Position numbers and translations under genes: made by a program. From Thermodesulfobacteriota bacterium (GTDB lineage Bacteria; Desulfobacterota; Desulfarculia; JACQYL01): DNA of 64,000 bases. The notes below the pieces were generated by a model. That model made no database searches, was not told where the DNA came from, and was given only the letters and a program-made list of their open reading frames with translations. The DNA lies in assembly GCA_963675595.2 (NCBI GenBank), contig CAXXLZ010000002.1, forward strand, positions 2,976,001 to 3,040,000. The letters run 5' to 3'. Positions 1 through 64,000 of this stretch are shown piece by piece. How positions within the stretch are numbered: position 1 is the stretch's first letter; the number at the start of each line of letters is the position of its first letter.

Positions 1-2
1 TT

Positions 3-3000
3 TACGGCTCCTCTATTGGCGACTCTCAATTTGGTTATAGTGTATCTATTTCATCGGATGGGACAACTCTTCTTGTAGGAGCTCCCTATTTTGGTCTCTC
101 GCCTCATGGTGTCGTTCTTGTCTTTACGGGCTCAGGCACCTCGTGGACTCAACGGACAGACTTCGAGGGGGATGGTTCAACTGAGTATTTCGGCTCCGGC
201 GTCTCTCTCGCATCAGATGGGACCACGGCTGTTATCGGAGCGCCGCGTAATAATTCAAGTACCGGAGCGGCCTATATATATACGGGCTCAGGCAGTTCCT
301 GGACCCAACAGGCAAAGCTTTCAGCAACCGGCGGAGCAACCGGTGACGATTTTGGTACTCGCGTATCTATTTCACCGGATGCCACAACCGTCTTAATCGG
401 AGCGCCCGGAGATAACTCTGATCTTGGGGCGGCATATATTTTTACCGGTTCCGGCAGCTCCTGGGAACAGCAAGCCAAACTGATCGGCGATAATTCCGTT
501 GATGAAGACTTTGCGCAATGGAGTATGGCGATCTCCCCGGATGGAAAAACGGCTTTTATTGGAGCGAGATCGTATAACGGCTGGCAAGGAACCACTTATG
601 TTTTCGAGGCGGCAGGCGGCCCCACTTGGGACGGAAGCGAAAGTTCCGACTGGACGGATGGAGACAACTGGAGCACCGGAACCCAGCCGGGCGCCGATGA
701 TGATGTCGTAATCCCCGATGCCTCCACAACCGATCATGATCCAAACGTTGCCGGCGGGTATACGGTGAATTCCTTCACCGTGGAGAACGGCGGTGTGGTG
801 AACTTCACGAGCGCTGCCGCCAAGATCACCGCCGACGAAGGCGTCATCAGTATCACCGGCACCGGTGAAGGAGGGAACGGCGCTCTCAAGGCCGGCAGTT
901 CGTCCACCCAAATTCAATTGGAGGCCCAGACCGGTAATCTAACCCTTGCGGGCGCCAAGATCGTCTCCAACGGCGGTCTCATCGATATCAAGAGCACCGC
1001 CGGCGCCGTCGTGATCACCGGGGACACGACCCTTTCCGTCGACAATTCAAACGTGAACCTGACTTCAAGCGGAGGGGATATCGCCGGCGGCGGTTCCCTG
1101 ACCATCACGGTGAACGGGGTGGCGGGCGAAAGCGTTACCATCGCCGACGACATCAACGGCCTTGCGGCCCTTACTATATCCAACGCTCCGCAAGTCGATC
1201 TTCAAAACGTCTCGGTCACTACCGGAAACATCGCCGTCACCGGCTCGAACATCGACCTCAACGGCGCCACCTACACCAGTGCCGGCGGTTCCGTCACCTT
1301 CACCGGGGCGGTGGATCTCGATTCCCCCGGCGGGGCGGCCGTTTCGTCCGGGGGCGAGGCCGGCGACGACATCTCCTTTACCGGCACCATCGACGGAAAG
1401 GACGACGACACCCAGAGTCTCACCCTTGACGCCGGCTCAGCGGGAACCGTTTCGGTTTCCGGCGCCATAGGCGGGACGGCCTCAAAACAAATTAAGACAC
1501 TGACGATCACCAACAGCAACGGCGCCACGTTTTCAGGTGCGGTTACAGCCGACACCGGCGTGGTTCTCACGGACTCCGAGGACGGTTCCGACATCGTCTT
1601 CGACGGCGCCCTCGTGACGCCGACCCTGACGACCGCCGATCAGGGCTATAATGTGCAGCTGAACGGCGACGGAACCACCATTGCCGATCTTGTGGAATTC
1701 CTGAACACGGGTACGGTTTCGCTCGGCGATGCCGCCGGAGATACGCTCACCTTCAACGGCGGGATTGAAACAACCGGCAACGGCAGTAATCCATCTTCCG
1801 TCAGCCTCAACGGCGCCCTGGTGACCTCGAACGACGTGGTTACCCTGGGTGCAACCACCATCAGCGGTACCGCGGCGATCAATTCCGGAGGCGGCGCCAT
1901 CGCCTTTTCAGGAACAACAGGGGGCGGCGGCACACTCACGGCCTCCGGCGGGACGGTAACCTATGGCCTGGCCGGTGCTCAGAGCATTTATACAGGTACC
2001 TACGCGGGGGTTTCCTTTGCAGGAAGCGGCACCAAGACCCTCGCCGGGGCCATCGACGTGAACGGCAACCTTTCCATCGCTCCGGGCGTTACCCTCGATG
2101 TCGCAAACGGCGGTGACTTCGGCATCAACGTAGCCGGAAACTGGAGCAACAACGGGGTATTCGACGGCCGGTCCGGCACCGTGACCTTTGACGGATCCCT
2201 AGCCCAGGGCATTTCCGACAACTCCACCTTCCACAATCTGACCATCAACGCTTCGGCACTGGTGACGCTTGCCGGAGACGTCACTGTCGACGGCACCCTG
2301 ATCCTCACCGACGGCGGCGGATTGATCGACACCGACGGGCATACACTGACTGCCAACGGCACGATTCTGGATGATTCAGCCGGTACTGATTTTGACGGCG
2401 ACCATATGATTATTTCGAATGGTACGGGAAGCCTCCGGCGAACGGCTCCCAATGCCGGGACCTACCTGTTTCCCGTGGGGACCCTGAATGGAACCGCCTA
2501 CTATTCACCGGCGACCCTCATTTTTACCGACGGGTCTTATGACGGCGGCGCCTATGCGGAGATTTCCGTCAATAACAGCAAACAGCCGAACAACACCAGC
2601 ACCACCAATTATCTGAACCGGTACTGGACCGTGGCCCAGAGCGGCATATCGGGTTTTTCCTGTAATGCCTCTTTCAATTACCAGCCGGATGACGTTGCGG
2701 GCACGGAAGCCGATATTTCCGGCGCCGCCTACAGCGGCGGGGCCTGGACGGCACTTAGCCCTGTGGATACGGTCAACCACAAGTTTTCCGGCACGGTTGC
2801 GAGTTTTTCCGATTTTACGGGTGTCGGGTCCTACGGGGTGACCTACAACGCCAACAGCGCCACATCCGGCACGGCGCCCGCCGCTCAAGCCAAGATTAAA
2901 GGCCTGGACCTGACGCTTCAGACGAACTCGGGCAGCCTGGCCAGAACCGGATATACCTTCTCCGGATGGAACACGTCCGCCACCGGACTAGGTACTCACT

Positions 3001-4056
3001 ACGACGCCGGAGGCACCTACTCCGCCAATGCAGCCGTGACCCTCTATGCCGAATGGACGGCCGATACCTACACGGTGACCCTTGACGATCAGGGGGGCGC
3101 CGGCGGAAGCGGCAGTGTGACCGCGACCTACGACTCGGCCATGCCTTCGGCCACGGCGCCGACGCGTGACGGGTTCACTTTCGTCGGCTACTACACGGAA
3201 ACCGGAGGTTCCGGAACTCAGTACTATACGGCGGCCATGGCGAGTGCGCGCAACTGGGACCGGACTTCGGACACCACCCTGTACGCGCATTGGACCACCA
3301 TAGTCGCTCCCACGGCTACCGACGCGACGAACGTTTCGGGAACCGGGTTTACGGCCAACTGGCTCAGTGTCGCCGGTGCGACCGGCTACCGGCTGGATGT
3401 GTCGGAACAAGACGATTTCAGCACCTTCGTCACCGGGTACCAGGACAAGGACGTGGGAAATGTCACCTCTTCAGCGATAACCGACCTCAACGAGGTAACG
3501 GAATATTATTACCGTTTGCGGGCCGAGAAAGACGGATCGACAAGCGACCATTCCAATACCATCAGCGTGACCACTTCCGACGGCACCGGGGTTTCGGCGG
3601 GTGTTCAGGATGCCGTCCCCAACGGCGGCGACGGAAACGGCGACGGCATTCAGGACAGCCTGCAGACCAGTGGGGCGTCCCTTCCTTCAGCCTCATCCGA
3701 CCAGAGCTATCTCACCCTGGAAGTCCGGGACGGTTGCGATCGGCTGCACAATGTGGCCACCGGCACCTATGCTTCCGTGGGGACTCCTGATCCGGGCTAC
3801 GAGCATCCCTTTGAGCTGATGTCTTTTAACCTTCCTTGTGCGACGGCCACGGTTCGCGTCTACTATCACGGCGCCGATTCTCTGGCGCATTTTGTCTACC
3901 GGAAATTCGGCCCGACGCCCGACGACTGGAACTCTTCGGTGTGGTACAGCATGCCTGATGTGACTTTCGGAACGGAAGAGATCGATGGAAAGACCGTTCA
4001 CTATGTCGAATTTGTGCTGGAAGAGTCCAAACTGGGCGACGATACCAAAGGTTTCC
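3..4056 (+). CDS. Large secreted/surface protein, 5'-partial (FG-GAP repeats, beta-helix-like Gly/Thr/Ser-rich region, InlB B-type repeats, fibronectin type III, choice-of-anchor U-like domain); interrupted by IS110 element
   Basis: Frame of ORF 525..4220 is open from position 3 (YGSSIGDSQFGYSVSISSDGTTLLVGAP...FGSGVSLASDGTTAVIGAP... = FG-GAP repeats). It also has RTGYTFSGWNT/PTRDGFTFVGYY repeats, an FTANW..GATGYRLDV..YYYRLRA Fn3 domain and a DGNGDGIQDS motif. With the IS present the frame reads on to a stop at 4220. Confidence 0.85.
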
Positions 4057-4070
4057 TATGTGGCCTCAAG

Positions 4071-4287
4071 TCAAGCCGGAATTGGATAACCGTTTCCTAT
4101 TCGCGCCCGAAGCGCCAAGTACACATGCGATGTAGAAGCGAAGATGCCGCCATTTCCCCAGCGCTACCGATGCAGCCAAACTTTATCGCGGCCGTCTCCG
4201 CTGTTGTCTCCCCGGCTTGAGGCTCGGGACCCACCTCAAGTATGGGTCCCGAGCCGGTTGGGTTCTCCTAAACAAGTCCTAACCGGC
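4071..4287 (-). ncRNA. Candidate bridge/seek RNA of the IS110 element
   Basis: Structured non-coding end: closing stem 4071-4079/4212-4220, 13-bp hairpin 4221-4255. It has 8-nt matches to the reconstructed target (TTTCCCCA, 4153-4160) and the circle junction (TTTCCTAT, 4093-4100). Exact RNA ends are unknown. Confidence 0.7.
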
Positions 4288-5376
4288 TCATGCTTGGTCC
4301 GCTTGGAGACGAAATTCATAGGTCCGTTTTTCCATGGTCAATCGCCATAGAACAACGGCCAGTTTCCGTGCCAACGCACAAATGGCCTTTTGTGGAAGGC
4401 CCGTTCGCGACAGGAGTTTTCGATAATGCGAATCAATGGCCGGATCCCTGGACTTCCACGTCCAGGCCGCCTCCACCAACAGACTCCGCAGTCGCGTCTG
4501 ACCCACGGGAGGAAGCGCCACTCGAGATTTCCTCTCTCCGCTCTGTCGCACCAGGGGGGCGAGTCCCAGATAGCTGGTCACTTCCTCCACTCGATGGAAC
4601 CGACTCGGGCGAAACAATTCCAGGAGGAAGGTAGCCGCTGTGATGGGACCCACCCCGGGGACGCTTCGAAGGCATCGCATTTCCTCAAAGTGTTCAGGTT
4701 TCTCGCACACACTGGAAGTCCTTTCCTCCATGAAGGCTTTTTCCTTTGTGAGGAAATTCAACTCACGGAGCAAGCTGAGCAGCGTCGCTTTGGCCTCCTT
4801 CGGCAGACGAAGCTTTCGAAGTTGCGCCACAGCGCTTCGGCCCCAATGATTGAGCCCGGGAGGCGCCTCCACACCGTGAAACAGCAGAAGGGATTGAATT
4901 CTCTGCTTAACGCGTCGAGTGCCGTCGGCCAGATCGTGCCGACGGCGAATTACGCTGCGTTCGGCCTCCTCTTCCTCCGTGGGAACGGCGATGGACTTCA
5001 ATATCCCTCGGGCGGCATGGTCCGCCAACCGCATGCAATCCAGGCGGTCGGTCTTGGCCCCCGCAGTCACCGGCCTAGGGACCCGACTCGGCGCCACCAC
5101 GATCACGCTGAACCCGGCTTTGGCCAAAGTGCGCGCAAGGCCGAAGCCGGTGGGCCCCGCTTCGTAGGCTACGGCTCGGATGCGCCTCAAGTGGGGGAGC
5201 AACATGGCCACGATGGCCTCCGGAGAGGCCGAGGACACAAAAGTCTTCACCTCGCCGTCGCTGCGAAGCACGGCCACGTGGTAGCTCTTTTTGTGTACGT
5301 CGATCCCGACGTGGAAATCACGGTCGATATCCAGCTCCAAAAACTTGGCCAATTCTGTTACTTTCGTTGCTACCAT
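4288..5376 (-). CDS. IS110-family transposase/recombinase (RuvC-like DEDD domain + Tnp domain)
   Basis: GIDVH, YEAG and KTDRLD supply the DEDD residues; SVPGVG and YLGLAP..RQSG (catalytic Ser loop); ALARKL. AAGGAG RBS precedes the ATG at 5376. Confidence 0.95.
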   Translation of the reverse strand: MVATKVTELAKFLELDIDRDFHVGIDVHKKSYHVAVLRSDGEVKTFVSSASPEAIVAMLLPHLRRIRAVAYEAGPTGFGLARTLAKAGFSVIVVAPSRVPRPVTAGAKTDRLDCMRLADHAARGILKSIAVPTEEEEAERSVIRRRHDLADGTRRVKQRIQSLLLFHGVEAPPGLNHWGRSAVAQLRKLRLPKEAKATLLSLLRELNFLTKEKAFMEERTSSVCEKPEHFEEMRCLRSVPGVGPITAATFLLELFRPSRFHRVEEVTSYLGLAPLVRQSGERKSRVALPPVGQTRLRSLLVEAAWTWKSRDPAIDSHYRKLLSRTGLPQKAICALARKLAVVLWRLTMEKRTYEFRLQADQA

Positions 5377-5447
5377 GTTGGTCTCCTTTCTGTTTGGGTG
5401 ATGCTCCATCATAACGATCGAGCACCTGAGGCCAACATGGTATTTCC

Positions 5448-5602
5448 CCATCATAGATCAAGGCGGCGTCGCTCGAGCGGACGACGCCACCGGTCGAACA
5501 AGCACCGCCGTTCCTACACTCAAAGAGTGTGGACTGATCATTCTGGCGCTTCTATTGGGCTGCGGGGCCCTATGGAGCATCAGACGACGGGAGGAATGCT
5601 GA
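5448..5602 (+). pseudogene. Detached C-terminus of the large surface protein, carrying an IPTL-CTERM-type sorting signal
   Basis: Translates (P)IIDQGGVARADDATGRTSTAVPTLKECGLIILALLLGCGALWSIRRREEC*: VPTL motif, TM helix and basic tail. In frame with 3..4056 once the IS is removed. Confidence 0.88.
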
Positions 5603-5791
5603 CCATTCAAGGGAGGACTCTTGAAGAAAGTCCCTTCCGAGCCCTCAAGACCTCACAAACAGGCCTTACCGCCTTCGGCGGAGAGCCTGAGGGGGAATAC
5701 GGTTGCTCGTTAACTTCCAGGGCTCCTTTTTTGAAGCGGGCTTTGAGGTCGTCGCCGCTTACAAGAATCTAAAACATCCCGCCGGCAATGG

Positions 5792-6952
5792 TCACGTCAT
5801 CTCCACCGGCCGCTTCGCCTTAGGCGTGTTTCGGCTGGGATGGACCACGATGCGTCCGTCCACCAACACGAGGGAGACCGCCGGTACGTCTCCTTGCTCC
5901 AACGCCTGCAGGGCATCCTCCCCTACGCCTCCCGCCGGAGCGTCCAGAATGACCAGGTCCGCCGGCCTACCTTCCTTGATCAATCCGGAGCGGAGACCAT
6001 AAACCCCGGCCGTATTTCCCGTGGCCATGCACAAGGCCTGTTCAGGCTCCACCTCGGCCAGGGAAGCGGCCATGCCCACCACCCGTAGTACGCCGAGAGG
6101 CGTCACGCCGCTGCCCGACGGAGAATCGCTGCCCACGATGATTCGGTCCAGAGCGTTGACCTTTTTCGCATACTGGAGGAGAGTCACCAACGCCTTGGGG
6201 TTGCCGCAGTAGACCAACTCAAGGGCGCAGGAGCTCTCCAGCAAAATTCTCTGCATGTCTCCCCTGCTTATTGCGGTGGGTCCCCCGTTGATATGAGAGG
6301 CCACCCGAGGTCGGACTTTGAGAACATGTTGCGCCGTCACGGCTTCGGTTTGGTGCGAAGAGGGTCCGCCCACGTGCATGGTTACGATCATCCCCGACGC
6401 TTGTGCCCACTCGGCCATGACCGCGGCATCGTCGGGCATCGAAACGGAGCCCAGACCGATCTCCCCCACAAGGCGAACACCGTGCGCCGCCATCTCCCTG
6501 AAGTCGTCACGGGTCAGGCCTTCTTCCAGGATCACCGCACCTCCCAGGACCTTTATGCCCCCGGGACGATAATCACGATAGATTTTCGCGGCGAGGATCG
6601 CGAGGGCCTTCGCACCCGCGGGATCTGTCGGACGACCGGGAATATGGACCTCACCCGCGGAGATCAGGGTCGTTACGCCTCCATGGAGAGCGTTTTCCAT
6701 GAACCCGATCTGTTGCTGCCTGGGAGTGTAGTCCGTGAGCCCCACGTGGCAGTGGGAGTCAAGAAGCCCGGGCGCCGCCACGGCACCCTTTGCGTCGATG
6801 ACGGTATCTACTTTCATGGTGGAAGCTTCTTCACTCGATCCGATCCACTTGAAGACTCCGTCTCTGATGAGAAGAGCGTCTCCGGTGATGAAGGGAGAAT
6901 GAATGTTGCCTGAAATGAGCTTTCCGATGTTTCGGATTAGAATAGAGGACAT
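5792..6952 (-). CDS. Amidohydrolase-superfamily protein, enamidase-like
   Basis: DSHCH metal motif; LHGGVTTLISAG, SHINGGPTA, DSPSG and SRNTP.AKR segments resemble Eubacterium barkeri enamidase (recalled, not searched). Confidence 0.8.
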   Translation of the reverse strand: MSSILIRNIGKLISGNIHSPFITGDALLIRDGVFKWIGSSEEASTMKVDTVIDAKGAVAAPGLLDSHCHVGLTDYTPRQQQIGFMENALHGGVTTLISAGEVHIPGRPTDPAGAKALAILAAKIYRDYRPGGIKVLGGAVILEEGLTRDDFREMAAHGVRLVGEIGLGSVSMPDDAAVMAEWAQASGMIVTMHVGGPSSHQTEAVTAQHVLKVRPRVASHINGGPTAISRGDMQRILLESSCALELVYCGNPKALVTLLQYAKKVNALDRIIVGSDSPSGSGVTPLGVLRVVGMAASLAEVEPEQALCMATGNTAGVYGLRSGLIKEGRPADLVILDAPAGGVGEDALQALEQGDVPAVSLVLVDGRIVVHPSRNTPKAKRPVEMT

Positions 6953-6978
6953 TCCGAACCGCCTTTGACCGTAAAAGA

Positions 6979-7016
6979 CAGGCCCGGCACTGGATCCTGG
7001 GACCCGGCCGGGCCTG
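6979..7016 (-). terminator. Probable intrinsic terminator after pckA
   Basis: CAGGCCCGGC/GCCGGGCCTG 10-bp stem followed by TCTTTT on the minus strand. Confidence 0.55.
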
Positions 7017-7068
7017 ATATTCTTCTGCCGCCGTGTGTGTTAAGAACTGCGATTCATGCCTTGATGGG

Positions 7069-8712
7069 CTATTTTCCCGGGCATTGATTACGCACGGTTT
7101 CATCTATGTTCTTGTTACCGTAGGCCTTATCGAAGCCGGCGCTGAATTCCCCGGCCAACTTCTTCGCTCGGGCCCGGTAGGCTTCCTTATCGCTCCAGGT
7201 GTTTTCCGGATTCAGGATTTCCGACGGGACCCCTGGACACGATTTGGGCACGCTGAAATGGAAAAGGGAATCATCGGTATACTCGACTTGACTCAGGCTG
7301 CCGTCCAGGGCCCCGTTGAGCATGGTGCGGGTCATCATGATGTCCATTCTCTTGCCGACACCGTAGGGTCCGCCGCTCCACCCGGTATTCACCAGATACA
7401 CCTGGGTCTGGTGTTCTTTCATCTTCTTCCCGAGCAAGTCCGAATACATGTTGGGCAGGCAGGGCATGAAGGGCTGCCCGAAGAACCGCGAAAAAGTGCT
7501 CACCGGGTCCACGACGCCGGTTTCCGTGCCGGCCAGCTTGCTCGTGTATCCCATGAGGAACCACAACATGGCTTGTTCGGCGTTGAGCTTGGCAATGGGA
7601 GGGATCACTCCGTTGGCGTCCGCGGTGAGAAAGATAATGGTCTTGGGATGCGGGCCCGTGGAGGACGGTTTGATGTTGGTCAGGGCCGTCAGCAGGTACG
7701 AAGCTCGGCTGTTGGGCGTAAGACGGTCGTCATAGAGATCGAATTTGCCGTTGGGATACATCATGGCGTTCTCCACAATGGCCCCGTGCTCCAGGTAAGG
7801 GGCGTCATGAAAGACCGCCTTGTGGATTTCCGGTTCTTTCTCGGGATCAAGGTCGATGAGCTTGGCATAACAGCCGTTTTCAAAGTTCGCAATCCCGTTT
7901 TCGCTCCAGCCGTGCTCGTCGTCACCGAGGAGAGCCCGACTCGCATCGGCGGAAAGAGTGGTCTTGCCCGTGCCTGAAAGACCAAGGAACAAGGAAAGCT
8001 CGCCTGCTGCGTTTTCGTTGGCGGAGCAGTGAATCGGAAGAATTCCCTCGAAGGGGAGGTAGTAATTCATCACGGTAAACATCAGTTTCTTGACGCTGCC
8101 GCAGTAGGCGGAACCGTAAACCAGGCCCAGACGGTTCTCGAAATCCATTGCGATGACCATGTCGGAGGTCTTGCCGTCCGGCCTCTTCCGAAGTTTTCCC
8201 CCATAGGGACCCACATCGATCTTGTCGTAAGGAAGCACCAGCAGGGTGAACTCCTTGTCCGCGAATACGGATGAGCCGATATCGGAAGGCACCGGTCTGA
8301 ACATGTTCATGGCGAACAAAGTGGTGAGGGCTTTGTCCGAGACCGTTTTCACCGGCAACGCATAAGAACTTTCGGCCCCGATAACACGGTCCGAGACGTA
8401 GATATTCTCTTTTCCACCCAGGACCTTCACCGCATCCGCCCACAGACTTTCGAAGGTTTCCGGTTCCAGGGGCAGGTTGTTGGGGGAATCCCAGTCCACA
8501 TTCTTCTCGATGGAAGGGCGCTTGACGAAAAGGGTATCCAATGGCGCACGTCCGGTGGACTCGGGGGGAGTCCAGGTTGCCAGGCATCCGTTGGCGGAAA
8601 TAAATGCTTCCCCGTTGTCCACGCAATGCTGAATGACGTCGGTTCTTTCTGCGTTTTCAAAGACTTTTCGGTGGGAAGCAACGAGAGTCAAAAGGTTTTG
8701 TTTTAGCTGCAT
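7069..8712 (-). CDS. pckA: Phosphoenolpyruvate carboxykinase (ATP)
   Basis: HCSAN, FLGLSGTGKTTLS P-loop, GDDEHGW, ENGCYAK, LVNTGW. GGGAGA RBS before the ATG at 8712. Confidence 0.95.
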   Translation of the reverse strand: MQLKQNLLTLVASHRKVFENAERTDVIQHCVDNGEAFISANGCLATWTPPESTGRAPLDTLFVKRPSIEKNVDWDSPNNLPLEPETFESLWADAVKVLGGKENIYVSDRVIGAESSYALPVKTVSDKALTTLFAMNMFRPVPSDIGSSVFADKEFTLLVLPYDKIDVGPYGGKLRKRPDGKTSDMVIAMDFENRLGLVYGSAYCGSVKKLMFTVMNYYLPFEGILPIHCSANENAAGELSLFLGLSGTGKTTLSADASRALLGDDEHGWSENGIANFENGCYAKLIDLDPEKEPEIHKAVFHDAPYLEHGAIVENAMMYPNGKFDLYDDRLTPNSRASYLLTALTNIKPSSTGPHPKTIIFLTADANGVIPPIAKLNAEQAMLWFLMGYTSKLAGTETGVVDPVSTFSRFFGQPFMPCLPNMYSDLLGKKMKEHQTQVYLVNTGWSGGPYGVGKRMDIMMTRTMLNGALDGSLSQVEYTDDSLFHFSVPKSCPGVPSEILNPENTWSDKEAYRARAKKLAGEFSAGFDKAYGNKNIDETVRNQCPGK

Positions 8713-8933
8713 GGTCTCCCTCGGTCTGGTTTGAGTTCTAGTAGGCGATTCGGGCAAGAATCATACGGGATATCCGAACTCCCGTTTGTAAGCTAGTTTG
8801 GTGATTGCCCCATTGGAAGCATCAAATCAAGTTTTTTTCGTTGCTGAAGTCGCGTGGGGCGAAATCGTTCCTCTTGCCCGGACCGGTCGGCGGCGACTTT
8901 TTAGCCTTTTGAATCGGAATCTCCGCCGACGAG

Positions 8934-9656
8934 TTAGACGGATAGGTACGCTTTCCGCACATGTTCACTGTCCAGGAGAGAGGACGGGGCTCCGTGCAGC
9001 GTGATTCTCCCTCGTTCGAGCACATAGGCTCGATGGGCTATGCGCAATGACATCCGAACGTTCTGCTCCACCAATAGTACGGTCAGACCATCCGCGGCAA
9101 TGCCGGCGATGGTTTCAAAGACTCGCTTCACCATCAACGGTTGGAGACCCAGAGAGGGTTCGTCGAGAAGAAGCAACGTCGGTTCCGACATTAACGCCCT
9201 GCCGACAGCCAACATCTGACGCTCACCCCCGCTCAAGGTTCCCGCCTTCTGGCGCAGTCTTTCCGCCAAGCGAGGAAACACGGCGAACACCCTATCGAGA
9301 TTACGATTTCTGTTGGCCCTCGCACGGGAACAATAGGATCCCATCTTGAGATTATCCAAAACGGACATCTCCTGGAACACTCTTGCTCCCTCGGGCACTA
9401 GTGAGATTCCTTGGGCCACCAAATCCTCCGGCGACCTACCTTGTATGGGACGTCCCTTGTAGTTTACCGTTCCCTTGGATGGGCGGATCAGTCCCATGAC
9501 CGTTTTCAGCAGGGAGGTCTTTCCCGCCGCGTTGGGTCCGATAAGGGCCACGATCTCTCCCTCATTGACACTCAAAGAGACCGCCTCCAGCACCCGAACA
9601 TCGCCGTAGGACAGTTCGAGATCCAGAATTTCCAGAAGCATCCGATCATCAGTCAC
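8934..9656 (-). CDS. livF: Liv-type ABC transporter ATP-binding protein (LivF-like)
   Basis: GPNAAGKTS, LSGGERQMLA, LLLDEPSLGL, LLVEQN. Confidence 0.85.
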   Translation of the reverse strand: MTDDRMLLEILDLELSYGDVRVLEAVSLSVNEGEIVALIGPNAAGKTSLLKTVMGLIRPSKGTVNYKGRPIQGRSPEDLVAQGISLVPEGARVFQEMSVLDNLKMGSYCSRARANRNRNLDRVFAVFPRLAERLRQKAGTLSGGERQMLAVGRALMSEPTLLLLDEPSLGLQPLMVKRVFETIAGIAADGLTVLLVEQNVRMSLRIAHRAYVLERGRITLHGAPSSLLDSEHVRKAYLSV

Positions 9657-10441
9657 GATATGCCTCCCGATGGGGCATCCGGGTCTTTGCCGTCCGTCAA
9701 ATCGGCATCGCCCAAATAAGCCTCAAGAACCTTTGGATGCGCCATGACGTCCTGGGGAACGCCGTCGGTGATTTTCTTTCCCAGATCCAGCACCACAAGT
9801 CTTTGGCAGACCCCGGTTACGGCCTGCATCACATGTTCCACCAGGATGAAGGAAACACCGGATGCATTCAGTGTCCTGAGCAGGTCCAGGGTCTCCGCGA
9901 CTTCGGAAGCCGATAATCCGGCCATGTTTTCGTCGAGGAGCAGCAGTCGGGCTCCGGTGGCGAGTGCGCGGGCGAGTTCCAGTCTCCTCCGGTGGAGCAC
10001 GGAGAGCGATGAGGGCGGAAGGAATGCTGCTGAAGTGAGGTGGACCCTCTCCAGTACGGTCCATGCCCGGTCTCTGCCCTTTTTCAACCCCAGTCCGCCG
10101 CCGTGAGTCGCCGCGACGAGAACGTTTTCCAACACGGTCAGGCTCTTTAGAGGTTCGAGGATTTGCGATGTTTTGGCTATGCCCGCGCGCACAATGCGGA
10201 AAGGAGGGAGGGCCGTGAGGTCCCTGTCACGGTAGAGAACCCGCCCTTTGTCGGGTTTCAGCTCTCCGGTAATGAGGTTGAACAGCGTGGTTTTCCCCGC
10301 TCCATTGGGACCGATAATCCCTAGGATTTCGCCTTTCCAAAGAGCAAAGGAAACGTCGTCCACTGCCCGAAGGGCACCGAAGGTTTTGGTGAGATTCCTG
10401 CATTCGAGCAGTTTGTCCTCATCCCATCCCGGAATTCTCAT
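9653..10441 (-). CDS. livG: Liv-type ABC transporter ATP-binding protein (LivG-like)
   Basis: GPNGAGKTT, LELARALA, LLLDE, VEH, V.EAYLG. Confidence 0.85.
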   Translation of the reverse strand: MRIPGWDEDKLLECRNLTKTFGALRAVDDVSFALWKGEILGIIGPNGAGKTTLFNLITGELKPDKGRVLYRDRDLTALPPFRIVRAGIAKTSQILEPLKSLTVLENVLVAATHGGGLGLKKGRDRAWTVLERVHLTSAAFLPPSSLSVLHRRRLELARALATGARLLLLDENMAGLSASEVAETLDLLRTLNASGVSFILVEHVMQAVTGVCQRLVVLDLGKKITDGVPQDVMAHPKVLEAYLGDADLTDGKDPDAPSGGIS

Positions 10442-11412
10442 GGCTTTCGGCCGCCTCTTCGTTTCGGGCCCGCCCCCGTCCTTCTCCTGATGTCACGGTA
10501 GGCTCCCATTAAGCCCTCCGGCAGGAGCATCACCACCAACACCACGATGGCGCCCACGAGAATCAGGTAGTACTCGACGAAGGTTTCGCCTAGAATCTCA
10601 GAAATAATGGTCAGAAAGGAGGCCCCCACCGCAGGTCCGGCGAGGGTACCCATTCCTCCCAGCAGGGTCATGATGACCATTTGGACGGTCTTATGGACGT
10701 GGAATACGTCCGCCGGGGTGATGTAACTGATCCAGTACGCTTCAATTCCTCCGAAAATGCTCAAAAATCCCGCGCTCGTCAAATAGGCTCCCAATTTGAC
10801 TGCGAAGGTGTTCACCCCCAGGGATTGCGCCCCTTTTTCCGAATCCTTCACCGCCTTCAGACCATAGCCGAATCTGGAGCCTTCGATGTAAAGATGGGCC
10901 ACGGTCACCAGTGTCGTGACGGCCATGATCCAGTAGTAGAAGAAGGTATTATCGTGAGCCGTGAGCGGAAGGGTAATGCCGTGGCTGCCCTGGAAAAAGG
11001 ACACGCCGAAGGTTCTGTCGAATTCGAGGATGATTTGTTTCAGTGTTTCCGCAAAAGCGAAGGTCGCAATGGCAAAATAGGCTCCTTTGAGACGCAGTGT
11101 GACAGCGCCCATGGGCAGTGCCACGAGAACGCCCACAAAGGCGGAAAGGGCCAGGGCGGCGGGAAAGGCCCAGCCGTATTGAGACATGGAGATACCCGTT
11201 ATGTAGGCTCCTATGCCGAAATAGACCACGGGTCCGAAATCGATATAACCTGTGTAGCCGCTCATGAGATTCCAGCAGCCCGCCATACCGATCCATAAAA
11301 GGATGGCGGCGGAGAAACGCACCAAATAATCGGAATCGATGATGCATGGGAGAAGCGCGACAACGAGGAAGAATGCAAGCACCGGCCGGAGGACTTTCCG
11401 GGAAATTTCCAT
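10438..11412 (-). CDS. livM: Liv-type ABC transporter permease (LivM-like)
   Basis: WNLMSGYTGY, LRLKGAYFAIAT, LLGGMGT..GP; multiple TM helices. Confidence 0.85.
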   Translation of the reverse strand: MEISRKVLRPVLAFFLVVALLPCIIDSDYLVRFSAAILLWIGMAGCWNLMSGYTGYIDFGPVVYFGIGAYITGISMSQYGWAFPAALALSAFVGVLVALPMGAVTLRLKGAYFAIATFAFAETLKQIILEFDRTFGVSFFQGSHGITLPLTAHDNTFFYYWIMAVTTLVTVAHLYIEGSRFGYGLKAVKDSEKGAQSLGVNTFAVKLGAYLTSAGFLSIFGGIEAYWISYITPADVFHVHKTVQMVIMTLLGGMGTLAGPAVGASFLTIISEILGETFVEYYLILVGAIVVLVVMLLPEGLMGAYRDIRRRTGAGPKRRGGRKP

Positions 11413-11428
11413 GGTCGCCTCTCTGGAA

Positions 11429-12301
11429 TCAGGCCGCCAAGCCCCTGCCCAAGACGCCTTTCGGCCTGACAAGGAGCATTACGAATAGAATGAAGAAACT
11501 CATGGCCATGGAAATGCCTGCGGTGGCATAGGTGGTGGCCAGCGATTGTGTGACGCCCAAGATCAGCCCGCCACACAGCACGCCGGGCATATATCCCATC
11601 CCTCCAAGAACCACCACACAGAAAGCGGTTATGGTGTACTCCAAACCCATCTCGGGATAGATGACGGTGATCGGACTGAGAGAGGCGCCCGCTAGACCCG
11701 TGGCGGCCGCGCCGATCCCGAAGGTAAGAGCATAGATGTGGTGTATGGGAACTCCCATGAGACGGGCCGTCTCTTTGTCCATGGCGGTGGCTTTGATGGC
11801 CCTTCCGTTCTCCGTATGATTCAAATAGAACCAGAGCGCGGCCACCACGGCCAGAGCCAATCCAAAGGTCACCAAGCGTGCCGAGGGCAATGTCAGACCC
11901 ATCAGGGAGATGTTGGATCCGGAATAGGCGGTGGTTACGGTGCGGAAATCATGTGTCCAGAGTTTGACCGCGGTGTTGGCCACAATGAGGTGAATTCCAA
12001 AGGTGAGAAGATAGCTCATGATATGGGGACGTCCCATCATTCGGTTGATGAGTAGACGCTGAACGAGGTAACCGAACGCGAAAAGAAGCGTCGCGGAGAG
12101 AGGCAGGCAGAGATAAGGGTCCAATCCGTAAAGTTCGAACATCCAATAGGAAGCAAAAGCGCCCAACATGACCATCTCACCATGGGCGAGGTTTACGACG
12201 CCCATGACGCCGAATACCAAAGAAAACCCTGCGGAATAAGCCGCGTAGAGTCCTCCAAGGAGCACCCCGTTTATTATGGCCTGAAGGAGTACGATGTCCA
12301 T
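11429..12301 (-). CDS. livH: Liv-type ABC transporter permease (LivH-like)
   Basis: GFSLVFGVMGVVNLAHGE, VVVLGGMG, RPKG. Confidence 0.85.
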   Translation of the reverse strand: MDIVLLQAIINGVLLGGLYAAYSAGFSLVFGVMGVVNLAHGEMVMLGAFASYWMFELYGLDPYLCLPLSATLLFAFGYLVQRLLINRMMGRPHIMSYLLTFGIHLIVANTAVKLWTHDFRTVTTAYSGSNISLMGLTLPSARLVTFGLALAVVAALWFYLNHTENGRAIKATAMDKETARLMGVPIHHIYALTFGIGAAATGLAGASLSPITVIYPEMGLEYTITAFCVVVLGGMGYMPGVLCGGLILGVTQSLATTYATAGISMAMSFFILFVMLLVRPKGVLGRGLAA

Positions 12302-12422
12302 GGTGCGAGATTCTCCGCGAATGGAGCGAACGGCTCAGGCCCCGGCCGTGAGCGGTTCTTAGGAGCCCGCCCTATTCCGGACTGGGACCCTCCGGAATAG
12401 GGTGTCGGCGGACAAGGAAAGC

Positions 12423-13640
12423 TCAGCGCTCCTTCCAGGGCTTGAAAGGATAGCGCAATGGCGCCTCGGCGTATTCGAGGGGGAACACATTCCGCAGCTT
12501 GCCGTCCTGAATCTGAACCGCGACGGGTGGGTGGTCGACGTTGGCTCCATCCTTGCCGAAATGAACGGGGCCGTAGGCAGTGTCGAATGGGCGCGAGTGC
12601 AGCAGTTCCATCAATTTCCCGCGATCCTCTGAAGTCAAAGGCGGTTTCAGCCCCAGCTCCTGCAAGGCCTTTTGCTGGGCCACGGCCCCTCCGGCGGAGG
12701 CGGCTTCCACGTAGTCCGGAAACCTGTCGAATCGATCGTGGTAGGCCCGATTGAAGTCGGCTGCGCTTCCGAAAACCGATCCTTCATAGGGCATGTTCGG
12801 CGTCCACTCGGATGCGGCGACCACATATTCCGCGTCCCCTTTCAACTCCTGGGCAAACTGGGGCACGGTAGGGCCGTAACTGAAGGCGAGGGCCTTGGGA
12901 CTGAAGTCGATCTCCTTCAAGGACTTTACCGTAGTCATGGCCACCAGGAGATGGGAGCCCACCAACAGGATGTCGGGATTCTTGGCTTTCACTTTGAGAA
13001 ACAGCGAATTGTAGTCCCTGAGCTTCATGGGGAACAGCTCATAGTGGACCACCTCAATGCCGTTCTTCTCGCAATAGGCTTTAAAGCCTTCGCAGGCCAG
13101 CGAGGTGAACAGGATATCGGCCCCCACGATGGCGGCCGTTTTGGGTTTTGGATCCAGGGAGGCCATGAGCTCTACACACCCGCGTACTTCTTCGGTTGCG
13201 CGTCCAAGTGTCGAAAAGTAGTACTTGAACCCCCTTTCGAACAGTTTGTTGGAGCTTGCGGCACCACTGATCAGGGGGTATCCGTGTTTTTCCGCAACGG
13301 CGCTCGCCGCGAACACCAGGCTACTACCGAAACCGCCAAGCAAGAGATCAACGCGGTCGCTGAGTATCAATTTCTCCACCATTTTGGCGCTGACGGCCGG
13401 ATCGCTCTTGTCATCGTAAAAAACGAGCTCGACGGAATGCCCATTGATGCCGCCTTTCCCGTTCACGGTCTCCATCCACAGGACATAGGCATCTCTTACA
13501 AGATGACCATCCTTGCCGAAGGTGCCGGTAAGAGGCAGCGCAACGCCGATCTTGAATGGAGTATCGGCGAATGCGCAGGGAATAAAAGTTAAGAGACAGA
13601 AGATGGCCAGAACGCCCATCAGGATCGATTTCGCTTTCAT
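12423..13640 (-). CDS. Liv-family ABC transporter substrate-binding protein
   Basis: Signal peptide (MKAKSIL...AFA); KIGVALPLTG, NGKGGING, DDKSD. AGGAG RBS. Confidence 0.85.
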   Translation of the reverse strand: MKAKSILMGVLAIFCLLTFIPCAFADTPFKIGVALPLTGTFGKDGHLVRDAYVLWMETVNGKGGINGHSVELVFYDDKSDPAVSAKMVEKLILSDRVDLLLGGFGSSLVFAASAVAEKHGYPLISGAASSNKLFERGFKYYFSTLGRATEEVRGCVELMASLDPKPKTAAIVGADILFTSLACEGFKAYCEKNGIEVVHYELFPMKLRDYNSLFLKVKAKNPDILLVGSHLLVAMTTVKSLKEIDFSPKALAFSYGPTVPQFAQELKGDAEYVVAASEWTPNMPYEGSVFGSAADFNRAYHDRFDRFPDYVEAASAGGAVAQQKALQELGLKPPLTSEDRGKLMELLHSRPFDTAYGPVHFGKDGANVDHPPVAVQIQDGKLRNVFPLEYAEAPLRYPFKPWKER

Positions 13641-13911
13641 GTCGCGATCTCCTATGGTCTCCGCGTTCCACTGTTTCCAGGGATCGGTGGAGGTGTTGGA
13701 TACCGGCTCGAACTGCTTGTTGTCGGGAGGATTTGAAGAATAGTCAATGCGCTCCACGGGTGTCAACGAGGTTCGCTTTGATCATCAGCCGAGGGAGCGC
13801 TCTTTCGTAATGGTCACTCGGGTGCGTTGAAGGCCGCAAGCGAGAAGGCAAATGGAAGGGCGGGCGACGGGTAGGCGTGTGCGCCTGTTTAACCTTGACG
13901 GGCTGCGGGAT

Positions 13912-14256
13912 TCAGGGACTTGGCCCGTGCGGGCGAGGCCGGCATTCAAATGTCCTTATTGCCGACTCAAAAGCATCGCACAGCCGTAGAAAAATCTCTT
14001 GCATCCCGTCAAGTCTGTTCTCGCGAGCGCACTTCTCGATCTGTTGGGCGGGCAGTCTGATCTCTTCGAAATCTAAATTCGCAGCCGCTCCCTTTAAGGA
14101 ATGGGCGGCTTCGGCCGCAGCCTCGGAATCCCCCCCCGCAATCGCCTTGTCCAGTTGGTTCAGGTCCGTCCGCCCGGCCTGGACGAATAGATCGAACAGC
14201 TCCCGGAATTCATTTTCTTCGAGTCCCAGGCTTTCCGCCCACCGACCTGCATCCAA
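13912..14256 (-). CDS. Stand-alone histidine phosphotransfer (Hpt) protein
   Basis: AHSLKGAAANL Hpt motif. Confidence 0.85.
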   Translation of the reverse strand: MDAGRWAESLGLEENEFRELFDLFVQAGRTDLNQLDKAIAGGDSEAAAEAAHSLKGAAANLDFEEIRLPAQQIEKCARENRLDGMQEIFLRLCDAFESAIRTFECRPRPHGPSP

Positions 14257-14291
14257 GGCTCATACTCCGAACGTTCTATGTAGTGGATCCG

Positions 14292-14966
14292 TCACCGGCA
14301 CGGCTCGAGGATCCGTTCACCCAATTCGTAAAGAGCGTTTTCCGCCCAAAGAAACGGCATTTCGCTCATGGTGCATCGAACAAGGTAGGCCTTTTTTTCC
14401 CTGATCTGCACAATGACTCCGGTCATTTTCTCGCGCTCTTTGTAGACGCTCCCGTACCATTGCACACAATCACCCTCGGCAAAGCGCCTGGGAGCCTCTT
14501 CCGGAATGGGCGGCCTTCGAGAAAGCTCCTCCTCCAGCTCCCGTATCTTCTTCTCCCCTTTTTTCACCGCGGTCTGCAATTCCCCGACTCTCGTTTCCAG
14601 AACCTCTTTGGTGGCCGCAATGGTCTGGTATCGCTGGAGGTTTCTTTCCATTTCCTGCACATAAAGAGCTCTTCGGGTAATTTGGTCCTTCAACTCGGCA
14701 TTTTCGGTTTCAAGAGGGATCAATCGGGTCTTCAAGCTCGAAATTTGCGTTTCGAGTTCCTGTATCTTGGCTTTGAGCTGCTCATTCTCTGCTTTGAGGT
14801 CTCTAGCCTCTTTGATGAGCGGAATTTTTTCCAGGAACTCCTGGGCGGTGACGGACACGGGGACTAGGGCGCACACCGCGAGGACAATTATGAACAGGGC
14901 GGCCGCCGGAAGGGATTTTCCCGAATTGCCCGTTGGGGCGGGCGTGTATTGATGTACTAATCGCAT
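14292..14966 (-). CDS. Hypothetical exported coiled-coil protein (start uncertain)
   Basis: Hydrophobic signal-like segment, a long heptad-rich stretch and a small C-terminal beta domain. Confidence 0.55.
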   Translation of the reverse strand: MRLVHQYTPAPTGNSGKSLPAAALFIIVLAVCALVPVSVTAQEFLEKIPLIKEARDLKAENEQLKAKIQELETQISSLKTRLIPLETENAELKDQITRRALYVQEMERNLQRYQTIAATKEVLETRVGELQTAVKKGEKKIRELEEELSRRPPIPEEAPRRFAEGDCVQWYGSVYKEREKMTGVIVQIREKKAYLVRCTMSEMPFLWAENALYELGERILEPCR

Positions 14967-17187
14967 CTGGAAAATCCACAGGAACGGCAAACCAGGCAGC
15001 CGCCTTCATGCTCGACGACGCCCCCGCAGTCGGGACAGGCACCCATGGTTTGTTCTTTGGTCACAATGGGTTCGCCGATGGCTTCATTGATCACCTGGGC
15101 GACGGCATCGGAGCACGACAAGACCATGCGGCCGTTGTGCCATGCGGGGCTGGGACATCGAATGCCTCGCAACTGGCGGACCACTGAACGCACGTCCACC
15201 CCCGAGCGCAGGGCGAGGCTGATGAGCCGACCGGCCATCTCGATCTGGGACGCGGCGCACCCTCCGGTCTTTCCCATCTGGGCGAAGACTTCGCAGAACC
15301 CCCCCTCGTCCGAGTTGATGGTGACATAGAGTTTCCCACAACCGGTACCGATCCTTTCGGTGAATCCCGTTGTCCTGGCGGGCCGAGGCCTGGGAGCGAT
15401 GACCGGGTGCATGTCGCCCGCGGCACTCTTGGATGCGGGAGGCTGCTCTGATTTTGCGGAAAGGTTCAACACCTGTTCGGTACGACTCCCGTAACGATAA
15501 ATGGTGATCCCCTTGCAGCCGGAATGGAACGCATGGAGATAGGCGGCTTTGACGTCCTCCACCGTAGCTTCGCCATGAAAATTAATCGTCTTGGATACGG
15601 CGTTATCGGTATGCTCCTGAAAAGCACCCTGAATCTTGACGTGTGTATCGTAGGGCACATCATGCGCCGTGAGAAAGATTCCTTTCACCTCATCAGGAAT
15701 TCCATCGATCTGTTGAATTCCTCCGTGGAGCGTCACGAGCTCCATGAGGGAATCGGAAAAAAAATCCTGCTTTTTCGCCGCCTCAAGAAATTGTGGGTGC
15801 ACCTCTCTGAGTTCATTTCCATCGAGCACTTTCCTGCTGAACGAGACGGCGAACAGCGGTTCGATACCACTTGAGGTGCCGGCGATGATGCTGAGGGTGC
15901 CTGTGGGAGCAATGGTGGTGGTGGTGGCGTTTCGCATGTGGGGAGTACGATCGGAGTCGTATACGGATCCCGCGTAGGCCGGAAAATTTCCCCTCTTTTT
16001 CGCAAGTTCCGCGGAAGCGGATTTGGACTCCGCCTGAATAAAGCGCATCAGAGTCCTTCCGGTATCCACGGCTGTGTCGGAATCATACGGATACCCAGCT
16101 TGATCAGGAGATCGGCGAATCCCATGACACCCAGACCGATCTTTCGATTTCGGAGTGTCAGGTCCCGGATTTGCGGCAGAGGATACTTGTTGATGTCGAT
16201 CACATTGTCGAGAAAGTGTACCGCCTTGTGGACGCATGCCTTGAGCTTTGGATAGTCGATTTCGGCGGCTTGGTCGGTACCGCTCACCATTACCGAAAGA
16301 TTGATGGAGCCCAGATTGCAGCTCTCGTAAGGCAGAAGAGGCTGTTCACCGCAGGGATTGGTGGACTCGAAAGATCCCTGGTTGGGCGTCGGGTTCGAGC
16401 GGTTCATGGCGTCGAGAAAAATCAAACCCGGATCGCCGTTGTTCCAGGCGGAGCTCACGATTCGATCAAACAACTTACCTGCGGATAGGGTGCGTGTGAC
16501 CTCTCCGGTCCTCGGGTTGATGAGAGGGAAGTCTTCATTGGCTTCAGCCGCAGCCATGAAGTGATCGGTGGCGGCAACGGACAGGTTGAAGTTGGTGAGC
16601 TTCTTGCCGTTTTGCTTGCAGGTGATGAATTCTTCAATGTCCGGGTGATCCACCCTGAGTATGCCCATGTTGGCGCCTCGCCGCGTTCCTCCCTGCTTAA
16701 TGGCCTCGGTGGCGGCGTCGAACACGTTCATGAAGGAAATAGGACCGCTGGAAACCCCGTGTGTCGAGCGCACGACGTCGTTCCGCGGCCTCAATCGTGA
16801 GAAGGAAAATCCTGTTCCTCCGCCGGTTTTGTGAATGATCGCGGTGTACTTGATGGCGTCGAAGATGCTCTCCATGGAATCTTCCACCGGAAGCACGAAG
16901 CAGGCGGAAAGTTGCCCGAGTTCCCGACCGGCGTTCATCAACGTGGGGGAGTTGGGTAGAAACTCCAACCGCATCATCATTTCCTGGAATGCGGCGGCTA
17001 CGGCCTCGACGGGTTTGCCGGGCTCATACAGGCGATCGGCTTGAGCTACGGCCTCGGCCACCCGCTGGAACATGATCTCCGGCGTTTCGAGCGGTTTACC
17101 GGCGTCGTCCTTCCGTAGATAGCGCTTTTCAAGAACCGTCCTGGCATTGTCCGTAAGCATAAGTTTGCACTCACACATCAGGTGCAC
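14957..17187 (-). pseudogene. nrdJ: Class II (adenosylcobalamin-dependent) ribonucleotide reductase, split by a single-base frameshift near 16089
   Basis: N-half 16048..17187 ([44 protein letters not shown]). C-half 14957..16237 (IAPTGT, SGIEP, DNAVSKTIN, KGITIYR, C-terminal Cys/Zn ribbon). One extra C joins LGI-PYDS. Confidence 0.85.
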
Positions 17188-17833
17188 TCTGCGCGACCGC
17201 CTCGCGCTCCAATGAAAGTAAACGGGCCTTCACGTCCAGCCCTGAGCCGAAACCGACCAGTCGCCCATCCTTGCCGATGATGCGGTGACAGGGGACCACG
17301 ATGGGAACAGGGTTCACGTGAAGGGCTCCCCCAATGGCGCGGGCCGCCCGCGGTCGTCCCAACTCCGCCGCGAGATCGGCGTAGGAACAGGTCCGACCGT
17401 AAGGGATATTGCGTGCAGCCTCCCACACCGCTAATTGAAACGCTGTGCCGGTGATGTCCAGTGGGAGGTCGAACTCGCGCAGTTCGCCTTGGGCGTAGCC
17501 GAAGATTTGCTCCTGCGCACGCTCCAGCAAACGGAGCACCTGCGGAGACGCCTCGGTTTCTTCATCACAAGGCTGTGCGTCGATTTGCCTTGCACCGAGC
17601 AGAACCTTTGCGATTCCCCTGTCCGTGGCGATGATCTTGATCCGAGCAAGGGGCGATTCAAACGAAATCGAGTGCAGAGACACTTGCAGTTCCTTTCGCC
17701 GGCGTGGTCCGGTCAATATGGGTTCCCGAAGGTCCTGGAACGTTGCACACACCCGGGAAGTTTGAATGTTAGTTTGTTCGGACGGTCCTTTCAAGTACCG
17801 AGCAACGGAAGCTGAAATAGACCGAGTGCTCAC
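17171..17833 (-). CDS. ogt: Methylated-DNA-protein-cysteine methyltransferase (true start probably downstream)
   Basis: [32 protein letters not shown]. Confidence 0.9.
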
Positions 17834-18015
17834 ACTTCCAGGTCATTTTCGAGTTCCGTGATGGCCTGTTGGATTTCCCGGCGCTCCTCCGGGTTCAGAT
17901 CGGTTCCCGCCAGTCTCTTCCTTAACTGCATGAGGCGCATGGCTTTCCCATATTCCGCACATCCGCCTCTTCGTCGTCTTTCGACGTCCCCGGGTGGGGT
18001 TCTCGTTGATTTCAC
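17830..18015 (-). CDS. Small hypothetical protein (about 61 aa)
   Basis: GTG start overlaps the ttcA stop (GTGA). Helical C-terminus RLMQLRKRL...[19 protein letters not shown]. Confidence 0.5.
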   Translation of the reverse strand: MKSTRTPPGDVERRRRGGCAEYGKAMRLMQLRKRLAGTDLNPEERREIQQAITELENDLEV

Positions 18016-18746
18016 GGTAAATACTCCGGATCCACATGTTGCAGGGCATGAAAGACGTTTCCGCGGATTTTCTTGTTTTCGGCATAGAGAGATCGAAGCA
18101 AATTTCTGACGAGAAGGCGTTTTGAGTTTTTCGCCGACGGGCACTGATTGGCGATCAAGGGCAATTTCCGGTGGGTTGCGAACCGGACCACCAAGTCGGA
18201 CGAGGTGAACGCGAGGGGTCTGATGATGGTCAGAAGCCCCTGGAACATGGGTTGAAAGGGCACCATGGTGCTCATGACCGCGCCGAAGAAGGTATTGAGG
18301 AAGAAGGTTTCGATGATGTCGTCCTGGTTGTGACCCAGCACCAGTTTGTTGCAGCGGTATTGTTCCGCGAGCTGGAAGAGTCGCTTTCTTCGAAGCCTCG
18401 AGCAGAAAAAGCAAGGATTCTTGTAGTTCTCTTCGGAATGAGCTCGAACCGCGTAATCGGTGGATTCAACCACATAGGAGTCAAAACCGTTCTCCTCGAA
18501 ATAGGCCTTCATGTGGGTTTGCGAGGGGGGATCGTATCCCATTTCCAGATAGACCGGGATAAGATCATAGGTGATGGGGATCCTGTGAAGCCTCTCTTGG
18601 AGGTACCACAGGGCGGTCATGCTGTCCTTTCCTCCGGACACGGCTACCAGAAGTCGGTCCCCTGAACTGATCATCGCGTAATGATGGATGGCCCTCCCCG
18701 CGCTGTTCTTGAGTCGGTTTTCTATGCTGCCCCGATTGGCGGCCAT
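18012..18746 (-). CDS. ttcA: tRNA 2-thiocytidine(32) synthetase TtcA family
   Basis: AVSGGKDS PP-loop, PCFFCSRLRR, LGHNQDD, IIRPL, CP. Confidence 0.85.
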   Translation of the reverse strand: MAANRGSIENRLKNSAGRAIHHYAMISSGDRLLVAVSGGKDSMTALWYLQERLHRIPITYDLIPVYLEMGYDPPSQTHMKAYFEENGFDSYVVESTDYAVRAHSEENYKNPCFFCSRLRRKRLFQLAEQYRCNKLVLGHNQDDIIETFFLNTFFGAVMSTMVPFQPMFQGLLTIIRPLAFTSSDLVVRFATHRKLPLIANQCPSAKNSKRLLVRNLLRSLYAENKKIRGNVFHALQHVDPEYLP

Positions 18747-18830
18747 GAGTGCATTCCACTTGAGGTTGGTTGACGGGCGGGCATGTGACATGGGGGTTCC
18801 GCTCACGCTATATGAGTTGCGAGGTTGCAC

Positions 18831-18846
18831 TGTTCCACGTGGAACA
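18831..18846. promoter_or_regulatory. parS: parS centromere site (within a 42-bp perfect palindrome 18818-18859)
   Basis: TGTTCCACGTGGAACA matches the bacterial parS consensus; parAB lies about 2.5-4.4 kb away. Confidence 0.9.
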
Positions 18847-18901
18847 GTGCAACCTCGCACCGGGAACCAGCTCTTCCTCCGTGCGCGCCGCTCGCGGCAT
18901 C

Positions 18902-19987
18902 TTAGGAAATCTTCATGGCCTCCACAATCGCCTCCGCCATTCTTTTTGTGCCTACAGCCGTGGGATCGTCCCGGTTTTGCTTGAAATCGTAGGTCACAAA
19001 TTTCCCTTCACGGATGACGTCCGCCAAGCCATTCTCCAGCTTGCGCGCGGCCTCCTTCTCATTGAGAAAATCCAGCATCAACACACTGCTCAAAATCAGA
19101 CCGCAAGGATTGGCTCGGTCCAGCCCGGCATACTTCGGAGCACTTCCGTGCGTCGCCTCAAAGATGGCCGTATCCTCACCGATGTTGGCGCCGGGTGCCA
19201 AACCGAGCCCTCCAACCAGACCAGCGCACAGGTCCGAAACAATATCACCGTACAAGTTGGGAAGTACGAGGACGTCAAACTCTTCGGGCCTCATCACAAG
19301 CTGCATGCAGAGGTTGTCCACGAGAATCTGATTGAATTCGATCTCCGGATACGCCCGTGCCGTGTCTTCTGCGGTAGCGGAAAAGAGACCATCCGTGAAT
19401 TTCATGATATTCGCTTTGTGCACCGCGGTGACCTTTTTTCTGCCGTTGCGGCGCGCATACTCGAAGGCGAACTTCACAATGCGCTCACTGCCCTCCCGGC
19501 TGATGACTTTTAAGCCGACGGCGGAGTCATCGGACACGTTCACCCCGGCTTCATCTTTCAGGCGTGCGCGCAGCCCTGCGGTGAAGGCGTCGTTTTGGTC
19601 GAATTCGATGCCTCGGTAGAGGTCCTCCATATTTTCTCGAACCACCACGATATCCACATTGTCATATCGGGTACGGGCGCCCTTAAATATTTTGCAGGGA
19701 CGAAGGCATGCATACAGTTTAAACATCTGCCTAAGGGTCACGTTCAGGCTTCGGAATCCCCGTCCGATGGGCGTGGTGATGGGGCCTTTGATCGCCACCC
19801 GGTTCTTCTCGATACTTTCGATGAGGTTTCCCGGAATGCCGGCGACATTACCCTCAGCGTCGCCCCATTCCACATTTACCTCGTCCCACTGAATATCGAC
19901 CCCTGTCGCGTCTACGCAAAGCTTCATCGCCTCCGTCAGCTCCGGACCGATCCCGTCGCCCGGAATACACGTTACCGTATGCCTCAA
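18902..19987 (-). CDS. Isocitrate/isopropylmalate dehydrogenase family protein (NAD-dependent IDH-like)
   Basis: IPGDGIGPE, KGPITTP, RSLNVTLR, VRENMEDLY, VHKANIMKFTDGLF, NLYGDIVSD, FEATHGSAPKYAG. TTG start after AAGGAG. Confidence 0.9.
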   Translation of the reverse strand: MRHTVTCIPGDGIGPELTEAMKLCVDATGVDIQWDEVNVEWGDAEGNVAGIPGNLIESIEKNRVAIKGPITTPIGRGFRSLNVTLRQMFKLYACLRPCKIFKGARTRYDNVDIVVVRENMEDLYRGIEFDQNDAFTAGLRARLKDEAGVNVSDDSAVGLKVISREGSERIVKFAFEYARRNGRKKVTAVHKANIMKFTDGLFSATAEDTARAYPEIEFNQILVDNLCMQLVMRPEEFDVLVLPNLYGDIVSDLCAGLVGGLGLAPGANIGEDTAIFEATHGSAPKYAGLDRANPCGLILSSVLMLDFLNEKEAARKLENGLADVIREGKFVTYDFKQNRDDPTAVGTKRMAEAIVEAMKIS

Positions 19988-20128
19988 AGTAAACTCCTTC
20001 CCGGTCCCAGCAGCTCTGACAACCAAGCCATGGATCGGGACCTCTTTGAATCTTTTGGGTTTAGCTCTAATGAATGCTATATTGGTCGGACCATGACCGC
20101 CCGGAGGTCAACCACCAGGGGGTGTGCC

Positions 20129-20797
20129 ATGCCCAAGCACCGCCGAACACAAAGGGGCCTCGTCTACCTCCCCTTCCGGCGATTCGAAGATCAAATCCGG
20201 AAAATGACGAGCAATTCCAAGGAGGCCCGTTCTCCTCAACCACCGGTGTGCGCGGAAGATCTTTCCGACGAAGAGCTCTTCGCCGTGGAAATGGCCGACG
20301 TTCGGCCCCTTCCCCACGCGGCCCGGGCCAGGCTTTGGGGTCCGCGGACGACAAGCAGGCAGACCTGCCCCGTTCCCGAGAGTATCGATGTCATGGATGC
20401 CCTGTCTCAGCTCGTCGCCGGGGACGCACCCTTAGATCCCACCCACTCGGACGAATACATCTCATGGTGCGCTCCCGGTACCTATCATTCTTCTTTTCGC
20501 GCCCTCAAACAAGGACTCTTTCCGGTCCAGGCCCACCTGGACCTTCATGGAATGACCGTGGGCGAAGCCCAACCCGCGGTCTCGGCCTTTCTCCGTGCAG
20601 CCGCCTTCCGCAGGCTCCGGTGCGTACTAATCGTCCACGGCCGGGGCCACAATTCCAAGGACAACGAGCCCGTGCTGAAAAAGGTGCTCGAAAAATGGCT
20701 CCGGGGAGGCGGACAGGGAAGGATGGTCAAAGCATACGCTTCCGCCCTAAATTACGACGGCGGGTTGGGAGCGGTATATGTCCTTCTTCGTGCCTGA
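20129..20797 (+). CDS. Smr/MutS-domain protein
   Basis: LDLHGMT, CVLIVHGRG, GGLGAVYVLL. Confidence 0.88.
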   Translation: MPKHRRTQRGLVYLPFRRFEDQIRKMTSNSKEARSPQPPVCAEDLSDEELFAVEMADVRPLPHAARARLWGPRTTSRQTCPVPESIDVMDALSQLVAGDAPLDPTHSDEYISWCAPGTYHSSFRALKQGLFPVQAHLDLHGMTVGEAQPAVSAFLRAAAFRRLRCVLIVHGRGHNSKDNEPVLKKVLEKWLRGGGQGRMVKAYASALNYDGGLGAVYVLLRA

Positions 20798-20881
20798 AAC
20801 AGGTTGGGTATCCTCTCCTCGGCAGCCTTAACACCAACCCGCAGGTAGCGCTTGGGTCCACCTGCAATTCGCCCGGCGCCC

Positions 20882-21394
20882 TCACAGCTTCCGGAATTTC
20901 GCCCGTTCTTTTCTGAGTTTCCGAGCGGGCCGTTTTGACGGTCCTTTTTTCTTCCCGCTCCCTCCCCGGTCTGCCCAGTCCTCACCGGTCAGGACCTCCT
21001 GATCCGCCCCGGCGAGAATCATGTCGAAATCCTGAGAGGACACCGGCAGCGACCCTCTGGCTTGAGCGTAGGAGAACACTTCACGATCCGACGAAACCAC
21101 TACCGCTTTTTCACCGAGCTGCGCTGCAAGCCTTTTGATCACCGCGTCAGCCTGTTCCCCTTGCCTGGAGAACACAATTCGCACGCCGCCTTCGTAGCGG
21201 GTCTCCCCTCGTAGGCTCCCCTCCAGCCAGCCATCAAAGACCACGGTGACCGAATGGCCCTTTTCCTGTTTATATCGCACCAGTTCTTGGATCAACAGCC
21301 TGCGGCCGGATTCCAGGTCTTCACGGGCCGCGCTCTCGAAAAGCATGGAGGCGTGAATCAAATTGTAGCCGTCAACAATCACATGCAAGGGCAT
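20882..21394 (-). CDS. NYN-domain (YacP/Rae1-like) ribonuclease
   Basis: IVDGYNLI, VVFDG, ADAVI, VVSSDRE. Confidence 0.85.
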   Translation of the reverse strand: MPLHVIVDGYNLIHASMLFESAAREDLESGRRLLIQELVRYKQEKGHSVTVVFDGWLEGSLRGETRYEGGVRIVFSRQGEQADAVIKRLAAQLGEKAVVVSSDREVFSYAQARGSLPVSSQDFDMILAGADQEVLTGEDWADRGGSGKKKGPSKRPARKLRKERAKFRKL

Positions 21395-21397
21395 GTT

Positions 21398-22258
21398 TCA
21401 CTGAGCCTTGATGAGGTCCAAAAGGCGAGATAATTCTTCATGTGATCCATAATCGATCTTGATGGATCCCGATGTCCCACGATTCCGGATATTCACTTTC
21501 ATACCGAGGACACCCGACATCTCTCGTTCCAAATCGGCGAAGTAGGCCTGCTCGTCTTCCGGCACCTGCCGCCTAGGCCGCTCGACTCGCGGTTTCGCCG
21601 CCACTGCTTTCTCGGTCTCTCTCACGGAAAGCCGCTCTGCAACCACTCGCTCGGCCAGCTCAACAATCCGTTCCGCCTCGTCCAGCCCGAGCAGGGCCCG
21701 TGCATGCCCCATGCTCAAGCGCCCTTCGAACAGGTGTTCCTTCACCTCGTCGGGAAGCTGGTTGAGCCTCAGCATATTGGCAACGGTTGAGCGATTCTTT
21801 CCCAGCCGATCCGCAAGCTCTTGCTGCGTTAGGCCGTGATCATCCATGAGCGTTTGATAGGCCCGCGCCTCCTCCACCGGATTCAAGTCTTCACGTTGAA
21901 TGTTTTCAATGAGGGCGATTTCCAAGACTTCGGCGTCGGGCAACTCGCGAACAATGGCGGGAATTCGCGCAAGACCGGCTCGACCGGCGGCTCTCCAGCG
22001 ACGCTCACCGGCGATCAACTCGAAGTGATCCGACTTCTTCCGGACAAGCACAGGCTGAATGATCCCCTTGTGCCGGATGGACTCAGCCAATTCCAACAGG
22101 CTTTCCTCACTGACCCGGGTGCGGGGTTGAACCGCGCAGGGTTTGATCTCGTCGACCCCGACCATGGTCACTTCCGCGGCCAGTTCCTCAGTGGGAGAAC
22201 CCCATTCGGATAATAGGGCGTCAAGGCCCCTGCCAAGTCCCTTTTTCTTGCTGCTCAT
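21398..22258 (-). CDS. parB: Chromosome partitioning protein ParB/Spo0J
   Basis: KKGLGRGLDAL, QPR, IAGERRWRA, LIENIQREDL, HTH, GHARALL. Confidence 0.95.
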   Translation of the reverse strand: MSSKKKGLGRGLDALLSEWGSPTEELAAEVTMVGVDEIKPCAVQPRTRVSEESLLELAESIRHKGIIQPVLVRKKSDHFELIAGERRWRAAGRAGLARIPAIVRELPDAEVLEIALIENIQREDLNPVEEARAYQTLMDDHGLTQQELADRLGKNRSTVANMLRLNQLPDEVKEHLFEGRLSMGHARALLGLDEAERIVELAERVVAERLSVRETEKAVAAKPRVERPRRQVPEDEQAYFADLEREMSGVLGMKVNIRNRGTSGSIKIDYGSHEELSRLLDLIKAQ

Positions 22259-22398
22259 GTCTTAACCTTTGAACGCTGCCTTAGGATTGCCGGAAGCATC
22301 CGAACTTTGGGCGAGGATTCCCTACTTCGTGGGCAGCTTCTGCGCAAGGGCGACGCCCGGCACACGCCTTTCTCCGTGAACCGCTCAAACGGCGTGAT

Positions 22399-23196
22399 TC
22401 AAGGCACGGCGACCCGGGCTCGCTCAGCATCCCCGGCACGCCTCTCCATGATTTCCCGTGCAAGAGCCAGGTAACTGGTAGCACCCTTGGAATTCACGTC
22501 GTAAAGCAACACGGGTAATCCGTGGCTGGGGCTTTCGCTCAGACGGACATTTCGCGGAATGATGGTTTGGAATCGCTCTTTCGAAAAATGTGCATCCACC
22601 TGACCCACGATCTGGGAGGAGAGGTTGTTCCTCGCATCAAACATGGTCATGAGGATCCCTTCGACGGTCAGGAACGAATTGAAGCGCTGTTTTACCGTAC
22701 GAATGGTTTTCAGCAGGCTGGACAGACCTTCCAGCGCATAATACTCACATTGGATGGGAATCAAAACGCTGTCCGCGGCCGTGAGGGCGTTTACCGTGAG
22801 CAGTCCGAGAGATGGAGGGCAGTCCAAAAGGATATAATCATATTCACCGCTCACCTCTCCGATCTTCTTCTTCAAAACGGATTCCCGCCCAGGGACGGAT
22901 ACCAGTTCCACCTCCGCACCAATGAGGTCCTGCTGTGCGGGGATGACATGCAGGAAAGGGAGCCGGCTCTCGAGGACGACTTCCGGAGCCTCCGCGGCTC
23001 CGATAAGGAGATGATACAGATGCCGTCCGGCCTTCTCCTTTGCGATGCCGATGCCGCTGCTCGCGTTGCCCTGCGGATCGCAATCCACCAGAAGCACGCG
23101 TTTCTCGGCGACGGCAAGAGAAGAGGCCAGGTTCACGGAAGTGGTGGTCTTTCCCACTCCTCCCTTCTGATTCGCGATACAGATGACTCTAGCCAT
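22399..23196 (-). CDS. parA: Chromosome partitioning ATPase ParA/Soj
   Basis: NQKGGVGKTTT, DCDPQGN, DCPPSLG, QCEYYALEG, PRNVRLSESPSHG. Confidence 0.95.
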   Translation of the reverse strand: MARVICIANQKGGVGKTTTSVNLASSLAVAEKRVLLVDCDPQGNASSGIGIAKEKAGRHLYHLLIGAAEAPEVVLESRLPFLHVIPAQQDLIGAEVELVSVPGRESVLKKKIGEVSGEYDYILLDCPPSLGLLTVNALTAADSVLIPIQCEYYALEGLSSLLKTIRTVKQRFNSFLTVEGILMTMFDARNNLSSQIVGQVDAHFSKERFQTIIPRNVRLSESPSHGLPVLLYDVNSKGATSYLALAREIMERRAGDAERARVAVP

Positions 23197-23306
23197 ATAG
23201 CGGAAACGACTTTCCAAGTCTGTGATCGGTTACGGACTATACGGCCCTGCAGAGAAGAGGAGCGGCCGGCCTTCCGGTGGGTTTGGCCCAGTCACGTCCG
23301 GATCGT

Positions 23307-23322
23307 TGTTCCACGTGAAACA
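23307..23322. promoter_or_regulatory. parS: parS centromere site upstream of parA
   Basis: TGTTCCACGTGAAACA is an exact consensus match, about 110 bp upstream of parA. Confidence 0.9.
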
Positions 23323-23398
23323 ATCCACTCCCTCTTCGCGTCCCCTCCCACAAAGCCCTCACCAACGATTCCACGCGGTGACGAATGATGAAACCCGT

Positions 23399-24244
23399 TT
23401 ACACCTGCACTTCCCCTTCCACAGCCCCTTCCACTTCAAAACAACCATCACGTCGTTCGGCCCAGTCCTTGCACCACGCCACCAATTCATCCATGCCTTC
23501 GTCGGACCTCGTGGGCTCATGGTGATACAGAACGAGTCGTTTTACCTCGGCCTCCCGCGCCATCCTCAGAACGCTCTCACAAGACGAATGTCCCCAGTTC
23601 TTGCGGCCGATAATCTCCTCTTCCGTATACTGGCAGTCGTGTACCAGGACATCGGCACCGGAGCAGAATTTCACAAAATCAGCGGGCCGGCTCCCTTCCC
23701 AAGAATCCTCACGCAACTCATTATCCGTAATGAACACGAAGGTCTTGCCGCCTTCACGAAAACGGAACCCCAACCCTCCGCCGGGATGTTGAAGCCGAAT
23801 CGAGTCGATCCGCGCATCCCCAATAATCCGGTATCCATCCTTCTCCATCCGGTCGGAAAAACTGATGCGGCTCTTCAGCTCCTCGAAACGAACCGGAAAA
23901 AATCCGTCTACCATCCGGTTCTCAAAGAGCGTCATCAAGCCCTTATAAGCGCGACTACTTCCGTCTACTTCGATCTCGGTGGATTCGTCGTAAATAGGAT
24001 AGAAGAACGGAAAACCTAGAATATGATCCCAATGGATGTGAGTGATCAACAAGTGCATCCCGACCGGTTCACCACGACTACGCAGTACTCGCCCCAACTC
24101 CTGGATTCCTGTTCCAGCGTCGATCACCACTCTACGACCACCGGAAAGGTTCACTTCTACGCAAGCCGTGTTACCGCCATAACGAAGCGTTCTTTTACCC
24201 GGAACGGCGATGGAACCTCGGGTGCCCCACAAGAAAACATTCAT
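23399..24244 (-). CDS. MBL-fold metallo-hydrolase
   Basis: WGTRGS, YGGNTAC, DAGTG, THIHWDH, TDNE, WGHS, YHHEP. Confidence 0.88.
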   Translation of the reverse strand: MNVFLWGTRGSIAVPGKRTLRYGGNTACVEVNLSGGRRVVIDAGTGIQELGRVLRSRGEPVGMHLLITHIHWDHILGFPFFYPIYDESTEIEVDGSSRAYKGLMTLFENRMVDGFFPVRFEELKSRISFSDRMEKDGYRIIGDARIDSIRLQHPGGGLGFRFREGGKTFVFITDNELREDSWEGSRPADFVKFCSGADVLVHDCQYTEEEIIGRKNWGHSSCESVLRMAREAEVKRLVLYHHEPTRSDEGMDELVAWCKDWAERRDGCFEVEGAVEGEVQV

Positions 24245-24363
24245 GATTCCCGCACCGACGCTTCCCTCCCGCGGACAGGACTTGAATACACCGCACACAC
24301 TCTCGTTCACTTCCGACCTAGCCCAACATTCCCTTACTCTTTAGAAGAACAAAGCCTGAACTG

Positions 24364-25227
24364 TCAACCCGCATCACCTTCGATCAACGAACCGTCGCCT
24401 TCCCATCGTCCGTTGCCCGTTGCTTTGGCGTATGTCCCAAAAATTCGAACACGTTTTGAAAAAAATCTCAGCTCCCGCAGTGCGTTCTGAACCGCACGTT
24501 CTTCAGGAGCCCCTTCGAAATCAAGATGAAAAGCGTAATGAAGCGGCCGCTTCTTTGAGGGACGCGATTCTATCTTGGTCAAGTTCACCCCGTTGGTGGC
24601 AAATCCCCCGAGAGCCTTGAACAAAGCAGACGGTATGTGCCGCGTTTCGAACACCAACGACGTCTTCACCAAGCCCGACGCCTGTACGGGTTTCGTCCCA
24701 AGAATCAGGAACCGGGTCGCGTTGTTCTTCCAGGTTTGAATCGACCGCCGCAGAACCCGAAGTCCATAAATCTTGGCACACGATACGTGTGCCACAGCCG
24801 CCTCCTCACGAATCCCCCGCTCACTCACTTCTCTCGCGGCTCCGGCCGTGTCCAATGCCGGCACCGATTCGAAACCGCTTTCCCTCAGGAACCCTTCGCA
24901 CTGCTCCAACGCCTGGGGGTGTGAGTAAACCCTTCGAACATCCTCAGCTTTCGTTCCCGGGACCCCCAACAAAGCATGCCGGATTTTTGTACTCGTCTCG
25001 CCGATGATGAACAGATCGTACCGCTCCAATAAGTCCATGGTCGCCACAATCGTTCCCGCGTAAGAGTTCTCAATGGGAACGATTCCATATTCAGCCTCTC
25101 CCTGCTCCACCGCATTGAAGACCTTATCCAGATTGGAACACGGAACGGTCACCACCTCCTCACCGAAATACGAAAGCGCCGCTCTCTGGCTGTGCGCGCC
25201 CCTTTCCCCCTGAAATGCCACTCTCAT
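24364..25227 (-). CDS. pheA: Prephenate dehydratase with ACT domain
   Basis: VAFQGERGAHS, PIENS, SHPQAL.QC, NATRF, NLTKIESRP. Confidence 0.92.
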   Translation of the reverse strand: MRVAFQGERGAHSQRAALSYFGEEVVTVPCSNLDKVFNAVEQGEAEYGIVPIENSYAGTIVATMDLLERYDLFIIGETSTKIRHALLGVPGTKAEDVRRVYSHPQALEQCEGFLRESGFESVPALDTAGAAREVSERGIREEAAVAHVSCAKIYGLRVLRRSIQTWKNNATRFLILGTKPVQASGLVKTSLVFETRHIPSALFKALGGFATNGVNLTKIESRPSKKRPLHYAFHLDFEGAPEERAVQNALRELRFFSKRVRIFGTYAKATGNGRWEGDGSLIEGDAG

Positions 25228-25973
25228 TCGACCGCCCTCCCACCATCCTCCACAAGCTTGGCGTCTATCTCCTCAAGTGAATGAATCAGCGCCTTCCGCA
25301 TCACGCCGGCATAAGGATTCAAGGTCTGCAAATCCCGAAATAATTCCTCCGTATCGTTACGTACGAACTGCAAAATTTCCATCAGCTGTTCGAAACCTTG
25401 CGTCGTGATTTCTTCCCGCCGAATGCCCAATTTCATCACCGCACGTCCCAGGAAATGGGCCAACACCTGACTCCGCGCCATCATCCGGTCGTGTTCATCG
25501 GGCGACGAACGAATCACGGTCAAACCCAGCCTCGACAAGAATCCCGCAACCCGGTCTCCTTCGCATCCCCGCCCGGGACACAACACCACCTTGTTCCCGG
25601 TGAAACCGGGACGTATGCTGTCCGGTCCGAAACACGGATGAGTCCCGAGAATCTTTACATAATCAGGCAGAATCGATTGCATCCATTCAATAGGAAGCAT
25701 TTTGACGGAACACGTGTCGCACACAAGGGCACCCTTGCGCACCATGCTGCTAATCTCCCTCAGCACATTCCGCATCGCGGAAATCGGAACTGCCAGGACT
25801 ACGGTTCCTCTAGACGCCGCCTCTTCCAGAGAACCAGACCGGATTCCTTCCGTCCCCTCGATCCCCAAACCTACCCGATCATACGCCACGATGGAGAAAT
25901 AGGGAGACAACGCACATCCCACGAGCCTTCCGAACCGTCCAAATCCAATCATTCCCAATTCAGGTCGCTTCAC
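25224..25973 (-). CDS. tyrA: Prephenate/arogenate dehydrogenase
   Basis: IGFGRFG Rossmann fold, DTCSVK, THPCFGP, EHDRMMA.SQ. Confidence 0.85.
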   Translation of the reverse strand: MKRPELGMIGFGRFGRLVGCALSPYFSIVAYDRVGLGIEGTEGIRSGSLEEAASRGTVVLAVPISAMRNVLREISSMVRKGALVCDTCSVKMLPIEWMQSILPDYVKILGTHPCFGPDSIRPGFTGNKVVLCPGRGCEGDRVAGFLSRLGLTVIRSSPDEHDRMMARSQVLAHFLGRAVMKLGIRREEITTQGFEQLMEILQFVRNDTEELFRDLQTLNPYAGVMRKALIHSLEEIDAKLVEDGGRAVE

Positions 25974-27283
25974 CGCTGCACCGATCGGCTATGTCCGATG
26001 ATTTCCTCGAACAATTTTTCTACATATCCACCGTCCAGACCAAGCTCCGACACCAGCTCCTCGCGCCGCACCTTCATTGCCTGCTCCCGCGCAGTATCGA
26101 GAACCTCGGTCCGCGTTTCCGCCTTAACCGCACCAATGCACCTCACCGCTTCCTCACGCTCCCTCAGAAGTTCCAGGATCTCCTCATCAATGCGATCAAC
26201 GCGCCTGCGAAGATTTCCCAATGCGGAGCCGTTTCCTCGAAGCTCCTCCTGAGCAAGCCAAGCATCATAAATCACCAGGGCGCACATGGCCTCCACCACG
26301 GGAACAATTCTAGGGCAAATGCATGGGTCATGCCTCCCCCGGATGCTGATGCTTTGTTCCCTACCCTCACGGTCCACCGTCGATTGCGGCAGCGCAATGG
26401 AAGGAGTCGGTTTCACCCCTACCCGAACCACGATGGGAGCGCCTGTGGAAATTCCTCCGAGAATCCCCCCGCATCGGTTACTTCGGAACCCTTCACCATC
26501 CATACCATCGTTGTTTTCAGACCCCAACAACTCAGCGGCCCGAAAACCTTCCCCAATTTCAACGCCCTTAACCGCTCCAACCGACATCAACGCGCCGGCC
26601 AGCAGAGCGTCCAGCTTGCCGAACACAGGATCCCCCAAGCCGGCGGGAACCCCCTCAACCGCGATCTCCACCACGCCGCCAACCGAATCACCCGCCTTTT
26701 TCGCCTCCAGAATGACCCGTTCCATTTTTTCCGCCGTATCCGCGTCGGGACACCGAACAGGATTCTTCTCCACTTGGCCCCAGTCACGAAAACAGGTTTT
26801 GACGCTGCCCACCTGCACCGTTCCCCCAACAACAGTGACCCCCAACGCCGCAAGTTCCTTCTTCGCCAAAGCCCCTGCAGCCACGCGTCCAACGGTTTCG
26901 CGGGCGGAAGCCCGACCACCTCCCCGATGGTCCCGGATTCCATATTTCGCTTCATACGTGAAATCCGCATGCCCCGGGCGAAAAAGGGTCTTCAATGCGT
27001 CGTAATCCCCGCTTCGCTGTCCCGAATTCCAGACCACCATACAAATCGGCGTGCCCAACGTCCGCCCCTCGAAAACTCCGGAAAGAATCTCAACCCGATC
27101 CTCTTCCCGCCGGGCGGTGGAAACGGAACTCTGCCCGGGCTTCCTCCGGTCGAGTTCTCTCTGAATATCCTCAGCGGTCAGCGACAGCCCGGGTTTGACA
27201 CGATCAATGACCACCCCGACAGCCCGACCATGACTCTCACCAAACGTTACGATCCGAAAATGATTACCAAAGAAATTGCTCAA
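25970..27283 (-). CDS. aroC: Chorismate synthase fused to a C-terminal AroQ-type chorismate mutase domain
   Basis: FGESHG, RPGHAD, GGGRASARET, GGILGGIS, KPTPSI, GRHDPC, then LRRRVDRIDEEILELLRER..IGAVK..D.ARE..LFEEII..SR..Q. TTG start after GGAGG. Confidence 0.9.
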   Translation of the reverse strand: MSNFFGNHFRIVTFGESHGRAVGVVIDRVKPGLSLTAEDIQRELDRRKPGQSSVSTARREEDRVEILSGVFEGRTLGTPICMVVWNSGQRSGDYDALKTLFRPGHADFTYEAKYGIRDHRGGGRASARETVGRVAAGALAKKELAALGVTVVGGTVQVGSVKTCFRDWGQVEKNPVRCPDADTAEKMERVILEAKKAGDSVGGVVEIAVEGVPAGLGDPVFGKLDALLAGALMSVGAVKGVEIGEGFRAAELLGSENNDGMDGEGFRSNRCGGILGGISTGAPIVVRVGVKPTPSIALPQSTVDREGREQSISIRGRHDPCICPRIVPVVEAMCALVIYDAWLAQEELRGNGSALGNLRRRVDRIDEEILELLREREEAVRCIGAVKAETRTEVLDTAREQAMKVRREELVSELGLDGGYVEKLFEEIIGHSRSVQR

Positions 27284-27370
27284 GGAAGTCCTCCAGTGCA
27301 TCCCACCATCCTCCGGTCCGAACGACGATTCCCCGTGCCGGCGTCTCACCGCAGCACCTTGAGGAGCGTC

Positions 27371-28642
27371 TCATTGCATTCCCTCGAAAACTTCCCAGAA
27401 CCCGGGAAACGATTTATTCACACAGCCGGGATTTCGAATCGTCACACCCGGCACCCGCAGGCCCAACACGGCGAACGCCATGGCGATTCTGTGGTCATTG
27501 TAGGTGTCGATGGCCGCCCCGTGAAGCTCGCCACCGCGAATCACCAGCCCGTCCCCTGCCTCCTCCACGAGCCCGCCCATCTTTCTCAGTTCCTGCGTCA
27601 CCGAGCTGAGCCGATCCGACTCCTTGACGCGCAGGTGTTCCACATTCCGGATGCGCGTTACCCCCTCGGTCGCCGCGGCCACCACGGACAGGGTGGGAAC
27701 CAGGTCCGGCATGGAGTTCATGTCCACGTCCACTCCACTCATCGCGGGTCCACGAAGCTCCACGCCCCCGTCACGATAAGCGATCGAACACCCCATCTTT
27801 TCCAGCACCCCTACGAATCGGGCATCCCCCTGGATGGACTCCGAACCCAAACCCTCCACAAAAACCTCGCCTCCCAAAAGCGCCGCAGCCGCCAGCGCGT
27901 AGGAAGCGCTGGAAGCATCCGGTTCCACCCGATATGCTCCATTCCGATATTTCCCTTTGGGCACCCGAAAAACTCCGTTCTCTTCCTCCACACGCACCCC
28001 GAAGCTTTCCATCACTCTGAGGGTGATGTCCACGTACGGTCGGGAACTCAACGGCGGAATCACCTCCACGGTCACGGGCTGCGCAGCGTACGGAGCAGAC
28101 AGAAGAATTCCCGAAAGATACTGACTACTCACCCAACCCTTGACACGGGTGAAGCCTCCCTTCAGGCCTCCAGGAGGAACTCGGATGGGAGGACAACCAT
28201 TACCCCCAAGCGATTCCGCCATCACCCCGATGCCGGTTAGCGCTTCGAGTAAGTCTTCCATCGGCCGCTCCCTGAGACGGGAGTCCCCGTCCAGGAGACT
28301 ACCACCCGGAGCCAGAGAAGCGTACGGCGTCAACAACCTCATGGCCGTTCCGGAGCCCCCCAGAAAGATTGGATTCACCGGTGCCTCGAGCTTGCCTCCA
28401 GTCCCGGAAACCTCGATCACATCGTCTTCTACGCGGAAGCCCGAGCCGAAAGCTCTCAACCCGTCCATCATTCGCCGAATATCGTCGCTGTCCAGCGGAT
28501 TCTCCACTCGCACGGGCTCCTCGCAAAGGGAAGCAATCAGAAGCGCCCGGGCCGTTATGCTCTTGGAACCGGGAAGCTTTACGGCACTCTTCAGAGGCCC
28601 TCTTGTCTTCACTGGTCTTTCCGAGTTCTCTCCCGACTTCAT
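27371..28642 (-). CDS. aroA: EPSP synthase
   Basis: PGSKSITARAL, SGTAMR, LRERPM, SSQYLSG, LRVKESDR, DHRIAM, KSFP. Confidence 0.95.
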   Translation of the reverse strand: MKSGENSERPVKTRGPLKSAVKLPGSKSITARALLIASLCEEPVRVENPLDSDDIRRMMDGLRAFGSGFRVEDDVIEVSGTGGKLEAPVNPIFLGGSGTAMRLLTPYASLAPGGSLLDGDSRLRERPMEDLLEALTGIGVMAESLGGNGCPPIRVPPGGLKGGFTRVKGWVSSQYLSGILLSAPYAAQPVTVEVIPPLSSRPYVDITLRVMESFGVRVEEENGVFRVPKGKYRNGAYRVEPDASSASYALAAAALLGGEVFVEGLGSESIQGDARFVGVLEKMGCSIAYRDGGVELRGPAMSGVDVDMNSMPDLVPTLSVVAAATEGVTRIRNVEHLRVKESDRLSSVTQELRKMGGLVEEAGDGLVIRGGELHGAAIDTYNDHRIAMAFAVLGLRVPGVTIRNPGCVNKSFPGFWEVFEGMQ

Positions 28643-29742
28643 GACCTCATGCCCTCCAAAGTCTCCCTCACCAGCGGAACGGGCACCTCCCATGTCACCA
28701 TGGGCCTTCCCAATCCCTTTAACAGCACCCATCGCAGTCTCCCCTGTAACGCCTTCTTGTCACGAAAAAGAGCTGAAAGAACCTCCTCAACCTCGACATT
28801 ACCGGGCATGGCCACAGGCAAGCCCAATCCTCTCAAAACGTCCTCAATGCGAAGTGCGTCACTCTTTTCAAGCAGGCCCAGAGCCGAGCTCAAACGACTC
28901 GCAGCCACCATTCCCACAGCCACCGCCGCGCCGTGAGGCAGCTCATAATCGGCGCTCACTTCCACACCATGCCCGACGGTGTGCCCAAAATTCAGAATCA
29001 TGCGCTCCCCGCTCTCCAGAGGATCCCGCTCAATGACTCCAGCCTTGATTTTCAGGCACCGTTTTACCAGATCCAACCACGCACCGTCTCTCAGAGAAGC
29101 GTCCGCCAAGTCCATTTTCTCCAACTCCGCAAGAATTCCCTCGTCCGCAATCAAGCCGTACTTTACCACTTCCGAAGCACCGTTCCGGATCTCCTCCACA
29201 GGGAGACTCGACAAGAACTCAGTATCCACAAAGATATGTTCAGGCTGATGAAACGTACCCACCATGTTCTTGCCGGTCGGCAGGTCCACCCCGGTCTTCC
29301 CCCCAAGACAGCTGTCCACCTGAGCGAGAAGGGTGGTCGGAATCTGAACAAGAGAGATTCCCCTCATGTAGACCGAGGATGCAAAGCCTCCCAGGTCTCC
29401 GACCACTCCCCCACCCAACGAGACCAAGACGGACCGCCTGTCCATCTTCTCTTCCACCATCCGTTCGAGCACCAGCCCGGCAGTCGCCCAAGTCTTGCTC
29501 TTCTCCCCGGCTTCGATGGCCATGCATCGCGGCTTAACACCCATGCCTTCCAAAACTGCCACGACCTGCTCACCCCAACATCTTTGCACGATATGATCAG
29601 TGAGCAGGAAAACCGTCCTGCCTTCCAGGACCTCGCCCACGGCCTCAGCCATCCGACCCTTAATCCCATAACCGATGGTTACGCGAAAACAACTTTCGGG
29701 TCTTCCCGGTACCGTTACGCCAAATGAGGAGGCTTCCGTCAT
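28639..29742 (-). CDS. aroB: 3-dehydroquinate synthase
   Basis: GEKSK, GGGVVGDLGGF, PTTLLAQVDS, GGKTG, NFGHT.GH, HG.AVA.GM, DKK. Confidence 0.95.
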   Translation of the reverse strand: MTEASSFGVTVPGRPESCFRVTIGYGIKGRMAEAVGEVLEGRTVFLLTDHIVQRCWGEQVVAVLEGMGVKPRCMAIEAGEKSKTWATAGLVLERMVEEKMDRRSVLVSLGGGVVGDLGGFASSVYMRGISLVQIPTTLLAQVDSCLGGKTGVDLPTGKNMVGTFHQPEHIFVDTEFLSSLPVEEIRNGASEVVKYGLIADEGILAELEKMDLADASLRDGAWLDLVKRCLKIKAGVIERDPLESGERMILNFGHTVGHGVEVSADYELPHGAAVAVGMVAASRLSSALGLLEKSDALRIEDVLRGLGLPVAMPGNVEVEEVLSALFRDKKALQGRLRWVLLKGLGRPMVTWEVPVPLVRETLEGMRS

Positions 29743-30758
29743 GCCAACGTCCGATTCACGAAAGCGCTCAACTTCTTCAATTCGTCCATCAGTTCCTTAA
29801 AGGCCTCCGGCCTGAGAGATTGTTCCCCGTCGCTCATCGCCTTTTCAGGGTGTGGGTGCATCTCCACCATGATCCCATCGGCTCCGGCAATCAACGCCGC
29901 TTTGGCCATACTCGGCACATATCTCCGGTTGCCCGTGGCATGGCTCGGATCCACGATCACCGGGAGATGAGACTTTTCCTTCAAAACCGGCACGGCACTG
30001 ATATCCAGAGTATTTCGGGTGGCTTTTTCGAAAGTCCGGATACCTCGCTCGCATAGAATCACATCCTCGTTTCCCTCGGACAGAATGTACTCGGCGGACA
30101 TGAGCAGCTCCTCCAAAGTACAGCTCATGCCTCGCTTGAGGAACACGGGCTTTTTCGCCTGGCCTAGTTCCTTCAGAAGAGCGAAGTTCTGCGTGTTGCG
30201 CGCCCCCACCTGAAGAATATCCGCATACCGCACTACGAGCTCCGCGTCACGAGGATTCACCACTTCCGTCACCACGGGAAGACCGTACGCCTTCCCCGCT
30301 GCCGCCAAGATCTTCAATCCCTCTTCCTCAAGACCCTGGAAACTGTACGGAGATGTTCTCGGCTTGAAAGCACCGCCTCTCAGAATCGTGCCCCCGCACT
30401 CCTTAACCACTTTGGCCGATTCCATCATCTGATCGTAGTCCTCCACCGAACACGGCCCGGCAATCACGGTAAATCCATCACCGCCGATTTCCGTACCGTT
30501 CACTTTCACCACCGTCTCTCGGTCATGAGTTGTTCGTCCGGCCAGCTTGTAAGGCTCCAATACGGGCATCACCTTATCCACGCCGGGCAGCACTTCCAGT
30601 TGACGCAGCATGAACTTCCCCCTCTCGTCACCCATCGCGGCCACAACCTTGCGGGAATCCCCCTGAATCAGGCTCGTGCGGTAACCCAATGCGTGAACTT
30701 CTCTAATTACGGTCTGTACCTGTTCTTCAGGCGCGTTTTCACTCATTACGATGATCAT
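29739..30758 (-). CDS. aroF: DAHP synthase, type I-beta with N-terminal regulatory domain
   Basis: IAGPCSVE, GGAFKPRTSPYSFQG, GARN, LKRG, CERGIRTF, DPSH, SDGEQSL. Confidence 0.93.
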   Translation of the reverse strand: MIIVMSENAPEEQVQTVIREVHALGYRTSLIQGDSRKVVAAMGDERGKFMLRQLEVLPGVDKVMPVLEPYKLAGRTTHDRETVVKVNGTEIGGDGFTVIAGPCSVEDYDQMMESAKVVKECGGTILRGGAFKPRTSPYSFQGLEEEGLKILAAAGKAYGLPVVTEVVNPRDAELVVRYADILQVGARNTQNFALLKELGQAKKPVFLKRGMSCTLEELLMSAEYILSEGNEDVILCERGIRTFEKATRNTLDISAVPVLKEKSHLPVIVDPSHATGNRRYVPSMAKAALIAGADGIMVEMHPHPEKAMSDGEQSLRPEAFKELMDELKKLSAFVNRTLA

Positions 30759-30814
30759 CTGTCTCTCCTTTTTAGGTTCGTTCCCAATTGCTCGGCCCCT
30801 CCGGGCGGGGACCG

Positions 30815-30848
30815 AAAAAAAGGGCCGTGGAGACTCCCACGACCCTTT
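30815..30848 (-). terminator. Second (downstream) attenuator terminator of the aro operon leader
   Basis: Minus strand AAAGGGTCGTGG-GAGTCT-CCACGGCCC-T7. Confidence 0.8.
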
Positions 30849-30854
30849 CTCAAC

Positions 30855-30894
30855 AAAAAAGGCCGTGGGCTTTTCCTCGCCCACGGCCTTTTTT
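30855..30894 (-). terminator. First attenuator terminator of the aro operon leader
   Basis: Minus strand GGCCGTGGGC-GAGGAAAA-GCCCACGGCC-T6, a perfect 10-bp stem. Confidence 0.85.
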
Positions 30895-30912
30895 CTTATT
30901 TATATCAAGAGG

Positions 30913-30981
30913 TTATGGCTGTGGGCAGCGGCTGAAAAAATAAAAATAAAAGAAGAAGCCAAACCCCTGACCGCCATTCAT
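30913..30981 (-). CDS. Phe/Tyr-rich attenuator leader peptide MNGGQGFGFFFYFYFFSRCPQP
   Basis: 7 Phe and 2 Tyr in 10 codons, AAGGA upstream, immediately 5' of the terminators and aroF. Alternative in-frame ATG at 30999. Confidence 0.85.
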   Translation of the reverse strand: MNGGQGFGFFFYFYFFSRCPQP

Positions 30982-31037
30982 TACTCGTTCCTTTGCCATT
31001 ACGACTTACGACTCGCTTTCCCGGATATTTTGGACAG

Positions 31038-31067
31038 AGCTTAGACGCTCTAAAACGGACAAGTCAA
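31038..31067 (-). promoter_or_regulatory. Putative sigma70 promoter of the aro leader
   Basis: TTGACT-N18-TAAGCT on the minus strand. Confidence 0.5.
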
Positions 31068-31088
31068 GAACATTTTTCCAGGGGAGAA

Positions 31089-31547
31089 TCAATCCTCACC
31101 CAAGACACGCTCTACATCCAACAACAGCCGCACTCGATCTTCGGTTCGAGCGATTCCCATAATATAGTCCGTTTCAGACCCTGAGTCCAGTGGAGGCCTT
31201 TCCTGTATCTGATCACTTTCCACTTGAACAACCTCGGAAACCGAATCCACGACCACCCCGACCATATCTCTCTCACCGTCTTGCATCAACACCTCGACCA
31301 CGATGATGCAGGTGCGTTCGTGGTATTCCTCCTCAGGTAAACCGAAGCGGGAACGCAGGTCCATCACCGGAACCACCTTGCCCCGCAAATTCACAACGCC
31401 CTTAATATAAGACTCGGTCTGAGGAACGAACGTAATGTCGTGCAGGCCGATGATCTCTCTAACTTTGGTAATCTCAAGTCCGTACTCTTCATTTGCCAAA
31501 CGGAAGGTCAGATATTTGCCTTCCAAGTCCTTTACGGCCTTTTCCAT
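31089..31547 (-). CDS. cheW: Chemotaxis coupling protein CheW (orphan)
   Basis: KYLTFRLANEEYGLEI..VREII, GVVNLRGKVVPVMDLR, GVVVDSVSEV. Confidence 0.92.
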   Translation of the reverse strand: MEKAVKDLEGKYLTFRLANEEYGLEITKVREIIGLHDITFVPQTESYIKGVVNLRGKVVPVMDLRSRFGLPEEEYHERTCIIVVEVLMQDGERDMVGVVVDSVSEVVQVESDQIQERPPLDSGSETDYIMGIARTEDRVRLLLDVERVLGED

Positions 31548-31675
31548 GTTCCCACCGTTACCACCCATTATGCACCTCCCGGGTGCCGACGACCGACCGG
31601 ATCAGCGCACACCTTCCTAAGCCTGACCGAATCGTCGACTTACGGAGCGCGTCACCTCCCGACCCCGTCACCATT

Positions 31676-32143
31676 TCATCCCACACCGGACAAGATCTTC
31701 CGAACAGTGGAAACCATGTTTCGGTAATGGGTTCCAGGCCAGTAGACTCGCCCGCACGACGGACAACGCCGAAATTCAAGATGTGTGTGGTAGACGTATT
31801 CAGGCACCGATTCCCGCACTTCAGAAGGCGTCGCCTTGTCCAATCGCACATTGCACGTACTGCAGAGACCAAACCCCTCCGACCCGTCCACCCGGATCAA
31901 ACCCTTCCGGATCAATTCCTCGATTTGATCCGCCGCCAAGTCACTCTTAAGAAAGATGACCTTCCCACATCCCAGTCCGGAAAATCGCTTTCCTTTGGTC
32001 AGAACCGTCCGACCTTCCTTCAAGTAACCCCGCACAGCCGACTCGTCCATCCCTGGGTCGAACACCGTATCATAACCCAAGATTCTCAACCACTTCGCCG
32101 TACGACCCAGCATCCTGTCCGCGGCGAACCGAGTTACGCTCAT
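31676..32143 (-). CDS. Mut7-C RNase-domain protein
   Basis: DRMLGRTAKWLRILGYD, CSTCN, CPSCGRVYWPGTH. Confidence 0.85.
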   Translation of the reverse strand: MSVTRFAADRMLGRTAKWLRILGYDTVFDPGMDESAVRGYLKEGRTVLTKGKRFSGLGCGKVIFLKSDLAADQIEELIRKGLIRVDGSEGFGLCSTCNVRLDKATPSEVRESVPEYVYHTHLEFRRCPSCGRVYWPGTHYRNMVSTVRKILSGVG

Positions 32144-32910
32144 TTCTCTATGAATAGGTCCGGTATTTCAAGTGCGAATTGCTCAGCCCCAATCTTCGGA
32201 TTCACCATCACCTTCCTAAGTCGGATGTCCAAAGCCGCCAAATGCACGGGCAATTCAACCAAAATCTCTTCGGGCAAAAGCTCTCCGTCCATCTCCATCG
32301 ACCCTTCGTACGTTACTTCAAAGCGCGGCGTACCCCCCTCACGAAGTTCAAAGCCTTCCACGGGACCCTCCATCGAGCGCAACCGAATTTCCTGCTCCAA
32401 TTCCTCAACCCCGGTACCCCACAAAACCACGCGGACATGCCCGTCCTTCATGTTTTCCAGGCAGCTCATTCCGTCGAACTCAATCGGCCTCACGCCTCCG
32501 TAGAAAGTCGAAGAAAGCTGATCCAAAGGAATCTCCAAATCGCCGCCCAAGTTGACCCATCCGCCTCCGGCGTCCTTCCTCGAAAAGGTCCCTTCCGTGA
32601 AATCCAAAATCGTAACCTTCCCGGGAACCGAGGAAACAAACACAACCGGATCACCGGTAGGCAGAAACAGCTTGACCAAGCCGTAGTCGGGCCCCAGAAA
32701 AGCGCCCACCATGCGTAATCGGTGCTCATTGGTCATGGACCGCACCACCATCTCCCCCATGACCACCAGGGAATGAAATCTCCCGTTTCTCGCTTCCACG
32801 ACTTCAAGCGCCCGCGGGCCGTCACATCCAACTCTCCGAGAGACGCCCAGCCAACCGCAACCGGGCAAAAGCAGCAGGATCAGGAACCAATGCCACTTCG
32901 CCGGAGTCAT
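32140..32910 (-). CDS. Putative lipoprotein (LolB/LolA-like fold possible)
   Basis: LLLPGC lipobox-like signal; downstream of the TPR gene; fold call is inference. Confidence 0.5.
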   Translation of the reverse strand: MTPAKWHWFLILLLLPGCGWLGVSRRVGCDGPRALEVVEARNGRFHSLVVMGEMVVRSMTNEHRLRMVGAFLGPDYGLVKLFLPTGDPVVFVSSVPGKVTILDFTEGTFSRKDAGGGWVNLGGDLEIPLDQLSSTFYGGVRPIEFDGMSCLENMKDGHVRVVLWGTGVEELEQEIRLRSMEGPVEGFELREGGTPRFEVTYEGSMEMDGELLPEEILVELPVHLAALDIRLRKVMVNPKIGAEQFALEIPDLFIEK

Positions 32911-34721
32911 CAGTTAGAGCCTCCCTCCTTTTCCTGCTCCATTCTCATTTCCAACTCTCGAATCTTCGACTCGACGCGTTCCCGATCTCCCTTTGAGAAT
33001 TCCAACGCCTTCCGATACATTTCCAAAGCTCGATCCAGTTTCCCCAATCCAACCAGGGCATCTCCAAGATGTTCCGTGATTATCGGATCCTCCGGTACCA
33101 TCGCCGAGGCCCTTTCCAGCTCCCCTACCGCCTCTCGGTACTTCCCCTTCCGATAGAGCACCCATCCTAAGCTGTCTACGATGTATCCGCTGTCCGGACT
33201 TTGCTTCAGGGCCTTTCGGATCATTTGTTCAGCTTCATCTAGTTTGATTCCCTGATCGGCATACGTATAACCTATGAAGTTCAACGCATTGGCGTTTTCC
33301 TCATCGATCTCGAGAATCCTCCACATAGGCTTAAGGCTCTCTTCAACGCGTTTAAGCTTCTCGTAGATCACGCCTTCCTGGAAAAGAAGGTCGATATCGT
33401 CCGGGTTCGCCTCCAAGCCCCTCTGCAGCACCTCAAGAGCCGCCTCGTGCCTTCCCAACTCACCCAGTAAATAGGAAAGGCCCATGATCAATCTCGGTTG
33501 ATCGGGATGATCTTCCACGGACTTCTCAAGAACTTCCACGGCGCCGGATACGTTACCCTTCTTCCTTAAAAGGTTCGCCAGTTGAAGTCTCGCATTCACA
33601 TATTCCGGCACGTAGGAAGGAATCTTCCGGTAAACCGCCTCCGCCTCGACCAAGTCCCCTTTCTCTTCGTAGGCCACGCCTAAAAAGAGCAGCGCCTCGT
33701 AATCCTCCTCATCGGCTTCCACCAGATCCTGAAATTCCTTCACCGCAAGATCGTATTTCTTGGCCTCCAGCAAGGTAACGGCGATCTTTCTCCTCATCGT
33801 GGGATCTTCCTTGGATATTTCCCTGAGCTCCCTGTACACCTCCCGGGCCTTCGCTTCCTCCTTACGGCTCAGAAAAAGTTCTCCAAGGGCCAAGTAAGCT
33901 TGGTAATTCATAGGCGAGGAGTCGATAATCTCACGATAAATCCGTTCCGCATCCTCTTCTCTTTTCAGCGCAATATAGATTCCTGCGAGATCCATCATCG
34001 CAGGGACAAAACCGGGGCGCAACTCCAACACCCGCTTCATGCTTTCCGCTGCTGAATCAAACTGCTTTGTCCGCATGTAGATACGCCCCAAAGCATACGG
34101 CCCCGCCGCGTCCCGAGGATGCGTTTCAGCCAACCGCTGGAAAGTCTTGATCGCCATATCCGCGTCGTTCCGTTCCAGGTACGAATTCCCAACATACAGA
34201 AGCGCCTCCCTCTGGTTGGGGTCGATCTGCAATACCCGTTCATAATACCGGAGCGCTTCATCATGTCTGCCCTGGCTGGAATGGATCCCCGCAAGAAACA
34301 AGAGGGCGCGAGTGTCTTTAGGATTCTTCTCCACAGCCCGTTCCGCATGTGCCAGCGCGGCCTCAGGATCGCCCATACGCCAAGCGCGTTGCGCATACTC
34401 GATCTCCAGGAAAGCCGAACCGGGATCCATTGAGATCGCCTGGTCCAATTCTTTCCCGGCAAGCTCCACCTCTCCTCGATTCAAGGCCAGCTCGGAACGT
34501 AGGTAGTGATAATAGGCCCCCTTTATCGGAGACGATTCCTCGCTCTCGATCACCCTGACATCAAGCCCTTTGGGTGGGAGAGGTTTCACTCCACCACAGG
34601 AGGAAAATCCCATCACCACGATCACGAGGATCAGCCACGCCGATGCGATCGATTTCAAAGCGCTCCCTTTCATACTCCAAATTCTACTTTCGGCGTCTCG
34701 CCGTTCCGGCATCATTCCCAA
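32910..34721 (-). CDS. Tetratricopeptide-repeat lipoprotein (start uncertain)
   Basis: FSSC lipobox, many TPRs, ALNFIGYTYAD..DSLGWV..EHLGD. Confidence 0.88.
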   Translation of the reverse strand: MGMMPERRDAESRIWSMKGSALKSIASAWLILVIVVMGFSSCGGVKPLPPKGLDVRVIESEESSPIKGAYYHYLRSELALNRGEVELAGKELDQAISMDPGSAFLEIEYAQRAWRMGDPEAALAHAERAVEKNPKDTRALLFLAGIHSSQGRHDEALRYYERVLQIDPNQREALLYVGNSYLERNDADMAIKTFQRLAETHPRDAAGPYALGRIYMRTKQFDSAAESMKRVLELRPGFVPAMMDLAGIYIALKREEDAERIYREIIDSSPMNYQAYLALGELFLSRKEEAKAREVYRELREISKEDPTMRRKIAVTLLEAKKYDLAVKEFQDLVEADEEDYEALLFLGVAYEEKGDLVEAEAVYRKIPSYVPEYVNARLQLANLLRKKGNVSGAVEVLEKSVEDHPDQPRLIMGLSYLLGELGRHEAALEVLQRGLEANPDDIDLLFQEGVIYEKLKRVEESLKPMWRILEIDEENANALNFIGYTYADQGIKLDEAEQMIRKALKQSPDSGYIVDSLGWVLYRKGKYREAVGELERASAMVPEDPIITEHLGDALVGLGKLDRALEMYRKALEFSKGDRERVESKIRELEMRMEQEKEGGSN

Positions 34722-34853
34722 CCGCCTGTCCTATCCTACGCCTCGATCCAGGCAACTCGCTTTTCACGCCCCTCAACCGGCGTTTCCCAAAAAGCCCATC
34801 CGGTCCCAACAATGAAAGCAGGGTCACAAAACCCACCACTCACTGAGCGGCGG

Positions 34854-35831
34854 TTACTTGCCCTCCCCTTGACCTCCATATTCCTGACCGAGTTCAGGAG
34901 CATGTTCATCAAGATACGCCCGAATCTTCTTGATCAGCCTGGATTGTATCTGCCTCACTCTCTCTCTCGAGATGTCGTACTTTTCGCCTATGGCCTGCAG
35001 GGTGCTCGGTTCTTCGGCAAGCAGACGCTCATCCATGATGACTAATTCCTTGTCTTTGAGCGTGCTTCTGAATTCCTGTAGGCGATCACGGAAAATCTGC
35101 ATCGTCTCGAGCTCGGAGAGTTCTTCGTCCACCGCAGTCTGCTCGGCCGGCAGGAAGTCCTTGTGTTCATCGTCGGAGTCCGCCTTAACGGGAGATTCCA
35201 AAGATACGTCCCAGGAACTCAGCCGCTGGTCCATCTCAATAATCTGATCGGGGCGAACATCCAGCGTCTCTGCCAGCAACTTGGGAGTCGGTTCGAACCC
35301 CAAATACGCCAACCGATCTTTCTCTTTGTTCAAATTGAAAAACAACTTCCGCTGGACCTGTGTGGTGCCGATCTTGACCAGCTTCCAATTGTCCATGATA
35401 AAACGAAGGATGTAGGCCTTGATCCAATAAGACGCGTAGTAAGAGAACTTGATCTCCCGGTATGGATCGAACTTCTTCACCGCCTGAATCAGCCCGATGT
35501 TACCCTCTTGAATCAAGTCAAGGAGATTCTGCATCCAATATCTTTGAAAATCCAATGCAATCTTTACAACGAGCCGCAGATTGGCCGTGGTCAGTCGATA
35601 AGCCGCCTCCATGTCCTGATTCTCATAGTACCGTACGGCGAGGCTTTTTTCTTCTTCCGGGGTAAGCAGCTTGTATTGGTTGATTTCCCAGAGGTAACGT
35701 CGCAAAGGATCAAATGGGGCCGGCGGAGAATGAGCATGCCCCGAGTTCGAAGCAGCCTTTTGTTCCTTCGGCTTCCGGGCCTTCCCCTCTGAATTCTTAG
35801 GATTCTTTTTCTTTTGGGCCTTTTTCTCCAT
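34854..35831 (-). CDS. rpoH: RNA polymerase sigma factor, RpoH/sigma-32-like
   Basis: ANLRLVVKIA, DLIQEGNIGL..AVKKFDP, RpoH-box-like KIGTTQVQRKLFFNL, SRERVRQI. Confidence 0.85.
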   Translation of the reverse strand: MEKKAQKKKNPKNSEGKARKPKEQKAASNSGHAHSPPAPFDPLRRYLWEINQYKLLTPEEEKSLAVRYYENQDMEAAYRLTTANLRLVVKIALDFQRYWMQNLLDLIQEGNIGLIQAVKKFDPYREIKFSYYASYWIKAYILRFIMDNWKLVKIGTTQVQRKLFFNLNKEKDRLAYLGFEPTPKLLAETLDVRPDQIIEMDQRLSSWDVSLESPVKADSDDEHKDFLPAEQTAVDEELSELETMQIFRDRLQEFRSTLKDKELVIMDERLLAEEPSTLQAIGEKYDISRERVRQIQSRLIKKIRAYLDEHAPELGQEYGGQGEGK

Positions 35832-35962
35832 GTCGAATTCACATGCTCCGCTTCAAAAAGGGGTCAATAAAATAATTCCCCGCTGGTAACCCACCTTCTT
35901 TCGAATACGCTTCGTTTTCCACCCGCAACCGCACGAGGACATCACGGACGATAAACACAAAA

Positions 35963-35990
35963 AGTCTATCCGCATTTGCAGCATAGTCAA
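35963..35990 (-). promoter_or_regulatory. Putative sigma70 promoter upstream of rpoH
   Basis: TTGACT-N16-TAGACT on the minus strand. Confidence 0.4.
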
Positions 35991-36137
35991 GCACAACGCC
36001 CGCTCATTCGAAATCTCGACCTGCGGATCGGCAGAAAGCAAAAGCCGACTCCGCGGCCCTCGGCCCCGATCGTCGGCTTTTTGCAGACTGCCGAATGAGG
36101 CACCTAATCGGCGCTCCCACACGGTTTCAACATGCCG

Positions 36138-36743
36138 TTACTGAGGGAAGACCCCACTGAAGGCGGAAACGGCGCTGATGCCGTCCGCCGAGAAACCGGC
36201 AGTTCCTTCCTTCACATAGATTGGAAAGGAAAAGGAAGCAATCCCGGTCCACCAAGCCTCAAGCTGTTCCATGAGACCGATGTTCTTCTCTTTCAGCTTG
36301 AATCCTCCGGTAACCCCGAGACTCAGCAGACTCGTCCGGGCGTCGAAGACCGCAATCACTCGATACTGGCTGGTCTTCCCTGCGGGAACCCACATCGTCT
36401 CATAGGTGTTCACCGTGTTCAATTCAAATTCCTCAAAGGCCACGGTGAACTTGAAGGTTTCCATTTCCACCGGATACTCGTTGGGATTGGTCACATCGAA
36501 GACAAACGCCAGAACCAGAGGCGCACCACGATCCGCAGCAGGGCCCTTGGTGGGTTCGATCTTCTTGCTGTAATAATACCATCCCCAGTAGTTCGCCACT
36601 TCCACGTGATCCAACGTCACTACCGGAGTCTTGAAGTTGCTTTCAGAAGGTTTGACCGGAACACATCCCGTTACAGCCACCAAGACAAACATCAGGGCGA
36701 CCGAGAGTACAGCGCCCATCACGGGTAGTCTATTTCTTCCCAT
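36138..36743 (-). CDS. Lipoprotein with LEA_2-like domain
   Basis: VTGC lipobox; VTNPN motif. Confidence 0.6.
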   Translation of the reverse strand: MGRNRLPVMGAVLSVALMFVLVAVTGCVPVKPSESNFKTPVVTLDHVEVANYWGWYYYSKKIEPTKGPAADRGAPLVLAFVFDVTNPNEYPVEMETFKFTVAFEEFELNTVNTYETMWVPAGKTSQYRVIAVFDARTSLLSLGVTGGFKLKEKNIGLMEQLEAWWTGIASFSFPIYVKEGTAGFSADGISAVSAFSGVFPQ

Positions 36744-36765
36744 TTGAGCCTCCTCTTTACAGTTC

Positions 36766-37584
36766 CTACGTCAACCAGCGCTTTCGTCGTTTGTAATGCT
36801 TCACGTCGCGAAAGCTCTTTCTGCCTCCCACGTCCGTGAGCCCAAGATAGAAATCCTTAATGTCCGGGTTCTCTCGCAGCTTTTCAGCGTTGTCGTCCAT
36901 CACCACACGCCCGTTCTCCATAACATAAGCGTAAGGTGCCACGCTGAGAGCCAACTTCGCATTCTGCTCCACCAAGAGGAGAGTGATTGCCTGCTCGTGG
37001 TTCAGCCTTGTAATGATGTTGAAGATTTCATGGATCAACATCGGCGCAAGCCCCATCGAGGGTTCATCCAGCAAGATCAATTTGGGTTCCGTCATCAGCG
37101 CACGGCCCACCACCGTCATCTGCTGCTCACCCCCACTGATGAACCCCGCGGTTTCATTCCGTTTTTCCCTGAGCCGAGGGAAGTACCGGTAGACCATTTC
37201 GAGCCCTTCGCGCATGCTCGCTCGATTGGACTTCCTCAAGTGAGCTCCCACCTTGAGGTTCTGCTCCACCGTAAGGTGCTCGAACACCCTCCGTCCCTCG
37301 ATCACCTGAACGATCCCGCGTTGTGCGATCCGCTCCGCCGGCAGTCGATCGACCCGCTCGCCCTCGAACTCGATATTTCCATCGCTCACGGTGCCGTCTT
37401 CATGTTTCAGCAACCCCGAAATTGCTTTCAGGGTCGTGCTCTTTCCGGCACCGTTGGCCCCCAGCAAGGCCACGATCCCCCCTCGGGGCACCTCGATGGA
37501 TACTCCTTTGAGAACAAGGATAACCTCGTGGTATTTAACCTCGATGTTGTTGATTTTCAGGATCGCATCCGAAGTCGACGACAA
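36766..37584 (-). CDS. ABC transporter ATP-binding protein (LivF-like)
   Basis: GANGAGKST, SGGEQQM, LDEPSMGLAP, YKRRKRW tail. Confidence 0.88.
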   Translation of the reverse strand: MSSTSDAILKINNIEVKYHEVILVLKGVSIEVPRGGIVALLGANGAGKSTTLKAISGLLKHEDGTVSDGNIEFEGERVDRLPAERIAQRGIVQVIEGRRVFEHLTVEQNLKVGAHLRKSNRASMREGLEMVYRYFPRLREKRNETAGFISGGEQQMTVVGRALMTEPKLILLDEPSMGLAPMLIHEIFNIITRLNHEQAITLLLVEQNAKLALSVAPYAYVMENGRVVMDDNAEKLRENPDIKDFYLGLTDVGGRKSFRDVKHYKRRKRWLT

Positions 37585-37647
37585 CAGTTTCCCCTCCTTG
37601 GTGATTCGCCCGGACGAGACCGGTAAGAAGCCTTTTCCGCCTTCCGA

Positions 37648-38895
37648 TTACCAGCCGAGCCACTCCTTCTCCCATTTTTCGGGCCAACGCCCCTTCACAT
37701 CCACCTTTTCCAGGAGCTCGAAGGTCTTTCCTTTGTACTGATAGATATTCACCTGCCCGGCGGGCCTGTGGTCCGTTGCGGTGAAGGTCACGGGAGAAGC
37801 ACCCAACCCGATCTCGAAATCCTTCAAGGTTTCAAAACCATCCTTCAGGATGTCCGGCCCGGCCAAGGAGCCGGCCTTGTCGGCCCTTCTCATGGCTTCC
37901 GTCGCGATGATCACGTTACACCACCCCTGAACGGTCCGAATCAGACGCTTTTCCATGGGGATCCCGGGATTGTACTTCTTCGCGTATTCAACCACCTTGT
38001 CCATCAAAGGCACATTTTCACCGAAAAACGCACACGGAGCCACACCAATGGCGCCTTCGGCCGCCTCACCGGCCAGCCGCGGCAGGTTCTCGTCAAAGCC
38101 CCAGTTGTCGATGATGCTGTCGGCTTTCAGTCCGAGGGCATACATGTCCCTCAGAGTCGCCGCCACGCTCATAGTGGTATTACCGTGCCATACCACATCC
38201 GGCTTGAAGTCCTTCATGGCCAAAACCTGGCTCTTGGTGTCCAGCGCCAACAAAGATACGTCCTGATCTTCACCAATATCAAAACCCAACAGTTCCGCAT
38301 GGTTCTTAACCGCTTTAATGGGAGCGCTGCAGTAAGGAGATGCAAACATATAGCAGCACTGAAAGCGCGGTTTCCGTTTTCCATAATCCGGGTTCTTGGG
38401 CCAAATCTTGTCGAACCATGCCGTCAAAGCCGCACGAGCGTTGGTCGAGTAGTCGGTTGAGAAAAAGAGGTTATAGGGTGTTTTCGCCGGATCGGTCAGG
38501 TGAGCCGAGTAGGACGCGGACACGTACGGCATCTGATCCTTGGTAACGGTAGGCGACAAGGCTTCGGTATCTCCTGTTCCCCATCCCTGAATGAGCTTGC
38601 ATTTCAGCCGCTTAAACAAATTGTATTTGGTCAGAGCCTCTGGAATCCGGTAACCATAGTCAAACTGATATACCTTGATTTGTTTCCCGTTGATCCCTCC
38701 GGTGTCGTTCATGTAACGGTACGCTTCCGCCACCCCCAACGCGTAATCTTTGCCCACGTCGGACGTTGCTCCGGTCATGTCGTTCAGAGCACCGATGATC
38801 ACCTTGCTCGCCGCTGCCGGCCCTGAAAAACCCAGCACCAGTGCCAGAACCAAAACCGTGCTAACTAACCCCCTTAATCGCAATTCGGACTTCAT
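37648..38895 (-). CDS. ABC transporter substrate-binding protein (Liv/PBP1 family)
   Basis: Signal peptide; DMTGATSDVG, GGINGK, GWGTGDTEAL, DYS. Confidence 0.85.
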   Translation of the reverse strand: MKSELRLRGLVSTVLVLALVLGFSGPAAASKVIIGALNDMTGATSDVGKDYALGVAEAYRYMNDTGGINGKQIKVYQFDYGYRIPEALTKYNLFKRLKCKLIQGWGTGDTEALSPTVTKDQMPYVSASYSAHLTDPAKTPYNLFFSTDYSTNARAALTAWFDKIWPKNPDYGKRKPRFQCCYMFASPYCSAPIKAVKNHAELLGFDIGEDQDVSLLALDTKSQVLAMKDFKPDVVWHGNTTMSVAATLRDMYALGLKADSIIDNWGFDENLPRLAGEAAEGAIGVAPCAFFGENVPLMDKVVEYAKKYNPGIPMEKRLIRTVQGWCNVIIATEAMRRADKAGSLAGPDILKDGFETLKDFEIGLGASPVTFTATDHRPAGQVNIYQYKGKTFELLEKVDVKGRWPEKWEKEWLGW

Positions 38896-39004
38896 ATACC
38901 CCCCTCTGTCCCGGATGGTTTGCTGCGTCCTGGTCAATCCCTTCACCTTCTTCAATCTCCCTGTTGTTTCACCTCCTTTCTCGGTTCTTCTCCGATGAGC
39001 TCCA

Positions 39005-40135
39005 TCAGTAAGAAAACGGCCACAGATTGAAGTAGTTCTTCACCTGCCACCATCGATAGGCCAACCCGTTGGGCTCGTAAATCAGGAAACCGCAAATGGC
39101 CAGCCCGAAAATTCCGTCTCGAATGTACATCGCCTTTACGAACAACGTGGGGAATGAGTCCCCCGTTACCAGGATGAAGCCGTCCAACACCTCAAGGAGC
39201 AAACCCATGAACACGGCGCCGAAAATAGCCCCATGCACGGATCCGGCGCCTCCGATAAGGATGATTCCCACCAGCCACAGAGACAGGAACCACGGAAACG
39301 ATTCCGGACTCAGAGCGGCAAGGTTGCTCACGTTGAACGCGCCGGCCACGCCTCCGAAGAACCCTGCAACGAAGAAGGCGAGCAGCTTGTATCCGACGAT
39401 GTTGATCCCCATGGTTTCCGCAGCGATGTCGTTATCACGTATCGCCACCCACGCACGACCGACTCTCGACCTCAAAAGGTTGATGAGTATTACGCAACAG
39501 AGCACCACCAACACCAGCATCAGGTAGTAGACTCTTATGTTGGTATCCATCACCCAGGGGCCTATTTTTATGGTTCCGGGAGGCAGTGAGAAAGCCTGGC
39601 CGCGGCCCCCGATCTGACTCACGTACTGTGTCAGGATGAAATCGACCGTGATGAATTGCGCCGCCATGGTAGTGAGGATTAAATAAAACCCTTTCACTTT
39701 GGCGGAGGGCAGACCGAAAAGCACGCTCCACAGACCGGCGGTTACAGCCGCCAAGAAAACGCTCAGGGGATAGGCCAACCCATAGTCCACCATGAATTGA
39801 GGCCAAGGCACCTGAAGCACCAGCAGTGTGCTCGTGTACGCCCCCACGGCGATGAACGCGGCATGGCCCAGAGTAACCTGTCCGCAAAACCCGATAAGGA
39901 GCTGAACGCCCAAGGCCCCGAGTACGTAGTAGCCGATCTTATTGAACACTGCAAAAGAGAACACCCCGCCCCAGAACTCGTACTCGGCCAAGCGTCCCTC
40001 CAGCAGGGGGAAGATCACGAACAGAAAAAGAAACAGCAGGATCATTTTCACCCGGATGACCGGGGTCTGCCACCACGCTTGGTCCTGAGCGTAACTCTCG
40101 TGGTAAAGTCCGCAGGGTAGGAAAGTACTCGACAT
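39005..40135 (-). CDS. ABC transporter permease (LivM-like)
   Basis: GFCGQVTLGHAAF, GRAWVAIRDNDIAAE, EPNGLA, WPFSY. Confidence 0.88.
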   Translation of the reverse strand: MSSTFLPCGLYHESYAQDQAWWQTPVIRVKMILLFLFLFVIFPLLEGRLAEYEFWGGVFSFAVFNKIGYYVLGALGVQLLIGFCGQVTLGHAAFIAVGAYTSTLLVLQVPWPQFMVDYGLAYPLSVFLAAVTAGLWSVLFGLPSAKVKGFYLILTTMAAQFITVDFILTQYVSQIGGRGQAFSLPPGTIKIGPWVMDTNIRVYYLMLVLVVLCCVILINLLRSRVGRAWVAIRDNDIAAETMGINIVGYKLLAFFVAGFFGGVAGAFNVSNLAALSPESFPWFLSLWLVGIILIGGAGSVHGAIFGAVFMGLLLEVLDGFILVTGDSFPTLFVKAMYIRDGIFGLAICGFLIYEPNGLAYRWWQVKNYFNLWPFSY

Positions 40136-40254
40136 GGAGAATAGTCCTCCTCATTTTCCGCGGAGATCGCTCTCCACGACTCCACCACGGGGATTCACCC
40201 CGTCTTGATGCCCATTGCACCGGCGACGCAAGAACTCAAATTCTCACCGCAGGC

Positions 40255-41139
40255 TCACACCCGTTCTATGCGCTCCCAACCCCATAAGCCATAGGGCTTG
40301 AACAGCAAAAATACGGCCATAAAAGCGAAGGGGGCGATCTCCTTCACGCCGCCCGGGAAAAATCGGTCCAGATAAGCGCCGCAGAGGTTCTGCAGCACGC
40401 CGATGATAATCCCCCCGACTATGGCCCCCGGCACCGAGTTCAGCCCTCCGAGCACCACCGCCGGCAGCACGAGAAGTCCCAGGTAGCCGACGGAAATGTT
40501 CAATCCGTTGATGTTACCCAGCAGGCTTCCGCCCACGCCCGCGGCCATGAAGGCGATGGACCAAGCCGCGGCGTAGACGAACCGAGCACTGACTCCCAGG
40601 GAAAGCGCCGCCATCTCGTCGTCCGCCGTTGCCTGCATCGCCAAGCCCCACTTCGTGTATTGAAAGAACGCGACGAAGACCACCAAAAGCAATAATGCGA
40701 TGACAAAGCTCCAGAGGTATACCCTCCCGACTATCAGGAAGCCTAAGTGTAGCGGTTCGATGGAAAACACGGGAGGGTCGAAAACACGGGTGTCGGTTTC
40801 CCAGATGATCTGCACCACGGATTTGAAGAAGAACGACAGGCCCACCGTGACCATGATGACCGTCAGCACGGGTTCGCCGATCAGTCGATCCAGAAATATC
40901 CGTTCCGTGAGAATCCCGAGAATCAGGCCGATAATCAAGGAGAAGATTACGGCAAGGACAAAAGGAACCCCCGCCTGGTAGAACGACAGGGTGACATACG
41001 CCCCTATCAGGGTCAGTTCTCCCATGGCAAGGTTCAGGACGCCGGAACACTTGTAAATGAGTACCCATCCCAAGGCGATCAGCGCATAGATGCCTCCCAC
41101 CATAAGCCCCGTCGTCAGGGTCATCAAAAACAACTCCAT
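40255..41139 (-). CDS. ABC transporter permease (LivH-like)
   Basis: YALIALG..LIYK, LNLAMGE, AMQATADD, KPYGL.G...IERV. Confidence 0.88.
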   Translation of the reverse strand: MELFLMTLTTGLMVGGIYALIALGWVLIYKCSGVLNLAMGELTLIGAYVTLSFYQAGVPFVLAVIFSLIIGLILGILTERIFLDRLIGEPVLTVIMVTVGLSFFFKSVVQIIWETDTRVFDPPVFSIEPLHLGFLIVGRVYLWSFVIALLLLVVFVAFFQYTKWGLAMQATADDEMAALSLGVSARFVYAAAWSIAFMAAGVGGSLLGNINGLNISVGYLGLLVLPAVVLGGLNSVPGAIVGGIIIGVLQNLCGAYLDRFFPGGVKEIAPFAFMAVFLLFKPYGLWGWERIERV

Positions 41140-41152
41140 CGGAGCCCTCCCC

Positions 41153-43072
41153 TTATTCCGGCTCGGTCACCCGCAGATCGACTTTGATGTGCGATTCCCG
41201 ACCGTCTTCATACTTGATCGTGGTGTCCATCCGGATCAGGTCCGAATTGCCGAAAAGCCCATCGACGATAACTTTGTACCGTTCTTCCACAAAAGCTCTT
41301 CTGAGCTTCCGAGTCCGGGTGAGTTCATCGTCGTCCGGATCAAATTCCTTGTAGAGATTCACGAACCTACGCACTCGCGCCGGTTCGGGAAGGTCCTTGT
41401 TGGCCTCCTGAATCTGCTTGGCCACCAAGCCACAGACTTCCGCCTTTTGAGAAAGCTCCTGATAGGACGTGTAGTTGAGTTTCTTCTCGTCGGCCCATTT
41501 GCCCACCACGTCGTAATCGATGCAGACCACCGCGGCGATGAAGTCCCTCTGGTGTCCCACCACCCACGCATCCTTGACATACGGGCTGAATTTGAGACGG
41601 GTCTCGAGGTATTGCGGAGAAAACAATCGCCCGTCGCTCAGCGTCATGACGTCCTTGCTTCGATCAAAGACCACCAGATGCCCGTCTTCGTCGATAAAGC
41701 CCTTATCCCCGGAATGCAGCCACCCGTTGACCAAGGTTTCGGCGGTGGCCTTATCGTTCTTGTAGTATCCGAGAAAAACCGATGGACTCTTGGACAGGAT
41801 CTCGCCTTCCTCGTTAATATCGACTTCGGTTCCGGGCAAAGGCTTGCCCACCGTGTCGAACTTGATGTCGCCGCTCCTGTGAACCACGCTGATCCCCGCG
41901 ATCTCCGTCTGCCCGTAAATCTGTTTCAGATTTACCCCAAGGGCGTGGAAAAAGCGGAAATGGTCCGGGCCCATGGCGGCCCCTCCGGTATAAGCGTTTC
42001 GAATCCTCGACAACCCGAGGTGATCCCGAAGCTTTTTGAAGACCGTCCAGTAGGCCGCCCAATTAAGAATCTTCCAGTAGAACGGAATGCCTTTCTTCTC
42101 GAAACCCAGGTTGGCCATGCGATATCCGATCTTCATGGCCGTCGCGTAAAACTTGCGTTTGATCCAGGTCGCATCGAGATGCTTCACCTGAACGGTTCGC
42201 GTCATCTGCTCGTACATTCGGGGAGGCGCAAACATCACGTGCGGCCCGATTTCCCGGATGTTCTCCAGGGCGGTGTCCGGTTCCTCCGGAAAATTGATGG
42301 TATAACCCACCTGAAGCCCGCATGAGATGGACATCATCTGTTCACCAATCCACGCAAAAGGAAGATAGGAAACAAAATCATCCGTGGGCCGGCAAGGGTC
42401 CGTCGTCATGAGGGCCTTTCCCATGCTGAGCATGTTGTAATGACTCAGCAGCGCTCCTTTAGGCAGGGCCGTGGTTCCCGAAGTATAGAAAAGAAGAGCC
42501 ACGTCGTCGCCGTGTCCCTCGGCGATGCGTTTCTCAAACAAGCCGGGTTCCTCTTTCTCCAATTCGCGCCCCAGTTCCCTGACCCGATCCAGACCGATAA
42601 GCACCTGTCCGCGGTAGTTCCTCAAACCTTTGGGATCATCCCAGATGATCTTTTCCAGTTTGGGGCAATCGTCCAGGATGGACAACCCCTTGTCCACTTC
42701 CTCCTGTCCCTCGCCCACAAAAAATTTGGTGTCCGAATGGTCGATGATGTACTTCACTTCCTCCATGAGGGAGTCCTGGAAAAGCCAGACCGCGATTCCT
42801 CCGGCACAAAGGGCTCCCATCTCCGTCCAGAGACCTTCGGGACGGTTGTCCCCAATCATGGCCACCTTGTCTCCGGGCTGCAGGCCCAGACTGATCAGGC
42901 CCAGGCTGATCTCTTTGACGCTGTCGTGGTACTCCTTCCAAGTAATCGGTCGCCAGATTCCATACTCCTTCTCCCTCATGGCGACACGATCTTCCCCGAA
43001 ACGTTCGCACTGTTTCAGGAACAGCTGGGGTATGGTCAGGTCGTGTGTGATTTCGACGGGCGTGACGCTCAT
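41153..43072 (-). CDS. Long-chain fatty acid-CoA ligase (AMP-binding)
   Basis: YTSGTTALPKG, YLPFAW.GE, YGQTE, GWLHSGD, LTRTRKLRR. Confidence 0.88.
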   Translation of the reverse strand: MSVTPVEITHDLTIPQLFLKQCERFGEDRVAMREKEYGIWRPITWKEYHDSVKEISLGLISLGLQPGDKVAMIGDNRPEGLWTEMGALCAGGIAVWLFQDSLMEEVKYIIDHSDTKFFVGEGQEEVDKGLSILDDCPKLEKIIWDDPKGLRNYRGQVLIGLDRVRELGRELEKEEPGLFEKRIAEGHGDDVALLFYTSGTTALPKGALLSHYNMLSMGKALMTTDPCRPTDDFVSYLPFAWIGEQMMSISCGLQVGYTINFPEEPDTALENIREIGPHVMFAPPRMYEQMTRTVQVKHLDATWIKRKFYATAMKIGYRMANLGFEKKGIPFYWKILNWAAYWTVFKKLRDHLGLSRIRNAYTGGAAMGPDHFRFFHALGVNLKQIYGQTEIAGISVVHRSGDIKFDTVGKPLPGTEVDINEEGEILSKSPSVFLGYYKNDKATAETLVNGWLHSGDKGFIDEDGHLVVFDRSKDVMTLSDGRLFSPQYLETRLKFSPYVKDAWVVGHQRDFIAAVVCIDYDVVGKWADEKKLNYTSYQELSQKAEVCGLVAKQIQEANKDLPEPARVRRFVNLYKEFDPDDDELTRTRKLRRAFVEERYKVIVDGLFGNSDLIRMDTTIKYEDGRESHIKVDLRVTEPE

Positions 43073-43073
43073 G

Positions 43074-43895
43074 TTATCTCCTCGTGGCGTAGAGGTCTTC
43101 CTCACCCAGATATGCTTTGATCACTTCGGGATTCGAGGTCACCTCCGCGGGTGTTCCGTCCACAATCACATTTCCGAAATTCAGCACCAACACCCGCTCG
43201 GATATGTCCATGACCACCCCCATGTCATGCTCCACCAAAACACACGTCACCTGCCATCGATCCTCCTCGTTGACGTCCAGTATAAATCGCGCCATGTCCT
43301 CCACTTCTTCCAGATTCAATCCCGCCAGTGGTTCATCGAGAATCAGCAGTTCGGGCTCGAGAGCCAGAGCCCGGCCCAACTCGACCCGTTTCTGAAGACC
43401 ATACGGCAGCATTCCAACCGTCTTGTGCCGAATGCTCTCGATCTCGAGCAGGTCGATGATCTCCTCTTCGATGAAGCGCCGGTGACGAATCTCTTCGCGC
43501 CTCGTCTTGCCCCAGAAAAAGCTTCCGCTGACGACCCCGGACTTCATGTGGATATGACGCCCGAGACGGATGTTGTCCAGCACGGTCATGCCGCTGAACA
43601 GCTCGATCTTCTGAAAAGTCCTGGAGATTCCCATGCGGGCTCTGCGATGAGGACTGACATCGTTTATCCGTGTGCCGGCATAGAAGACATTTCCCCTTTG
43701 CGGCTTGTACAGTCCGTTGATGCAATTCATCATCACCGTTTTTCCGGCGCCGTTGGGACCGATGATCGAGTGGATCTCTCCCTTCCGGACCTTCAAGGAA
43801 ACCCCGACGAGAGCGGCCACTTTGCCGAAGTACATGTGAACGTCTTCAAGTTCGAGAAGTACGTCTCCCGGCTTCAGTCCACTTCGATGGACCAT
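43074..43895 (-). CDS. ABC transporter ATP-binding protein (LivG-like)
   Basis: GPNGAGKT, LPYGLQKRVELGRAL, LDEP.AG, VEHDM. Confidence 0.88.
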   Translation of the reverse strand: MVHRSGLKPGDVLLELEDVHMYFGKVAALVGVSLKVRKGEIHSIIGPNGAGKTVMMNCINGLYKPQRGNVFYAGTRINDVSPHRRARMGISRTFQKIELFSGMTVLDNIRLGRHIHMKSGVVSGSFFWGKTRREEIRHRRFIEEEIIDLLEIESIRHKTVGMLPYGLQKRVELGRALALEPELLILDEPLAGLNLEEVEDMARFILDVNEEDRWQVTCVLVEHDMGVVMDISERVLVLNFGNVIVDGTPAEVTSNPEVIKAYLGEEDLYATRR

Positions 43896-44511
43896 CGAGT
43901 CAACCTCCCACTACACTGTCCATTCCAAATTCCGGCCGCCGCCGCATCCCCGCGGTTCACCCGCCCGAGCGCCGTCCATTTGCCCGTCCGTTTCGGCTCC
44001 AAGCACGGCTCAATCACTCCCGCGCCGCCCATGTGCCGAATCCGGTCAGAGGACGACGCGGAAAGCCCCGACGACTGAGCGCTCCAAACCCACTACGCCG
44101 ACGGCATGTTCGATTTTCCGATCGTCTTCTATGTTGAATTTACCGCTATTTATAATTGGAACGACACTCCGACCGATGCCCGCGGCGCAAGAACAATCTT
44201 CAGCGCCGAAGCCGCCCGAGTGTCGATAGATGCGAGGATATCGAATTGGCATGTATACTGGAACCTTACGGGGAATCGTCATGGCAGGTTTTTTGGACGC
44301 ATGCGGGACCCGCCGGCTCCTTTATGTTTCGACAAAAAATACAGCACGTTAAGCCACTTACCTCACTTCAAGTCATCATTTATTGTCACGTTCCCCACCC
44401 TTTGTCAAGGCAAAACAAAGTTAGGAACCGCCTCCGCCCATGGACACTCCGGTGCCCCAAATCTCTCCCCGCTCTCCACGGCCGCTGAAATCGCTCCCCC
44501 GTTCCCCCTCC

Positions 44512-45774
44512 CTAAAACCTTGGCGGGAGTTCCTCGGGCATGAGCAACTTCGTCGCACACTTCACGAAATAATCATCCGTCATCCCGGCCATGAAATCAC
44601 ATACCATTTGCCCCTCGGTCGTCGTCTCCCGGTACTCGGGCATCATTTCATCCAGGAAATCCCTGAATATCTCACTCTCCTCCCGTTCCATCGCGATATC
44701 ACTCAGATAAGCGTCGAACAAATGCCGATACAGCACACGAATCTTTTCTTTCTGCGTCTTGATCAGCGGATTCCCGTATATCGCCTTTCGGTTGAAATCC
44801 AAGAGCGCTTCCAGGGCCTCACCCACTTCTTCGCCGAACATCAACCCGGTCCCGCCCAGACTATTCTCCACCAGGTCCTCCACCAGGCGATAGACAATGG
44901 TTCCGTTGGTCGTGCCCAACCGCTCGGATACAATTCCGGGAACTTCTTCCCGATCCACCAGGTTGATCCGAACCCCGTCGGCCAAATCGCGCCCAACATA
45001 AGAAATCACGTCCGCGAGACGCACCACCGTCCCTTCCATGGTACCCGGCACAAGGTCCTCCGCTCCCCCGCTTTCCAGCATCCTCCTGAGATCGACATCG
45101 AACTCTTCGAAGGTTCCTCGCGTCTTCGGCTCCAAGGTTCGATGAAGAATCTCCCCATTGTGGCACAGGATTCCATCCAGCACCTGAAGAGACAGATTGA
45201 GCCCTCCGCCTTTCCGCTCCAGCACTTCCAGACAACGGACGCTCTGAACGTTGTGCAGAAACGGCGGGAGGCCGTGTTCCCGGCACAGGGCATCCAGCAT
45301 GGCCTCCCCGTCATGACCGAAAGGCGGGTGTCCCAGATCATGTCCCAATGCCACCGCCTCGATCAAGTCTTCATTGAGTCTCAGCAGCCGCCCTATATTT
45401 CGTGCAATCCGCGATAGAAGCTGCACATGAAGCACTCGATGGGTAATCAAGTCGTTGCGTATCAAGTAAAAAACCTGGGTCTTATCAATATAGCGCGTGT
45501 AGGCCATGGAATGCAGAATCCGATCCGCGTCCACGGCGAATTCCATTCGGTGCCCCGAGTCCGCAACCGGGTCCGCACTTCTTCGTAACGCCTCCCGACT
45601 GGATACGGCTGCGGGACTCAACCATTGAGCCTCCCTCTCCTCCAAACGCAGGCGGATTTCCCGTTGGCTCACTCCTCTCAAGACCATCTCCTCGCTCTGT
45701 AAGAATTCAACGGAACCCATCATACCGTCCGGCCGTCCCATTTCAAGAACGAATCCGGGCATCGCCCCATCCAA
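44512..45774 (-). CDS. HD-domain protein, dGTP triphosphohydrolase-like (start probably downstream)
   Basis: DRILHS, KTQV, HRVLHV, GHDLGHPPFGHDGE, HN.QS, DGILCH, AD.ISY, DFMAGMTD. Confidence 0.85.
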   Translation of the reverse strand: MDGAMPGFVLEMGRPDGMMGSVEFLQSEEMVLRGVSQREIRLRLEEREAQWLSPAAVSSREALRRSADPVADSGHRMEFAVDADRILHSMAYTRYIDKTQVFYLIRNDLITHRVLHVQLLSRIARNIGRLLRLNEDLIEAVALGHDLGHPPFGHDGEAMLDALCREHGLPPFLHNVQSVRCLEVLERKGGGLNLSLQVLDGILCHNGEILHRTLEPKTRGTFEEFDVDLRRMLESGGAEDLVPGTMEGTVVRLADVISYVGRDLADGVRINLVDREEVPGIVSERLGTTNGTIVYRLVEDLVENSLGGTGLMFGEEVGEALEALLDFNRKAIYGNPLIKTQKEKIRVLYRHLFDAYLSDIAMEREESEIFRDFLDEMMPEYRETTTEGQMVCDFMAGMTDDYFVKCATKLLMPEELPPRF

Positions 45775-45899
45775 CGTCGCAAAGCGAAACCGGGAATCCT
45801 CACCCGATGAGTATGGATTTCAATCCCGATAGCAGCTCTCCCTTTTCAATATCCGAACGTAACCCCTTGAGGTTCCAATAAATACAGATCAATATCTCC

Positions 45900-45915
45900 T
45901 GGTACGAGACTTGCA
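45900..45915 (+). promoter_or_regulatory. Sigma54 (-24/-12) promoter
   Basis: TGGTACG-AGAC-TTGCA with correct GG-N10-GC spacing. Confidence 0.7.
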
Positions 45916-45984
45916 TAAAGATATTAACAATTTGATGATCGTGCGCGAACCTAAATCCCCCTTCCAGGTCCGCGACCAAAGGTC

Positions 45985-46070
45985 ATCACCTGAAAAAGCC
46001 AAACCCGCCGCGAGGCGGGGACGGAAAGCCACGGGTCTCCAGCAGACAGCCGGGTTGCCTGGATCAGGTA
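45985..46070 (+). ncRNA. Cyclic di-GMP-I (GEMM-I) riboswitch aptamer
   Basis: GCCAAACCCGCC-GCGA-GGCGGGGACGGAAAGCCACGGGTCT..AGACAGCCGGGTTGCC reproduces the GEMM-I P2 (GNRA loop), ACG(G/C)AAAG junction and P3. Confidence 0.92.
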
Positions 46071-46086
46071 ACCCGGCTATTTTTTT
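46048..46086 (+). terminator. Riboswitch expression-platform terminator
   Basis: AGCCGGGTTGCCTG-GAT-CAGGTAACCCGGCT-ATTTTTTT; the 5' arm is the 3' strand of the aptamer. Confidence 0.85.
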
Positions 46087-46099
46087 GGAGGAGGGGATC

Positions 46100-46822
46100 A
46101 TGAACCGTACAATGAAATTTCTCGTGCGGGCAGTGGTGTTGTTTGCGGCGGTTCTGGCCGTAGGGGCGCCGGCCTCCGATGCCCACGCAAGCACGATCAA
46201 GTTGGGTTTTACCAAGGGTCTGGACATGGATCTCCGCCTGGACGGAGAAGACTACTCGATTTTGACCGGAGAATTCAGTGTTCAGGGCGACCTGGGGCTC
46301 GGTGCGGCCTACTGCCTCGAGCTCGATGTCCTTGCCATGTTGTACCAGGATTATGAGGTCGACCCGCAAGCCGTCGGTGAAAACCTTTCCGCGGCCGCCT
46401 GGCTTATGTGGCAGTTCGCTCCGGGATTGGGCCGGGAACAACCTTCAGGCTATTCCGGAGCCTATTCGGAAGAAATCGCCGTTTCGGCCGTTCAAATCGC
46501 GGTGTGGGAGATCGTGTACGACGGTTCGCGAAGCTCCGCCGGACTCCTCCAATCGCAACTCGCAAGGGGCCGATTCTTCCTTACGGACCTTTCGGACGAT
46601 CAGGCTTCCGTGGCCGACTTAGCCGCCTACTTCTTGGATCAACTCACCGACTTCGATCCCAATGATTTTCCCGAAGGGGCGGAGTTCTTGGTGGCCGCAA
46701 ATCCGGATCACCAGGACGTCCTCATTCGCACCGAGGTCCCCATTCCGGCGCCCTTCTGGTTGTTGGGATGCGGACTCCTGGTCCTGGTCTCCCGAAGAAA
46801 AGGACTCCTACGGTCCACCTGA
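46100..46822 (+). CDS. Exosortase-target surface protein (VPLPA/PEP-CTERM type) with thioester-domain-like motifs
   Basis: Signal peptide (AHA); YCLE, AVQIAVWE and HQDVL motifs; C-terminal VPIPAPFWLLGCGLLVLVSRRK. GGAGG RBS. Confidence 0.85.
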   Translation: MNRTMKFLVRAVVLFAAVLAVGAPASDAHASTIKLGFTKGLDMDLRLDGEDYSILTGEFSVQGDLGLGAAYCLELDVLAMLYQDYEVDPQAVGENLSAAAWLMWQFAPGLGREQPSGYSGAYSEEIAVSAVQIAVWEIVYDGSRSSAGLLQSQLARGRFFLTDLSDDQASVADLAAYFLDQLTDFDPNDFPEGAEFLVAANPDHQDVLIRTEVPIPAPFWLLGCGLLVLVSRRKGLLRST

Positions 46823-46833
46823 TGGACCGTCTC

Positions 46834-46860
46834 AAGCCCGGGATTCTCCCGGGCTTTTTT
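46834..46860 (+). terminator. Intrinsic terminator
   Basis: AAGCCCGGGA-TTC-TCCCGGGCTTTTTT. Confidence 0.75.
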
Positions 46861-46928
46861 CATCCCGCCCGCCGCCTTCCCTTGGTTATTGGACTTGAAA
46901 AACCTTTCAGAGCCGTTCATAGGGAGGC

Positions 46929-48218
46929 ATGGACCATTCAAACTTGATTCTCTTCGCATTCCTGGCCGTGTACCTGGCCGATACCTGTTTGACCCTGTGG
47001 CTCGATTCTCTGAACGCCCGCCGTCTGAAGCAGTCCGGAAACGGCGTGCCCCAGGGGTTTGAAGACTTCGTCGACGCAGGCACGCTAGCTGAAATGCGGC
47101 ATTATTCCTTGGAAAATCTTCGCTTCGGCACGGTGCGCACGGTCGTCTTCGACGCAGCCTTGCTCGTTCTCTTGCTCTCGGGAGTGCTCCCCCCGATTAC
47201 CCGGCTACTTTCGGGGACCTTCGGACTCGGCCCATTGCCTTCGGGGCTGATTTTCTTTTCCCTCCTCGGCGTCGGGGCGTTTCTTCTTGCTTTGCCGTTC
47301 GACTACCATGACGTGTTCACCATCGAACAGAAGCACGGCTTCAATCGCTCCACGTTGCGTACCTGGATCCAGGACCAGCTGAAGTCCGCGGTGCTTGGAG
47401 CCATCCTCGGACTGCTCCTCATCTTCCTGATCCTTTGGACAATCGAGCGTTTCCCCGTATGGTGGTGGTTATGGGGCTTCATCCTGGTTTCGGCCGTTCA
47501 AATCCTGCTCGTGGTGATTTACCCGGTCCTGATCGCTCCCCTCTTCAACCGGTTCGAACCCTTGAAGGACCGGGAGCTGGAACAACGAATCCGCAGGCTC
47601 ATGGAAGATCGAGGCATTCGGGTCCGGAGTATTCTTCAAATGGACGCGGGCATGCGGAGCGGTCACACCAACGCCTATTTCACCGGCTTAGGTCGAACCA
47701 AGAGAGTCGTGCTTTTCGACACGCTTCTGGAATCCCACACTTCCGATGAAATCCTCGCGGTCCTGGCACATGAGCTGGGACACTATACCCGCCGTCATCT
47801 GCTTTGGCGGATCCTGCTGTTTCAAGCCGGATTACTGGCGGGAATCTATCTGACCTATGTTGCCGTTTCGTCTCCGGCCCTCTACCGCGCTTTCGGTTTC
47901 GACCCGACGCAGACCTACACAGGTCTTTTCCTCATGTGGATCTTCTGGACCAAAGCCGCTTTTTTTCTCACACCCTTTCACTCGGCACTCTCGAGACGCT
48001 TCGAAACCGAAGCCGATGCCTACGCGGCAAGAATACTGGACTCTCCCGACGCCATGATCCGAGCGCTCAAGCGACTTGCCAAAGACAACCTGTCCAATCT
48101 GAATCCGCATCCTCTTTATGTGTTGTTCCATTACTCACATCCCCCACTGGTGGAGAGAGTGCGCACTTTGGAACATCCGTCTTCCTCGAGCACAACGACG
48201 ACGGGCGTCTCGGCATGA
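46929..48218 (+). CDS. M48-family (Ste24-like) membrane metallopeptidase
   Basis: IAPLFN, NAYFTG.G..KR.VLFDTL, AHELGH, SR.FE.EAD, YSHPP..ER. Confidence 0.92.
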   Translation: MDHSNLILFAFLAVYLADTCLTLWLDSLNARRLKQSGNGVPQGFEDFVDAGTLAEMRHYSLENLRFGTVRTVVFDAALLVLLLSGVLPPITRLLSGTFGLGPLPSGLIFFSLLGVGAFLLALPFDYHDVFTIEQKHGFNRSTLRTWIQDQLKSAVLGAILGLLLIFLILWTIERFPVWWWLWGFILVSAVQILLVVIYPVLIAPLFNRFEPLKDRELEQRIRRLMEDRGIRVRSILQMDAGMRSGHTNAYFTGLGRTKRVVLFDTLLESHTSDEILAVLAHELGHYTRRHLLWRILLFQAGLLAGIYLTYVAVSSPALYRAFGFDPTQTYTGLFLMWIFWTKAAFFLTPFHSALSRRFETEADAYAARILDSPDAMIRALKRLAKDNLSNLNPHPLYVLFHYSHPPLVERVRTLEHPSSSSTTTTGVSA

Positions 48219-48375
48219 GACGCCCGCACCTCGTTGCAAACACCCCGAAACCGCGATGCGGTGTGATTTGTCCAAGCGAAAAAGCACGAGGCCCAGGAAA
48301 CGAGTCTCAAAGCTTCGAGAGGAAGTGCGGGGGCGCTTTCACGCAAGGATCCCCCGGTATCCCGAAATTGCCCGG

Positions 48376-49686
48376 CTAGCCGATAGGTCGGCCGTCGCGT
48401 GCGTCCAGCACTCGCTGGGCTTTGCCCTCGGAAGCGGGAATCGATCCTTCCGACAGCAGCTCCACCAGAGGGGTCACCAGAATCTCGTCGCGCAACGATT
48501 CCACCAGCTTCCCTCTCAACCCTTCCTTTTCCTCGGAAGCCAGGGCGTTCGCCTTTTCGGACAGTTCGAGTTGCACATGGATCTGATCCTCCGGCCCCTT
48601 CTTCTCAAGTATGATCCGATAGTTGTTGCCCGACTCCTCGAAGCCCATCAGAACCCGTTCAATCTGCATAGGATAGATGTTCACCCCTTTCACAATGAAC
48701 ATATCGTCGGTTCTGCCCAATATGCGCGAAAGCATTCGGTGGCCCCGGCCGCACGGACAAGGCTCCGGAATCAGGGAAGCCAAGTCTCTAGTCCGATACC
48801 TCAGCAGAGGCATGGCCTCCCTATTCAGAGTGGTCATGACGATCTCTCCCACCTCGCCTTCCGCACAGGGTTCCAGAGACACCGGATCCACGATCTCCAG
48901 GAGATATCGATCCTCCCATAGGTGAAGACCGGTCTTATGAGGACATTCGAAGGCCACCCCCGGTCCGTTCATCTCCGAAAGCCCGTAGGAGTTCACCGCG
49001 AACACCCCGTAGACCTCCTCGATGCGTCGACGCGTCTCTTCCGAATGGGGCTCCGCCCCGATGACGGCGATACGCAAAGATGTATCCTCGCGGGGGTCCA
49101 CCCCCATCTCCTCGAAAGTCTGAATAAGCTTGAGGGCATAGCTCGGAATGATATGAATCACCGTTGTTCCGAAATCCCGCATGAGCGTGATCTGGCGTTT
49201 GCTGTTCCCGGTTCCCGCCGGAATTACCAACGCTCCCAGTTTTTCCGCACCGTAATGCAACCCCAGACCACCCGTGAATAAACCGTATCCGGTCATGTTC
49301 TGAAAAACATCGGACTTACGCATACCGGCCATGTAAAGACATCGCGCCATGGAATCCGCCCAAACCTGCACGTCGTTCCATGTATGGTATACCGCGGTCG
49401 CCGTTCCCGTGGTGCCGGACGATACATGGACCCGAACCAGTTCCTCGTGCGGAACCGCAATCATTCCGTACGGAAAACCCGCACGGAGATCCTCTTTCGT
49501 GGTGAAGGGAAATTTTCGGATGTCGTCAATGGACCGTATATCCTCTTGATCCAGACCTGCCTCTCGAAGCAGTTTCCCGTAAAAGGCGGACTTTTGCGCC
49601 CGCGCGATTTGATCCTTCAAACCGGTTAGCTGCAGGCTCTCAAGGTCGCCTCGTGAAATACATTCCAATTCCTGGTTCCAAAACAT
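48376..49686 (-). CDS. paaK: Phenylacetate-CoA ligase family protein
   Basis: FPFTTKEDLR, SSGTTG, YGLFTGGLG.HYG, GAEP, YGLSEM.GPGV, RYRTRD, GRTDDM. Confidence 0.88.
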   Translation of the reverse strand: MFWNQELECISRGDLESLQLTGLKDQIARAQKSAFYGKLLREAGLDQEDIRSIDDIRKFPFTTKEDLRAGFPYGMIAVPHEELVRVHVSSGTTGTATAVYHTWNDVQVWADSMARCLYMAGMRKSDVFQNMTGYGLFTGGLGLHYGAEKLGALVIPAGTGNSKRQITLMRDFGTTVIHIIPSYALKLIQTFEEMGVDPREDTSLRIAVIGAEPHSEETRRRIEEVYGVFAVNSYGLSEMNGPGVAFECPHKTGLHLWEDRYLLEIVDPVSLEPCAEGEVGEIVMTTLNREAMPLLRYRTRDLASLIPEPCPCGRGHRMLSRILGRTDDMFIVKGVNIYPMQIERVLMGFEESGNNYRIILEKKGPEDQIHVQLELSEKANALASEEKEGLRGKLVESLRDEILVTPLVELLSEGSIPASEGKAQRVLDARDGRPIG

Positions 49687-50026
49687 AAGATTGCACCCTA
49701 TGATGATTATATTTTATGATCGTTAAAAGAAGCCCCGGACCAAACTCTAAGGAAGCGAACGTCCCTCTTGTGGCCGAAAGCCGCCCACAAGGCGGACGAA
49801 ATCGCACGGGGCGCGATCCGACCCATTTCACCGACTTGTTCCCGCTGTATGTGACTCTCCAGGGAAGACCATCGACGGAGTCCTGCCGGGGGGGTTACGG
49901 ACGGAAGGGTCTTTAACAAAACGGCTGTATCCGATCAACCAGAATCGAGACTCCTTCCCAATGAACTACGCCGATCCATCGAGCACCGGTTCGCCGATCC
50001 GGTTTTCGCACTCCGGGTGATTCAGC

Positions 50027-51436
50027 TTGAGCGAACCCACGGAAGCCTTTATCAAGGGCCTTTTCAACGCCCCGATTTCTTTTTCCTCCCTGTTGGATGA
50101 AATCCCTCACGGCATCCTTCTTCTGGACCCGGACAGAAACGCATTGGTCATGAATCGAGCCCTCCAAGGGCTCACCGGTTTCTTCCACACGCCCGTGCGT
50201 CGGCTCCCCTGCGCCCACATCCTCAGGAGCGACATCTGCATCCTGCGTTGTCCCGCTCTGGGCATGGGTCCCGCTTCTTCGGGGGTCTGTCGGGAAGGAA
50301 ATCTGATCAACCGAAACCGACGAAAGATTCCGGTTCGGATCACCCTTTCTCCTCTCAAGACCGAAGACGGCCACACGGCGGGCTTCATGGAAACCGTCGA
50401 AGACCTGAGCCTGTTGAGAGAAATGGGTGATCAACACGCCGAGGAGGGGCGCATCCAAGGACTCATCGGCCAGAGTCCGGAGATGAAGCGCATCTTGAAC
50501 ATGGTGCCGGCGGTGGCCCAGACCGACTCCTCGGTATTGATCACCGGCGAAACGGGCACCGGCAAAGATCTGGTGGCGGAAGCCCTGCATCGGTCGTCGT
50601 CGAGGGCCAAAGGCCCGTTCATCAAGGTGAACTGCGGCGCGCTGCCGGAGACATTGCTGGAGTCCGAGCTCTTCGGTCACAAAAAGGGGGCCTTCACCGG
50701 CGCTGTGGACAACAAACCGGGCCGGTTCAAGCTCGCTCATAACGGAACCCTGTTTCTCACCGAGATCGGGGACCTGCCCCTGAATCTTCAGGTCAAGCTC
50801 TTGACCTTTCTTGACGACCGGATGATTCATCCATTGGGAAGCTCATCCGGATTTCAGGCGGACGTTCGTGTGATCGCCGCCACCCATAGAAATCTGGAGG
50901 CCATGGTCCGTGAAGACCGCTTCCGCAGGGACCTGTTGTATCGTCTCAATGTGGTCCGCATCGAGCTCCCGCCCCTACGCCGCCGAGGAGAGGATCTTCG
51001 GGTTCTCCTGGATCACTTCCTGGTGACGTTCTCCCGGAAATTCAACAAACGGATTCGGACCTACTCGGGCGAGTCCCTGGAAGTACTGACCCGCTTTCCC
51101 TATCCGGGCAATGTCCGGGAACTCCGTAACATGGTGGAATACGCAGTGAACGTCTGCGACACCGAGCAAATCGACGTGCGACATCTTCCTTCTTACATCC
51201 TGGAAGAGCAGACGGAGACGCGCCTTCAGAATCGGGAGGACAAAACTGCCTCCCCCACCCTTCTGGTCGGCCCTTCCCAGTCGATGGATCAAGTGAGCTG
51301 GGCGGGAATGGAAAGACGAATGATCCTCGAAGCCCTCGTACGCGCCAAGGGGCGAAAGGGAAGAGCGGCCGACCTATTGGGGTGGGGGCGCAGCACGCTC
51401 TGGCGCAAAATGAAGGAGCACGGCATTGAGTCTTGA
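50027..51436 (+). CDS. Sigma54-dependent activator (PAS-AAA+-Fis HTH)
   Basis: GETGTGK, ESELFGH.KGAFTGA, FRRDLLYRLNV, YPGNVREL, LGWGRSTLWRK. Confidence 0.92.
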   Translation: MSEPTEAFIKGLFNAPISFSSLLDEIPHGILLLDPDRNALVMNRALQGLTGFFHTPVRRLPCAHILRSDICILRCPALGMGPASSGVCREGNLINRNRRKIPVRITLSPLKTEDGHTAGFMETVEDLSLLREMGDQHAEEGRIQGLIGQSPEMKRILNMVPAVAQTDSSVLITGETGTGKDLVAEALHRSSSRAKGPFIKVNCGALPETLLESELFGHKKGAFTGAVDNKPGRFKLAHNGTLFLTEIGDLPLNLQVKLLTFLDDRMIHPLGSSSGFQADVRVIAATHRNLEAMVREDRFRRDLLYRLNVVRIELPPLRRRGEDLRVLLDHFLVTFSRKFNKRIRTYSGESLEVLTRFPYPGNVRELRNMVEYAVNVCDTEQIDVRHLPSYILEEQTETRLQNREDKTASPTLLVGPSQSMDQVSWAGMERRMILEALVRAKGRKGRAADLLGWGRSTLWRKMKEHGIES

Positions 51437-51470
51437 CAAAAGGGTATACTTACAGGAGCTGATTTGGTAG

Positions 51471-51827
51471 ATGGATGGGTTGAGAGAAAAGGTTCACAAA
51501 GTTCTGATTCCTCTATTCGGCGACGACGTCGCCCCAAGATTCGATCTGGTTAATGAGGCCCTCATCGTAATTCTTGGACCCGACGGCGAAGTTCGCGACC
51601 ATAGAACCGTTCTCCTGGCAAGGGCGTCCGCGGAAGACCTATGCCACCTCATCCTCACGGACGGAGTGGAGGTGGTCATTTGCGGCGGCATCGAAGAGGA
51701 ATACGCTCAATATCTTTCTTGGAAGAAGGCCCGGGTGGTGGATTCCGTCATGGGGCCATGGAACAGGGTGTTGGATCGATACCGCCAAGGGCGACTCAAA
51801 TCCGGGGACGTTCTTTTTGAACCCTAA
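51471..51827 (+). CDS. NifB/NifX-family (FeMo-co binding fold) small protein
   Basis: VAPRFD, VEVVICGGI. Confidence 0.7.
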   Translation: MDGLREKVHKVLIPLFGDDVAPRFDLVNEALIVILGPDGEVRDHRTVLLARASAEDLCHLILTDGVEVVICGGIEEEYAQYLSWKKARVVDSVMGPWNRVLDRYRQGRLKSGDVLFEP

Positions 51828-51841
51828 GCGGGCGACGTGAT

Positions 51842-53566
51842 ATGGGACTGGCGAACTGGTTTAGACAAAGGGCCGGCTCATTGCTCCGATTCCCTTCGGA
51901 AGGTTCTTCTCCGGAGCGTTACAGCATTCTCCGACGCAACATGATGATCATGATGCTCGTGGTCACCATCGTCCCTTTGTGCCTCATGGCCGCCGTGAAC
52001 TATGTGGAATATCAGAAGGCTCTGAAAGCGGAAATCCTCTCTCCCCTGAAAGCCCTGCTCAACAAAACCAAGCACTCCTTCGAACTGTTTCTCACGGAAC
52101 GCACTTCAGCAGTCAGTTTCATCGCCTCCGCCTATCCGTATAGCGAACTGGAACGTGAAGCGAACCTGGCCCGAATCTTCACGGTGATGCGCGAAGAATT
52201 CGGCGGATTCGTGGATCTGGGCCTCATCGATGACAACGGAATCCAGGTCAGTTATTCCGGACCGTATCAACTTCGCGGAAAAGATTACTCCGAGCAGACT
52301 TGGTTCCAGGAAGTCCAGCTTCGCGGCGTGTACACCAGCGAAGTCTTCCTGGGATATCGACATTTCCCTCACATCGTCATCGCCGTCCATCACCCTTGCG
52401 ATTCCAGTCGCTGCTGGACGGTTCGAGCCACGATCAACACGGAAAAGTTCGACACGCTCATCGCTTCCATGGGCCTGGAGCCCGAAAGCGACGCGTTTCT
52501 GGTGAATCGTGACGGAATCCTTCAGACCCCCTCCAAGTATTACGGAAAGGTCCTCGATACCATTCCCATGCCCATGCCGCCCGTGTCCTTTACTCCCAAC
52601 GTGGTGGAACTGACGGATCCGGCCGGCAGGGACCTGATGCAGGGATACGTTCACTTCATTTCTCCGGCTTATGTGCTGATGGTACTCAAGCCCAAAACCG
52701 AAGTGCTCAAGAACTGGTACGCGCTCAAGAGCGAGATTCTCTTCCTTTTCGTCACCGGCGTGGTGTCCGTGTTCTTCCTCGTATTCACTCTCACCAACCT
52801 GTTGGTGAAACGAGTCCAGGAATCGGACGAAAAGCGGGAGGCGGCCTTCCGAGAGATGGAGCACACGCACAAACTCTCTTCCATCGGACGTCTGGCGGCG
52901 GGGGTCGCTCATGAAATCAACAACCCATTGGCCATCATCAACGAGAAGACCGGACTCATGAAGGACCTCTTGCAGTTCACGGAAGACTTCCCCCAGCGGG
53001 AGAAATTTCTGGGATTGGTGGAAGCGATCCTCAAGTCCGTGAATCGATGCCGGGGTGTCACCCACCGTCTACTGGGTTTTGCAAAGCGCATGGAGGTCAG
53101 TGTCGAGATTCTGGACATCAACGACGTGGTGCGCGAGGTCTTGGGCTTCCTCGAAAAGGAAGCGCTCTATCGCAACATTGAAGTGATTCTTGAGCTCAAG
53201 GAAGACGTTCCCCGCATTTCTTCCGACCGAGGTCAACTGCAGCAGGTGTTTTTGAACATTCTCAACAACAGCTTCGCCGCGGTTGAAGACGGCGGGAAAG
53301 TAACGGTGAGAACCTGGGACGACCGGACCTATCTGAACGTTGCCTTCGAGGACAACGGTTGCGGAATGTCCGAGGAAACCCAGAAACATATTTTCGAACC
53401 CTTTTTCACCACCAAGAAGACCCACGGCACGGGGCTCGGTCTTTCCATCACCTACGGGATCGTGCGCAAGTTAGGGGGCCAGCTGGAAGTGAAAAGTCAG
53501 GAAGGAATCGGAACCACGTTCACGATACATTTTTCGAAAACGCCTGTATCCGGCCAGGGAGATTGA
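51842..53566 (+). CDS. Membrane sensor histidine kinase (Cache-like extracytoplasmic domain)
   Basis: Two TM helices; AAGVAHEINNPL, QQVFLNI..N, DNGCG, FEPFFTTK, GTGLGLS. Confidence 0.93.
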   Translation: MGLANWFRQRAGSLLRFPSEGSSPERYSILRRNMMIMMLVVTIVPLCLMAAVNYVEYQKALKAEILSPLKALLNKTKHSFELFLTERTSAVSFIASAYPYSELEREANLARIFTVMREEFGGFVDLGLIDDNGIQVSYSGPYQLRGKDYSEQTWFQEVQLRGVYTSEVFLGYRHFPHIVIAVHHPCDSSRCWTVRATINTEKFDTLIASMGLEPESDAFLVNRDGILQTPSKYYGKVLDTIPMPMPPVSFTPNVVELTDPAGRDLMQGYVHFISPAYVLMVLKPKTEVLKNWYALKSEILFLFVTGVVSVFFLVFTLTNLLVKRVQESDEKREAAFREMEHTHKLSSIGRLAAGVAHEINNPLAIINEKTGLMKDLLQFTEDFPQREKFLGLVEAILKSVNRCRGVTHRLLGFAKRMEVSVEILDINDVVREVLGFLEKEALYRNIEVILELKEDVPRISSDRGQLQQVFLNILNNSFAAVEDGGKVTVRTWDDRTYLNVAFEDNGCGMSEETQKHIFEPFFTTKKTHGTGLGLSITYGIVRKLGGQLEVKSQEGIGTTFTIHFSKTPVSGQGD

Positions 53567-53567
53567 C

Positions 53568-53945
53568 ATGGGAGAGATCAACCTGCTGCTCGTTGATGAT
53601 GAGGCGGAATTTGTTTCCACCTTGGCGGAACGATTATCTTTTCGGGGAATCGATGTGCGCACGGCGCAAGATGGTGAAGAGGCCCTCAGACTCACGGCGG
53701 AAGAAGTCCCCCAAGTGGTGGTGCTCGACGTGATGATGCCCGGACTGGGAGGGCTGGAAGTCCTCAAACGCATGAAGTCCCAATATCCCGAGTTGCCCGT
53801 GATTCTGCTCACCGGTCACGCCTCCGCCGGCGACGGAGAGGCCGGGTTGCGCTACGGCGCTTTCGACTATCTGATTAAGCCTTTGGATATCGACGTTCTC
53901 CTCACCAAGATCCGGGAAGCGGTGAAAAAACCGTCCCAAACTTGA
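53568..53945 (+). CDS. Single-domain response regulator
   Basis: LLVDDE, VLDVMMPG, LTGH, YLIKP. Confidence 0.92.
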   Translation: MGEINLLLVDDEAEFVSTLAERLSFRGIDVRTAQDGEEALRLTAEEVPQVVVLDVMMPGLGGLEVLKRMKSQYPELPVILLTGHASAGDGEAGLRYGAFDYLIKPLDIDVLLTKIREAVKKPSQT

Positions 53946-54644
53946 TTGGACAAAAAGGAAGCAGCATTGAAAGAATCCGAAGCTCGCGAAGTCGCTTTTT
54001 ACGGAAGAATCACCGCAGGGGTGACTCATGAATTCCGAAACGTTCTCGCCATCATCCGGGAGTCGGCGGGGCTCCTGCAGGACCTGTTGTGTCTATGTGA
54101 TGCCGACTCCTTGAAGCATCGGGATAAATGGGAAACCTCTCTAACCAGAATATCTCAGCAAGTGGACCGAGGCACGACCTTGGCGGACCGGCTCAACCGG
54201 TTTGCGCATTCTCCCGATTTGCCTGTGGCTCAGCTCGATTTGGTCGACGTCCTGGATGAAATTCTATTCCTCAGCCGGCGTTTCGCTCGCGGCCACCTCG
54301 TGGACCTGACCTATCACCCCAACGGTACGGGGGCTCCCCTCAATCTGACGGGGGAAGCGCCTCGCGTGTTCATGGCCTTGTTCGGGTGCATCGAATACGC
54401 GGTTCGACACATTTCCGGAGGAGGGACCGTGTCCGTGGAGACGGCAACGGACGGCAAACGCCATTCCATTCGATTTCACTGTGTGCCCGCCGAATCTCAG
54501 GGGGAAACCAGTGGCGCCGCGCCGTTCGATGAAGAGGAATGGCGGGTGCTGCAAGGCTTGTTCGAGGGATTGGGAGGAGAAGTGGAATCCGGGAACGGGG
54601 GGTCCGAACTGGTCTGCCGGATACCGGCGCGTGCCGGGAGCTGA
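53946..54644 (+). CDS. Degenerate histidine kinase-like protein
   Basis: H-box GVTHEFRNVLA is retained; no recognisable N/G1/F/G2 boxes. Confidence 0.7.
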   Translation: MDKKEAALKESEAREVAFYGRITAGVTHEFRNVLAIIRESAGLLQDLLCLCDADSLKHRDKWETSLTRISQQVDRGTTLADRLNRFAHSPDLPVAQLDLVDVLDEILFLSRRFARGHLVDLTYHPNGTGAPLNLTGEAPRVFMALFGCIEYAVRHISGGGTVSVETATDGKRHSIRFHCVPAESQGETSGAAPFDEEEWRVLQGLFEGLGGEVESGNGGSELVCRIPARAGS

Positions 54645-54652
54645 AACCACGC

Positions 54653-54778
54653 TGTTTCGAATTGTCTCATTTTGATACGCCATAATTGTTTCATTATGTT
54701 TTGATCCGCCCACGGCTTCTTCCTGCCCGACCTAACTGATTGATATCATTTCCATGCTCCTTTGGCACCGTCCTTGCT
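54653..54778 (+). promoter_or_regulatory. Sigma54 promoter with IHF site and candidate upstream activator sites
   Basis: TGGCACC-GTCC-TTGCT (54763-54778, GG-N10-GC). TAACTGATTGATA (54733-54745) matches WATCAANNNNTTR on the minus strand. TGTCTCA-TTT-TGATAC and related TGTTTC motifs at 54653-54700. Confidence 0.75.
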
Positions 54779-55015
54779 CTACTACCGGAAAACTCTTCCC
54801 CAAGGAGCACTCCAGAAGATGCTCGGAAACCATCTTCCTTCGGGTTTCGTCTCGGCCGAGGTATTCGCGGCCTGTTTTTCAGCGGGCTTTGGCCGGCGCC
54901 TTCTTCCCGGGGCCGGACCCAAGGCCGGCCTCATGGATTGCCACGTTCCGGCTCGTCATGCACGGGTCCGCTTCACCGGCGACCCGACGTCACCGAGCGG
55001 GGGGAGTTGACGGCC

Positions 55016-55378
55016 ATGTCCCACACGGTGTTGATCGTCGAACCGGCGGATCTGCTCCGCACAAGACTTACCGAGTTGCTGCGCCCGGAGGGATACCGAC
55101 TCCTCGAAGCGTGCGGCGTGGCCGAAAGCGAAGGATTCTTCGAGCGAGAAACCGTGCGGGTGGCGATCCTGGATTTGGTGGAACTCAAACACGACGGAGT
55201 AACCTTGCTCAAATGGATCAAACGATGCTATCCCGACACCCGGGTAGTCCTGTTGAACAGCATTCAGTCCCTCGCCCTTTCCATGGAGGCCATGAACTCG
55301 GGGGCTTTTGACGAAGTCATGATGCCCTTCGACCGGGAGTTGCTCCTGGATCGCGTGAGGGAGGCCGCCTCGGTTTGA
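55016..55378 (+). CDS. Atypical receiver-domain protein
   Basis: Receiver fold with ILD kept, but VEP in place of the acidic pair and MMPF in place of KP. Confidence 0.7.
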   Translation: MSHTVLIVEPADLLRTRLTELLRPEGYRLLEACGVAESEGFFERETVRVAILDLVELKHDGVTLLKWIKRCYPDTRVVLLNSIQSLALSMEAMNSGAFDEVMMPFDRELLLDRVREAASV

Positions 55379-55498
55379 TGGGCCTCCAAGACCTGAACGG
55401 GTGAAGGGACGGACCGCACAGGCAGGGCAAGAAACAGCCACGGCAATAGAGAGAACACTCGAAAACGAGAACAGGATTAGACATAAGGAGAGGGAACC

Positions 55499-55927
55499 AT
55501 GGCCATTCGCGTTCTGCTGGTGGATGACGAAGAGGAATTCGTGAAGTCGCTCGCTCAGCGACTTGAAGTCAGAGACTTTGAGGTCCAGGCCCTGCTCAAC
55601 GGCGACGACGCCGTCTCCTGGCTCCATGAGCACGACGCCGACGTCGTGATCCTCGATGTTCTGATGCCGGGCAAAGACGGCATCGACACGCTGCGCGACA
55701 TCAAACAGCTCAAGCCTCTCGTGGAAGTCATCATGCTGACCGGTCACGGCACCGTTCAGACGGGCATCCAGGGGATGAAGCTGGGAGCGTACGATTACCT
55801 CATGAAGCCCACGGACATGCAGGAACTGGTGGACAAGATCAACGCGGCCAATGCGCGAAAGTCCGATCAGGAGAAAAGAATCCAGGAAGCCGAAATTCAA
55901 CACATCATGAAAACCAAGGGCTGGTAG
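55499..55927 (+). CDS. Single-domain response regulator
   Basis: LLVDDE, ILDVLMPG, MLTGHG, YLMKP. Confidence 0.92.
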   Translation: MAIRVLLVDDEEEFVKSLAQRLEVRDFEVQALLNGDDAVSWLHEHDADVVILDVLMPGKDGIDTLRDIKQLKPLVEVIMLTGHGTVQTGIQGMKLGAYDYLMKPTDMQELVDKINAANARKSDQEKRIQEAEIQHIMKTKGW

Positions 55928-56157
55928 TAGGCCGGGGCGCTTTCCGGTTCCGCAGTCGACCTCCGGACCGTTGACCGACATCGGTTTGCGTCCCGTTATG
56001 GCCCATGGGTCCGAACAAAGGTTGAAAAGGTTCTTTCAGCCGCTTTGTAGGATCCAACGCACGGGGAGTTCACAGGGGCCGTCGCACGCACCGACCCGAA
56101 TGTCGGGAACGGGCGGAGGCCGTCCGGCTTCGACCTATTCCATCAGGGAGAATCAAA

Positions 56158-56712
56158 GTGATTGATATCCGGATTAAAGAACTCATGGTTCCAGTGGCTC
56201 AGTATGCCACCATCGACGAAGACGCCACTCTCTACGACGCGGTCGTCGCTCTCGAAGAAGCCCAAAATCGCTACGATCAGTCCAAGTACGTGCACAGGGC
56301 GCTCTTGGTCTTCGGCAAAAACAAACGAATCGTAGGGAAACTCAGTCAGTTGGACATGATTCGAGGCCTCGAGCCGAAATACGATCAGATCGTGGATTCC
56401 AGCCAGCTTTCAAGGTTCGGAATGACCAAATCCTATCTCGAATCCATCCTCAAAGGACACGAGCTTTGGCAGAAGCCCTTGAGCGATCTTTGTCGCAAGG
56501 CCGGCAACATCAAAGTCAAGGACATCATGCACAAACCCACGGAGTCCGAACACATCGACGAAGACGCCACTCTGGACCGGGCCACGCATGTCTTTATCGC
56601 AGGGTGTCACCAGTCGCTCCTGGTGACCCGCAACGGTGAGATCGTCGGGATTCTCCGACTCACCGACCTCTTCGATAAGGTCAGCGCCATGGTCAAGGCT
56701 TGCGCATTATGA
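56158..56712 (+). CDS. CBS-domain protein
   Basis: IKELMVP..YATIDEDATL, VKDIM, IVGILRLTD. Confidence 0.8.
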   Translation: MIDIRIKELMVPVAQYATIDEDATLYDAVVALEEAQNRYDQSKYVHRALLVFGKNKRIVGKLSQLDMIRGLEPKYDQIVDSSQLSRFGMTKSYLESILKGHELWQKPLSDLCRKAGNIKVKDIMHKPTESEHIDEDATLDRATHVFIAGCHQSLLVTRNGEIVGILRLTDLFDKVSAMVKACAL

Positions 56713-56762
56713 TTTAAACCCGCTCCGAAAGCGAATCCCGGACGGCGAAAAGGAGTAGATCC

Positions 56763-58241
56763 ATGAGCGCTGATGCGGCATCCTTAGAACGTAAAACCAT
56801 CGATCTGAAACGCATACTCTTTCTCCTGTTGGGTGTGGCCCTTTTCACGGGCTTCTACCTGGCTCCACCCTTCCCGGACGCCGTGGACCCCATGGGAGAG
56901 CATTTTGCTCTCAGCAGGGAAGCCAAAGGGGCTTTGGCGGTATTTCTCCTTGCCGGCACTTGGTGGGTCTTCGAAGTGGTCCCCATTGGAGTCACGAGTC
57001 TGGCCATCGGCGTACTCCAGGCTCTCTTTCTGATCCGCCCGGCGAAAGAAGCCTTCAAAGACTTCATGGATCCTTCGGTCCTGTTCATCTTCGCCTCCGT
57101 CGTGGTGGGCACCGTCTTCACCAAGACGGGACTCACCAAGCGCTTGGCCTACAAGATGCTGGCCATCGTCGGAGAGAAGACGAGCATGATCTATCTCGGC
57201 TGCTTTCTGGTGACCGCCCTGCTGACCCACATCATGGCCCACACCGCCGTGGCCGCCACCATGTATCCCCTCCTCCTCACCGTCTATTCCCTTTACGGAG
57301 CGGACAACAAACCGACCAAGTTCGGTAAGGGCCTGTTCATCGGTATGGCCTATGTGGCGGGAGCGGGTAGTATCGTCACTCTTCTCGGGGCGGCCCGAGG
57401 CGCGGTGGCCATCGGTTTCTTCAAGGATATCATGGCAAGAGAAATCAGCTTCTTCGAGCTCACCTATTACATGTTTCCCGTGGGCTGGATCATGGTGTTC
57501 GTGCTCTGGGGATTCTTCATGGTCTTCTTCAAGCCGGAGAAAGCGGTCATTCCCGGCCTTCGAGAGCGAGCCAAAGCGCTCAATAAGGACCTGGGTCCCA
57601 TCACCCGTCAGGAAATTCTCGCCGCAGTCATCGTGGGCCTCATGATTCTGACCATGTCCCTGCGATCATTCATCCCGGCGCTGAAGCCGATAGACAAGAC
57701 GGCGATCATCCTGATCTCCACGATTCTATTCTACATCTTCCGCATCCTGGATCTGAATGATCTGGAGGAGATTCCCTGGAACATCATCCTGCTCTTTTCC
57801 GGCGCCATGAGCATCGGGTTCTGCCTCTGGGAAACCGGCGCCGCCAAGTGGCTCGCGGTGAACTGGCTCGTCATGTTCCAGAAAGCCAACTGGTTCGTCT
57901 TCGTCATGAGCATCGCGTTCTTCGTCATGATCATGACCAACTTCATCATGAACGTGGCCGCCATTGCCATATCCATTCCGGTGGCGCTGGTCATCGCCCC
58001 CTACCTGGGGGTTGCGGCGGAGGTCATCCTTTTCGCCGCACTGGTAACCGCGGGGATGCCCTTCCTTCTCCTGGTGGGTGCCGCCCCCAATGCCATCGCG
58101 TACAATTCGGGCCAATTCACCAGCGGCGAGTTCTTCAAGTACGGTGTTCCGGCCAGTATCCTGCTCATGATTCTCGTGGGCGTGGCCGCCTTGATTATTT
58201 GGCCTCTCATGGGCATGCCGGTGACCATACCCAAACCCTGA
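56763..58241 (+). CDS. SLC13/DASS-family anion permease
   Basis: WWVFEVVPIGVT, TGLTKRLA, IPWNIILLFSG, GAAPNAIAY; many TM helices. Confidence 0.88.
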   Translation: MSADAASLERKTIDLKRILFLLLGVALFTGFYLAPPFPDAVDPMGEHFALSREAKGALAVFLLAGTWWVFEVVPIGVTSLAIGVLQALFLIRPAKEAFKDFMDPSVLFIFASVVVGTVFTKTGLTKRLAYKMLAIVGEKTSMIYLGCFLVTALLTHIMAHTAVAATMYPLLLTVYSLYGADNKPTKFGKGLFIGMAYVAGAGSIVTLLGAARGAVAIGFFKDIMAREISFFELTYYMFPVGWIMVFVLWGFFMVFFKPEKAVIPGLRERAKALNKDLGPITRQEILAAVIVGLMILTMSLRSFIPALKPIDKTAIILISTILFYIFRILDLNDLEEIPWNIILLFSGAMSIGFCLWETGAAKWLAVNWLVMFQKANWFVFVMSIAFFVMIMTNFIMNVAAIAISIPVALVIAPYLGVAAEVILFAALVTAGMPFLLLVGAAPNAIAYNSGQFTSGEFFKYGVPASILLMILVGVAALIIWPLMGMPVTIPKP

Positions 58242-58310
58242 TTCACCCATGAAACGGGAGGGCGGTTTCTTTCCATCCGCCCCTCCACACATCCGACGAG
58301 GCTTTCCCCA

Positions 58311-58346
58311 AAAAAACGGCGGACTTCGGGAATTCCCGAAGTCCGC
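58311..58346 (-). terminator. Terminator between the convergent SLC13 and csp genes
   Basis: 28-bp palindrome GCGGACTTCGGGAATTCCCGAAGTCCGC (58319-58346) with a T-run on the minus strand. Confidence 0.7.
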
Positions 58347-58422
58347 TCCATTTTCAGCCGTCGCCTCCCCCCGACTCAAGGGCCGGGGCGTGCATCGGAA
58401 GGGGAAGCGGCCGGCCTTTGAA

Positions 58423-58623
58423 TCAAACCTTTCTCACCTCTTTCGCCACCGGCCCCTTTTCCGTTTCACCCATGACAAAGGACACTCGATCACCCTCCGC
58501 AAGCGTCCTATAGCCCTGCATGTCGATCGAAGTGTGATGCACGAACAGGTCGGGACCCCCGTCCTGGCTGATGAAGCCATAGCCTTTGTCATTCCGAAAC
58601 CATTTTACGATACCTTCCGGCAA
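58423..58623 (-). CDS. Cold-shock protein (CspA family)
   Basis: GIVKWF, KGYGFI (RNP1), LFVHH (RNP2). TTG start after GGGAGG. Confidence 0.93.
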   Translation of the reverse strand: MPEGIVKWFRNDKGYGFISQDGGPDLFVHHTSIDMQGYRTLAEGDRVSFVMGETEKGPVAKEVRKV

Positions 58624-59592
58624 GACTCTTACCTCCCATCCAAGTGTTCCGCTCTTCATCTGTCGAATCCGGTGGAGCAATGAGTAAGAGGCTCCTCCTC
58701 CCAGGAGCCGACCTTCACTTACCCCTTTTCTCCCACGGCATTCGACACCTTCAACAACCCCGGCGCGCGACGCAAGGGATGAGCCCGAACCGATGAATGC
58801 CGGGCGCAGGCTCATATTCCATTTAAAGCATGAAAGCGGAAAGCTTGTCTACTATCCTATTCATGATTTTGAGTCATAAAAATCATGATTCCATTGTCAA
58901 ACAAGCTGTAGGAGGGAGTATTTCATTAAACATAATTTTGGATAGAAAGTTACAGGCCTCACAGACAAGCCGATCAAAATACTCTTTCACTAAACGCTGC
59001 ATGTTTCTTCATGACGTATCGTGCAACAAAACCTAAGAAAACGTTCCAAATCTCCTTATTCAATATCCCAGCACCCTTAATTCCTCCCCAACGGATATTG
59101 TTTGATCGTTGAACTATTTGACGAGCATTCAATCATTATATTTATTGTGGTACAAAATCCATTCCGTTTCCATAAGAAACTTTAAGAAAAAAATTGCTCT
59201 CTTCGTAACAATCCTTGTCCCGATGTCTTCCTCTTTTGTATTATTGGGCGTTTCCATTAAACACTACAATTTCGATCGGTTTTGTCTTTGGATCGTGATC
59301 CATGGTTCGACACACCCCGGCCCGCGCTCGTCGTCGAGATCCGTCGGTATTCCTCTTATGTTGGGTGAAGTGGAAACGTAAGGAAGCCGGACCTCAGGCA
59401 GGTTTGCCACGAGGCGCTTTGCCGGCCGGGGCGCCGCCCCTCATGCGTCGCCGGTGCAAAGCGAAATTCGTAATACAAAACAGACACTTTAGAACTCTCA
59501 CATATTGGAGATTCGCTCATCGCCTTTCCGCAAATCACCAAACCGACGTAAGCACCAACCCCGATCTCCTCTCCCCGCGTCCCCGTTCAAAG

Positions 59593-60131
59593 TCAAACGG
59601 AAAGCAGATCCGGATACAATTTCTTCGCGCAATCCGCACAGATCCCGTGCCTGAATCTGGCCTGCGAGTGATCTTGAATGTATTCTTCCATTGGATGCCA
59701 TTGGCCCTGATCGTCCCTGATTTTCCTGCGGGACGCACAGATGGGCAAGAGGCCTTCCGGTTGCCGGACCCACTTCCCCCCTTTGCCGCCCTATCCGGAA
59801 TCAGCAGACTCACGCCCATGCAGAAGAACACGGGGGCGAAACCGAGAGAAGCCACGTACATTGGAAACAAGGGTTCCATGTCTTTTGCCCAAAAGGCTCG
59901 CCTGTAAGAATGTTTCGGTGTCTACGAGAAAGAAGAGATCAGGGGGAACGGGTGCTCAGAAGCCTGCATGCAAGGCTCAAATTGTCTGGTCAAGACCACA
60001 TTTCCGGCGGTACCGGGAATGATTGATGAATCTTCGGTCGAACGGATACTCGAAAGAGCAATCAAGACCGTTATTGTTAAGAACCCCCGGGACACCGCCG
60101 TTTTTGTGTCGAAACTCAGGACGTCAGTCAA
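59593..60131 (-). pseudogene. Decayed gene ending in the deltaproteobacterial GLLPICxxC..HGICxxC domain
   Basis: Minus strand reads GLLPICASRRKIRDDQGQWHPMEEYIQDHSQARFRHGICADCAKKLYPD..*. There is an in-frame TAG just upstream, no start codon, and hydrophobic fragments in other frames. Confidence 0.65.
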
Positions 60132-62301
60132 TAATCTCCTCGAAATGGCGTCGCGAAAGCTCGACTTTTTCCGTAGGCCCTTCCGGTCCGGCGTCCAGGT
60201 ATTCCCGGAGCCGATTCATGGTTGCGCGCCGGCAAGCCGCCTGAATTCGAGCCCCGCTCCATCCGACGCTCTTTTTCGCCAGCCATTTCAAATCCACGTC
60301 CTCGGCCGTGGAAAACCGCTTCAAATGGATTCGAAAAATCTCTTCCCGTTCGGCCTCGTCCGGGAGCGTCAACGTTACTTGAAGCTCGAACCTGCCGGGG
60401 CGCATAAGAGAGAGGTCCAGGGTTTCCGGTTGTGACGTGGCTCCAAGAATGATCACGCCACGCAGTTTCTCGATGCCGTCCATTTCGGTGAGAAACTGGC
60501 TGACCATGCGACCGACCACCCTTCCACCTCCGGTGTCCAAACCGCGAAATCCCGCAAAAGAATCGATCTCATCGAAAAACAACACGCAAGGGGCGGCCAG
60601 TCGGGCCTTACGAAAAACCTCCCGAACCCGTTCCTCACTTTCCCCCACGTACTTGCTCAATAGCTCGGGACCCTTGACGGAGATGAAATTCAACCCGCTT
60701 TCCCTACCCACCGCCTGGGCAATCAAGGTCTTACCTGTTCCGGAAGGACCCGTAATCAGGATCCCTTGCGGCGGATCGACACCCAATTCCTCAAAGCGCT
60801 CCGGAAATCTCATGGGCCATTCAATGGCCTCTCTGAGCACCTGCTTGGCATGGGCGCATCCACCCACCTGATCCCAACCCACATCCGGAAGCTCCACACG
60901 GACCTCTCGGATGGCCGAGGGTTCGACTTCTTTGAACGCATGGTCAAAGTCGTCAATCTCCACAAACATGCTCTCAAGGAATTCCGGTGACACCTCGCGC
61001 CCCGAGTTCAGCTCAGGCAGCACGCGACGCAGCGCGTGGATGGCGGCTTCCTGGCAGAAAGCCTTGAGGTCCGCACCCACAAACCCGTGGGTCCGGGAAG
61101 CCCAGGATTCGAGGTCCACTTCCGGCTTCAAGGGCATCTTACGGCTGTGAATCTTAAGAATTTCCAGTCTTCCTCTCTCATCCGGCACGCCCACGGAAAT
61201 TTCACGATCGAATCTGCCGGGGCGGCGCAACGCGGGGTCCAGCGCATTCGGAATATTCGTGGCTCCGATGACAACCACCTGACCCCTGGATTCCAGACCA
61301 TCCATCAGAGCCAACAATTGAGCCACAACCCGCTTCTCGACTTCACCTTCCGTCTTTTCACGTTTGGGCGCTATGGCATCGATTTCATCCAAAAAGATGA
61401 TTGCGGGCGCATTCTCTTGCGCCTTTTCAAAAATTCCACGAATCTTCTCTTCGCTCTCGCCATAATGGCGTTGCATAATTTCCGGGCCGTTCACATGGTA
61501 GAAGTCGGCATGGGTTTCCTGAGCAACGGCCCTGGCGATGAGTGTCTTTCCCGATCCCGGCGGTCCGTGGAGCAGAATACCTTTGGGCGCATCCACACCC
61601 AACCGTTCAAAAAGCTGGGGAAACCTCAACGGAAGTTCCACCACCTCTTTGATTCGCTCGATCTCCCGGTCCAGTCCGCCGATATCTCCATAACCCAAAA
61701 CACCGGTTTTGCCTTCGTCCGCGTCTCCGGTTTCGAGATCGATCACAGTTTCTTCGTTGATGTGCACGGCGCCGCCGGGGACCGTGGAAGCCACCAAAAA
61801 GGCCTCTCTGCGTGTACTCGAGACCTCCAAAGGAATGGTGTTTCCTTCTAAAACGACAAACCCTTTGAGACGGTCGAGCAAAGCCCGCTTGCGATCCGGT
61901 TTCAACAGGATCGCTTTGGGGGGACGCAAAGTCACTGATTGAGCGGCCTCCGGCTCCACGGGCCACAAGGTGACCTTCTGAAATATGGCCGTTCCCGCGT
62001 TTTTCAGGGACAAAGCGTCCAGATGCACCACGGCCTCCGCCCCTCGCACCGGAAGGACCGGTCCGACCGGCACCAGGGCCTTTCCCTCTCCCCCGACCAT
62101 GACGAAATCCCCTTCCTTTACACGAAGAAATTCCAGGTTGCAGGGAGCCATCCGCGCCATGAAGCGGTCTCCGTCTTCCACAAGGGAACGGGCCACGTGA
62201 AGGGATAAATGATGCTCTCCACAGGACTGTTCGCGGCAGTCCTTACATGCGTGATGGTAGGGGTCATGGGCGTGACCGTGATGTGGGCAATCGTGTTCCA
62301 T
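60124..62301 (-). CDS. CDC48/VCP-family AAA+ ATPase
   Basis: Two AAA modules: [29 protein letters not shown] and [27 protein letters not shown] before MEHDC. Confidence 0.9.
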
Positions 62302-62455
62302 GGGTGTCCTCTTTCCGAAATTACCTGCAGGGACGAAAATCGCCCCATTTTTTTCCCGCATCGGTAATACGCATTGGAGGCGGACGGTTCCGACGGCTCA
62401 ACCCGGATGGAAACCAACCAGGGGCCGAGGTCCGAATTCGAACTCCGTCCCTCCT

Positions 62456-63655
62456 TTACGAAGAAAAAAACCCGGAGAATCTTTTATTCTCCAAGAGTCT
62501 TTTCCAAAGATGAAGCATCCTATCCACCCAGTCGAACCGGGTCTCGCGAGCCGTCTGGAGAAATAAGTACACTCCGAGGGTGCCGAAAAGCACGTTGGGA
62601 GCCCAAGCCCCCGGGGCCACCGGGACCAGGCCGCTTTCGCCCAGACTTTTTGTGGCACTATACAAAATAAAGTAAACAAAGAAGATCACCAGCGCAATGA
62701 CCATACCCCATGATTTTCTGCCACCGGAGAATTGCACACCCAGGCTGACCCCCAAAATGGACATGACCAGGCAAGCCACGGGAAGGGCGAAACGGTGATG
62801 ATACTCGAGCAGGGCCATCTGATGTCTTTCCGTCCCGGGTTCCCCATTGCGGATGACTTCGTTGAGTTGGCCCATGGTCATCTCAAACGGGTCGAGCGCC
62901 TCGGTGTCGCGTCTTCCAACCTTTGAGAGGTCCCAGAAATCCTCCAACGGAAGGTTCAGATCATAGCGGCGAAAGGAAACCGTCTGGGCGGAATCGAACC
63001 CCCCTTCCACCCGGCTGATAACGCCGTCCATAAGGCGAAAGGAAATCGATTTCCCGTCCGAGCTCGGAACGATATGCCCTTTCTCGGCCACGATGGTGTT
63101 TCGTACGCGAGGGTCCCGCTCGTCCGAGATTACGATTTCTTCCATGTACTTATTTTTCGGGGTGTATTTCCCCATATAGACCACGGCCTTACCGGCAACG
63201 TCGTTGAAGATTCCTTCTTTGAGCACCACGTCGGCGTGGGCCTTCACAATCTTCTGAATCGTCTGCTTGGTGGACCAGATTCCCCACGGCAGCGCGTGAA
63301 TACAGAGAAACATGGTGATCGCGTAGCTTAACACCGCCAGCAGCGCCACCGGGCGCATCATATGATAAAGGCTCACTCCGGCGGTCTTCATCGCAGTGAT
63401 TTCATTATCCGCAGAAAGGCGATGAAAAGCGAGGAGCACCGCCATGAGCGTCGCCATGGGAACGATGAACACCAGAAAGCTCGGCAGGATCGCGGCCACA
63501 AGCCACAGAATGTCCATGACGGACACGCCTCTGCTCACGATGAGTTTGGTAAGCAGGGTCATTTTCCCCAAAATGAGCACCGTGCTGAACACGAGGATGC
63601 TCACCAGAAAGGGAGGAACCATTTCCATGAAGATGTATTTATCGAGTCGTTTCAT
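62456..63655 (-). CDS. lptF: LPS export ABC transporter permease LptF
   Basis: LDKYIF.E..PPF, RLSADNEITAMK.AGVS, EG.FN, E.H.RFALP, GAWAPN. Confidence 0.85.
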   Translation of the reverse strand: MKRLDKYIFMEMVPPFLVSILVFSTVLILGKMTLLTKLIVSRGVSVMDILWLVAAILPSFLVFIVPMATLMAVLLAFHRLSADNEITAMKTAGVSLYHMMRPVALLAVLSYAITMFLCIHALPWGIWSTKQTIQKIVKAHADVVLKEGIFNDVAGKAVVYMGKYTPKNKYMEEIVISDERDPRVRNTIVAEKGHIVPSSDGKSISFRLMDGVISRVEGGFDSAQTVSFRRYDLNLPLEDFWDLSKVGRRDTEALDPFEMTMGQLNEVIRNGEPGTERHQMALLEYHHRFALPVACLVMSILGVSLGVQFSGGRKSWGMVIALVIFFVYFILYSATKSLGESGLVPVAPGAWAPNVLFGTLGVYLFLQTARETRFDWVDRMLHLWKRLLENKRFSGFFSS

Positions 63656-63659
63656 TATC

Positions 63660-64000
63660 TCAGCAGATTCTGGGCCACGCTTCACCCGTCGGCATATCCA
63701 ACAGGCGCGTTCCTCCGATGGCGGTTCGCATCACCACCCGGCCCGAGTGTGACGGCACCGCTCGCCCGATGCAACGAGCCTCGGCCCCGTCGGGGTGTCT
63801 CTTCATTGTTTCGAGAACGGCGTCGGCGTCCTCTCGTTTAACCATTACCAGCATCTTGCCTTCGTTGGCCAAGACCAAAGGGTCCAAACCCAACAGGTCA
63901 CACGCGGTCCGCACTTCGGTCCTGCAAGGCACGCTGCTCTCGTCGATCTCAATCCCCACCTCGGATTGAAATGCGATCTCATTCAGCGCGGCCGCCAGTC
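63660..64000 (-). CDS. hypE: Hydrogenase maturation protein HypE (3' part; runs off window)
   Basis: LGLDPL.LANEGK and the C-terminal GE..PRIC signature. Confidence 0.92.
   Translation of the reverse strand, partial: LAAALNEIAFQSEVGIEIDESSVPCRTEVRTACDLLGLDPLVLANEGKMLVMVKREDADAVLETMKRHPDGAEARCIGRAVPSHSGRVVMRTAIGGTRLLDMPTGEAWPRIC

Follow-up and report, generated by a model that had tools for sequence, protein, structure and literature searches.

The non-coding tail that follows the transposase gene of an insertion sequence on the minus strand of the window (the whole stretch of 64,000 nucleotides analysed here) is very probably a genuine bridge/seek RNA locus of the IS1111 type. Comparison with related elements supports, by covariation, three of the four guides that such an RNA would carry, together with both of its putative handshake positions; its transcription and processing, its binding by the transposase, a circle intermediate and programmability may be expected by analogy with the systems that have been studied at the bench. 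It is worth emphasizing that RNAs of this kind are already known (Durrant 2024; Siddiquee 2024). Among IS1111 elements, 93% were predicted to carry a bridge RNA in their right end (Durrant 2024, PMC11208160), so that no new principle is revealed by the present case, and seekRNAs with a reversed order of guides were demonstrated experimentally for IS1111 elements (Siddiquee 2024, PMC11187229).

An intact insertion sequence of the IS1111 type

Positions 4055-5442 of the window are, on the minus strand, an intact and recently active insertion sequence of the IS110 family, of the IS1111 type, with its transposase gene on that same strand. The features that define the element are the following:

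4052-5445, minus strand: insertion sequence including both copies of the 3-nt core (from the joint in empty-site contigs and from eight copies with the same ends)
4288-5376, minus strand: transposase gene, 362 aa and stop codon, DEDD/Ser recombinase of the IS110 family (from Pfam, NCBIfam and PDB matches)
4058-4068, no strand: subterminal inverted repeat of the right end, read from the sequence; its partner is 5427-5438, with a 1-nt indel
5427-5438, no strand: subterminal inverted repeat of the left end, partner of 4058-4068

The element proper extends over 4055-5442, and the TTT core stands at 4052-4054 and again at 5443-5445. Because target identity reaches TTTCC (4052-4056 and 5443-5447), the crossover cannot be placed from the window copy alone. 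The empty target, which the initial annotation had reconstructed, is directly seen in metagenome contigs (one sample; runs X1, X2 and X4), where 4051 is joined to 5443, 1391 bases are skipped and five letters (TTTCC) are ambiguous; these contigs come from a related strain, with about 16 differences over 352 flanking bases. The 5 bp of identity between target and donor that had been proposed at the same time do hold in the window, but only three of the five bases (TTT, plus strand) are constant across the clade.

Eight full copies of this 1391-bp insertion sequence reside in the host genome, 99-100% identical to one another, with the same ends, identical guides and, in all eight, an identical transposase protein. 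Eleven positions set the window copy apart from the other seven: three are non-coding and lie outside the guides, and eight, at 4533-4591, are synonymous. The same genome harbours one partial copy with 81% identity (L009) and a 73-base end fragment. Non-coding DNA amounts to about 230 bp 3' of the stop codon of the transposase gene, which is the tail considered here (4056-4287), and to about 66 bp 5' of the start codon. As a separate observation on the insertion site, removal of the element in silico restores a very large surface-protein gene, and the 51 residues that come after the element, in frame, match the IPTL-CTERM sorting domain (TIGR04174, 28.4 bits for a cut-off of 20.5).

The transposase displays an N-terminal DEDD/RuvC-like domain (PF01548, 57.9 bits, 1.3e-15) and a C-terminal Transposase_20 domain (PF02371, 78.8 bits, 4.1e-22), and it matches the NCBIfam family NF033542 ("IS110 family RNA-guided transposase") with 228.5 bits for a cut-off of 140. 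Its nearest relatives of solved structure in the PDB are the transposases of ISCro4 (E 4.8e-11) and IS621 (E 3.9e-10). The blocks GIDVHK, YEAGPTG, KTDRLD and QSGE align to ISCro4 and are invariant in four relatives; the putative catalytic residues D26, E72, D110, D113 and S279-G280, all of them within the ISCro4-aligned blocks, are invariant in alignment A1, their equivalence to D11, E60, D102, D105 and S241 of IS621 (PMC11208158) being drawn by block alignment, not by structure. Members of the IS1111 group are described as having subterminal repeats of 7-17 bp, a long non-coding region downstream of the gene and a GL-P----S(t)G motif (PMC11187229). All three traits are found here, the motif being present as GLAPLVRQSG in the C-terminal domain, next to the subterminal inverted repeats and the long downstream non-coding region. 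It is by these traits that the IS1111 type is assigned, to an element whose transposase, at 362 aa, slightly exceeds the 330-350 aa given for the group in the same paper.

Matches within a single sequence

The case for a guide RNA had been built on short motifs in the tail, and these are indeed read from the sequence: TTTCCCCA at 4153-4160, AAACTT at 4178-4183, TTTCCTAT at 4093-4100 and AAGTAC at 4117-4122. It had also been noticed that each 8-mer matches a junction of the inserted element when it is lengthened by one base, and the corresponding 9-mers exist, GTTTCCTAT at both 4051-4059 and 4092-4100, and ATTTCCCCA at both 5442-5450 and 4152-4160. When the non-coding region was submitted to 5000 dinucleotide shuffles, an exact match of at least 8 bases to the empty site was found in 441 of them, a match to the circle junction in 315, and both in 29. 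The 8-mer matches are only moderately unlikely in a single sequence, hence suggestive, not decisive, and for this reason the weight of the argument rests on comparison among relatives.

Relatives and scope of the comparison

A scan of one genome per species yielded 15 loci with 36-55% protein identity, including seven copies in one Desulfovibrionaceae MAG, and a scan of metagenomes yielded 80 further loci. The host's own relatives contributed three partial elements; in 60 other host-related genomes no close orthologous element was found, three of them having any match, one of which is a 23-base chance match. Alignment A2 gathers 20 distinct elements in transposase orientation, leaving out L045, which has a long insertion in P4. 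Two further elements without the donor motif, L040 and L047, were dropped before the counts were made. Reduced sets for the target guides drop L037, L038, L039 and L041, and the set for the right flank also drops L009. A second clade, termed clade B and with core AG, lies outside the training of the covariance model. Related elements are not independent of each other, and the permutation figures given below therefore overstate significance and must be taken as upper bounds.

A two-module RNA scaffold

The structural features of the RNA, which all belong to the minus strand, are located as follows:

4085-4203, minus strand: two-module guide RNA core (covariance model R1, 89.8 bits, E 1.8e-19; sole match in the window)
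4138-4150, minus strand: 3' arms of P1a (4138-4144) and P1b (4146-4150), closing the target module (from pairing and duplex energy)
4188-4201, minus strand: 5' arms of P1b (4188-4192) and P1a (4195-4201) (from pairing and duplex energy)
4163-4176, minus strand: P2, inner hairpin of the target module
4103-4115, minus strand: P4, hairpin between both donor guides
4071-4079, minus strand: 3' arm of the outer stem, an exact 9-bp inverted repeat with 4212-4220
4212-4220, minus strand: 5' arm of the outer stem, partner of 4071-4079

The 20 elements of A2 share a common plan, which runs from P1 through a variable segment, P2, and another variable segment ending in AAAUGG to the return strand of P1, and then, usually, through P3 (GUACC...GGUAC) and P4 to GAAUAGGAAA. 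In this alignment 90.3% of the cells pair, as compared with 21-48% when the partners are slid by 1-3 columns; 12 of the 18 pairs change on both sides, and the covariation score is reached by none of 500 shuffles. Run over 96 sources, a covariance model derived from A2 gives 34 matches, of which 14 come from beyond the training set, and every one of the 34 lies downstream of a transposase match and on its strand. The alignment of the model hits, which was fitted to the covariance model and leans towards it, has 91.1% of its cells paired (18-58% when slid) and 14 of 18 pairs compensatory, with 0 of 500 shuffles as good. Searched against the more distant IS110 members (L061-L112, 27-34% protein identity), the model gives no match, a result that is silent on RNAs of their own; conversely, the Rfam covariance models give no guide-RNA-related match to positions 4056-4290, the best having E values of 2-10 and all being unrelated.

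The support for P1, P2 and P4 is solid, with 94-100% of cells paired and compensatory changes in each. P1b is paired in 96% of cells and all four of its pairs are compensatory, the figures for P2 and P4 being 93.7% with four of five pairs and 100% with three of four pairs, respectively; for P1a, the summed energy of each element's own duplex is -93.7, against -56.4 with permuted partners (0/5000). P3 is paired in 77% of cells, and in the window copy and L009 it is replaced by a shifted small hairpin. The imperfect stem that the initial annotation drew around the first module is thus real: it is made of P1a and P1b, and it is seen in the minimum-free-energy fold. Folding of the minus-strand RNA, a check proposed on that occasion, produces the two-module shape at -100.3 kcal/mol (z -3.73), and none of 200 shuffles is as stable. 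The outer 9-bp stem fared less uniformly, being exact in the window but weak family-wide (97/5000 permutations); it is clear only in the window element, L009, L043 and L048, the first two differing there by one compensatory change. Because both strands fold well (z -4.76 for the plus strand, -3.73 for the minus strand), the folding energy has no power to tell them apart, and the balance of G.U against A.C cells, 13 versus 6, leans mildly to the minus strand.

Target guides and apparent natural retargeting

Within the target module, the two segments that face the insertion site are:

4178-4184, minus strand: 5'-side target guide, RNA AAAGUUU, complement of AAACTTT, that is, of the core and the flank beyond the right end in transposase orientation
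4153-4160, minus strand: 3'-side target guide, RNA UGGGGAAA, identical to flank and core on the transposase-proximal side

Each of these guides corresponds to a different target strand, and they share the core, the empty site against which they are read having been confirmed. The first is the AAACTT already noted, which is extendable by one base to AAACTTT; compared with the left flank of the eight genomic copies it is a perfect complement in five, has one mismatch in two (among them the window copy) and two mismatches in one. For the second, TTTCCCCA, all 8 bases match in three copies, 7 of 8 in four and 6 of 8 in one. The consensus site, in transposase orientation, is GGGGAAA/CTTTC, and five of the eight copies are inserted in one arm of a palindrome, GGGGAAACTTTC-NN-GAAAGTTTCCCC, which is present at 20 sites in the genome (with at most three mismatches) as against 0 for a reversed-pattern control. 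The preferred target is one arm of this palindromic repeat. The exact 12-mer TGGGGAAACTTT occurs at one site in its own genome and the reversed controls at 4 and 1, which is uninformative.

Covariation of guides with insertion sites had been set beforehand as the test of the proposal, and both target guides track the flanks of their own element. In 15 elements whose flank on the transposase-proximal side is known, the ten bases that precede AUGG on the 3' side match that flank at 127 of 150 positions, for a permutation mean of 88 (0/20000). On the 5' side, in 18 elements whose flank beyond the right end is known, the longest substrings that the guide segment shares with the reverse-complemented core plus flank add up to 137, for a permutation mean of 74.9 (0/20000). 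This covariation is unchanged after 4-5 near-duplicate elements have been dropped. It extends to clade B, with 52 against 35.9 for the 3'-side guide (2/20000 permutations) and 46 against 27.8 for the 5'-side guide (4/20000). Individual guides can be read as GGCCCUUUU and GGACAAAAAA in L035 (9 and 10 nt), CUAGAGCUU in L032 (9 nt), UUAUAAUUU in L033 (9 nt) and GUGGAAGAAA in L039 (10 nt). Two poor cases were kept in the counts: the 5'-side target segment of L027 (the G047 element) has no in-register match to the flank, only the 6-mer GCGGGA further 5', and the 5' segment of L056 scores only 3.

The partial copy L009 is instructive in this respect. Relative to the window element only its 3'-side target guide is swapped, UGGGGAAA having given way to CCUGCAAA, and the other three guides are the same. 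This looks like natural retargeting by replacement of a guide, but the flank to match the new one is lost.

Putative donor guides and handshake-like bases

The second module and the bases next to the 3'-side guides comprise four features:

4093-4100, minus strand: 3'-side donor guide, RNA AUAGGAAA, identical to right-end terminus and core
4117-4122, minus strand: candidate 5'-side donor guide, RNA GUACUU, complement of left-end AAATAC at 5 of 6 positions, weakly supported
4152, minus strand: handshake-like base of the target module, RNA U, the same as the first base of the left end
4092, minus strand: handshake-like base of the donor module, RNA C, the same as the first flank base beyond the right end

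The proposal of a donor guide at 4093-4100 is borne out by the relatives. Among the 18 elements of clade A, 17 have a donor 8-mer identical to their right-end terminus (read from the table of ends), L048 matching at 7 of 8 bases, and four states of it match exactly, ATAGGAAA, ATAAGAAA, ATGAGAAA and ATAGGAAT, the fourth also being written ATAGGAAU. In clade B, a donor 5-mer equals the right-end terminus in 10 of 11 elements.

As for the other donor half, AAGTAC, the motif is present at 4117-4122, but its role as a guide has not gained the same backing. It coincides with a conserved GGUAC that supplies, in most relatives, the 3' strand of P3 and whose GGUA could pair with TACC of the left end, with a C.A mismatch that is conserved; the left end itself hardly varies in clade A. 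In L044 and L046 the changes in GGUAC are compensated inside P3 and not in the left end, which fits a structural hairpin, and in clade B, judged by eye, a 7-nt match in L050 (CAUAACU against AGTTATG) and a 5-nt match in L017 (CUACC against GGTAG) fit a guide. A permutation test of the left-end guide gives a diagonal mean of 4.1 against 3.3 (244/20000), with wrong left ends for L011, L015 and L055 and a substring measure that is too coarse for 4-5 nt, and is not counted as support.

The IS621 RNA has, immediately 3' of its right guides, bases that pair with the non-cognate DNA once strands have been exchanged (PMC11208158), and the "one more base" of the initial annotation corresponds to these handshake guides. 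The base after the target guide is invariant in clade A (U/T) and matches in nine of nine elements of clade B (eight A/A, one U/T); by eye, it is G/G in L017 and L049. The base after the donor guide is the first flank base in 11 of 18 clade-A elements, where permutation gives a mean of 6.6 (216/20000), and in 9 of 11 clade-B elements, one duplicate being counted.

Proposed mechanism and alternatives

We may propose, on this basis, that a two-module bridge/seek RNA is transcribed from the 3' non-coding end, on the transposase strand, with its target module 5' of its donor module, an order that holds in the minus-strand RNA as had been suggested. Module 1, made of the P1a/P1b stem, an internal loop and the inner hairpin P2, would bind the target, the 5' side of its loop, AAAGUUU, pairing with one strand and its 3' side, UGGGGAAA, with the other, so that both guides would overlap on the 3-nt core AAA/TTT. 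Module 2 would bind the donor: AUAGGAAA, located 3' of P4, would read the joined right end and core of the excised circle, and the short imperfect GUACUU, located 5' of P4, would read the left end. U 4152 and C 4092 would match the non-cognate partner, in the manner of the IS621 handshake guides after strand exchange.

It might be argued that only module 1 is a functional guide, as in a strict seekRNA, with the ends read by the transposase via the subterminal repeats, and module 2 either structural or regulatory or a protein-bound copy of right-end DNA. The precedent comes from ISEc11, where a short, target-only seekRNA is sufficient (PMC11187229), so that the donor module may be dispensable in IS1111-type elements. 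Here the subterminal repeats, 11-12 bp long, have arms that vary in concert among relatives (L015, L037, L039 and L042), and the evidence for a 5'-side donor guide is weak, its bases being for the most part taken up by P3. The 3'-side donor segment, by contrast, follows the right-end terminus through at least five states in two clades, and it occupies, relative to its hairpin, the same position as the target guide, which is of a proven type. The tendency of the base after it to match the target flank, in 11 of 18 and 9 of 11 elements, is unexplained by a protein-binding repeat, and we consider a target-only RNA unlikely on these grounds. A reading in which the matches are features of the DNA without any RNA, be they nested ends, traces left by earlier insertions or similarity that arose by chance where the core region is rich in A/T, draws on the fact that each 8-mer, taken singly, is not rare in the window (the 441 and 315 of 5000 shuffles given above); it is hardly credible in the face of scaffold helices with compensatory changes, and of guide segments that vary with the unrelated DNA flanking each relative, a pattern that nested ends could not yield.

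Returning to the two-module RNA, a more specific version of it can be put forward tentatively, with the doubts outweighing the expectation. The clade would use the full logic of IS621, four guides plus handshake, with an RNA gene that is inverted relative to the recombination site. Its left-end guide would have shrunk to about 4 nt, and a hairpin of the free RNA (GUACC/GGUAC), mimicking the left-end duplex, would keep those bases paired, the left end being then read jointly by the RNA and by protein-bound subterminal repeats. If this were true, the donor would be a hybrid, read in part by protein, which would explain why target-only seekRNAs suffice in ISEc11.

Relation to known systems

With the IS1111 seekRNAs of ISEc11, ISPa11, ISKpn4 and ISPst6, as described in PMC11187229, the element shares the downstream non-coding region, the subterminal repeats and the GL-P----SG motif. 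It also shares a stem-loop RNA with two short guides whose matches to opposite target strands overlap where the element inserts; the one that complements the top strand precedes the other in the 5' to 3' direction. Retargeting in nature by replacement of guide bases, reported there for ISEc11 versus ISXne4, has its apparent parallel in the window element versus L009 and in the other relatives. Besides its somewhat longer transposase, the present element differs by having a second module that matches the donor, and handshake-like bases, whereas the account in PMC11187229 describes target matches. The bridge RNAs predicted for the IS1111 elements ISPa11, ISAzs32 and ISCARN28 (Durrant et al.) have in common with it their location in the right end and donor-binding nucleotides placed in a multiloop.

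Its likeness to the IS621 bridge RNA (PMC11208160, PMC11208158) is found in an RNA of two modules whose target loop precedes the donor loop, both loops reading the two DNA strands around a shared core, in the handshake bases directly 3' of the 3'-side guide that match non-cognate DNA (PMC11208158), in a junction promoter that the circle would form, and in the DEDD and Ser catalytic residues. The RNA gene, by contrast, follows the transposase gene here and belongs to the right end, that of IS621 being in the left end; relative to the recombination site, its transcription would run the opposite way. The core is of 3 nt (AAA/TTT) where that of IS621 is CT, the donor module is a multiloop with the extra hairpin P3 where IS621 has a simple internal loop, and the guide for the left end is far shorter. 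Between the proteins there is only a distant likeness, the E value of 3.9e-10 being obtained over the C-terminal domain.

With the plus strand of the window taken as the top strand the RNA has the layout of IS621, and in transposase orientation it has the reversed order of IS1111 (as described in PMC11187229). The case shows how the "reversed" guide order of IS1111 maps onto the geometry of IS621, and covariation extends to an IS1111-type clade the handshake-type pairing that was described for IS621. It also makes a worked case, with a natural empty site, eight copies, the apparently retargeted sibling L009 and some 30 relatives in which guides are readable against flanks. A compact pair, namely a 362-aa recombinase and its guide RNA, with a 3-nt A/T core, joins the pool of candidate programmable recombinases.

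A predicted circle junction

Formation of a circle would bring together two promoter-like boxes that are apart in the inserted element:

4069-4074, minus strand: -35-like TTGACT of the right end, 17 nt from the -10-like TACCAT once the circle is formed
5437-5442, minus strand: -10-like TACCAT at the tip of the left end (read from the sequence and from the table of relatives' ends)

The junction promoter that would be created, TTGACT-17-TACCAT, is in keeping with a role known for this family (PMC12288879). The spacing of TTGAC to the right-end terminus is constant in all 18 clade-A right ends tabulated, and in the metagenome contig L049 a right end abuts a left end, with TTGACA-17-TAATAT. Apart from the junction, a promoter-like site may be seen within the left end, at 5435-5408.

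The interrupted gene and its surroundings

A very large surface-protein gene is split by the insertion sequence, an IS1111-type element, and a short stretch lies immediately 3' of the interrupted gene, the arrangement in the window being as follows:

3-4055, surface-protein gene, one part
5447-5602, surface-protein gene, other part
5656-5697, short stretch with high metagenome-contig depth

The gene runs over more than 1350 codons inside the window, its 5' end being open. The element severs a tail of 51 residues that scores 28.4 bits against TIGR04174, the IPTL-CTERM sorting domain. In a related strain from the same metagenome the gene is uninterrupted. The stretch at 5656-5697 is another dispersed short repeat: its depth in metagenome contigs reaches 165-206, against about 5 around it, and many differing loose ends border it there.

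The apparent landing site

A palindromic repeat, GGGGAAACTTTC-NN-GAAAGTTTCCCC, is present in the element's own genome, for example at G000:C2:40324-40349 and C3:102081-102106. Searching that genome with up to 3 mismatches recovered 20 sites, while the reversed control gave 0; 5 of these sites carry the element and some 15 are free. The palindrome resembles a REP-like or terminator-like repeat and seems to act as the preferred landing site of the element.

Pairing over the start codon

The tip of the left end (window 5430-5440), which reads CCAUGUUGGCC in the RNA sense, has its complement at 5373-5384, over the transposase start codon. This pairing is retained in 14 of the 17 clade-A elements, those sharing the 3-nt core, and compensatory changes are found in two relatives, L037 and L045. 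Such pairing could mask the start codon in read-through transcripts; transcripts issued from the predicted junction promoter, which would form where the two ends join in the circle, would lack the 5' arm of the pairing.

Diverging copies and relatives

The window copy differs at 11 positions (within 4533-4591, and at 4203, 4206 and 4210) from the other seven, which are identical to each other. Eight of these differences are clustered over the SG-motif region (4533-4591), and all eight are synonymous. This pattern suggests a patch acquired by gene conversion from a diverged relative.

L009 (G000:C1:339436-339997), a truncated sibling with 81% identity, lies 3 kb away from a full copy. The only guide replaced in it is the 3'-side target guide, now CCUGCAAA, which would predict a new target; the matching flank is missing. 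L015, another relative, has about 290 additional bases separating the donor module from the right end (approximately L015 positions 2750-3060), and its transposase gene is frameshifted. This copy is perhaps decaying or carrying a passenger. In the metagenome contig of L049, at about 1049-1075, a right end is joined straight to a left end, CTCATAGCAG|GTAATATG. A second full copy comes after this joint, which bears TTGACA-17-TAATAT. The arrangement represents a tandem dimer, or else the assembly has captured a circle junction.
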